Assembly (NCBI GenBank): GCA_002291895.1 | Contig: DBAX01000009.1 | Location: forward strand, 3,854-27,853 | Reading direction: 5' to 3' | Source: Cyanobacteria bacterium UBA999 | GTDB lineage: Bacteria > Cyanobacteriota > Cyanobacteriia > Pseudanabaenales > Pseudanabaenaceae | DNA: 24,000 nt | Shown here: positions 1 through 24,000 of the stretch, piece by piece | How the letters are laid out: each line of letters opens with the position of its first letter | Numbering within the stretch: the first letter of the stretch is position 1 | The notes under the pieces: generated by a model | Databases searched by the model: none | What the model was told of the DNA's origin: nothing | The model's input: the letters and a program-made list of their open reading frames with translations, nothing else | Position numbers and translations under genes: made by a program

Positions 1-2
1 GC

Positions 3-365
3 TTTCGCAATGACCTGTCTTGGCGCTATCGACGGCAGCAATACTTTGGGGAACCCCAAGCCATTTTCGAGAGCCGTTACTCCCTGCTGACCTGCACCGA
101 AAGCGGAATCAGGTCGGTGTCCGTCTACGCCCCCCGCACGGAGGAGCTGCAGTCCCTTCAGGGTATTGCCTTTTGGGTCACCCTGGGGCTAGAGCTTCAG
201 GACGCGATCGCACCCCGGCTTCGGGCCATGCTGGCCTTTGTGGGTCGGGGGCTGGTCTACGTGCTCACCAACGTCGTCGGACGGGGGATCGGGCTCATTG
301 GGCGCGGCATTCTCCAGGGTGTGGGCAGCGCCCTTCAGGATCGCTCCTTTGGGCGATCGCCCTAA
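3..365 (+). CDS. C-terminal fragment of a hypothetical protein (5' end outside window)
   Basis: Frame 3 is open from the window edge to TAA at 363-365. It reads FRNDLSWRYRRQQYFGEPQAIFESRYSLLTCTESG...AFVGRGLVYVLTNVVGRGIGLIGRGILQGVG and looks protein-like. The overlapping frame-2 ORF 20-448 is Arg/Gly/Pro-rich and looks spurious. No family recognised. Confidence 0.4.
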   Translation, partial: FRNDLSWRYRRQQYFGEPQAIFESRYSLLTCTESGIRSVSVYAPRTEELQSLQGIAFWVTLGLELQDAIAPRLRAMLAFVGRGLVYVLTNVVGRGIGLIGRGILQGVGSALQDRSFGRSP

Positions 366-370
366 TTTGT

Positions 371-386
371 AAGTTTCACCATAAAT
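371..386 (+). repeat. Copy 1 of the 16-nt direct repeat AAGTTTCACCATAAAT, part of a ~45-nt imperfect duplication of the pncB 5' region
   Basis: The 16-mer is identical at 371-386 and 498-513. The flanks also align: TAATTTGT/TATAATTATATT upstream and ATTCGGGGTATCTCTTGGCAC/CGAGGGTACTATGGCAC downstream. Confidence 0.8.
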
Positions 387-463
387 ATTCGGGGTATCTC
401 TTGGCACAAGTCCGGTGGAGACTTAGGGCGGGGGATCAAGAATCTTGAAATCCAGATCTACCC

Positions 464-491
464 TTGCCAATTTTTTTTCTGTGCCTATAAT
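464..491 (+). promoter_or_regulatory. Candidate sigma70-type promoter of pncB-nadD-nrtR
   Basis: TTGCCA (464-469), a 16-nt T-rich spacer, then TATAAT (486-491). The predicted TSS is near 498. GAGGG (515-519) lies 4 nt before ATG 524. Confidence 0.45.
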
Positions 492-497
492 TATATT

Positions 498-513
498 AAG
501 TTTCACCATAAAT
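498..513 (+). repeat. Copy 2 of the 16-nt direct repeat, overlapping the predicted pncB TSS/leader; candidate operator
   Basis: AAGTTTCACCATAAAT lies immediately downstream of the TATAAT box and 10 nt upstream of the pncB ATG. Confidence 0.8.
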
Positions 514-523
514 CGAGGGTACT

Positions 524-1840
524 ATGGCACTGACCGCCGATCCCCACCTGGCGATCGCCCCGACGGAACTCCCGTTGCTGACCGATTTGTACCAACTGAC
601 CATGGGGCTGTGCTACCACCGCGAAGGCATCGCCCAGCGTCCTGCCGCCTTTGAGTTATTTGTGCGGCGCCTGCCCCCCAACTTTAGCTACCTGGTGGCC
701 ATGGGGCTAACCCAGGCGATCGCCTACCTAGAACACCTCAGGTTCACCCCGGAGCAGATTGCCGCCCTACAGGAATTACCGATTTTTGCCCAGGCCGATG
801 CTAGTTTTTGGCAACTGCTGGCCGATGCCAAGTTCCAGGGGGATGTGTGGGCAGTGCCCGAAGGTACGGTGTTTTTTGCCCACGAACCCATCCTGCGCAT
901 CGAAGCGCCCCTATGGCAAGCCCAACTGGTGGAAACCTATCTCCTTAATACCATCAACTACCAAACCCTTATCGCGACTAGGGCGGCCCGCATCCGGGAT
1001 GCCGCCGGAGATGGGGCCCTGCTGCTAGAATTCGGTAGCCGCCGCGCCTTTAGCCCCCAAGCGGCTCTGTGGGCGGCGCGGGCCAGCTTGGCTGGGGGGA
1101 TGGATGGCACCTCCAACGTTCTGGCCGCCCTCAAGCTAGGTACCCAACCCCAGGGAACCATGGCCCATGCCCTCGTGATGGCAATGACCGCCCTGTCCGG
1201 CAGTGAAGACCAGGCCTTTGCCGCCTTTCACCGCACCTTTCCCCAGAGTGCGCTGCTGATCGATACCTTCGATGCCCACGCCGCCAGCCAGGATTTGGCT
1301 GATTGGATTGCCCGGGAAGGGGTTTCCCTGCGGGGGGTTCGCCTGGATTCGGGAGATCTGCTCAGCCAGTCCCAACAGGTGCGATCGCGCCTACCCGATG
1401 TCCAGATCATGGTCAGCGGTGACCTTGACGAATACCAAATTCAGCACCTCCGGCAGCAGCAGGCCCCCATCGATGGCTACGGCATTGGCACCAAACTGGT
1501 AACCGGCAGCCCCGTCAATGGCGTCTACAAACTCGTTGACATCGACGGCATACCCGTGGCCAAAAAATCCCCCGGCAAGCACACCTATCCCCACCGCAAA
1601 CAAATTTTTCGCACTGAAGCGGAGTACATCCAGGGCGATCGCCTTGCCCGGATGGGCACACCGCCACGGTTAGGAGAGCAGGAACTGCTGCAACTGATCG
1701 TGCGCCAAGGGCAATCCCTCCTGCCCCAGGTGGCGATCGAGGTGCTGCGCGATCGCACCCGCCGTGCCGTCCTGAAGTTGCCCCCCGCAGTCCGCAGCCT
1801 AGAGCACCCCACCGGTTTTCCCGTCACCCTCGATCTGTAA
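524..1840 (+). CDS. pncB: Nicotinate phosphoribosyltransferase
   Basis: 438 aa. The N-terminus LLTDLYQLTMGLCYH, then GTMAHALVMA and LIDTFD, are typical NAPRTase signatures. ATG at 524 follows an SD-like GAGGG. Confidence 0.92.
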   Translation: MALTADPHLAIAPTELPLLTDLYQLTMGLCYHREGIAQRPAAFELFVRRLPPNFSYLVAMGLTQAIAYLEHLRFTPEQIAALQELPIFAQADASFWQLLADAKFQGDVWAVPEGTVFFAHEPILRIEAPLWQAQLVETYLLNTINYQTLIATRAARIRDAAGDGALLLEFGSRRAFSPQAALWAARASLAGGMDGTSNVLAALKLGTQPQGTMAHALVMAMTALSGSEDQAFAAFHRTFPQSALLIDTFDAHAASQDLADWIAREGVSLRGVRLDSGDLLSQSQQVRSRLPDVQIMVSGDLDEYQIQHLRQQQAPIDGYGIGTKLVTGSPVNGVYKLVDIDGIPVAKKSPGKHTYPHRKQIFRTEAEYIQGDRLARMGTPPRLGEQELLQLIVRQGQSLLPQVAIEVLRDRTRRAVLKLPPAVRSLEHPTGFPVTLDL

Positions 1841-1854
1841 CCCTTCGCTGACCG

Positions 1855-2457
1855 ATGCATTCCTCCCCTTCCCAAATTGCCCTGTTTGGCACCAGCGCCG
1901 ATCCCCCCAGTGTGGGGCATCGCTCCATTCTCCAAGGGCTGTCCCAGCACTACGATCGCTGCCTGGTTTGGGTCGCCAATAATCCCTTCAAACAGCACCA
2001 AGCCACCCTGGCGCAGCGGGAAGCCATGATGGAATTGGTCATCCGCGATATCAACGCCCCCAATATTGAGCTGCACCCCGAGCTGGCCCACAGCCGCAGC
2101 CTGATTACGGTGCAGCGGGCGCGATCGCGCTGGCCCGATGCCTCCTTTACCCTGGTTGTGGGGGCCGACCTTGTGCCCCAACTTCCCACCTGGTACCAGT
2201 CCGCCCAACTGCTGCAACAGGTCACCCTACTGATTGTGCCCCGCCACGGGGTTTCCCTCCAGCCCCAGCATTTTGAGCCCCTGCAAGCCCTTGCGGCCCG
2301 ATGGGCGATCGCCCCCATGGGCGAAGAGATTCCGCCGGTCTCGTCCACCGACTATCGCACCAAGGGAGAGCATTCTGTCATAATACCTACCGTAGCGGAA
2401 TACATCCACCGAGAACGATTGTACGCATGGGATCCGGTAAGTCACAGCACCCCCTAG
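1855..2457 (+). CDS. nadD: Nicotinate-nucleotide adenylyltransferase
   Basis: 200 aa. It has the nucleotidyltransferase (H/T)xGH-type motif in IALFGTSADPPSVGH and the C-terminal VSSTDYR (ISSTxxR-type) motif. It starts 14 nt after the pncB stop. Confidence 0.85.
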   Translation: MHSSPSQIALFGTSADPPSVGHRSILQGLSQHYDRCLVWVANNPFKQHQATLAQREAMMELVIRDINAPNIELHPELAHSRSLITVQRARSRWPDASFTLVVGADLVPQLPTWYQSAQLLQQVTLLIVPRHGVSLQPQHFEPLQALAARWAIAPMGEEIPPVSSTDYRTKGEHSVIIPTVAEYIHRERLYAWDPVSHSTP

Positions 2458-3149
2458 CTAAATTTCGTGTCGGTGTCGATAACGTGATTTTCTCCGTCGA
2501 TACGGAAAAAAACCGCCTTTTGGTGCTCCTGGTGCTCCGCGACACCGAACCCTACCGCGACTACTGGTGCCTGCCCGGCACGCTCGTGCGCCAAGGCGAA
2601 TCCCTGGAAGCCGCTGCCTACCGCATTTTGGCCGAAAAAATCCGCGTCCAAAATCTCTACCTGGAGCAACTGTACACCTTTGGTGACGTGGGGCGGGACC
2701 CCCGCGAAGCCCCTGACCAATACAACGAGCGCTACCTATCGGTGAGCTATTTCGCCCTGGTGCGCTATGCCGATGCCGAACTGATCGCCGACGGGGTCAG
2801 CGGCATTGCCTGGTATCCAGTGCACCAAGTTCCCACCCTCGGCTTTGACCACAACCGCATTTTGACCTACGGACACCACCGCCTGTGCAATAAGTTGGAG
2901 TACAGCCCCGTAGCCTTTGATGTGCTGCCCGAATCCTTCACCCTCAACGACCTTTACCAGTTTTACACCACGGTTTTGGGGGAGCATTTTTCCGATTATT
3001 CCAACTTTCGCACCCGCCTGCTGAAATTGGGTTTTCTCAGCGACACGGGTATTAAGGTTTCCCGGGGAGCCGGTCGCCCCGCCAGCCTCTACCGCTTCGA
3101 TCGCGACGCCTTCGATCCCCACAAGGACAAACCCATGATTTTCATCTAA
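2427..3149 (+). CDS. nrtR: NrtR-family Nudix-related transcriptional regulator of NAD metabolism
   Basis: The N-terminal Nudix fold has a degenerate Nudix box (PGTLVRQGESLEAAAYRILAEKIRV; REUxEE becomes RILAEK). The C-terminal winged-helix part is FTLNDLYQFYTTVLG...NFRTRLLKLGFL...GAGRPASLYRF. ATG 2427 is the only start codon proximal to the Nudix fold. It overlaps the nadD 3' end by 31 nt. Confidence 0.8.
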   Translation: MGSGKSQHPLAKFRVGVDNVIFSVDTEKNRLLVLLVLRDTEPYRDYWCLPGTLVRQGESLEAAAYRILAEKIRVQNLYLEQLYTFGDVGRDPREAPDQYNERYLSVSYFALVRYADAELIADGVSGIAWYPVHQVPTLGFDHNRILTYGHHRLCNKLEYSPVAFDVLPESFTLNDLYQFYTTVLGEHFSDYSNFRTRLLKLGFLSDTGIKVSRGAGRPASLYRFDRDAFDPHKDKPMIFI

Positions 3150-3912
3150 CTTGGGGTGACCCGACGCCGTAGATCTGCTGGAGCATTTTGGCCGCGAGCA
3201 TCGCCGCACCAAAGCCGTTGTCGATATTCACTACGCCCACGCCGCCAGCGCAGGAGTTGAGCATGGCCAGCAGGGCCGCCAACCCCTGGAAATTGGCCCC
3301 ATAGCCCACACTGGTGGGAACGGCAATCACCGGACAGCGCACCAACCCGGCAATAACGCTGACGATCGCCCCTTCCATACCGGCGATCGCCACGATCACC
3401 TGGGCTTGGTCGAGCAACTGGCGGTGCTGCAGGAGGCGATGAATGCCGGCCACACCCACATCCCACAGCTTAGTGACGCTATAGCCGCAGAGTTCGGCGG
3501 TGGTGGCGGCTTCCATGGCAATGGGCAGATCGGCGGTACCGGCGGCAACCATGGTGATGGTGCCCGGTAGGGGCGGCGGTGGTGGTCCCAAATAGGCAAT
3601 CTGGGCCCTGGGATGGTAGTGCACACCCCGCAGGTGGGGCTGGATCTGGGCATAGGTGGCGGCAGTTACTTTGGTGGCGATCGCCGGAATTTCTCGCTCT
3701 GCCAGCCGCTGCATCAATTGGGCAATTTGATCGGCGGTTTTTCCCAGACCGAAGATCACTTCCGGCAGCCCGGTGCGCAGTTGGCGATGGCGATCCAGTT
3801 GGGCAAAGTCCCCCACGGGCTCGGTGTCAAAGTAGCGCAACGCCTCCAGGGCCTGCTCTGGGGAGAGGCTGCCCGATGCCACCTGCTGCAGCAGATCCCT
3901 TAGCCGTTCCAT
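3142..3912 (-). CDS. larB: LarB-type pyridinium-3,5-biscarboxylic acid mononucleotide synthase (PurE/NCAIR-mutase-related, COG1691 type)
   Basis: 256 aa. The N-terminal region is DRHRQLRTGLPEVIFGLGKT. A PurE-like segment follows: ITMVAAGTADLPIAMEAA...VIVAIAGMEGAIVSVIAGLV..PVIAVPTSVGYG. ATG 3912 overlaps the upstream gene's 3' end by 13 nt. Confidence 0.82.
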   Translation of the reverse strand: MERLRDLLQQVASGSLSPEQALEALRYFDTEPVGDFAQLDRHRQLRTGLPEVIFGLGKTADQIAQLMQRLAEREIPAIATKVTAATYAQIQPHLRGVHYHPRAQIAYLGPPPPPLPGTITMVAAGTADLPIAMEAATTAELCGYSVTKLWDVGVAGIHRLLQHRQLLDQAQVIVAIAGMEGAIVSVIAGLVRCPVIAVPTSVGYGANFQGLAALLAMLNSCAGGVGVVNIDNGFGAAMLAAKMLQQIYGVGSPQVR

Positions 3913-5234
3913 GCTGCCATTTTGCCCGGATTCATCAGCCCCAGGGGATCGACGCGGCGCTTAAATTCCAGTTGGGGCAGATCCACGGTTTTCATGCCGC
4001 CAGCTTCTAAAAGATAGGTATGGGGGTTGGCCACCAAAACGCCATGGGCTTCGTAGGTGGCGATGATTTCGTTGAGGCGATCGCCCGTGGTAAAGCGCAC
4101 GAGGGGAATCGCTGCGGGGATCAACGTGCCATTTTGACGGATAAATTCCAGGTGGAGGGGAACTTCCGCACCAAAGCAGGCCGCCAGATGCCGCATCACC
4201 CGAAATTCGGGATCGGCAGGAAACAGGCACTGCAGGTAGGTCCAAGCAGGGTCGGCGGTGCGGGCGTGGAGGGTGGTGTGATTCCAAGAGCACTCGATCA
4301 GACTGCCGCCCTTGCCCGGTGCCGGAGCCTCTTGGTTGAGGAGCACCTGCCCTTGGAACTGGGCGATGAGGTCGATCGCCGCCTCCTGATCGCTGGCTGC
4401 CAGAACGAGCAGCACCACCGCCTGCCCCGGCAGCAGGTGCGATCGCAGGGGCGGCAAAAAGGTGGGAATGGGATCGGCATGGACGCTCATCAGCCGGGTT
4501 TGGATCCCGTCCGTGCTGCCGAGGGTGTGGGCAAATTCTGCGGCCTGCCAAAACGTCGGGAAGCACACCGCCCACTCCAGCCAGGGCAACGCCGGAGCTA
4601 GGGGCAACTCCACCTCCAAAATGATGCCGTTGGTGCCGTAGGCATGGACAACTTGCTGCACGGCATCATGTCCCCGCAGTTCTAGCACCCGGGGCTCGTC
4701 TTCGAGGGTGAGCACCTTAACCGCATGGAGGTTGCCGCGATCGCGCAGTTGGCCGTAGCGCACCGAGCCGATGCCGCCACTGCCTCCGGCAATGAATCCA
4801 CCCACCGTAGCACTACGCACCGTTGAGGGCACCATCCGCAGCTCCCAGCCCATGGGGCGCGACTGCCGTTCCAGTTCCGCCAGTTTTACCCCCGCCTGCA
4901 CCCGGGCCGCGCCATCGTGGAGCCAGACGATCTCGTCGTAGCCCGACAGATCCACCACAATGCCGCCCCGGAGGGGAATGCACTGCCCGTAATTACCGGT
5001 GCCGCTGCCCCGCACGGTTAAAGGGGTTTGGGTTTGGCGGGCGATCGCCGCAATGGCATAGAGTTGGGATTCGGTGGTGGGACGCACCACCACATCGGCC
5101 CGTTTGGAGCGCAGTTGGGGTTCGAGGATGGGGCTAAAGTGGAAGTAATCGAGGGATAGCTTGGCCACTTGGGCGGGGGCAACGATCACTTCTAGGTCGG
5201 GAACGAGCTGCAAAAGCTGGGGAATATCAGGCAT
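3900..5234 (-). CDS. FAD-binding (FAD_binding_4 / GlcD-like) oxidoreductase
   Basis: VVRPTTESQLYAIAAIARQTQTPLTVRGSGTGNYG...GGIVVDLS...ATVGGFIAGGSGGIGS is typical of FAD-linked oxidases. The start is ambiguous. ATG 5234 gives an ATGCCTGA start/stop overlap with the upstream gene. ATG 5264 and the far upstream 5381 are alternatives. Confidence 0.8.
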   Translation of the reverse strand: MPDIPQLLQLVPDLEVIVAPAQVAKLSLDYFHFSPILEPQLRSKRADVVVRPTTESQLYAIAAIARQTQTPLTVRGSGTGNYGQCIPLRGGIVVDLSGYDEIVWLHDGAARVQAGVKLAELERQSRPMGWELRMVPSTVRSATVGGFIAGGSGGIGSVRYGQLRDRGNLHAVKVLTLEDEPRVLELRGHDAVQQVVHAYGTNGIILEVELPLAPALPWLEWAVCFPTFWQAAEFAHTLGSTDGIQTRLMSVHADPIPTFLPPLRSHLLPGQAVVLLVLAASDQEAAIDLIAQFQGQVLLNQEAPAPGKGGSLIECSWNHTTLHARTADPAWTYLQCLFPADPEFRVMRHLAACFGAEVPLHLEFIRQNGTLIPAAIPLVRFTTGDRLNEIIATYEAHGVLVANPHTYLLEAGGMKTVDLPQLEFKRRVDPLGLMNPGKMAAWNG

Positions 5235-6141
5235 CGCGGGTGTCGCCACTCTTTTCTCCGTCATGGTAAGCCGCAAACAGCACCGAGGTGGTTTTACCCC
5301 ATGCGATCGCCCCGTCGGCCGCCACGCCGATCGCGCCAAAATCCCGTCGCCGGGCCACACCTTCGGCCATGGAGCGCTCAACGGCCTCCCGAAGCGTCAT
5401 GCCATCGGTGACCCGCACCACAATCCGGGTGGCCAAGCCCTCATCGAGGATGTCTTCTCCTACCCCGGTGCAGCTAATGGCCGCCTGGGCATTGGCATAG
5501 GTGCCGGCGGGCGTGGCCGAGTCGCTGACGCGCCCGATGCGCTCAAACCCGCGCCCCCCCGTAGACGTACCCACGCAGAGCCGTCCCTGCCGATCCAGGG
5601 CCACCGCTCCGATCGTCCCCATGGTCACTTCCGCCATCCGTTTGGTGGTGCCCTGACGGCGATCGCCCAGCCATTCCTGCAACCGCGCCTCAGTAAGCGG
5701 GTCATACACCGGCAACCCCAGTTCCCGGGCCAGTTCGGCCGCCCCCCGATCCGACAGCACCCGATCCGGTTGCCCCTGCAGGGCCCGGGCCATGAGGATG
5801 GGGTTTTGCACCCGCGCCACATTGATCACGCCGCTAAAACATTGGTGCTCCCCCTCCATCAGCGCCGCACTCATGCGGATTTGCCCATCGGATTGCAGCA
5901 CCGAACCCGTCCCCGCGTTGAAACAGGGCTCGTCCTCCAGCAGGGTGCAGGCCCGGACTGCGGCCGCCGCCGCCGACTCCCCGGACTCCAGCAGGGCATA
6001 GACCGCCGTCACGATGCGGTGGAGCGCCTGCCAAGCTTCGGTGCCTTTGCTGTCGGGGGTGCTGCCCGCCCCACCGTGGATGATCAGTTTGGGAACTGCG
6101 ATCGCCGTCAAGGATGCCACCTCGCGCAAGGATAAACCCAC
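5227..6141 (-). CDS. Isoaspartyl peptidase / L-asparaginase (Ntn-hydrolase, asparaginase-2 family)
   Basis: 304 aa. It has LIIHGGAGS near the N-terminus, the autoprocessing site GTIGAVALD, and GTSTGG. The start codon at 6141 is GTG. Confidence 0.9.
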   Translation of the reverse strand: MGLSLREVASLTAIAVPKLIIHGGAGSTPDSKGTEAWQALHRIVTAVYALLESGESAAAAAVRACTLLEDEPCFNAGTGSVLQSDGQIRMSAALMEGEHQCFSGVINVARVQNPILMARALQGQPDRVLSDRGAAELARELGLPVYDPLTEARLQEWLGDRRQGTTKRMAEVTMGTIGAVALDRQGRLCVGTSTGGRGFERIGRVSDSATPAGTYANAQAAISCTGVGEDILDEGLATRIVVRVTDGMTLREAVERSMAEGVARRRDFGAIGVAADGAIAWGKTTSVLFAAYHDGEKSGDTRDA

Positions 6142-6344
6142 TATACCGCCGAATGACGCCCCAGCGGCAGGGATGAACTCCTGCCCGGAACTCCCGAAGG
6201 GCTAGCAAGGATAAGCAAAAGCCGTTCTGGAAGCACATATTGATAAGCCGGAATTATAGAACGCCACCCCGGAATCGCTCCCCCCTGCCCGGTAGCGGTT
6301 CCAGCGGGCGGTACAATGAATGCGACGCGGTGTTGGGTAAATCC

Positions 6345-7115
6345 ATGGCAAATTTTGTCAGTTGGTTGGTGGGGGCGGCGTTGTTTTTTTTGGCCGCCTA
6401 CGGCCTGTTGGGGTGGCTGGGGGTACCCGGAGGGGACTTCACCCTGTGGCTGGCGATCGCCGGGATTTTTATCTGGTTGGTCATTATCACCACGGTGCCC
6501 TGGAACCTGCACTTTGGGGCCCGGGAAGTTCTCTCAGAGGCGGACGTATCCCGGGAGCGGGGCATTCCCATCGAGGGCAGCAAGCTCAACTATGCCCGGA
6601 TGCTGGCCCGGCGATCATTGGTGGTGGCGATCGCCCTCCATGGGATCACGGCCCTTGCCCTCTACGTCTGGGCGGTGCAGGGCATTGGGGCGATCGGCTA
6701 TACCGGGGCGGTGGCGGCTTTGCTGCTGACGGTGCTGCGTCCCACGATCCGCTTCTACGAATTTTTGCTGCAACGCCTGGCCCAGTTGCGCCAAGGGGTG
6801 ACCTTTCCCCGGGAGGATGTGGTCACCCTGCGGGAAAATGTCCGGGATGTGATCGACCGGTTGCTGGCCCTAGAATCCCAGTTTGCCGAAGATAATCCCC
6901 AGGGGTTCGTGCTGCGGCAGCGGCAATTTCAGGAACAGGTACTGCGGGATTTGGCGACCCTGCGGGTAGGTCAGAGCACCCTCGAAGCCCAGCAGCAGGT
7001 CGATCTGCAGCGGCTGCGCCAGGAGTCCCAAACGGCGATCGCCCAACTGAGCGAGGACAGCCGCTTTTTGGGGCAGGTGCGGGAGCTGATCCGCTTCTTT
7101 AAGTCCGCCGAATAG
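6345..7115 (+). CDS. Hypothetical membrane protein with C-terminal coiled-coil
   Basis: From ATG 6345 the protein reads MANFVSWLVGAALFFLAAYGLLGW...LAIAGIFIWLVIITTVPW (hydrophobic helices). Two more helices follow, then a Q/L/R-rich heptad-like tail. The 35 codons upstream (from 6240) look non-coding. No family recognised. Confidence 0.55.
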   Translation: MANFVSWLVGAALFFLAAYGLLGWLGVPGGDFTLWLAIAGIFIWLVIITTVPWNLHFGAREVLSEADVSRERGIPIEGSKLNYARMLARRSLVVAIALHGITALALYVWAVQGIGAIGYTGAVAALLLTVLRPTIRFYEFLLQRLAQLRQGVTFPREDVVTLRENVRDVIDRLLALESQFAEDNPQGFVLRQRQFQEQVLRDLATLRVGQSTLEAQQQVDLQRLRQESQTAIAQLSEDSRFLGQVRELIRFFKSAE

Positions 7116-7221
7116 CTCCGTGGCATAGATGCCCAGAAGATCAAGTGCGCTGGAGACGCCAGACCACCCCAGGTTCATGGCATGATCGTTGGCACCCACT
7201 GGCCCTTTTCCCAACAAATCC

Positions 7222-7944
7222 ATGTTGCTACACCTCTCGACTTGGCCGGAAGTTGAAGCCTACCTCGGGCGAACGCGCGGCATCATTGTCCCCATGGGCT
7301 CCACGGAGCAGCACGGCCCCTCGGGGCTGATCGGCACCGATTTTATCTGTGCCGAAATCATTGCCCGGGGCATCGGTCAGGAGCGGGATGCCCTGATTGC
7401 CTCCACCCTGACCGTGGGGATGGCCGAGCACCACCTGGCCTTTCCTGGCACCATCAGCCTGCGACCCGCCACCCTGATGGCCGTGATTAAGGACTACGTC
7501 CACTCCCTGGCCCGCCACGGCTTCGAGCGGTTCTTTTTTGTCAACGGGCACGGCGGCAACATTGCCATTGGGCGGACAGCCTTTGCCGAAATCTATACCG
7601 AATTGCCCCAGGTGCGGTGCCGGCTGGCCAACTGGTGGATGAGCCATGCGGTGCAGAAATTGGTGCAGGAATTCTACGGCGATCGCGAAGGGTTGCACGC
7701 CACCCCCAGCGAGGTGGCCGTAACCATGTATGCCTACCCCCAAAGCATCAAAACCGTTGCCCTCGATCCGATCGTGCGGACGGATGGTCACATTTACAGT
7801 GCCGCCGATTTTCGCCAGCGCTATCCCGATGGGCGCATGGGTTCCGATCCTTCCCTAGCAACCATCGAGCAGGGGCAGGTGCTCTACGAAACCGCAGTGC
7901 GGGAGCTGGCGCGGCAGTATGACGATTTTCTGCGGGAAGATTGA
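7222..7944 (+). CDS. Creatininase-family amidohydrolase
   Basis: MLLHLSTWPEVEAYL...IIVPMGSTEQHGPSGLIGTD...FFFVNGHGGN are typical creatininase-family motifs. ATG 7222 is preferred over ATG 7189. Confidence 0.85.
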   Translation: MLLHLSTWPEVEAYLGRTRGIIVPMGSTEQHGPSGLIGTDFICAEIIARGIGQERDALIASTLTVGMAEHHLAFPGTISLRPATLMAVIKDYVHSLARHGFERFFFVNGHGGNIAIGRTAFAEIYTELPQVRCRLANWWMSHAVQKLVQEFYGDREGLHATPSEVAVTMYAYPQSIKTVALDPIVRTDGHIYSAADFRQRYPDGRMGSDPSLATIEQGQVLYETAVRELARQYDDFLRED

Positions 7945-7987
7945 CCCATCGGGCGTAGGATAAAGAAAACTACGCATTGGCACACCT

Positions 7988-10570
7988 ATGGCGGTGGTCG
8001 GGGACTGGCTGTCCCGCTTAAAACCCAAACGCCTGGCGATCGCCGAGGCCTGCTTGATCGGCCTGCTGGTGGGTCTGGCGGCGGTGCTTCTCAAAATTTT
8101 GGTCGGCGAAGTCGGCGGGCTGCGGTTGCGCGTGGCCCAACTGGTACCCTATGGTTTGGGGCTCCCCCTCTTTGGCATGGTAGCCGGGGCGATCGCCGGA
8201 TGGCTGACCATGACAACCCCCCAAACGGCGGGCAGCGGGATTCCGCCGATCAAGGCTGCCCTTGGTTACGTACCCCTCACCCTCAACGCTCAGAGCGCCC
8301 TCGTCAAGCTCTTGGCTGCCACAGTGGTGCTCGGCGGTGGCTTTGCCCTGGGGCGTCAGGGCCCAACGGTGTATATCGGCGCGGCCCTAGCAGCCCAACT
8401 CGGCCGGCTTTTGCCCACCTCGCCGGAATACCAGCGGCAGTTACTAGCGGCAGGGGCGGCCGCAGGGTTGGCGGCGGGCTTTAATGCTCCTTTGTCGGGG
8501 GTAATGTTTGTCGTTGAGGAACTACTCCACGATGTGTCGAGCATCACCCTGACCACCAGCATTCTGGCGTCCTTTGTCGGCGGGGTCGTGCCCCAAATCA
8601 TTGGCGGCGGGCCGGCGGAATTTGACAGCATCGCCCAACTGCCCGGGCTGGCGATTTCCTTCCGAGAAATTCCCTACTTTGTGCTTTTAGGAGTGCTCGC
8701 GGGTTTGGCCGGCGCCTGGCTGCAGCGCTCAATTCTGACCGGCATCCAATATTGGCGGCGCTGGTTGCCCCAGTCCCTGATGCTACGGATGGCGATCGCC
8801 GGTCTGCTGACAGGCTGGATGCTCAGTTTTCTGCCTGCCAACTTTTGGGATAGCGCCGGGCTGCAACAATTGCTGTCCCGCGGCCAGGGGGATTGGCTTT
8901 TTATCGTCCAAACCCTGTTTGCCCGCATGGCCTTGACGCTTTTAGCCTGCAGTGCCGAGGCCCCGGGCGGATTGTTTTTACCCAGCCTGATCCTGGGCTC
9001 TGCCATGGGTTCTCTAGTGGGTTTGGGCGAGCAGTACGTCACTGGTGGGGGGGGAACGGTTGAGGTTTATGCTCTCGCCGGCATGGGGGCCTTCTTCGGT
9101 GCGGTTTCCAAGGCTCCGATCACGGCAATTATGATCGTGTTTGAGACCACCAGAAGTTTCTCTTTGGTGCTGCCCCTGATGGTCGGCGGCATTACTGCCT
9201 ACCTGGTGGCGGAAAAATGCTCCCCTGGCTCTCTTTACAGTCGGCTGTTGGCAACCAACGGCATCCTCCTTCCCGATGGTCAAAGTGAGGTGCTCTGGCA
9301 AAAGTTGACGGCTGGACAAGTGATGCGATCGCCCGTAGAAACCCTATCCAGTTCCCTGACACTCGACGAGGCCAGCATTGCCTTCGCCAAGTCCCACCAT
9401 CGGGGATTTCCGGTCATGGAGGGGACGCGGCTGGTGGGCATCGTTACCGAGACCGATCTGGCCCATGCCCGGCGGGAGCAAATGTCTCCGGATACGGCCC
9501 TTACCCAAATCATGACCCCCAATCCCATCACCGTGGGCTGGCAGGAACCCCTAGCCCGGGTGCTGTACCTGCTGTCCCACTACCGGCTGTCGCGCTTGCC
9601 AGTGCTGGAGCACCAAAAACTGGTGGGGATCATTACCCGCAGTGACATCCTGCGGGTGGAAGCAGCACAGCTCGACCTCACCCAAACAACGGCGATCGCC
9701 ACGTCTTCCTATTGTGCCTATGCTACCCGCGCCCCTGCTACGGGCAACGGACGCCTCCTGCTCCTATTGCGGGAACAAAGCCAGGTGGATCTTTTTATGC
9801 GCTTTGCCCTGGCGATCGCCCAGGAACATCAGTGGGAGCTTGAGTGCCTCCACGTTATTACCATCACCCCCGACCGCGCCCCCGCCACCACCCCCGTCGA
9901 CCTAGAACCGGGTATTTCCCTGCTACAATCGGCCCAAAAGCTAGCCCAGGGCTGGGGTGTCCCGGTGCACACCCAAATCCGGGTGGCCCATCGGCTCAGC
10001 GACTGCAGCCTGGAGGTTGTCCAGGAGCGGACGATTCGCCTGATGCTGACCGGCTGGCATGACCCCAACCGTTCCGTGAACCGGGACTGGCAGGAATTGC
10101 TGCGCCTATCCCCCTGCGACCTGCTGATGATTCGACCCATCGCCCATAGGAGCACGGACATCATCCCCCCCCTCAACCGTTGGTTTATCCCCACCGCTGG
10201 GGGGCCCAACAGCACGTGTGCCCTCGATCTGCTGCCCGCCCTCATCGGCATCAGCCAGCAACCGGAAGTTGCCCTTTGCCAGATTCGCTCCCCCCACACC
10301 GACTACGGCAGTTTCAGCCTTGAGCGCAGTGTTCGGCTCCTGGAGCAGCGCCTACCTTGCCCTGTGGTTCCCCAATGCCTTGATGCCCCCAATGTGCCCC
10401 AGGCGATCGCCCAGGCTGCCATGGAGCAGCGGGCCCAGGTTATCCTGCTGGGGGCCAGCCGCGAAAGCTTTTTGCAGCAGGCGTGGCAGGGCAGCATTCC
10501 CGAAGCAGTTGCCCGTCAATGCCCTTGCACCGTTGTTGTTTTCCGCAGGGCCGAGCCTCCCCAGTCCTAG
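7988..10570 (+). CDS. ClC-family chloride channel/antiporter fused to a CBS pair and tandem USP domains
   Basis: 860 aa. ClC motifs are GSGIP (8231-8245), GRQGP (8351-8365), GFNAPLSGVMFVVEEL and GGLFLP. A CBS pair and two USP-like modules follow (listed separately). Confidence 0.9.
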   Translation: MAVVGDWLSRLKPKRLAIAEACLIGLLVGLAAVLLKILVGEVGGLRLRVAQLVPYGLGLPLFGMVAGAIAGWLTMTTPQTAGSGIPPIKAALGYVPLTLNAQSALVKLLAATVVLGGGFALGRQGPTVYIGAALAAQLGRLLPTSPEYQRQLLAAGAAAGLAAGFNAPLSGVMFVVEELLHDVSSITLTTSILASFVGGVVPQIIGGGPAEFDSIAQLPGLAISFREIPYFVLLGVLAGLAGAWLQRSILTGIQYWRRWLPQSLMLRMAIAGLLTGWMLSFLPANFWDSAGLQQLLSRGQGDWLFIVQTLFARMALTLLACSAEAPGGLFLPSLILGSAMGSLVGLGEQYVTGGGGTVEVYALAGMGAFFGAVSKAPITAIMIVFETTRSFSLVLPLMVGGITAYLVAEKCSPGSLYSRLLATNGILLPDGQSEVLWQKLTAGQVMRSPVETLSSSLTLDEASIAFAKSHHRGFPVMEGTRLVGIVTETDLAHARREQMSPDTALTQIMTPNPITVGWQEPLARVLYLLSHYRLSRLPVLEHQKLVGIITRSDILRVEAAQLDLTQTTAIATSSYCAYATRAPATGNGRLLLLLREQSQVDLFMRFALAIAQEHQWELECLHVITITPDRAPATTPVDLEPGISLLQSAQKLAQGWGVPVHTQIRVAHRLSDCSLEVVQERTIRLMLTGWHDPNRSVNRDWQELLRLSPCDLLMIRPIAHRSTDIIPPLNRWFIPTAGGPNSTCALDLLPALIGISQQPEVALCQIRSPHTDYGSFSLERSVRLLEQRLPCPVVPQCLDAPNVPQAIAQAAMEQRAQVILLGASRESFLQQAWQGSIPEAVARQCPCTVVVFRRAEPPQS
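9320..9661 (+). other. CBS-domain pair inside the ClC protein
   Basis: VMRSPVETLSSSLTLDEASIAFAKSHHRGFPVMEGTRLVGIVTETDL and IMTPNPITVGWQEPLARVLYLLSHYRLSRLPVLEHQKLVGIITRSDIL. Confidence 0.8.
9749..10552 (+). other. Two USP-like (universal stress protein) modules at the ClC C-terminus
   Basis: GRLLLLLREQSQVDLFMRFALAIAQEHQWELECLHVI... and RWFIPTAGGPNSTCALDLLPAL...AQVILLGASRESFLQQAWQGSIPEAVARQCPCTVVVFR match the USP beta-alpha pattern. Recognition is by eye only. Confidence 0.6.
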
Positions 10571-11568
10571 GTACAGGACTTGACCTTAGCCATCAGGGCC
10601 TGCAGGTGGGCTGGCAAGTCCGCCGTCGGGCACCATATCGGCGCTGGCAGGTGCCCTTCGGGGGCAGTTGTCGAAAACTGTAGCTGATTGGGGTTAAGCC
10701 ACACCCCCTCCCGCCGCCAACCAAGGCGATCGCCCAAGTGCTGCCACGTCCCTCCAGCCGGGGCCAGGAGTTCGGCGATGGGGTCGGAGGCCACTACCGT
10801 CGGCAGCAATTGCTTGAGCGCCCCAGAACTGGAAATACTCTCCACCTTGCCCGACACCACGAAGTCCTGGGCCTGCTTGATCTCCTTAATCACCACGGGA
10901 GCAAGGACGCGAAATGAATTGTTGGTGTTGACTACCGCGCCCTTAATATCCTTCATCAGCGCCTGCCAAGATCCAAGCCCTGCTCCCATGTCTTGCAGTT
11001 GCTGACAGAGGGCGGCCAAGTTTTGCCGGCTCGTGGGTGTATCGGGCAGCTTGAACAAGTTCAGCAGATCCCGCAACCGATGGGGAACCTCCTGCTGAAA
11101 GCGCGTCACTGTTTCGGCACTCAATGCGGGCGCAGCCCCTTGCCCCGCAAGGTGATCCATGTAGCTTTTAAGTTCCTCTAGGACGGGCTGGGACTCAACC
11201 ATGACCGCCGCCGCGGTTTGGGGCGACAATCCATCGGGGCCCTCGAGGTAGTCTAGAAGCTCTTTGATCTTGTCGCACCCCTTCAAAAACAGGGATTGCA
11301 ACTTTTGATCTACGGGAAAGTTGGGTTCATCCCGCAGAACCCGAAAATGATCCTCAAGGGCATGGGACAGTTGCCTTAGGCTGTCCAATCTCAGCATTGC
11401 GGCACCGCCCTTGATGGAGTGGGCAGCACGGAAAATGCTGTTAATTCCTTCGCCCTCGGGATCCTTCAGCGTTTCCGGGAGGTTGATCAGCCCGTCCTCC
11501 ATGGCCTGCAAGTTTTCCTTGCTTTCCTCAATAAAGTAGCCAATGATTTTTTTTTGCTTGTCGTCCAT
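10567..11568 (-). CDS. Stand-alone Hpt (histidine phosphotransfer) protein whose C-terminal tail resembles the second half of a GUN4 domain
   Basis: 333 aa. The N-terminal Hpt four-helix pattern has the phospho-His motif FRAAHSIKGGAAML (H50 codon at 11419-11421). The SD-like TAGGAA lies 7 nt upstream of ATG 11568. The tail GGTWQHLGDRLGWRREGVWLNPNQLQFSTTAPEGHLP is GUN4-like. Confidence 0.8.
   Translation of the reverse strand: MDDKQKKIIGYFIEESKENLQAMEDGLINLPETLKDPEGEGINSIFRAAHSIKGGAAMLRLDSLRQLSHALEDHFRVLRDEPNFPVDQKLQSLFLKGCDKIKELLDYLEGPDGLSPQTAAAVMVESQPVLEELKSYMDHLAGQGAAPALSAETVTRFQQEVPHRLRDLLNLFKLPDTPTSRQNLAALCQQLQDMGAGLGSWQALMKDIKGAVVNTNNSFRVLAPVVIKEIKQAQDFVVSGKVESISSSGALKQLLPTVVASDPIAELLAPAGGTWQHLGDRLGWRREGVWLNPNQLQFSTTAPEGHLPAPIWCPTADLPAHLQALMAKVKSCT
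10570..10791 (-). other. GUN4-like domain, C-terminal half
   Basis: W-x2-(L/F)-x-D-R-(L/V)-G-W ... P-x-G-H-L-P matches the conserved second half of GUN4 domains (compare plant GUN4 ...FFVKVEWMK...PLGHLP). Confidence 0.6.
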
Positions 11569-11582
11569 GGATGGTTCCTACC

Positions 11583-12131
11583 CTATTGCCCTACAACTTG
11601 TGACGAAATCCGCTGCTGCACGCTGAAGCCAAATCGCCCCTGGCTGTGCTTTACCCAAAGGCCATCCATTTGCTGGAGAATGGCGCAGGGTAGCTGCTCA
11701 AGGTCGGCGGCGGTGATGGCAGAATCCTTGGGCTTTTGCAGTGCTTGGCAGAGCAACCGCCACGTTTCGATGTTGGCTTCCCGCCACCGGCTGGCCCGCA
11801 GTAGGGCTTCGAGATTGGCAAAGGAAAGGCTCGGCAGCACGGCTGCTACTGGAGCAAAGCCCTCGGCCCGCCGCCGGAAGTGGAGGGTCATGGTCATTCC
11901 CCCGGTGGGAGCCTGATGCCCCACAAGCACCACTTCCCCAGACTCCGTAATCCGAACTGGCATAGAGATTTCCTCAAGGGCAAGTCCGGTACCGCCGTCG
12001 GGAATAATTTGGCTTACAAAGTGGGAGAGCCTCTGCAAGCTTAGCTTGACGGCTTGGGCGTCGATGACACGGGTATCAGTGCGGGTGCCATCGGCTGTCG
12101 TAACCTCAATTAAGATCTCTTCCTTGCTCAT
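11583..12131 (-). CDS. Two-domain ORF: Trypco2/CU044_2847-like N-terminal domain plus a truncated (N-terminal half) GUN4-like domain
   Basis: From ATG 12131 the protein reads MSKEEILIEVTTADG...LALEEISMPVRITESGEVVLVGHQAPTGGMTMTLHFRR. That beta-rich pattern recalls trypsin-co-occurring domain 2 (tentative). Then comes FANLEALLRASRWREANIETWRLL...LEQLPCAILQQMDGLWVKHSQGRFGFSVQQRI (GUN4 first half), followed by 7 aa and TAG. The start overlaps the upstream ClC gene by 26 nt. Confidence 0.65.
   Translation of the reverse strand: MSKEEILIEVTTADGTRTDTRVIDAQAVKLSLQRLSHFVSQIIPDGGTGLALEEISMPVRITESGEVVLVGHQAPTGGMTMTLHFRRRAEGFAPVAAVLPSLSFANLEALLRASRWREANIETWRLLCQALQKPKDSAITAADLEQLPCAILQQMDGLWVKHSQGRFGFSVQQRISSQVVGQ
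11607..11828 (-). other. GUN4-like domain, N-terminal half
   Basis: The W-x-EA(D/N)-x-ET ... PC-x2-L-x2-(I/M)D-x-LW-x3-S-x-GRFGFSVQ pattern is present. Confidence 0.7.
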
Positions 12132-13986
12132 GGGGCTTTTGCAGGTAGCGGTGGACGGGGACGGCGGGCGGTTCTGGCGGAATGTTGGCACTGATTGTAT
12201 CAGCAGTGGGTCTTTCTGGCTCTATGCTATCCAATTTCTGGTGGGCGGAGATTTTTTCGGCGATCGCCCTTTTGGTGAGGGCCGTAGCATGGGCCGTGGC
12301 GATCGCCTGACGCTCTACAACGCCAATTACCCGCTTGGTCTGGTGCCGATCTACTACGGGCAGTTGGCGCAAATCCCGGGCAGCCATGCGTTTCAGGGCG
12401 GCGGCTAGGGTTTCGTCGGCATAGGTAAACAGCACTTCGGGGGTGTAGGCATCGGCAACGATCAGGCTCTCGGGCGATCGCTGGGGAAAGGCAGATAGGG
12501 CACGCTTAATGTCTTGGGTGGTCAGGATTCCCGACAAATGATTGTTTTCGTCTAGGACGAGCACGCTGTGGTAGTAGCCACTGGTAACAAACTGCGCCGC
12601 CTGGAGCAGGGGCATCTGACTTTTGAGGCATAGCGGATTGAGGGTCATCACCTCGGCGATTTTGATATTGGAAAGCACATCAAGGTCGATCGCCGATTCC
12701 TGGGCAGCCACAGCCACGGCGGGAGCCTCCGGTACCGCAGGATAGACCTGTTCTACCAACCAAGAGCAAAAACCCACGCTGGCCATAAGGGGGAGCACAA
12801 TGCGATAGTCGCGGGTGAGTTCAAAGAGCAGGAGCACCGATGTCAGAGGAGCCCGCACCGTGCCCGCCAAGAGCGCTGCCATTCCCATCAGGGCATAGGC
12901 GGGTGGGGCGGAAATGACCACGGAGTCCGGTAAGACCAGGGGGAGCACTGTGGCGTAGAGGGCCCCGAGCACCGCTCCCAGGAAAATTGCGGGCGCGAAA
13001 ATTCCTCCCACAAAGCCCGATCCCAGGCACAGGGCAGTGAGCAGCACCTTACCGACCAGCAGTTGGGACAGCAGGGCGGGGGAGAAGGGAGCCCCCTGGA
13101 GAATGCCCTCCACAGTTTCGTAGCCTACGCCCAAAATTTCGGGCACCACGAGGGCCACCATCCCGGTAATCCACCCTCCTAGAAGCAGTTTCAGCACGGG
13201 AGGCACCGTACCGGTCAGGGCAGCTTTCATCCAAGTTAGGCAGCGGTTGAAGGCGATCGCCACGCCACTGCAGAGCACGCCCAAACCCACATAGAAAATG
13301 TACTCCCCGTAGCTACGGAGTTCGTACACTGGCAGGTGAAAGGCGGCTTCGGGCCCAAGCCCCACCTGGGCAATAATTGCAGACAGCACTGCCGCCAAAA
13401 CCACGGCACTGATATCGGTGTTGGTCTGCCCACCTCCGGTGCCGTAGACGCTGCGCAGGGAAACTTCAAGGGCAAAGAAAACCCCGGCAATTGGGGCATT
13501 GAAGCCGGCTGCCAGACCGCCTGCGGCGCCCGCGGCCATGAGCAGTCGGGTGCGCTCCGTCGAGAATTGCAACTGTTGCCCTAACCAGCGGGCCAGCTGA
13601 CTACCTAGTTCCACGCTGGGCCCTTCAGGCCCCAGGGAAGCCCCTGCCCCCAGGGAGACTACGGCCATCAGAGCCCGCAGCAGGGTCTGCCCCAGGTTGG
13701 TTTGCTCGGCGTTGGTCTGGGTCAGGCGATCACCCCACCCCCGCAGGAGGGCAACCAAGAGGGCCCCCAGCACCGGGATGACAGCGACAGAAATGGCCGC
13801 CACGGGCATCAGCCAGTGGAGCAGTTGCTCCCAGTAAAAACCCTCAGCCCAGGCAATACTTTTGCGAAACAGCGTCACGGCCGAGCCAGCCACCACACCT
13901 ACGGCGATCGCCGAGCCCAGCACCACCGTTGCCGCTGAGGGTTGGAAGCGGTTGAGTATGGCAACCAACAGACGGGAGGTGGTCAT
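12106..13986 (-). CDS. ClC-family chloride channel/antiporter with C-terminal CBS pair
   Basis: 626 aa. ClC motifs are GPEGP (13618-13632), GFNAPIAGVFFALEVS, GGIFAP and RAPLTSVLLLFELTRDY. The CBS pair is IAEVMTLNPLCL...LSGILTTQDI and ...LRQLPVVDRHQTKRVIGVVERQAI. ATG 13986 lies 20 nt after the upstream gene's stop. Confidence 0.9.
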   Translation of the reverse strand: MTTSRLLVAILNRFQPSAATVVLGSAIAVGVVAGSAVTLFRKSIAWAEGFYWEQLLHWLMPVAAISVAVIPVLGALLVALLRGWGDRLTQTNAEQTNLGQTLLRALMAVVSLGAGASLGPEGPSVELGSQLARWLGQQLQFSTERTRLLMAAGAAGGLAAGFNAPIAGVFFALEVSLRSVYGTGGGQTNTDISAVVLAAVLSAIIAQVGLGPEAAFHLPVYELRSYGEYIFYVGLGVLCSGVAIAFNRCLTWMKAALTGTVPPVLKLLLGGWITGMVALVVPEILGVGYETVEGILQGAPFSPALLSQLLVGKVLLTALCLGSGFVGGIFAPAIFLGAVLGALYATVLPLVLPDSVVISAPPAYALMGMAALLAGTVRAPLTSVLLLFELTRDYRIVLPLMASVGFCSWLVEQVYPAVPEAPAVAVAAQESAIDLDVLSNIKIAEVMTLNPLCLKSQMPLLQAAQFVTSGYYHSVLVLDENNHLSGILTTQDIKRALSAFPQRSPESLIVADAYTPEVLFTYADETLAAALKRMAARDLRQLPVVDRHQTKRVIGVVERQAIATAHATALTKRAIAEKISAHQKLDSIEPERPTADTISANIPPEPPAVPVHRYLQKPHEQGRDLN

Positions 13987-14006
13987 AACCCCAAGCCATC
14001 TCCTCG

Positions 14007-16367
14007 CTAAGGGGCTTCAGTGTCGTAGGCGTCATCATCCCCCCCGTAGGATCCATCGGCGATGGCACTCCTGGGGTCGGCATCCATAGAATCCCTTTGA
14101 TCGTTTTGATCGTTAGGTGGTTCGTTGGAATCGATGGACACTGCGTCAACCTCCTCCCCTTCGGCAGTAGGCACGGCCACGACGGCTTCCAGATCCACCT
14201 GCTGGCGGTAGTAGTCCACTCCACGCACCTGCACCTCGACGCGATCGCCCAAGCGAAACTGCCGCCCACTGCGACGACCCACCAGAGCCGAAGCCTGCCG
14301 CCCCTTGCCCCGTCCCCCGGTTTGGGGAAATTCGTACCAGTCATCCTTTAACGAGCTGACGTGCACCAGTCCCTCTACTAGCAGTTCTTCTAATTCCACA
14401 AAAAATCCGTAGGTCTGCACCGAGGTGATCATGCCGAAGAAGTGTTCCCCAGTGCGCGATCGCATGATTTCGGTTTTGCGCAACCCCTCCAAGTCTGCCA
14501 TGGCCCGAAAGTAGAGCGCCTCCTGCTGGGTGAGCCGGGGCAGCACTTCCGCTAGATCCTCCTGCAGTTGCTTTTCCCGCTCCGGTGGCAACACCCCCCA
14601 ACTGATCTGGCCGTGGCATTCCGAGCTACGCAGATTCACCGAGGCTTTGCTCCGCTGCGTTTTGCGATCGCGCCCCTCAGCGAACACCCAATGCCAAACC
14701 CGCTGCATCAACAGATCGCCGTAGCGATGCTGGGGCAAAATGCCATGGGTATAGGGCATCAAACCCAGACCGAAATGGGGCTCCGCTGTGCTGCGATACT
14801 CGCAGGATTTGAGCATCGCCATCAGCAGGTAGCGCAAAATATCCCGTCCCGCAGCCGACTCAAGCTGCTGCACCTGCCCCAGGAGTTTCTGCCAATGGTG
14901 GGGTTGGCAGGAGTCATCATCGCCCAGCTCTAGGGGCATGCCTAAACTTTCTAGCAGCCGGAGCCAGTCCTCCTGCTTGCCCGACTCGGGAGGAGCCTGG
15001 GAAACAAAGAGCCCCGGCAGACCCAATTGCTGCCAGTGCTGGGCGATCGCCCAATTGGCCAAGATCATGACATCCGCCACCGCACCGCAGATGGGCATGG
15101 ATGTTCCCGACACGGCCATCCCCCACACCCCCTCATCCCCCTCAAAGGGCAACGGCAAAGATAGATCGATGCTCGGCATCGGCCGTTGCTGCCGCAGGAG
15201 CATCCCAACTTCATGGAGGCGATGCAAAAAGTGCTGCACCTCATCCCGCTCGGTAGCCGCCAAGGACTCGGCAAAAATCTCCTGGGCCCGCCGTGGTTCC
15301 AAGTGCGATCGCAGCTGAATCACCGACGGCTGGAGTTCGTAGCTCAGCAGTTTTCCCGTCCCATCCAACTGCATCAGCACCGAGACCGTAAGAAACTCCG
15401 GCTGGTTAAACCCATTGAGTTCCGGCAGCATCGACAGCACCGTATCGCCCAGGAAAAACGACCGCAAGCGCCGTCGCGCCTCTCCATCGAGGGGAGCGTC
15501 GGGCACGACGTAGGTCGCCACATCGGGAATGTGCACTCCCAGATTCCAACCCAGCTCCGTCGGCTCTAGGGACATTGCCGCCCCCTGACCAATCCGCACC
15601 GTGCATTCCTTTTTGAGATCCAACCGGCTCTTGAGATCCGCCTTCCGCACCTTCGTGGGCAAACTGGCCGCCGCCGCCAACTCCTTAGCCCCAAATTGGC
15701 GGGGCAAATTGTACTTGCAGCACACCAAATCCAAGTCGTTGGTAGTTTCGGGACTGTCCCCCAAAACCTGCAAGATCTCAGCCATCGGTAAAGCACTTCC
15801 CAGGGGGTACCGGCTCACCCGCAGGTGTACCAACTTACCTGCCGCCACCGCCAGATCGGGCACGATGTCGTTAGGAACCAACTCCAGCTCAAACAGCAGA
15901 CGATCATCCAATGGGATCGCCCGGTAGCCCTCCTCCCGCGCCTCAACGCGAGACAGCAGCGTCGTGTTTGTGCGCTCCAAAATCAGCCGCACCTCCCCCT
16001 CGGGCGATCGCCGCCGGCCGCCATCCTTGAGCACCTTAACCAGCACCAAATCCCCATTCCAGGCCGTACTCAGACGACTGCTGGGAACGTAGACATCTTC
16101 CACCCCTTCCCCTTCCTGAATGGCAAAGCAAAAACCCTTACTGGAACAGCGTAGCCGCCCCTCAACCACGCCTTCTTCTGCGATCCGGCGATAGCGCCCC
16201 AAATCCTTGGTTAAAATTCCCAGCCGCTCCAGGGCATCCAGCGCCACCTGCATCCGGCGCACCTCCGCCGGCCGGTCTGAAATCCCCAAACGCTTTTCGA
16301 TCACCTTTGGGGCTACCAGCTTGTCGTCGCTAAAGCTATCCAAAAGTTGTGTGATCGAAAATTCCAT
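14007..16367 (-). CDS. RNase II/R-family (RNB + C-terminal S1 domain) protein with degenerate catalytic motifs
   Basis: The overall VacB/RNase R architecture is present. RNB-region landmarks are WNLGVHIPDVATYV, LSMLPE, DVMILANWAIA and HFGLGLMPYTH. The S1 domain is GEHFFGMITSVQTYGFFVELEELLVEGLVHVSSL. ATG 16367 (MEFSITQLL...) is preferred over the TTG at 16394. Confidence 0.85.
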   Translation of the reverse strand: MEFSITQLLDSFSDDKLVAPKVIEKRLGISDRPAEVRRMQVALDALERLGILTKDLGRYRRIAEEGVVEGRLRCSSKGFCFAIQEGEGVEDVYVPSSRLSTAWNGDLVLVKVLKDGGRRRSPEGEVRLILERTNTTLLSRVEAREEGYRAIPLDDRLLFELELVPNDIVPDLAVAAGKLVHLRVSRYPLGSALPMAEILQVLGDSPETTNDLDLVCCKYNLPRQFGAKELAAAASLPTKVRKADLKSRLDLKKECTVRIGQGAAMSLEPTELGWNLGVHIPDVATYVVPDAPLDGEARRRLRSFFLGDTVLSMLPELNGFNQPEFLTVSVLMQLDGTGKLLSYELQPSVIQLRSHLEPRRAQEIFAESLAATERDEVQHFLHRLHEVGMLLRQQRPMPSIDLSLPLPFEGDEGVWGMAVSGTSMPICGAVADVMILANWAIAQHWQQLGLPGLFVSQAPPESGKQEDWLRLLESLGMPLELGDDDSCQPHHWQKLLGQVQQLESAAGRDILRYLLMAMLKSCEYRSTAEPHFGLGLMPYTHGILPQHRYGDLLMQRVWHWVFAEGRDRKTQRSKASVNLRSSECHGQISWGVLPPEREKQLQEDLAEVLPRLTQQEALYFRAMADLEGLRKTEIMRSRTGEHFFGMITSVQTYGFFVELEELLVEGLVHVSSLKDDWYEFPQTGGRGKGRQASALVGRRSGRQFRLGDRVEVQVRGVDYYRQQVDLEAVVAVPTAEGEEVDAVSIDSNEPPNDQNDQRDSMDADPRSAIADGSYGGDDDAYDTEAP

Positions 16368-16868
16368 AACATTTAGTTCCCTGTAGTCATTCAATCTTAC
16401 CGCAAGCAGGAATCATTCAGCCCCTTGGCAGATGCGACACGGACAGGAAGCATCATCCGCACTGCAACCACAAAGCCGCTTGTATTGACCGATACATCAC
16501 CCCGCCCCGATTTCCCTCAGAAATTGCCATTAGCAGCAAAGTGTAGTACATATCTTTATAGTTTTCTTTTTGCCCCTGTCGCCATTGCTCCAGATTTCGC
16601 TCTTCTTGGTCACCTTCCCCGGCTGAATTGCATGGTGCTGTTTACGGTCCTCAATTAGCCTACTGGTGTGACGCAGCTAAGAAGCAGTTGAGAGAGGAGC
16701 CGTTCCTGAGGTGGCATGTTCCAGTGCGTCTCCATCAAATGTGGAGGTTTCTGGACATTCTTAGCGAAATTGCTAAGATAGTTCGGGGATTCGTGGGCAT
16801 CCTGAGCCAAAATGCAGGAGAGCAAGTACGAATTTTTGACGAATTGTTGTCAGTGTGAGGACTATTTC
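16368..16868. promoter_or_regulatory. Divergent intergenic/promoter region between the RNase II-like operon and the porin gene
   Basis: A 501-nt non-coding gap that is more AT-rich than its flanks and has no HIP1. Candidate plus-strand elements are TTGCCA (16524-16529), a 17-nt spacer, then TACATA (16547-16552), and also TTGACG (16836-16841). None is decisive. Confidence 0.4.
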
Positions 16869-18521
16869 ATGACTACGCCAATGTTCCGCTCCATCTATCG
16901 CGCAGGCTGCATGTCTGCACTGCTGTCGACCAGCTTGTTGGTTTCCACCTCTGCCAAAGCAGAAACCGAATCCAGCGTCATTCGCACCATGAGCGTTGAC
17001 CCCATTGCTCGCCCCATCACCACTGCCCAAAACAATGTCACTTCCGTCTCTCAGTTGAGTGATGTTCGCCCCACCGATTGGGCTTTCACCGCATTGCAAT
17101 CCTTGGTTGAGCGCTACGGTTGTATCGCTGGTTACCCTGACCGCACCTACCGCGGTCAACGGGCTATGACCCGCTTTGAGTTTGCCGCTGGTTTGAATGC
17201 TTGCTTAGACAAGATCAACGAAATCATCTCCGCTGGCTTGGCTGACAAGGTGAGCACTGAAGATTTGGCTGCTCTGCAACGCTTGCAAGAGGAATTCGCT
17301 GCTGAACTTGCTACCCTCCGTGGTCGCGTTGATGCCCTCGAAGCCCGCACCACCCGCCTGGAAGCCCAGCAATTCTCCACCACCACCAAGCTGAACGCTT
17401 CGGTGATTTTCGCGGTGTCTGGCGCTTCTGATGATCGCACCAGCTTCACTCCCAACGCCACGAACAATGGTGTTACTGCCAACACCACTGGCGATCGCAC
17501 CAACATTACTTTTTCTAACCGTACCCGCTTGAACTTTGACACCAGCTTTACCGGTCGTGATCGCTTGCGCACGCGGTTGGAAGCTGGCAATATTCCTAAC
17601 AATACCGCTGCCCTTGGCACTGGCAACTCTGGACGTTTGGGCTTTGAAGCAGATACGGGCAACAACTTTACCTTGGGTCGCTTGTTCTATCAGTTCCCTG
17701 TGGGCAATGCCGTGACCGTTTACATTGCTCCCCTCGGCAACACTGATGATGTGCTGTCCCGGATCAACGCTGTGGAAAGCGAAGAGCAAGCCACGGTTTC
17801 CCGCTTCGCCCGTTACAACCCCATCTTGCGTTTGTCCCAAGTTCAGCCCTTCGCTGTATTCGGTGCTCGGATTCAGCTTAGCCCCCAAGGTCGCTTGGAG
17901 TTGGCCTACGGCTCCGGTGATGCTGCTCAGCCCGGTGTAGATTCCCCTACTGGTGGTGGTTTGTTCGGTGACTCCCATGTGCTGGCTGCCCAGTTGGTGT
18001 GGGAACCCTCCCGTAATTTCACCCTTGGCATTAGCTACGCCAATGCTTACAACCCCCGCAACAGCCTGGCAACTGGCTTTGCTCAGGAAAACATTCGTAC
18101 CAGCAATGGTGTTGCTGTGGCTGATGTTCGTTCCAATACGGTTGCTGGCAACTTGGTTTGGGGTATTACTCCCAACATTGACTTGAGCGTGTGGGGTGCC
18201 TTTATCTTCGCTGAAGCTGGTAACCTGAATGCTTCTACCACGTTCACTTCTTGGATGGCAGCCCTTTCCTTTAAGGATCTGTTCTCCCGCAGCGACCTGG
18301 CTGGCATCATCTTTGGTCAGCCCCTCTTCCGTAGCTCCGTGAGTGGCAACGCCACCAACGCGGGTGAATCGACTCCTTACCACTTGGAGTTCTTCTACAA
18401 CTACCGCATTTCCCGGAACATCTCGATCACCCCGGCGGTGTTCTTTGTATTCAACCCCAATAGCTTGTCGGTTAACGGCACCACCACCGTCGGTGTGCTG
18501 CGTACCACTTTTACGTTCTAA
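16869..18521 (+). CDS. Outer-membrane porin, SLH domain + OprB-type beta-barrel (cyanobacterial Slr1841-like)
   Basis: It has a signal-peptide-like N-terminus ...CMSALLSTSLLVSTSAKAE. The SLH motif is SQLSDVRPTDWAFTALQSLVERYGCIAGYPDRTYRGQRAMTRFEFA. A coiled-coil linker follows, then alternating beta-strand sequence ending in the aromatic terminus TTFTF. An alternative start is ATG 16881. Confidence 0.85.
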   Translation: MTTPMFRSIYRAGCMSALLSTSLLVSTSAKAETESSVIRTMSVDPIARPITTAQNNVTSVSQLSDVRPTDWAFTALQSLVERYGCIAGYPDRTYRGQRAMTRFEFAAGLNACLDKINEIISAGLADKVSTEDLAALQRLQEEFAAELATLRGRVDALEARTTRLEAQQFSTTTKLNASVIFAVSGASDDRTSFTPNATNNGVTANTTGDRTNITFSNRTRLNFDTSFTGRDRLRTRLEAGNIPNNTAALGTGNSGRLGFEADTGNNFTLGRLFYQFPVGNAVTVYIAPLGNTDDVLSRINAVESEEQATVSRFARYNPILRLSQVQPFAVFGARIQLSPQGRLELAYGSGDAAQPGVDSPTGGGLFGDSHVLAAQLVWEPSRNFTLGISYANAYNPRNSLATGFAQENIRTSNGVAVADVRSNTVAGNLVWGITPNIDLSVWGAFIFAEAGNLNASTTFTSWMAALSFKDLFSRSDLAGIIFGQPLFRSSVSGNATNAGESTPYHLEFFYNYRISRNISITPAVFFVFNPNSLSVNGTTTVGVLRTTFTF

Positions 18522-18557
18522 GCCTACTTTTTTTCGGTAAAGCTTAATATTGACTTC

Positions 18558-18584
18558 GGGGACATCGCAAGATGTCCCTTTTTT
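18558..18584 (+). terminator. Rho-independent terminator of the porin gene
   Basis: An 8-bp stem GGGACATC/GATGTCCC (18559-18566 / 18571-18578) closes a GCAA tetraloop and is followed by T6 (18579-18584). Confidence 0.8.
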
Positions 18585-18623
18585 GCGCTTAGAATAAGAA
18601 ACACGCAAAAGGAAAGGTGGCGT

Positions 18624-19388
18624 ATGGACGTGATCCCAGCAATTGATATCCTCGATGGGCGGTGTGTGCGCCTGTATCAGGGAGATTATGAGCAGTCGGA
18701 GGTGTACGGGGAAGATCCCTTGGCGATCGCTCAGCACTGGTACTCCCAGGGAGCCAAGGTGCTCCATGTGGTGGATCTTGACGGTGCCCGCGCTGGTAAG
18801 CCCCAGAATTTGCAAATTATCGAGGCCATTGCCCGCTCGATCCCCATCCACGTACAGGTAGGCGGTGGTCTGCGCGATCGCAACAGCATTATGGCGGTTC
18901 TGGCCACTGGGGTTAGCCGGGTCATTTTGGGCACCATCGCCGTGGAGCAGCCCCAGTTGGTGGCGGATATTTGTGCTGAGTTTCCGGGGCAAATTTTGGT
19001 GGGGATCGATGCCCGCGATGGCAAGGTGGCGACCCGGGGTTGGCTTAATACGTCCGAGATCCAGGCTACGGAATTGGCTCAGAGGGTCACCGGGGTGGGT
19101 GTTTCTGGAATTGTGTATACGGATATTCAGCGGGATGGCACCTTAGAGGGGGCAAACATCGCAGCTTTGAAAACTATGCTGGCTACGGTGTCGGTGCCGG
19201 TCTATGCCTCGGGGGGCATTAGCTCGATTACGGATTTGCTGGAGCTGCTGACCCTAGAGACCCAGGGTCTAGCCGGAGCAATTTTGGGGCGATCGCTCTA
19301 TACGGGACACATTCACCTACCGGAGGCCTTTCGGGCCGTGGGGCAGGGGCGCTGGCAGAATGTCCCTACAGACACTGCCGTGGTCTAG
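18624..19388 (+). CDS. hisA: ProFAR isomerase (histidine biosynthesis)
   Basis: 254 aa. [22 protein letters not shown]..., VVDLDGA, GGGLR and ASGGIS are classic HisA motifs. An AAGGAAAGG RBS lies upstream of ATG 18624. Confidence 0.93.
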
Positions 19389-19398
19389 CTCCTACTAA

Positions 19399-20424
19399 TT
19401 AGTAGCGAATGCGGGGATCGATCAGGGCATTGACGACATCAATGAGAATGCTGACCGCCATCACGATCGCACCGAAAAACAGCGTTAGTCCCTGGACGAC
19501 GGGATAATCCCGAGCGGTGATTGCTTCAAACAGGCGGTTGGCCAGCCCAGGAAAGGAAAAGGTGACCTCGGTGAGGATCGCTCCTCCGAGCAGGGCTGCC
19601 GCCGTGAGTCCCAAAATGGTGACGAGGGGAATGAGGGTATTGCGCAGGGCGTGATTGAAGAAAATGCGCCGCGGCGTGATGTTGCGGGCGATCGCCGCTT
19701 CCACATAATCCGATTGCAGGGTTTCCCGCAATTGAATGCGCGTGATGCGCTCAAATATGCCACTGACCACCAACCCCAGGGTGACGGCGGGCAGAAATAG
19801 GTAATGGATGCTCGTACTCCAGCCCCCCCAATCACCTTGCAGCAGAGCATCGAGGGTGTAAAGCCCGGTTATGGGACTCGGTGGTGCTTGCGTCACCGGA
19901 AACCGTCCCCCAATGGGGAACCAACCCAAATGGACGGCAAAAACCAGCTGTACCACCATCCCCACCCAAAATAGGGGCAATGCATAGGTAATAATGCCAA
20001 ACAGACGCCCAAAGGCATCCCAGAGGGTATTGGGTCGGAGCGCGGCGATCGCCCCAACGGAGACTCCAAGGAGAAGGGCAATGAGGAGGCTGTAGAGTCC
20101 TAGTTCTGCCGTAGCCGGAAAAAACCGCTGAATCAAATCCCCCACGTGCTCCCCCCGGGTACTGAGGGAGGTGCCCAAATCCCCACGGCATAGTTCCCCC
20201 AAGTAGCGGACGTACTGCTGCCACCACGGGCCGGTCAGCCCCAATTGCGATCGCACGGCATCCTTCACCGCTTCGGGGGCCCGCCCGCCTAAAATGGCAT
20301 CGACGGGGTCGCCGGGGGTAAGGCGCAGCAGCAGAAAGACCATTGTGGCGATCGCCCATAGCATTACCGGGGCTAGGGCCAGCCGCAGGGCAACGTAGAC
20401 CAGAAGGGCATTAAGACGACCCAT
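19399..20424 (-). CDS. ABC transporter permease, DppB/OppB (peptide/nickel) family
   Basis: From ATG 20424 the protein reads MGRLNALLVYVALRLALAPVMLWAIATMVFLLLRLTPGDP. The EAA-type loop is DYVEAAIARNITPRRIFFNHALRN. The longer ORF from 20616 adds a Cys/Trp-rich junk N-terminus. Confidence 0.88.
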   Translation of the reverse strand: MGRLNALLVYVALRLALAPVMLWAIATMVFLLLRLTPGDPVDAILGGRAPEAVKDAVRSQLGLTGPWWQQYVRYLGELCRGDLGTSLSTRGEHVGDLIQRFFPATAELGLYSLLIALLLGVSVGAIAALRPNTLWDAFGRLFGIITYALPLFWVGMVVQLVFAVHLGWFPIGGRFPVTQAPPSPITGLYTLDALLQGDWGGWSTSIHYLFLPAVTLGLVVSGIFERITRIQLRETLQSDYVEAAIARNITPRRIFFNHALRNTLIPLVTILGLTAAALLGGAILTEVTFSFPGLANRLFEAITARDYPVVQGLTLFFGAIVMAVSILIDVVNALIDPRIRY

Positions 20425-21775
20425 GGCTTTGGTCATCGTTATTATTGACAGTGGCTGGATTGACATTGGCTGGAAGGGCAAAACTTGCCACCATTGCCAC
20501 AGTGAACCACCACAGCAACTGCACTTGGGGACGGTACCAAATCGTATCGACGAGACCGTGGGTGAGCATGCCCAACAGCGCGGCGATCGCCCCCAAGAGC
20601 CACAGCCCGTCGGCATCCATTGCCAGACGGTAGTGCTGCACCCGCTGCCATGCTAGCCAAAGGACGGTGCCCACTAGCCCCGAATAGCACACCAAGCCCA
20701 GAATTCCGGTTTCCACGGCCAGCTCTAGGGGTACGGAATAGGCCCCGAGGGCGCTGAATCCTGAGCGCTGAAATAGGGGATAGATTTGATTGAATGCCCG
20801 ATTGCCTGGCCCGATGCCGAGCAGGGGACGGGCTTGGATCATCCGCAGCACGGCTCCCCAAACGCTGACCCGAAAGTTATTGCTGCTGTCGCCCGTACCC
20901 AAAAAAATACTTTCCAACCGCTGCCGAATTGGGGCTACCACAACCGCTGCAAGGAGAATGGCACCCATGGAGCCGCCCCAAAAGGCGGGAACAATCCAAC
21001 CCGGCAATCGCTTGCCATACCACCACACGCCCAGCAACACGCAGGAAGCGAGGGTTACGGCGATCGCCAGCAGTCCACCCCGACTGAAGGTTTGGGTAAT
21101 CACAAAAACACTGCTCAGGGCAACGATCCCTGCCCCAAAACGCAGAGACCAGCGCCGCCAAATGCCCACAGCGGCGATCGCTAGGGGCACGGAAGGCACC
21201 AGGTAGCCAGCCAGAAGGTTAGGATTCCCTAAAAAGCTGTATACCCGGGTGATCCCGGCTAGGGTGGATGTGGGATCGGTCCAAGTGGCCAGCTCCTGGG
21301 CACCCAGGACAAACTGCTGCACTCCGTAGGCGTTGACCCAGAGGGTGGAGACCAGATAGGCCCCCACCAAGCGCGATCGCCAGCCCGCCGCCACCAAAAC
21401 CTGGTGAAAGGCCGCAAAACTGAGAAAGTAGAGGGTTAGCTTGATCCAACCATCTAGGGCTGCCGCCCACACCGGCGACAGAAGGGTAGCAACGGTAGCT
21501 AACACCCAGTAGAGCATTAGGGGCACATGGATCGGCGTCCAGGCCGGACGATCCCCCAGCCACCGCATGCCCCACGTCAGCACAATGGCGATCGTCACCA
21601 CGCCAATTTGGGCACTTTCTAGGAACGGCAGCAGAAACAGCAGCCCCGTAAGCAAGCTGCCAAGCACAGATACGGAGCTAAGAAATTGGGATCCCGCTGT
21701 CCATGGGGCAAAGGGCAGGCGGAGCCACTGAGTTAGCCGTAGGGATGCCTGTCCCAGGTTTGGTATTCTGCCCAT
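20411..21775 (-). CDS. ictB: IctB-family O-antigen-ligase-like polytopic membrane protein
   Basis: ELATWTDPTS...RVYSFLGNPNLLAGYLVP, TGDSSNNFRVSVWGAVLRMIQARPLLGIGPGNRAFNQIYPL and THGLVDTIWYRPQVQLLWW closely resemble my recollection of Synechococcus elongatus IctB. ATG 21775 is preferred over TTG 21784. Confidence 0.75.
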   Translation of the reverse strand: MGRIPNLGQASLRLTQWLRLPFAPWTAGSQFLSSVSVLGSLLTGLLFLLPFLESAQIGVVTIAIVLTWGMRWLGDRPAWTPIHVPLMLYWVLATVATLLSPVWAAALDGWIKLTLYFLSFAAFHQVLVAAGWRSRLVGAYLVSTLWVNAYGVQQFVLGAQELATWTDPTSTLAGITRVYSFLGNPNLLAGYLVPSVPLAIAAVGIWRRWSLRFGAGIVALSSVFVITQTFSRGGLLAIAVTLASCVLLGVWWYGKRLPGWIVPAFWGGSMGAILLAAVVVAPIRQRLESIFLGTGDSSNNFRVSVWGAVLRMIQARPLLGIGPGNRAFNQIYPLFQRSGFSALGAYSVPLELAVETGILGLVCYSGLVGTVLWLAWQRVQHYRLAMDADGLWLLGAIAALLGMLTHGLVDTIWYRPQVQLLWWFTVAMVASFALPANVNPATVNNNDDQSHGSS

Positions 21776-21806
21776 AACCCCCAATCATTGCGCTACGAGC
21801 CATAGT

Positions 21807-22982
21807 CTAGCGGATTGCCGCTACCATCTGGGCCCCGGCCGGGCTTTGGTTGCCGCTAAGCAAGTCTTCGATCGCCACTGCCAATTTCGCTGGGGAAACC
21901 GGATGGGGGAGGAGCAATGTACCGCCAGCCCACCGTACGCGCGTCTTTTCCAGCAAGCCATTCGACGACAGCAGAAAGAGTACCGGCGTTTCGCTAAAGC
22001 CGCGACTTTGGCGCAGCAACTGACAGAATTCATAATCTGCCGTCGTGAAGATAAACAGCGCCGGGCGACGCCGCAGCAATTGCAGCAGGTTCCGATCCGG
22101 TTGGGCCAAAACCATAACCTCATACCCGGCATCCCGCAGCAGCGTGGGCAAATAGTCATCCGTCCCCACCACGGCAATAAGGGGCAATTGCTGCACTTCC
22201 GGGAGCGTATTGGCCGCAAAGCGCACGGGCAGGGGCAAATCCTCCACGGGCTGCAGGTGCACTACCCCCCGCCCCACAAGGGGTAGCAGCAGGCGCATAG
22301 TATCGCAGGGCGATCGCTTTAGTCGCACCGCCACATCCCAAATTGTTAACTGCCCCTGGAGCAGCATCAGTAAATCCTCAAACATAGCCGTGGGCAGCAT
22401 AGAGCGGAGATGCTCCGGATGGCACAGCACCGGGGCCATATTGGGCTGAAACCGGGGCATACGCGCCCGCATCCGCCCTAAGCCACAATTTTGCCAGTCC
22501 GCGCGCATAGCGTAAGCCTGCTCCACAAGATTTTGGGGGCAGAGGAAGACCAAATGCTGCTGGAGTTGGCGATAGGGCAGCCAGACCATTTGGGTGCAGA
22601 AATTCTCGATAAAGTCAAAAAACACTTCGCGCACGATGTGGTTCACCACGGCCTTAGCCGCCGCCGCCGTAATCTTTCGTGACTCAAGCCATGTTGTAAG
22701 AACCTGAAGTTCCCAGGGGCAACGCACGTCCACGATCTCCATGGGCTGATGTACCGAGGGCGTTCCCGCCAAATGGGGAAGCACCTGCCGAACTGCCCGC
22801 TCCCAACGCCGCACGCGGTGACTGGTAGCCGTCGCATAAACCACGCGCCCCATGTGCAGATAAAGGTGCCACTGCTGCTGGGGGTCTTCGTTGTGCATAA
22901 GTATCAATTCGCCACAGGCCTTTTCTTGACTTAAGTCATTGAGGCGCTCGGCGATAGAGCTGATGATCGTGATTTCTGACAT
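21807..22982 (-). CDS. PatA-type protein: N-terminal PATAN (DUF4388) domain + degenerate receiver domain
   Basis: The N-terminus CGELILMHNEDPQQQWHLYLHMGRVVYATATSHRVRRWERAV fits the PATAN pattern. The C-terminus has a receiver-like fold (see the sub-feature). AGGAAA lies 4 nt upstream of ATG 22982. Confidence 0.75.
   Translation of the reverse strand: MSEITIISSIAERLNDLSQEKACGELILMHNEDPQQQWHLYLHMGRVVYATATSHRVRRWERAVRQVLPHLAGTPSVHQPMEIVDVRCPWELQVLTTWLESRKITAAAAKAVVNHIVREVFFDFIENFCTQMVWLPYRQLQQHLVFLCPQNLVEQAYAMRADWQNCGLGRMRARMPRFQPNMAPVLCHPEHLRSMLPTAMFEDLLMLLQGQLTIWDVAVRLKRSPCDTMRLLLPLVGRGVVHLQPVEDLPLPVRFAANTLPEVQQLPLIAVVGTDDYLPTLLRDAGYEVMVLAQPDRNLLQLLRRRPALFIFTTADYEFCQLLRQSRGFSETPVLFLLSSNGLLEKTRVRWAGGTLLLPHPVSPAKLAVAIEDLLSGNQSPAGAQMVAAIR
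21828..22175 (-). other. Receiver-like (pseudo-REC) domain lacking canonical phospho-acceptor residues
   Basis: LIAVVGTDDYLPTLLRDAGYEVMVLAQPDRNLLQLLRRRPALFIFTTADYEFCQLLR...TPVLFLLSSNG...LLLPHPVSP. The beta3 ...LLD-x-MP-x-DG segment is replaced by the shorter FIFTTAD. The conserved Lys of (T)KP is His. Confidence 0.6.
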
Positions 22983-23117
22983 GGATTTCCTAGCGCTTGA
23001 GGTAAAGATTCGTTAAGAAGGTTTACTGAATTTTAAGTTAATGGTTGTTTAACTCAATCTGACATATTGAATCTAGGAAAAAAAAGTGCAGAAATTGGGG
23101 TAGTTTTGGCTAGCGCG
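22983..23117 (-). promoter_or_regulatory. AT-rich upstream region of the PATAN gene (promoter not pinpointed)
   Basis: This is the most AT-rich stretch of the window. It contains an A8/T8 tract and several TTAA/TAAA-rich hexamers. No unambiguous -35/-10 pair was found. Confidence 0.3.
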
Positions 23118-23158
23118 ACCTTCTTAAGCTTTTGTCCACCTTTCCAGTCGCCTTAGCC

Positions 23159-23215
23159 CTAGGGACGGACTACCCCAGCGAGGATCAGAAGCAGGACAAG
23201 GAGGGCAGCAATCAA
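23159..23215 (-). other. TM-helix-encoding segment in the -1 frame immediately past the GIDE-like stop codon
   Basis: Reverse complement of 23159-23215 is TTG ATT GCT GCC CTC CTT GTC CTG CTT CTG ATC CTC GCT GGG GTA GTC CGT CCC TAG. It translates to LIAALLVLLLILAGVVRP*. This -1 frame is open for 37 codons and reads ...PPRRGDRQ just before the helix. Confidence 0.6.
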
Positions 23216-24000
23216 CTGACGATCGCCGCGACGAGGAGGGCTTGCTGGCGTTGGCGCAGGGCGTTGATCGTTTCATCGTGGGATTTGTGGGTGATAAGGA
23301 ACTTAATGCCGGCACCAGGGTTTATTTTTTTAATCACGGGTACCTGCTGCTCAAACCGCACCTGTCCCGTGATGTAGACCCTTTGGCCGATGCTGAGGGA
23401 TTCCTCCTCGAAGGGAAAACCCAGGGTGTCTCTGTTGCGGGAATGTCCGTACTGGCTAACGTTGCGCGAGAAATTGCCAAAGCGCAGCACTAGGTCATGG
23501 GGGTTGCCCGATAGGTAGTCCTTGCGGGGGCGCTCCACCTCAATCTCGGCATCGCTGGGATCGACGGCGATCGCCCCGGAGTCATCCTGGAGCACAAAAT
23601 CCACGTCCCGGCGATCTTCGTAAACCGTTTCCCATCCTTTGCTGATTTCGGTCTGAATGCGGGTTGTTGGTCCGCCGCCATAACCGCCCCCGTGGCCACC
23701 ATCCCCGTCACCTTCACCCATGCCCCCGCCGTAGCCGCCACCCGACCCTCCGGCTCCGTAAGCGCCGCGGCTGCGGTAGCCTTCCGGGGGATTGCTCAAG
23801 CGTTCTCGGTGGGTGACGGCCCCCTGATCATCAATGGTTTCGCGGTAGTAGGTAGCCTCTTCGTATTCCCAGCGCACCTGACATTTGTAGTACACGCAGG
23901 ACTCTTGAAACAGTTCGGAAACCAACGGGCGATCGCAAGTAACCCGACCCGAAAGTTTCACCAACCCACCACGCTTGACATCCTTACCCACCGCTTTTTG
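23212..24000 (-). CDS. GIDE-like (E3-ligase-associated GIDE/PF12483-type) protein, 5' end outside window, with Gly/Tyr-rich insert
   Basis: The frame is open to the window edge (..QKA precedes the GTG at 23991). LVKLSGRVTCDRPLVSELFQESCVYYKCQVRWEYEE and VDFVLQDDSGAIAVDPSDAEIEV fit my recollection of the bacterial GIDE domain pattern. The family call is tentative. Confidence 0.5.
   Translation of the reverse strand, partial: QKAVGKDVKRGGLVKLSGRVTCDRPLVSELFQESCVYYKCQVRWEYEEATYYRETIDDQGAVTHRERLSNPPEGYRSRGAYGAGGSGGGYGGGMGEGDGDGGHGGGYGGGPTTRIQTEISKGWETVYEDRRDVDFVLQDDSGAIAVDPSDAEIEVERPRKDYLSGNPHDLVLRFGNFSRNVSQYGHSRNRDTLGFPFEEESLSIGQRVYITGQVRFEQQVPVIKKINPGAGIKFLITHKSHDETINALRQRQQALLVAAIVS

Follow-up and report, generated by a model that had tools for sequence, protein, structure and literature searches.

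INTRODUCTION

Canonical GUN4 proteins hold porphyrins in a pocket located between a 'palm', formed by helices alpha1-alpha5 and alpha7, and the loop connecting alpha6 to alpha7. In the GUN4 crystal structure this loop is packed upon itself and makes loose contact with the palm, and the porphyrin site lies between the two (PMC1084334). True GUN4 proteins use an LxNxLR motif together with Arg217 for bilin and porphyrin binding (PMC10156173, PMC1084334), and mutation of Pro208 in SynGUN4 leads to misfolding (PMC1084334). Other cyanobacterial GUN4 paralogues, members of the same domain family, lack the LxNxLR motif (PMC10156173), and GUN4 domains fused to TIR, kinase, caspase, and effector-associated domains are known from cyanobacterial conflict systems (PMC7159879, PMC8195603).

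The P1 domain of CheA is a helical bundle that carries an HS(I/V)KG phospho-His motif and a conserved Lys and Glu. A module in Synechocystis, PilL-N (Slr0073/Hik36), comprises an Hpt domain followed by a second bundle. Its gene, pilL-N/hik36, is separate and functional; the product interacts with Hik43 and Rre6, and as a stand-alone protein the module acts together with a kinase core encoded by another gene (PMC7656254).

Here we describe two adjacent genes on the minus strand of a 24,000-nucleotide window from Cyanobacteria bacterium UBA999, whose products each carry part of one GUN4-type domain, with an Hpt module at the break. The GUN4 combinations found in the literature involve kinase, caspase, trypsin, and TIR domains, with Hpt not among them. 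The initial annotation of this DNA knew of no Hpt/GUN4 combination, and our literature search found none described. The arrangement is apparently undescribed.

TWO ADJACENT GENES ENCODE COMPLEMENTARY GUN4 HALVES

ORF1 (11583..12131, minus strand) encodes 182 aa, arranged as a Pepco-like N-terminal domain followed by the N-terminal half of a GUN4-type domain (alpha1-alpha5, the palm). It begins with the ATG at 12131, which opens an N-terminus conserved in the family (M-x-x-EE-(I/F)-LIE), and it ends 6-10 aa past a GRFGFSVQ motif. The GUN4 half (aa 103-179; 11595..11825, minus strand) matches positions 7-85 of the 141-position Pfam GUN4 profile (PF05419) with an E-value of 2e-20 and 73.8 bits. 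This half is modeled by AF2 with pLDDT values of 81-92, and 79-86 columns of the model superpose on GUN4 crystal structures with an rmsd of 1.4-2.2 A.

The region preceding it (aa 19-87; 11871..12077, minus strand) had been assigned to Trypco2, but a Pfam search yields no Trypco2 match at E <= 1 and points instead to Pepco (PF24393). The Pepco score of ORF1 itself, 22.3 bits, is below the Pfam cut-off of 27, whereas orthologues score 24.9, 27.9, 37.2, and 58.4 bits, so that Pepco membership is likely at the level of the family. AF2 models this region as an alpha/beta domain with pLDDT values of 53-72.

ORF2 (10567..11568, minus strand) encodes 333 aa comprising an Hpt domain of the CheA P1 type, a second helical bundle, a short linker, and the C-terminal half of a GUN4-type domain. 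This last part (aa 267-333; 10570..10770, minus strand) consists of helix alpha6, a GWR...P-x-GHLP loop (the 'lid'), and a terminal helix. Residues 267-309 match Pfam GUN4 positions 81-124 of 141 (E 6e-7; 30.1 bits, cut-off 29.2), and orthologous tails score 16-31.5 bits on the same profile. Among ORF2-type tails, W284, G305, P308, and P310 are invariant, and W275, R285, W290, P303, H306, and W312 are at least 90% conserved. When folded alone by AF2, the C-terminal half reaches pLDDT values of only 41-70.

The two pieces meet end to end on four independent references. On the Pfam profile, ORF1 covers positions 7-85 and the ORF2 tail 81-124, and the two ranges are complementary rather than overlapping. 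The sequence of the Thermosynechococcus elongatus GUN4 crystal structure 1Z3X is matched by ORF1 over residues 98-174 and by the ORF2 tail over residues 176-217, and the 450-position PADLOC PD-T4-6 profile is divided in the same way (308-385 and 387-448). Purpose-built HMMs of the two families match intact GUN4 domains back to back: a match to the tail HMM follows 189 of 267 instances of the N-terminal half, at a median distance of 10 aa. These complementary coordinates bear out the original proposal that a single GUN4-type domain is carried in two halves by adjacent ORFs, and the hmmscan comparison with the GUN4 and Hpt profiles gave the expected first half, second half, and Hpt match. The sequence likewise contains all the peptides quoted there, together with the TAG stop, the SD-like AGGA, the ATG, and the spacer of 14 nt. 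A single contiguous GUN4 domain in one polypeptide is absent from the window pair and from all orthologues examined.

Compared with canonical GUN4 (Sll0558; PDB 1Y6I, 1Z3X), ORF1 superposes with alpha1-alpha5 and the ORF2 tail aligns with the residues that follow. Unlike canonical GUN4, the pair has a split domain and lacks the N-terminal GUN4 helical domain, Asn211, Arg214, and Arg217, and any link to Mg-chelatase. The GHLP proline of ORF2-type tails is the equivalent of SynGUN4 Pro208. From GHLP onward, ORF2 has GHLP-APIWCPTAD, against a family consensus of GH(F/L)P-TPLWLA; mapped by motif register, the LxNxLR motif (Asn211, Arg214) and Arg217 are absent from ORF2 of the window and from the family. 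Tetrapyrrole binding by the pair is therefore doubtful, as it is for other GUN4 paralogues. The Pepco partner is shared with intact Pepco-GUN4 paralogues (P0329, P0349, P0357, and P0373), but the GUN4 domain of the pair differs from those of the paralogues in being divided at the alpha5/alpha6 loop between two polypeptides and in having Hpt as its partner. Because the alpha6/alpha7 loop forms a self-packed unit that sits loosely on the palm, the break lies at a natural sub-domain seam.

AN Hpt MODULE HOMOLOGOUS TO KINASE N-TERMINI OCCUPIES THE BREAK

The first 143 residues of ORF2 (11140..11568, minus strand) form a CheA P1-like helical bundle, in which Pfam Hpt (PF01627) matches aa 8-101 with an E-value of 4e-16 and 59.4 bits (cut-off 24.6). 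The predicted phospho-acceptor, His50 (CAC codon 11419-11421, minus strand), lies within FRAAHSIKGGAAML, and H50, K53, G54, and E72 are invariant among 120 homologues. The bundle is modeled with pLDDT above 90 and resembles CheA P1 structures with target-normalized TM-scores of 0.76-0.83 (Foldseek); CheA P1 chains are matched in sequence as well. ORF2 thus has the profile match, the fold, and the H-S-x-K-G phospho-His motif of an Hpt domain, and its phosphotransfer activity is putative. Profile, fold, and conserved H50 all agree with the earlier claim that a complete Hpt domain with a phospho-His motif lies between the GUN4 halves. The fold, the motif, and the conserved Lys and Glu are common to CheA P1 and ORF2, but unlike CheA, ORF2 lacks the P2-P5 domains and therefore any kinase activity of its own.

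The Hpt domain is followed by a second four-helix bundle (aa 151-238; 10855..11118, minus strand; AF2 pLDDT 92-98). Homology to the N-termini of HmpE/PilL-type proteins runs through this bundle, which also occurs at the N-terminus of giant CheA-like kinases. ORF2 aa 3-269 (10762..11562, minus strand) show collinearity with about 280 N-terminal residues of MCP-adjacent CheA-like hybrid kinases and make up the putative inserted module: they align from the first residues with the N-terminus of a Phormidesmis kinase (locus L009) at 42% identity (E 2e-70), and residues 3-270 are 38-43% identical to the N-termini of kinases at eight MCP-adjacent loci. On this homology, the Hpt domain and second bundle of ORF2 are a copy of an HmpE/PilL-type kinase N-terminal module (PilL-N/Hik36), a relationship that the initial annotation did not see and that suggests a likely signaling context for the pair. 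The likeness to PilL-N lies in the combination of Hpt and second bundle, the alignments being to kinase N-termini. Unlike the PilL-N/HmpE module, ORF2 has a GUN4 C-terminal half and a Pepco-GUN4N partner gene, and it lacks a chemotaxis-like cluster.

CONSERVATION AND GENE NEIGHBORHOOD

Homologues of both proteins, comprising more than 120 of the ORF1 type (all 181-214 aa) and at least 120 of the ORF2 type (333-424 aa), occur mostly in Pseudanabaena and its relatives (PCC 7367, PCC 7502, Tumidithrix). Every ORF1-type protein ends just past helix alpha5, and in four orthologous pairs the last GUN4 position covered is 83-86 for the ORF1-type proteins and the first is 81-87 for the ORF2-type tails. 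The break is thus at the same profile position in every homologue examined from Pseudanabaena and its relatives. An ORF2-type gene directly follows the ORF1-type gene in 25 of 28 metagenome loci, with the remaining three reaching the contig end, and the same adjacency is found in PCC 7367, one complete Pseudanabaena genome, and the MAG SM2_2_1. The split pair is an ancient, fixed two-gene module that is conserved across an order.

Residues specific to the GUN4 fold are 90-100% conserved in both halves, residues at palm positions of ORF1-type proteins are hydrophobic and conserved, and both ORFs are under purifying selection. A pseudogene or fragmented gene was rejected on the basis of these signature residues and the same split in all orthologues. 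The split does explain why homologues carry labels as inconsistent as 'GUN4 domain-containing', 'Hpt domain-containing', 'ChpA', and 'phosphotransferase'.

Directly upstream of ORF1 is a conserved neighbor, a gene for a CLC chloride channel with a CBS pair (12106..13986, minus strand), which shares its last 26 nt with the start of ORF1. An RNase R-type gene (14007..16394, minus strand) is the first member of the conserved array rnr-clc-ORF1-ORF2. Across the order the ORF1/ORF2 locus is single and syntenic, located between RNase R/CLC and housekeeping genes, and it is vertically inherited. Among these neighbors there is no chemotaxis-like (MCP/CheW/CheY) cluster.

The spacer between the two ORFs (11569..11582, minus strand) is 14 nt long, with AGGA upstream of the ORF2 ATG. 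This tight spacing is specific to the present lineage: spacers in orthologues measure 41-228 nt and place the ORFs in all three relative frames (10/8/7). For this reason, the translational coupling initially proposed is not a feature of the family. Nor are the Val-Val codons sharing GTAG at both junctions, taken previously as a clue, conserved in orthologues.

LIKELY ORIGIN OF THE SPLIT AND ALTERNATIVE EXPLANATIONS

Intact Pepco-GUN4 proteins of 273-302 aa, two of which are among the best scorers with the tail HMM, align collinearly with ORF1 plus the ORF2 tail. Uninterrupted genes of the kind sought at the outset thus exist and look like the ancestor. The likeliest origin of the pair is that a kinase 5' module was inserted long ago into a Pepco-GUN4 gene, at the alpha5/alpha6 loop. 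The 5' end of a kinase gene, start codon included, would have been copied into the loop-coding region in the ancestor of the Pseudanabaena lineage. Since no fused single-chain intermediate was found, insertion and insertion followed by fission are not distinguished. Insertion of an Hpt segment into a GUN4 gene had been suggested before and remains the most economical origin, but the same split in every homologue examined contradicts a recent or mobile cassette. A recent event of this kind, an assembly chimera, or a decaying pseudogene, which was the implicit earlier reading, retains hardly any likelihood. The compositional evidence offered for it was accurate as sampled (27/60 and 40/60 GC in two 60-nt stretches), but the Hpt segment as a whole, at 55.3% GC, ranks at the 15th percentile among windows of equal size, with a GC3 of 0.68 that equals that of its neighbors (0.66-0.74). 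Similarly, the HIP1-free gap is real (10726-12260), but it includes ORF1, and the window has similar gaps elsewhere (1487, 1257, and 1232 nt). The GC, HIP1, and GTAG clues are uninformative. A recent insertion, misassembly, or pseudogene is refuted by the more than 120 homologues, the orthologous pairs, the metagenome loci, and four contigs, derived from two or more samples, that encode identical proteins, and purifying selection and the lack of repeats or transposase genes likewise speak against it. We see equally little chance that programmed frameshifting, read-through, or protein splicing yields a single chain from both ORFs. The spacer is short here and an A9 run occurs at ORF2 codons 4-7, but stop codons in the spacer close both the ORF1 and the ORF2 frame, spacer length and relative frame vary among orthologues, intein motifs were not found, and the ORF2 N-terminus matches the native N-terminus of the kinase module.

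Both Pepco and GUN4 domains are known from biological-conflict systems, GUN4 fusions of that kind were also seen in this analysis, and both ORFs match PADLOC PD-T4-6, all of which might be taken to place the pair in an anti-phage system. This is quite improbable for a single locus with conserved synteny and vertical inheritance that has no NTPase, peptidase, or other effector gene next to it. The PADLOC matches are restricted to the GUN4-like C-terminal part (308-448 of 450), divided between the ORFs, and exclude any kinase part; with the N-terminal ~300 profile positions unmatched, identity as a PD-T4-6 anti-phage protein was rejected. The halves might also be evolutionary leftovers that no longer meet, with alpha1-alpha5 co-opted as a stand-alone helical domain, the tail co-opted as an extension of the Hpt protein, and adjacency reflecting shared transcription only. 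Such a reading fits the confident AF2 fold of the ORF1 half alone, the missing canonical ligand motif, and a sequence after GHLP that is unlike that of intact GUN4 proteins and has the family-specific conserved residues W312, W316, and C332. We nevertheless regard it as unlikely, although worth serious consideration. It would leave the hydrophobic palm bare and exposed and would give no obvious meaning to the best-conserved residues of both pieces, which are signatures of the GUN4 fold. It also sits poorly with a tail that is strongly conserved yet predicted to be unstructured alone, and with an adjacency that is strict wherever the sequence of the locus suffices. We favor, with a probability of roughly 60%, an ancient two-gene split GUN4 module that originated by insertion of a kinase module and whose halves reassemble in trans. 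The missing ligand residues of true GUN4 and the location of the pair outside any chemotaxis-like operon weigh against this reading.

PROPOSED FUNCTION

Under the favored reading of reassembly in trans, the two GUN4 halves would re-associate non-covalently into a GUN4-like fold, and ORF1 and ORF2 would form an obligate heterodimer joining a phosphorylatable Hpt domain to a Pepco domain. The contrast between the confident AF2 model of the ORF1 half and the low confidence for the strongly conserved ORF2 tail alone fits folding upon binding. The pocket would then lie at the subunit interface, where a ligand could tune association. More speculatively, the Hpt domain might be phosphorylated in trans by a PilL-C/HmpE-type kinase core, as has been proposed for the split Hik36/Hik43 of Synechocystis, and might feed or drain a type IV pilus motility phosphorelay. 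A bolder and rather doubtful extension is that the split GUN4 serves as a ligand-gated dimerization device, in which a tetrapyrrole or related hydrophobic metabolite held between the ORF1 palm and the ORF2 lid would control whether Hpt and Pepco are held together. Such a device would let pigment or redox status act on the type IV pilus phosphorelay of early-branching filamentous cyanobacteria, perhaps also on their co-conserved CLC/CBS channel, and would be a natural two-gene analog of engineered split-protein sensors.

CONCLUDING REMARKS

Globular domains that have long been divided between two genes are rare, and more so when an unrelated signaling module is located at the break. In the present pair the break separates the GUN4 palm from the lid along their seam, which is the canonical porphyrin site, and the insert is the phospho-accepting module of a pilus-motility kinase. 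The pair provides a natural test of fragment complementation, and because it is present in culturable, sequenced strains (Pseudanabaena spp., PCC 7367, PCC 7502), it can be tested directly given genetic tools. If the halves do reassemble, they would represent an undescribed route for wiring a metabolite-binding fold to a His-Asp relay, and would offer a concrete functional hypothesis for GUN4 paralogues.

Complementary GUN4 halves on adjacent genes

The GUN4-type domain at this locus is encoded in two parts by neighboring genes on the reverse strand. ORF1 (positions 11583-12131) specifies 182 amino acids counted from an ATG codon that is backed by an N-terminus conserved family-wide, and ORF2 (positions 10567-11568; 333 amino acids) starts 14 nucleotides past ORF1. 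In Pfam searches, ORF1 weakly matches Pepco at residues 19-87 and matches positions 7-85 of the 141-position GUN4 profile (E 2e-20). ORF2 matches Hpt at residues 8-101 (E 4e-16), and its tail (residues 267-309) matches GUN4 positions 81-124 with an E-value of 6e-7, which is marginally over the curated cut-off. This complementarity, proposed in the initial annotation, is borne out by other references. ORF1 aligns with residues 98-174 of 1Z3X, the Thermosynechococcus elongatus GUN4 crystal sequence, and the ORF2 tail with residues 176-217. Likewise, on the 450-position PADLOC profile PD-T4-6, ORF1 accounts for positions 308-385 and ORF2 for 387-448, so the tail fills this profile through its end. 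When two HMMs, one built for each protein family, were run against intact GUN4 domains, they matched back to back, as in a kinase-GUN4 protein where the N-half HMM occupies residues 413-506 and the tail HMM residues 507-552. Among cluster representatives, the tail match follows the N-half match in 189 of 267 cases, the median gap being 10 residues.

The spacer between the genes carries the ORF1 stop codon (TAG), an AGGA sequence, and, in frame with ORF2, another TAG located 12 nucleotides ahead of the ORF2 ATG. Given these two stop codons, one frameshift cannot fuse ORF1 to ORF2.

A module derived from CheA-like kinases

ORF2 residues 3-269 share 38-43% identity with the N-terminal ~270-280 residues of giant (1600+ amino acid) CheA-like hybrid kinases, the value for the Phormidesmis kinase being 42% (E 2e-70). 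The match begins at the extreme N-terminus, and homology stops near ORF2 residues 256-269, after which a short linker leads into GUN4 helix alpha6. A genome scan with a single-protein query returned one true orthologue and eight kinase N-termini. Genes for these kinases lie directly 3' of an MCP gene in Phormidesmis, Crinalium, Tychonema, and several metagenome-assembled genomes (MAGs), and on the basis of gene order and architecture we take the MCP-adjacent kinases to be of the HmpE/PilL/TaxAY3 type of the pilus-motility system. In the AF2 model, ORF2 residues 1-255 form two helical bundles (pLDDT >90), the first of which fits CheA P1 structures (target-normalised TM-score, 0.76-0.83), and His50, Lys53, and Glu72 are invariant among 120 homologues. 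The cheA homologue of the Synechocystis pilus system is naturally split into pilL-N/hik36, which carries the Hpt, and pilL-C/hik43, whose products bind each other and Rre6 (PMC7656254). ORF2 can likewise be regarded as a variant of the PilL-N-type stand-alone Hpt protein.

Age and origin of the pair

The split pair is ancient and fixed. Full-length ORF2 homologues (>120; 333-424 amino acids) come from sources that include Pseudanabaena spp., Thalassoporum PCC 7367, Synechococcus PCC 7502, Tumidithrix, and Oscillatoriales MAGs, and a profile search with ORF1 recovered >120 proteins, each 181-214 amino acids long. All ORF1-type proteins end 6-10 residues past GRFGFSVQ. Among four orthologous pairs, GUN4 coverage by the ORF1-type protein runs out at positions 83-86, and coverage by the ORF2-type tail begins at 81-87. 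Roughly 20-25 non-redundant pairs were gathered. The two genes are neighbors in PCC 7367, in a complete Pseudanabaena genome, in MAG SM2_2_1, and on metagenome contigs. In the metagenome scan, the ORF2-type gene lies directly 3' of the ORF1-type gene in 25 of 28 loci, and the contig ends at this point in the other three. Orthologous spacers range from 41 to 228 nucleotides with relative frame counts of 10/8/7 and share no conserved recoding signal; the 14-nucleotide spacing is lineage-specific.

Misassembly can be excluded because four contigs, representing at least two samples, carry identical copies of the window's own proteins. An A9 homopolymer (positions 11545-11553, reverse strand; ORF2 codons 4-7, KQKKI) marks a place where slippage or a sequencing error could occur, but the reading frame across it is unbroken and the same on all four contigs. 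At one locus (L046:540-1082; 1.1-kb contig of low coverage), the ORF2-type ORF ends after 180 amino acids, probably through a fault in assembly or sequencing or because the gene is a pseudogene locally.

The earlier interpretation is borne out in part. The divided GUN4 domain stands, and the conservation of the division and the kinase origin of the insert are established in addition, but the idea of a recently acquired cassette must be rejected given the >120 homologues of each protein, the shared break, and the lack of an informative compositional signal. Lower GC content and missing HIP1 sites had been offered as marks of a cassette. The GC3 value of the Hpt segment is 0.68, compared with 0.66-0.74 for neighboring genes, its total GC content ranks at the 15th percentile among windows of equal size, and the HIP1-free gap extends over ORF1 too and has counterparts of similar size elsewhere. 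The Val-Val codons sharing GTAG at the two junctions are not kept in orthologues. Overall, junction repeats, GC, GC3, and HIP1 spacing gave no informative signal of recent insertion. The window holds 56 copies of HIP1 at a mean spacing of 431 nucleotides. The sole copy within the pair (GCGATCGC, positions 10726-10733) arises from the Gly279-Asp280-Arg281 codons of the conserved LGDRLGW sequence in the GUN4 C-half.

Intact Pepco-GUN4 proteins (273-302 amino acids, GUN4 positions 2-125) are encoded by stand-alone genes in cyanobacterial contexts and align collinearly with ORF1 and the ORF2 tail taken together; the third- and seventh-best of all tail-HMM scores belong to two of these proteins. 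In the simplest history, a copied 5' segment of an hmpE/pilL-type gene, together with its start codon, would have entered a Pepco-GUN4 gene where the alpha5/alpha6 loop is encoded. The upstream reading frame would then have been terminated, and the downstream GUN4 remnant would have been joined in frame to the Hpt module. Alternatively, the domain may have been inserted into the GUN4 gene as part of one chain that underwent fission later. A fused Pepco-GUN4N-Hpt-GUN4C chain was not found among 150 representatives and 80 loci, so that either route is compatible with the data. A TIR-GUN4 gene found on eight contigs (L101:1330-1640; also L102 and L103) is broken at the same alpha5/alpha6 loop. 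Its N-half ends with FGFSVQKKIWQQCGKLFYF and a stop codon, and its C-half (NKQWEKFGEIVGW...GHLP) resumes in a different frame ~100 nucleotides downstream, all three frames containing stops in between. This interrupted gene could be a pseudogene or carry a small insertion.

Possible reassembly of the GUN4 fold

In SynGUN4, a hydrophobic 'greasy palm' is built from helices alpha1-alpha5 and alpha7. The alpha6/alpha7 loop packs on itself as a hydrophobic unit and rests loosely on this palm, the porphyrin site lies between the two, and loop residues Pro208 and Leu210 are needed for folding (PMC1084334). ORF1 ends past alpha5, its F169, V171, and I175 corresponding by motif register to Phe160, Val162, and Val166, and ORF2 contributes alpha6, the loop with GWR and P-x-GHLP (P308 = Pro208), and the terminal helix. 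Thus, the break falls at a natural seam of GUN4. The five ORF1 helices are modeled by AF2 at pLDDT 81-92 and superpose on GUN4 crystal structures over 79-86 columns (rmsd 1.4-2.2 Å); the ORF2 tail alone reaches just 41-70.

We judge it somewhat probable, at roughly 60%, that the two halves reassemble in trans into one fold. The main argument is that conserved fold-signature residues on both proteins, together with strict gene adjacency, are hard to explain otherwise. Residues conserved at 90-100% include W116, N120, E122, T123, W124, C128, K133, C149, L158, W159, S163, G165, G168, F169, and Q172 of ORF1 and W275, W284, R285, W290, P303, G305, H306, P308, P310, and W312 of ORF2. C128 and C149 are invariant in the ORF1 family and also occur in some intact GUN4 proteins, and ORF2 C332, two residues before the C-terminus, is 96% conserved. 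These cysteines could form a disulfide, a metal site, or a point of covalent ligand attachment.

Genomic neighborhood

The array RNase R-CLC/CBS channel-ORF1-ORF2 (positions 10567-16394, reverse strand), with all four genes on one strand, is conserved (loci L001, L005, L007, and L018-L044). Of 29 loci with sufficient upstream DNA, 28 have a CLC gene directly before the pair; PCC 7367 has none there. In the window, the CLC stop overlaps the ORF1 start by 26 nucleotides (positions 12106-12131). The channel and the pair may be functionally linked. Promoter and terminator scans over these four genes yielded nothing beyond shuffle expectation, which is compatible with co-transcription but no evidence for it. 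A second CLC paralogue (CLC, two CBS, and Usp; 860 amino acids; positions 7988-10570, forward strand) converges on ORF2, the stop codons overlapping at 10567-10570, and the pair is likewise flanked by two CLC channels in MAG SM2_2_1.

Elsewhere in the window, a 391-amino acid protein (positions 21807-22982, reverse strand) shows a PATAN/DUF4388 match (E 1.4e-5) as its sole domain hit; a receiver domain was not detected. PATAN domains are typical of PatA/PilG-type regulators of cyanobacterial pilus motility. A 291-amino acid ORF (positions 6240-7115, forward strand) matches no Pfam family at E ≤ 0.001; the JGI gene at the corresponding place encodes 256 amino acids, also without Pfam hits.

Functional implications

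Past GHLP, the pair has neither the LxNxLR motif nor the Arg217 of true GUN4, which makes tetrapyrrole binding doubtful; GUN4 paralogues in general are reported to show the same lack (PMC10156173). The PADLOC match might hint at a role in a conflict system, but this alternative is weak, since the profile is matched only at its GUN4-like end and the locus, inherited vertically, resembles a housekeeping one. The pair lies outside any chemotaxis cluster.

Precomputed Pfam annotations already show the domain co-occurrence. No description of an Hpt/GUN4 pair, a Pepco/GUN4 pair, or a split GUN4 domain was found in the literature searched, in agreement with the initial annotation regarding Hpt/GUN4. 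Reviews of GUN4 fusions list only kinase, caspase, trypsin, and TIR partners. We regard the pair as a variant of the GUN4-paralogue signalling proteins and infer a signalling role for it.

Follow-up and report, generated by a model that had tools for sequence, protein, structure and literature searches.

Organization of the Four-Gene Locus

The window analysed here is a stretch of 24,000 nucleotides from Cyanobacteria bacterium UBA999 (Pseudanabaenaceae), in which four ORFs follow one another on the minus strand; the coordinates and spacing claimed for them by a first-pass annotation were borne out by the ORF listing. The zam ORF covers 14007-16394 when read from a TTG and 14007..16367 when read from an ATG (786 aa), and the ATG at 16367 is where the alignments of its relatives start. 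It is followed after a gap of 20 nt (13987-14006) by clc (12106..13986, 626 aa), which overlaps by 26 nt (12106-12131) with the pepco/GUN4-N gene if the latter begins at its ATG (11583..12131, 182 aa; 11583-12191 from a GTG). A gap of 14 nt (11569-11582), which contains an AGGA-type ribosome-binding site, separates this gene from hpt/GUN4-C (10567..11568, 333 aa).

Upstream of zam lies a divergent SLH/OprB-type porin gene on the plus strand (16812..18521; Pfam OprB and SLH). The 501-nt intergenic region between the two (16368..16868) proved to be the sole sizeable non-coding gap, as had been stated; it extends from 16368 up to the porin gene, which begins at 16812 or 16869, and is presumed to be the promoter region for zam. 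A promoter consensus scan of this region returned one promoter-like site, which is on the plus strand only, and a promoter and terminator scan of 10000-17200 gave counts not above those of shuffled sequences, a result that is neutral on internal signals. The Rfam scan of the window, including 16368..16868, matched no family, and the tRNA scan of the window found none.

Zam and ClC

The product of the first gene consists of CSD1, CSD2, RNB and S1 domains. Its OB_RNB, CSD2, RNB and S1 matches are all above the Pfam cut-offs, the RNB match begins only at profile position 23, and the protein scores far under the RNase R equivalog cut-off (Pfam, NCBIfam). Pairwise alignment to B. subtilis RNase R (chain 8cdu_C) showed that all four motif-I aspartates are lost, with RIGQGAAMSLEP (15561..15596, minus strand) replacing TIDG.DAKDLDDA. 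A cysteine pair, C74-x5-C80 counted from the ATG, was read from the sequence of CSD1 (16128..16148, minus strand). Judged by these features, the protein is Zam, a predicted catalytically dead RNase R-type member of the RNB family. The first-pass annotation had called it a degenerate RNase II/R; the degeneration is borne out by the missing motif-I aspartates, but the protein is not new, since it corresponds to the already described cyanobacteria-wide pseudo-nuclease.

Zam was described as an RNB-family pseudo-nuclease in Synechocystis (sll1910) and Synechococcus PCC 7002 (Thomas et al. 2022, PMC9145284). According to that study, PCC 7002 Zam carries redox-active cysteines C73/C79, and loss of Zam alters phycocyanin synthesis and photosystem ratios. 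The window protein shares the CSD1-CSD2-RNB-S1 architecture and the loss of the four motif-I acidic residues with published Zam (PMC9145284), and its Cys-x5-Cys pair is at 74/80 compared with 73/79. A separate canonical Rnb paralogue accompanies both; in the window genome it is located on contig G000:C41, covers the full profile and scores 270 bits. Orthologues of Zam were found in 113 of 121 genomes of the class. A ClC gene follows the window zam, as it follows zam across the Pseudanabaenaceae. Gene neighbourhood is not discussed in PMC9145284, in which the strings 'operon', 'neighbo', 'synten' and 'chloride' have zero occurrences each.

The clc product matches Voltage_CLC (1.8e-77, 261 bits) and two C-terminal CBS domains (5e-18) in Pfam, by which it is assigned as a ClC-type anion channel or transporter, and its orthologues are present in 61 of the 121 genomes. 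Along with the Voltage_CLC fold and the two CBS domains, it shares with ClC-ec1-type exchangers and CBS-containing CLCs the GPEGP motif of the gating Glu (residues 119-123, invariant among orthologues), the GxFxP motif and the Tyr445 equivalent. Unlike ClC-ec1-type exchangers, it lacks the GSGIP loop with the selectivity Ser (deleted in the window protein, variable among its orthologues), and Val replaces Glu203, the internal proton-transfer Glu of exchangers.

A Pepco Protein and a GUN4 Domain Split between Two Genes

The third gene encodes a protein of 182 aa, in which a Pepco domain (about residues 19-87) precedes the N-half of a GUN4 domain (residues 103-182). For Pepco (PF24393), the window protein scores about 22.3-22.5 bits, below the Pfam cut-off of 27, and the profile matches 22 of 25 orthologues (E up to 0.01), the best at 1.2e-15. 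No other Pepco-like gene is present in the genome. Members of the Pepco family have been reported to be pre-assembled beta-barrel toxins that are activated by C-terminal cleavage (bioRxiv 10.1101/2025.11.14.688446). The Pepco (Trypco) effectors that occur with proteases, for example SsPepco-SsAvs4 in the same study, are alike in the N-terminal ~90 residues (22 of 25 orthologues). In contrast to SsPepco-SsAvs4, the window gene has no protease, carries a GUN4 half in place of the short charged tail, is present as one vertically inherited copy, and has a profile match weaker than the family cut-off. A protease partner was found neither among the window ORFs scanned nor at the loci of relatives; the genome also encodes a conserved GUN4 protein of 466 aa, which was considered for this role and rejected, as it is a Ser/Thr kinase.

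The GUN4 domain is incomplete in either polypeptide. The Pepco protein covers GUN4 (PF05419) profile positions 7-85 (2e-20), and the remaining positions 81-124 are matched by the C-terminal residues 267-333 of the Hpt protein. On T. elongatus Gun4 (chain 1z3x_A), one tail covers residues 99-174 and the other 177-217, which places the break between the equivalents of positions 174 and 177; on Synechocystis Gun4 (1Y6I) they align to residues 91-166 and 170-209. The tails jointly cover the Gun4 core and keep the family motifs; unlike Gun4, the window domain is divided over two polypeptides and lacks the N-terminal helical domain. The split recurs in 24 of 24 relatives, where the Pepco protein ends about 10 residues past G(R/K)FGFSVQ and the Hpt protein has the GWR...GHLPAP half. 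Fusion of the two products by frameshifting or readthrough was rejected, because the gap, 14 nt here, ranges from 4 to 248 nt in relatives and the frame relation is inconstant.

Complex prediction for the Pepco and Hpt proteins gave a score of 0.76 against 0.15 for the best control; of the solved complexes, 58 of 80 reached this mark, and of the mismatched pairs 2 of 110 did. The predicted interface consists of exactly the two GUN4 halves (Hpt protein residues 274-333, Pepco protein residues 114-180), and the GUN4-C tail alone was modelled by AF2 with a pLDDT of only 62-73. The halves are thus predicted to be able to form a GUN4 fold jointly, although the score may merely reflect the model's memory of this fold. 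GUN4 is a tetrapyrrole-binding domain that is also present in cyanobacterial conflict systems (PMC7159879). Gun4 itself is a tetrapyrrole-binding cofactor of Mg-chelatase; for the window pair, porphyrin binding is only putative.

Proteins in which Pepco and a full GUN4 are joined in one chain occur in other cyanobacteria (P0219, P0235, P0242 and P0247; 273-302 aa). They were found by a profile search of all representatives; a word-indexed Pepco search gave only 10 matches. Like the window pair, they have Pepco followed by GUN4 and are encoded by stand-alone genes without a protease neighbour; unlike it, their GUN4 is whole (profile positions 2-125) and is not followed by an Hpt gene. Only housekeeping genes, with neither a protease nor an Hpt gene, were found in the neighbourhoods of these four genes. 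Other GUN4 proteins from the profile search carry TIR or PLD domains.

The Hpt Protein and Its Candidate Kinase

In the fourth protein, an Hpt domain (residues 1-140; match 4e-16) is followed by another helical bundle (151-238), and a disordered linker then leads to the GUN4 C-half (267-333). An HS(I/V)KGG motif contains the putative phospho-accepting His, and the Lys/His/Glu network is found at +3, +19 and +22 from it; all 25 orthologues keep these residues (H50, K53, H69 and E72), which we take to be equivalent to H48/K51/H67/E70 of E. coli CheA. The AF2 model has a mean pLDDT of 83.9. Its Hpt helical bundle superposes on the P1 domains 1i5n, 3kyi and 1tqg with a target-normalised TM of 0.75-0.82, at Foldseek E values of only 0.006-0.07.

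The protein has no CheA dimerisation, HATPase or CheW-like domains, and the absence of a kinase near hpt, as claimed in the first-pass annotation, was confirmed. A candidate is encoded elsewhere in the genome, on contig G000:C140, where a paralogue with kinase domains forms part of a CheW-MCP-CheA(Hpt..HATPase-CheW-REC) cluster and shares 37% identity with the Hpt protein over its N-terminus. On the basis of this paralogy, the HmpE/PilL-type CheA is proposed as the candidate kinase for the Hpt protein; the genome holds at least three other CheA-like genes.

The closest described counterpart is Hik36/PilL-N (slr0073) of Synechocystis, the free-standing Hpt half of a split CheA, which works with Hik43 and Rre6 (PMC7656254). 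Both proteins are free-standing Hpt modules of CheA-P1 type encoded apart from the kinase, and Hik36/PilL-N belongs to the chemotaxis-like systems of cyanobacterial pilus motility. However, the hybrid CheA of the window genome is intact and carries an Hpt domain at its own N-terminus, which makes the window Hpt protein an extra paralogue; the C-terminus of the latter is half a GUN4 domain. In other families, stand-alone Hpt proteins terminate in a short helical tail of another kind; in four such families, their genes are not beside CheW, MCP or CheA, and no GUN4 half was found.

Conservation of Gene Order

The order zam, clc, pepco/GUN4-N, hpt/GUN4-C on one strand was found in 16 of 24 Pseudanabaenaceae species genomes from 12 genera, among which protein identity is only 45-60%, and the median gap between clc and pepco in these 16 genomes is 29 nt. 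Cultured strains carrying the complete string include Pseudanabaena sp. PCC 6802, Synechococcus sp. PCC 7502 and Tumidithrix; in Thalassoporum PCC 7367, the pepco-hpt pair is on its own. The four genes thus show the common strand, short gaps and kept order expected of an operon, and the arrangement is more than chance. A lack of adjacency in any relative, named in the first-pass annotation as what would refute the string, does not apply, because the adjacency is conserved. In non-congeneric relatives, none of the window genes downstream of hpt recurs close to the string. On the upstream side, the recurring genes are limited to the porin and, in some cases, a hisA/hisF-type gene; the porin adjoins zam in 14 of 24 family loci examined and at further Pseudanabaena (g8) loci (tblastn matches beside zam at L031-L034, L040-L044, L049, L089 and L090, and at L052-L055, L057 and L058).

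The pepco and hpt genes are adjacent, single-copy and in a fixed chromosomal position in all 24 family genomes, and clc directly follows zam in all 17 in which a clc orthologue was found. These 17 include G003, where zam-clc (~5 nt apart) and pepco-hpt form separate loci on different contigs. In G007, the pair is 63 kb away from zam, and in both genomes it stands alone behind a divergent gene. Five family genomes have no clc between zam and pepco, and these clc-less strings belong to two genera that are non-sister on the Zam tree. The "unusual four-gene string" of the first-pass annotation is consequently real as a conserved order, but the separate loci, the clc-less genomes and the 63-kb separation resolve it into two older pairs, zam-clc and pepco-hpt, for which adjacency is the only link shown.

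The two pairs differ in distribution. Among the sampled genomes, zam is nearly universal in cyanobacteria and the split pepco-hpt pair is limited to one family. The zam-clc adjacency was also detected in a Leptolyngbya-like family (G071, which is Leptolyngbya sp. FACHB-261, and G049), with flanks that differ from those of the window (folE-phoU upstream and other genes downstream), and was absent in every other sampled family possessing both genes. Inherited order rather than selected linkage could account for this adjacency in one family and one other.

Transcription of the Locus

In metatranscriptome run X1 of a Pseudanabaena relative, the mean depth over assembled contigs was ~66 for zam, ~5 for clc and ~13.5 for pepco-hpt; a DNA-like run had a flat depth of 8-10. 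A 14-bp hairpin follows zam in this relative, and in two runs the contigs stop 40 nt past it. Other contigs bridge the 3' end of clc to pepco, and pepco to hpt. As the depth of zam is ~13-fold that of clc and ~5-fold that of pepco-hpt, a uniformly expressed single operon is not supported in this relative. The first-pass annotation had considered a single transcription unit likely. From its spacing this is plausible in the window's compact genome, where all four genes are probably co-transcribed, but the hairpin and the unequal depth in the relative are the kind of internal signal that the annotation itself had named as speaking against it.

Possible Functions and Alternative Explanations

The four proteins might form one functional system encoded by one operon, in which, for example, the split GUN4 and the Hpt protein act as a tetrapyrrole or redox sensor controlling Zam-dependent RNA regulation of pigment synthesis together with anion flux through ClC. 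The shared strand and minimal spacing, the order kept in 16 of 24 genomes with short clc-pepco gaps, and the contigs spanning the clc-pepco and pepco-hpt junctions all suit this explanation, as does a shared theme, since loss of Zam changes phycocyanin and photosystems (PMC9145284) and GUN4 binds tetrapyrroles (PMC7159879). Yet each junction can be lost: clc is gone in two non-sister genera, the pairs are apart in G003, and zam is remote from the pair in G007. Furthermore, zam is universal whereas the split pair is confined to one family; in the relative, zam, clc and the pair have RNA depths in a ratio of ~13:1:3, and zam is followed by a hairpin. A three-chain prediction run on the ClC CBS region (residues 425-626) and the pepco-hpt pair gave no contact; its score of 0.00 is neutral, speaking neither for nor against. 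No link beyond adjacency points to a shared biochemical function, the cluster being a family-specific arrangement in which a four-protein machine is not proven, and we regard a single system as unlikely. Somewhat more probable, although still well short of even, is that, apart from pepco-hpt, the genes are unrelated neighbours that have yet to separate in this family. In all other sampled families with both genes zam and clc are located far from each other, the clc-less strings require no selection because deletion of a middle gene automatically puts zam beside pepco, and the synteny of the porin and the hisA/hisF-type gene means that the conserved block reaches beyond the four genes; the unequal expression in the relative also fits. 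Simple inheritance of order is, however, harder to reconcile with synteny that stops right after hpt in non-congeneric relatives while the four-gene order persists at 45-60% identity, with zam-clc in a second family where both flanks are different, and with the ~5 nt between zam and clc in G003.

A role of pepco-hpt in anti-phage defence or conflict, with Pepco as a latent pore-forming toxin and GUN4 and Hpt as its sensor or lock, appears very improbable. It is suggested by the cleavage-activated, pre-assembled beta-barrel toxins among Pepco relatives (bioRxiv 10.1101/2025.11.14.688446), by GUN4 in cyanobacterial conflict systems (PMC7159879) and by the GUN4 proteins with TIR or PLD domains. 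Against it, neither the window nor the surroundings of the pair in relatives contain a protease gene, the pepco gene is the sole Pepco-like gene of the genome, the unsplit Pepco-GUN4 genes lie among housekeeping genes without a protease, and a single-copy pair at a fixed position in 24 of 24 family genomes is unlike mobile defence islands.

The explanation that we favour, with slightly more confidence than doubt for all its parts jointly, is a Pseudanabaenaceae-specific, vertically inherited cluster of two head-to-tail modules, the second of which encodes a heteromer acting in a phosphorelay. Module 1, zam-clc, would comprise a redox-regulated, nuclease-dead RNase R homologue and then a ClC/CBS protein with a degenerate selectivity loop. 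Module 2, pepco-hpt, would be a tightly coupled unit that arose when an ancestral stand-alone Pepco-GUN4 gene was interrupted in a GUN4 loop by a free-standing CheA-P1-type Hpt gene; such an insertion would leave the GUN4 N-half at the end of the Pepco protein and the C-half at the end of the Hpt protein. Because both halves are conserved and predicted to re-associate, the pair is most likely a heteromer in which a P1 module that can be phosphorylated is joined to a body made of Pepco and GUN4; this body may be oligomeric, since Pepco forms 9-10-mer barrels. The HmpE/PilL-type hybrid CheA, from its separate locus in the genome, would phosphorylate the P1 module in trans, and the rebuilt GUN4 pocket would make a side branch of the pilus-motility/phototaxis phosphorelay depend on a tetrapyrrole-like ligand. 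Binding between the two proteins is a model prediction, and phosphotransfer and ligand binding by the pair are proposed steps.

A more specific extension, which we put forward as speculative and improbable as it stands, is that the GUN4 pocket forms only upon assembly of the pair, and that assembly or tetrapyrrole occupancy gates phosphotransfer by P1, so that pigment-precursor status would be reported to the HmpE/PilL relay; the pair would then be kept beside zam-clc because Zam, with its part in pigment and photosystem balance, and the ClC answer to one common physiological signal. If true, such a gated split GUN4 would be a previously undescribed design of a two-component branch, with a domain split in trans.

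If the four genes are mere neighbours, the finding is one at the level of annotation. Zam is a conserved cyanobacterial protein, and its recurrent clc partner (two families) and family-wide neighbour module are testable leads, among them the old observation that acetazolamide, an anionic inhibitor, has altered access when zam is lost. The pepco-hpt pair of the favoured explanation is a clean natural case of a domain split in trans through insertion of another gene, in which a phosphotransfer module of CheA-P1 type is coupled both to half of a GUN4 sensor and to Pepco, a domain known elsewhere from toxin effectors. Should the predicted re-association of the halves hold, the pair would illustrate the wiring of new inputs into chemotaxis-like phosphorelays, as well as a non-defence use of Pepco.

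Distribution of HIP1 Sites

The window contains 56 HIP1 sites in 24 kb, and a real site-free gap (10733-12260) lies over the pepco-hpt genes. Other site-free gaps of 1.2-1.5 kb are located at 16011-17491 and 17498-18723. A foreign origin of pepco-hpt was considered from the first gap and rejected, because the two other gaps are comparable; vertical inheritance of the pair throughout the family agrees with this.

Conservation of the four-gene string in Pseudanabaenaceae

The minus-strand string zam-clc-pepco-hpt is real and conserved, and is best read as two juxtaposed modules, namely Zam with a recurrent ClC partner and a split-domain pair. The ORF listing of the window recovered the four genes with the spacing described in the first-pass annotation: zam and clc are separated by 20 nt, clc and pepco overlap by 26 nt, and the 14 nt between pepco and hpt contain an AGGA-type ribosome-binding site. 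According to Pfam, zam (14007-16367) encodes 786 aa from ATG, with OB_RNB, CSD2, RNB, and S1 domains; a TTG start at 16394 is possible, but the alignments of relatives begin at the ATG. The clc gene (12106-13986) encodes 626 aa with Voltage_CLC and two CBS domains, pepco (11583-12131; alternative GTG start possible at 12191) encodes 182 aa with a sub-threshold Pepco match and GUN4 profile positions 7-85, and hpt (10567-11568) encodes 333 aa with Hpt and GUN4 profile positions 81-124. The source assembly comprises 2.78 Mb in 145 contigs; its named relatives, of which 'Oscillatoriales cyanobacterium SM2_2_1' is the nearest, put it in the Pseudanabaenaceae and also include Tumidithrix, Pseudanabaena, Thalassoporum PCC 7367, and Synechococcus sp. 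PCC 7502.

For each of the 24 species genomes sampled in this family, which represent 12 genera, the region surrounding the Hpt homologue was retrieved and queried with every window protein. In 16 of them the genes run zam > clc > pepco > hpt on a single strand, so the adjacency is more than chance juxtaposition. Five genomes, belonging to genera g2 (G002, G013, G021) and g11 (G011, G020), carry zam > pepco > hpt without clc. In G003, zam and clc, separated by about 5 nt, share a contig, and the pepco-hpt pair lies on a different one; in Thalassoporum (G007), 63 kb separate the pair from zam, and the search for an orthologous clc was negative; the contig of G016 breaks off immediately 5' of pepco. 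No non-congeneric relative among the 24 genomes shares a window gene in the region downstream of hpt; in the 5' flank, the divergent SLH/OprB porin and sometimes a hisA/hisF-type gene recur, and no other window gene does. Since so few flanking genes are shared and protein identities across the family loci are only 35-60%, the four-gene block represents a synteny island amid a reshuffled neighbourhood. No evidence was found for one mechanism uniting all four proteins, and modelling of the ClC CBS region together with the pepco-hpt pair gave no support for their contact.

A second, larger ClC paralogue (7988-10570, plus strand; 860 aa) with ClC, two CBS, and USP domains converges on hpt, their stop codons overlapping in CTAG at 10567-10570 with zero intergenic space; its synteny is found only in the congeneric genome G001. 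The protein at 21807-22982 (minus strand), previously proposed to contain a degenerate receiver, has no Response_reg match at E<0.001, consistent with that proposal; its sole match is DUF4388 (PATAN-type N-terminal domain).

Transcription of the string

A single transcription unit had been considered likely, and the spacing in the window's compact genome does make co-transcription of the four genes likely there; however, unequal depth in a Pseudanabaena relative does not support a uniformly expressed unit in that organism. RNA evidence came from contigs of four public runs placed on that relative's locus L040 (zam, 5438 to ~7773; clc, 7879-9891; pepco, 9949-10539; hpt, 10689-11843). Contig depths, which are crude and come from mixed strains, were ~66 for zam, ~5 for clc, and ~13.5 for pepco-hpt in metatranscriptome X1, ~6, ~0.6, and ~0.7 in metatranscriptome X2, and ~4.5, 0, and ~0.1 in metatranscriptome X3; in the DNA-like run X4 all three were 8-10. 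A hairpin with a 14-bp stem lies just 3' of the zam stop (L040:7791-7824), and contigs of the independent runs X2 and X3 stop at 7863/7864, 40 nt past the hairpin and 15 nt short of the clc start. X1 contigs span the clc 3' end and pepco (9433-10226) as well as pepco and hpt (10481-10949), although a contig across two genes is no proof of a single transcript. In a set of 16 genomes, zam and clc are separated by a median of 105 nt (range 1-462) and clc and pepco by a median of 29 nt (range -86 to 490); pepco-hpt gaps are between 4 and 248 nt long. The pair can be expressed by itself, since it stands alone behind a divergent gene in G003 and G007. Taken across the family, the evidence favours units that differ in expression over a single uniform operon.

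Zam and its ClC partner

The RNase II/R homologue is Zam, the already-known part of the finding. In the alignment to B. subtilis RNase R, RIGQGAAMSLEP stands in place of TIDG.DAKDLDDA, and none of the four motif-I aspartates is left, in line with the degenerate site proposed for this RNA-binding pseudo-nuclease candidate. Zam has been described as an RNB clade that spans the cyanobacteria and has a degenerate active site; loss of Zam changes phycocyanin synthesis, the ratio of the photosystems, and sensitivity to acetazolamide (PMC9145284). Cys74-x5-Cys80 in CSD1 of the window protein matches the redox-active C73/C79 pair described there, and the gene neighbourhood is not mentioned in that study. 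Orthologues are present in 113 of the 121 genomes sampled from the class, and the window's genome also has a canonical RNB gene.

The orthologous group of the window ClC/CBS protein was found in 61 of the 121 cyanobacteria. Apart from Pseudanabaenaceae, the only family of this sample in which clc neighbours zam is f26, which includes Leptolyngbya sp. FACHB-261; in all other families with both genes, they lie on separate contigs or 40 kb to megabases apart. Within Pseudanabaenaceae, clc directly follows zam in 17/17 genomes where an orthologous clc was found. The f26 flanks differ, with folE-phoU upstream of zam and unrelated genes downstream of clc; the string folE-phoU-zam-clc occupies L084:2268-8204 and L083:12012-18001, phoU overlapping zam by 4 nt in one genome and lying 2 nt away in the other. 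A Zam tree gives f26 a basal position in the non-Pseudanabaenaceae clade. The clc-less genera g2 and g11 are not sister genera there (g11 clusters with the clc-bearing g5), so clc was lost from the string at least twice.

The window ClC retains the gating Glu, the GxFxP motif, and a residue equivalent to Tyr445; its GSGIP loop is missing, and Val replaces the internal Glu. Throughout the cyanobacterial ClC/CBS orthologous group (window 12106-13986; loci L107-L128) the canonical GSGIP loop is absent and the Glu203 position is Val; the loop site reads G-P-G-I-S in many families, is variable in Pseudanabaenaceae, and is deleted in the window copy and f26.

A split GUN4 domain in the pepco-hpt pair

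The split GUN4 is the most original element of the finding, and pepco-hpt represents a new split-domain pair linking a P1-type Hpt to Pepco-GUN4. The two genes neighbour each other in all 24 family genomes, and without exception the Pepco protein terminates ~10 residues past a G(R/K)FGFSVQ motif and the Hpt protein ends in the W..FGDR.GWR...AP.GHLPAP.WL half. The Pepco protein tail aligns to Gun4 residues 99-174 of 1z3x_A (91-166 of 1y6i_A) and the Hpt protein tail to residues 177-217 (170-209 of 1y6i_A), which confines the break to a 2-3-residue window. A profile search of 1.84 billion representatives revealed unsplit proteins of 273-302 aa combining Pepco with GUN4 positions 2-125, encoded in housekeeping contexts with no protease. 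Of 25 orthologues, 22 have an N-terminal domain that matches Pepco, the best of them at 1.2e-15. Pepco proteins have been reported as pre-assembled 9-10-mer beta-barrel toxins freed by C-terminal cleavage (bioRxiv 10.1101/2025.11.14.688446); for the window's Pepco, no protease was found among the scanned window ORFs and no second Pepco gene in the genome.

Complex prediction for the Pepco and Hpt proteins gave 0.76 (median of three runs, own alignments; best control 0.15), a mark reached by 58/80 solved complexes and 2/110 mismatched pairs. The predicted interface (Hpt protein 274-333 against Pepco protein 114-180) corresponds exactly to the two GUN4 halves and supports their complementing each other; the score may reflect the model's memory of the GUN4 fold. 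Modelled alone, the Hpt protein shows two confident helical bundles (1-140 and 151-238), joined through a disordered linker to a tail of low confidence.

Elsewhere in the window's genome, a Ser/Thr kinase-GUN4 fusion (466 aa) immediately follows an OmpR-type response regulator gene (L129:1193-3336, contig C43), and proteins of about this size with C-terminal GUN4 recur across Pseudanabaenaceae. Two conflict-system-type proteins from the profile search, P0280 and P0276, carry TIR or PLD-like domains with a full GUN4 and matched the profile via the GUN4 half only.

The Hpt module and its candidate kinase

H50, K53, H69, and E72 of the Hpt protein are invariant across orthologues, and they are spaced like the His48/Lys51/His67/Glu70 network in the P1 domain of E. 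coli CheA. The model is similar to P1 structures such as that of R. sphaeroides CheA3 (target-normalised TM 0.75-0.82, with weak Foldseek E-values). Residues 3-263 share 37% identity with the N-terminus of a 1466-aa hybrid CheA of the same genome (Hpt ... dimerisation-HATPase-CheW-REC), located in a CheW-MCP(TPR/HAMP)-CheA cluster on another contig, and 41-46% with HmpE/PilL-size CheAs and stand-alone Hpt proteins of other families. The latter differ in their short C-terminal tail, and their genes are not beside Che genes. In Synechocystis, the free-standing Hpt Hik36/PilL-N works together with PilG and with a CheA body encoded by a separate gene (PMC7656254); from this precedent and the CheA similarity, we infer that the P1 module could be phosphorylated in trans by an HmpE/PilL-type kinase.

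Stand-alone P1-type Hpt proteins of ~300-320 aa are widespread (L085-L088, four other cyanobacterial families), sharing the two helical bundles but differing in their conserved C-terminal helix. Hpt-GUN4C of Pseudanabaenaceae may be an orthologue of these proteins whose tail was exchanged.

HIP1 octamers (GCGATCGC) number 56 in the 24-kb window versus 0.4 expected; a 1.5-kb HIP1-free stretch covers pepco-hpt, and comparable gaps occur at 16011-17491 and 17498-18723.

Follow-up and report, generated by a model that had tools for sequence, protein, structure and literature searches.

A Zam-lineage RNase R homolog with a degenerate catalytic site in a Pseudanabaenales-like cyanobacterium

The window analyzed here, a stretch of 24,000 nucleotides from Cyanobacteria bacterium UBA999 (GCA_002291895.1 DBAX01000009.1:3854-27853), contains on its minus strand a gene for an RNase II/R-family protein with the domain layout CSD1-CSD2-RNB-S1 (Table 1). 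The Pfam families OB_RNB, CSD2, RNB, and S1 were all detected above their cut-offs, which bears out the description, in a first-pass annotation of this DNA, of a full-length ORF whose scaffold and S1 domain are otherwise intact. The frame extends from 14007 to 16394 when counted from a TTG codon at 16392-16394, nine codons beyond the ATG. This TTG was considered as a start and rejected; since residue 10 of the query is where homolog matches start, opposite residue 1 of the homologs, the ATG at 16367 is taken to be the real start.

Table 1. Features of the zam locus, in window coordinates.
Feature	Coordinates	Strand	Remarks
zam orthologue	14007..16367	-	786 aa; ATG 16365-16367, TAG stop 14007-14009 (ORF list)
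CSD1 (Pfam OB_RNB)	15987..16160	-	64.6 bits; L12 loop with Zam Cys pair
Cys74 codon	16146..16148	-	counterpart of redox-active C73 of PCC 7002 and PCC 6803 Zam (PMC9145284)
Cys80 codon	16128..16130	-	counterpart of C79
CSD2 cold-shock domain	15693..15848	-	Pfam CSD2, 46.7 bits
RNB domain	14691..15578	-	Pfam RNB, 156.9 bits, model positions 23-321 only
Motif I remnant, then GVHIPDV block	15507..15602	-	32 residues; Mg-ligand loop deleted
Altered motif IV	14691..14777	-	R500 counterpart = His547 (codon 14727-14729)
S1 domain	14187..14453	-	Pfam S1, 39.9 bits
Acidic disordered C-terminal tail	14010..14189	-	60 aa, net charge -16; pLDDT <50 from residue 740

Compared with the RNase R proteins of Bacillus subtilis and Escherichia coli, the S1 domain has eight extra residues, basic and rich in Gly and Arg, at about residues 680-690; this insert is the sole low-confidence stretch within the folded part of the structural model described below (block pLDDT 62, with the dip at 681-690). 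The tail that follows it conserves composition rather than sequence, its approximate dN/dS being 0.46. Of 69 nonredundant Zam sequences, 68 have a C-terminal tail with a net negative charge, and the median charge is -10; the tails of canonical RNase R representatives are mostly basic, E. coli RNase R reaching +25 over its last 90 residues.

In the window (12106-18521), a divergent SLH-OprB porin gene, zam, and a ClC-CBS channel gene lie in that order, which is kept in 12 of 12 Pseudanabaenales loci with sufficient flanking sequence, plus L085, the locus of the closest orthologue (comparison loci L005-L017, L041, and L085). A ClC gene lies downstream of zam in 13 of 13 loci and a porin upstream in 10 of 12, L018, and L085. 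Neither a porin nor a ClC-CBS gene was seen adjoining zam in loci from other cyanobacterial orders. In L085, GUN4 and Hpt-GUN4 genes come next, as in the window.

Thomas et al. (2022; PMC9145284) described the Zam proteins as an RNB-family clade that is found across the cyanobacteria and lies closest to RNase R. Their active site is highly degenerate, conservation being concentrated in the OB folds, and CSD1 contains two invariant redox-active cysteines, C73 and C79, that are needed in vivo (PMC9145284). Deletion of zam is viable, whereas rnb and pnp are essential, and the published phenotypes of the deletion include acetazolamide tolerance and lower phycocyanin (PMC9145284). Whether the window gene belongs to this lineage, a question left open by the first-pass annotation, is answered in the affirmative by the cysteine pair, by its placement within the clade, by reciprocal best hits, and by a canonical Rnb elsewhere in the genome: it is the Zam-lineage orthologue of a Pseudanabaenales-like cyanobacterium. 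C74 and C80 of the window protein have the same C-x5-C spacing as the C73/C79 pair, and the RNA-contacting residues R73, K77, F79, and F81 of the CSD1 L12 loop are retained around them. Among the 342 Zam-like sequences examined, a sample in which relatives of the window protein and of Synechococcus elongatus are overrepresented, the Cys74 and Cys80 columns hold Cys in 338 and 340, respectively. Clustering at 50% gave 129 representatives, 21 of them with a degenerate site; the pair was present in 18 of these 21 and in none of the 108 canonical ones. In a maximum-likelihood tree of 73 proteins, a quick IQ-TREE search in which the RNase II outgroup branches are long, the Zam-like group formed a single clade (100% SH-aLRT, stem length 1.07) that is sister to canonical RNase R, and the window protein was nested within a Pseudanabaenales subclade. 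Two S. elongatus proteins fall within the clade, one from PCC 7942 and one from PCC 6301; the PCC 6301 protein, which its source calls "protein conferring resistance to acetazolamide Zam," is 44% identical to the window protein over the full length. Against the window genome, PCC 7942 Zam scored 593 bits with this gene and 50 bits with the paralog, and the window gene and S. elongatus Zam are reciprocal best hits. The tie to the founding member, Synechocystis sll1910, runs via S. elongatus Zam and Table S1 of PMC9145284.

All 53 genomes sampled from the same class, the window's own included, gave a full-length Zam match. Among 98 genomes sampled from the phylum's other classes, no Zam-like match was obtained; some of these genomes have other RNB genes, while many have none. 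In a 67-genome sample, other RNB genes occur in 16 of 17 genomes of the families coded f24 and f25; the other 50 genomes, which come from the remaining families and many of which are small (~2 Mb), gave no RNB match. Zam appears to be restricted to the class of the window's genome, where it is an RNase R-derived second RNB paralog present in all oxygenic cyanobacteria examined.

The assembly (2.78 Mb, 94% complete) contains exactly two RNB genes. The product of the second, on contig C41, is 702 aa in length, spans Pfam RNB model positions 1-325, has D-E-D-D in the ligand columns and an SPIRRY motif, and groups with E. coli RNase II; this is the canonical RNase II/R gene sought elsewhere in the genome. 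A gene for RNase E is present as well. Its product (656 aa; G000 contig C55, locus L086:685-2655, minus strand) includes a low-complexity stretch rich in Arg, Asp, and Gly, and the C-terminal half that follows its catalytic domain is acidic and rich in Pro and Glu.

The catalytic columns of the window protein were read against E. coli rnb and rnr from NC_000913, aligned with the window protein, its paralog, and three orthologues, residues D201, D207, D209, D210, and R500 of E. coli RNase II being equivalent to D272, D278, D280, D281, and R571 of E. coli RNase R. The first-pass annotation had reported that the segment before the HIPDV block lacks Asp altogether and that the motif IV block is altered; both segments translate exactly as quoted there, with no Asp before HIPDV and His as the counterpart of R500, although a neighboring Arg, at the position of RNase R R572, is retained. 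In the pairwise alignments, the four Mg2+-ligand columns hold G269, S275, E277, and P278, the R500 column H556, and the Y253 column F314 (all numbered from the TTG). When phmmer was used to align the protein with B. subtilis RNase R (8cdu_C), the ligand columns were identical to those of the E. coli comparison, and a family-aware alignment read them as G, gap, gap, and A, again without Asp. The E. coli RNase II, E. coli RNase R, and B. subtilis RNase R alignments agree that none of the four catalytic columns holds Asp. A by-eye register error, a possibility raised in the earlier annotation, was rejected, the ligand columns being devoid of Asp under every alignment method.

The size of the gap had been underestimated. 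Between the Ile that precedes D201 and the HI in the following block, the window protein lacks 7 residues by comparison with the E. coli and B. subtilis enzymes, not about 3, and BLASTP against closer, DD-bearing Zam relatives opens a gap of 9-10 residues that covers the D209-D210 dipeptide and its spacer. In the same comparison, the window Glu (E277, TTG numbering) pairs with a non-ligand Glu five residues past D210, so that, relative to these closer relatives, an acidic residue stands at no ligand position. By alignment, then, a 9-10-residue deletion has taken out the Mg-binding loop of the window protein. Scoring against the Pfam RNB model, a check proposed in the first-pass annotation, led to the same place: the match starts at model position 23, and motif I is therefore unmatched. 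The 108 canonical RNase R representatives recovered by an exhaustive search serve as a control: every one of them shows D-D-D-D and R at these columns, which argues that the ligand loss in the window protein is not a matter of chance. The protein falls below the NCBIfam RNase R equivalog TIGR02063 (319.9 bits against a cut-off of 597.85), its catalytic columns being lost, and far below the RNase II models TIGR02062 and PRK05054 (25-47 bits against cut-offs of 542-642). The RNB domain thus has an intact scaffold with degenerate catalytic motifs. Because the ligands are deleted and R500 is replaced by His, canonical RNB two-metal hydrolysis would be impossible for this protein; the view that it is probably non-catalytic is supported by these columns, and the inferred loss of catalysis agrees with the account of Thomas et al. 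(2022; PMC9145284). A limited literature search found no published D207N/D209N data on RNase II.

The proposal that the gene is nevertheless maintained is upheld by both its substitution pattern and its predicted fold. Compared with the closest orthologue (locus L085, 85% identity), dN/dS is 0.075 overall, 0.007 in CSD1, 0.015 in S1, 0.093 in RNB, and 0.46 in the tail, ratios that are approximate because dS, at about 1.2-1.3, is near saturation; the window zam gene is under purifying selection. Across 81 nonredundant Zam sequences, mean conservation is highest in CSD1 (0.82) and S1 (0.77) and lowest, among domains, in RNB (0.54) and, among blocks, in motif I (0.42), a profile that matches the published pattern (PMC9145284). 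An AlphaFold2 model built with 112 sequences has a mean pLDDT of 91 and a pTM of 0.88, with pLDDT >90 across most of the RNB domain and disorder only in the tail from residue 740. Foldseek ranked bacterial RNase R first (TM 0.72-0.81, target-normalized), with weaker matches to RNase II (TM about 0.65-0.68) and yeast Ssd1 (TM about 0.51), so that the window protein, as modeled, retains a confident RNase R fold. The likeness to Ssd1 suggested in the first-pass annotation stands as an analogy rather than as shared descent. Ssd1 (7AM1) also keeps an RNase II-family scaffold without catalytic residues for a non-nucleolytic RNA-related role, but it lost those residues independently, within the Dis3L2 branch of eukaryotes, and it has no Cys-pair switch.

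The best matches in both sequence and fold are the bacterial RNase R proteins (E. coli 5XGU, B. subtilis 8CDU, and Mycoplasma genitalium 7DCY), with a phmmer E value of 3.5e-68 and an N-terminal helix-turn-helix-like region that is also present in the window protein. RNase R has the four Asp ligands, R571, and a basic C-terminal tail, whereas the window protein has none of the Asp, His in place of R571, and an acidic tail. With the characterized Zam proteins (sll1910, PCC 7002 WP_012307157, and that of S. elongatus) it shares the domain order, the degenerate Mg site, the Cys pair in the CSD1 L12 loop, the position of the clade next to canonical RNase R, and a canonical Rnb alongside it in the genome. 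It differs from them in the additional deletion of the 9-10-residue ligand loop and the change of R500 to His, which place its lineage at the degenerate end of the family, and in the order-specific porin, zam, and ClC-CBS arrangement.

This degenerate end is one extreme of a graded series. In the same biased sample, all four acidic ligands occur together in none of the 342 Zam-like sequences, while the Cys pair is nearly invariant. Among 79 named species loci, D209 and D210 are both retained in 33, 32 of which keep R500 too, and D201 is also present in 15. The near-canonical members, from Leptolyngbyaceae, Oculatellaceae, Nodosilineaceae, and Elainellaceae, retain D201, D209, D210, and an SP.RRY motif with R500, D207 alone being missing (loci L019, L022, L040, L047, and L087-L090 were compared with window 15507-15602). 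The highest RNB model scores among Zam-type genes, about 310-325 bits over model positions 1-324, exceed those of the Rnb paralogs in the same sample, the best of which reaches about 274 bits, and two of these high-scoring Zam-type genes, when aligned, have D201, D209, D210, and R500. Zam proteins of the Nostocales type keep R500 and have Glu at the D209 column; in one Nostocales relative, the D209 column reads E and the D210 column N. All Pseudanabaenaceae loci have the short loop and Asn or His for R500, and in the Pseudanabaenales, including the window gene, as in picocyanobacteria, all catalytic residues are gone. At about 160 bits, the window gene has the lowest RNB score of any full-length Zam-type gene in 34 genomes of the class, its own counted. 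By these residues the window's Pseudanabaenales lineage is among the most degenerate of Zam. On a more novel reading, which we rate as somewhat doubtful, Zam is not uniformly dead: its site decays stepwise while the Cys pair stays constant, and the near-canonical members might still be redox-gated RNase R enzymes.

Published biochemistry on Zam nuclease activity is divided. In the study of Zhou et al. [quoted passage not shown] E. coli BL21(DE3) was the production host, also for the control, an R500A variant of E. coli RNase II, which was inactive (PMC7144899). For PCC 7002 Zam, neither nuclease nor RNA-binding activity was found, but the protein aggregated (PMC9145284). The nuclease status of Zam is still contested between these two studies (PMC7144899; PMC9145284). 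Alr1240 ("AnaRnb" of Anabaena PCC 7120) is of the Zam type according to Thomas et al. (2022), and its proposed RNase E-binding parts, the CSD and S1 regions, correspond to those proposed for the window protein. Compared by its published description, Alr1240 differs in its reported activity in vitro and in keeping R500 (as R558), which is His in the window protein, where the loop is also shorter.

We consider it likely that the window gene encodes a Zam orthologue that is devoid of canonical catalysis and whose maintained scaffold serves as a redox-switched RNA-binding factor acting through RNase E. The loop deletion, together with His at the R500 position, would exclude canonical RNB hydrolysis in this lineage, while purifying selection would keep the RNase R-shaped scaffold, with the conserved OB folds CSD1 and S1 as its putative working parts. 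By analogy with other members of the family, the Cys pair in the RNA-contacting L12 loop may constitute a redox switch (PMC9145284). The protein would then, most likely, dock through CSD and S1 on the catalytic half of RNase E and tune RNA turnover, as extrapolated from Alr1240 (PMC7144899), and genuine 3'-5' exonuclease activity would be supplied by the canonical RNase II paralog and PNPase. A complex prediction with residues 1-420 of the genome's RNase E, its catalytic half, and residues 1-240 of Zam, the CSD region, returned a score of 0.00, a result that, having no controls alongside, is uninformative.

The partner in this scheme could be dispensable. Zam may instead act alone as a sequence- or structure-specific RNA-binding regulator in the manner of Ssd1, and not via RNase E, a possibility we regard as unlikely but deserving of weight. 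The intact RNA-contacting residues of the CSD1 L12 loop and the high conservation of S1 speak for such a regulator, and the complex prediction, itself uninformative, gave docking on RNase E no support. Nevertheless, RNase E is the only biochemical partner reported for any Zam-type protein (PMC7144899), and RNA binding by PCC 7002 Zam was not detected, with the caveats noted for that protein (PMC9145284). The opposite departure, in which the window protein is an active 3'-5' exoribonuclease with noncanonical catalytic residues, along the lines that Zhou et al. suggested for Alr1240, seems improbable. Alr1240 has no D209 and only two acidic residues in its motif I region, yet it degraded single-stranded RNA, and its R558A mutant kept partial activity (PMC7144899); the motif I region of the window protein likewise has two Glu (E268 and E272, ATG numbering), and its RNB domain is under purifying selection. 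However, the window lineage is more degenerate than the Alr1240 type, its ligand loop deleted and its R500 replaced by His, and it lacks the Glu at the D209 column that Nostocales-type Zam proteins retain along with R500. Its RNB score, the lowest of its type, and the position of motif I as the least conserved block across Zam, unexpected for a catalytic site, point the same way.

That the gene is a decaying relic without function we hold to be scarcely credible. The lost catalytic motifs and the low RNase R equivalog score could be read in that way, but the frame is open and full length, CSD1 and S1 are under the strongest constraint, orthologues occur in every sampled genome of the class, the predicted fold is confident, and phenotypes of zam deletion have been published (PMC9145284). 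The dN/dS and conservation data refute a pseudogene or relic.

The window gene is an ordinary orthologue of a known family, for which the catalytic loss has already been described family-wide (Thomas et al., 2022; PMC9145284), and the present analysis makes only small additions, namely the graded decay, the acidic tail, and the order-specific synteny, of which the graded-decay picture may be new. For annotation, the gene is better called Zam (RNB-family pseudo-ribonuclease or regulator) than "ribonuclease R," and the 3'-5' hydrolytic exonuclease capacity of this genome can be credited to its RNase II paralog. Lineage-graded decay, with the loop deletion at one extreme, suggests natural variants to compare on the question of Zam nuclease activity. 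If the stepwise picture is true, the gradient could reconcile the report of activity (Zhou et al., 2020) with that of inactivity (Thomas et al., 2022), and the window gene would provide a natural loop-deleted null for the comparison.
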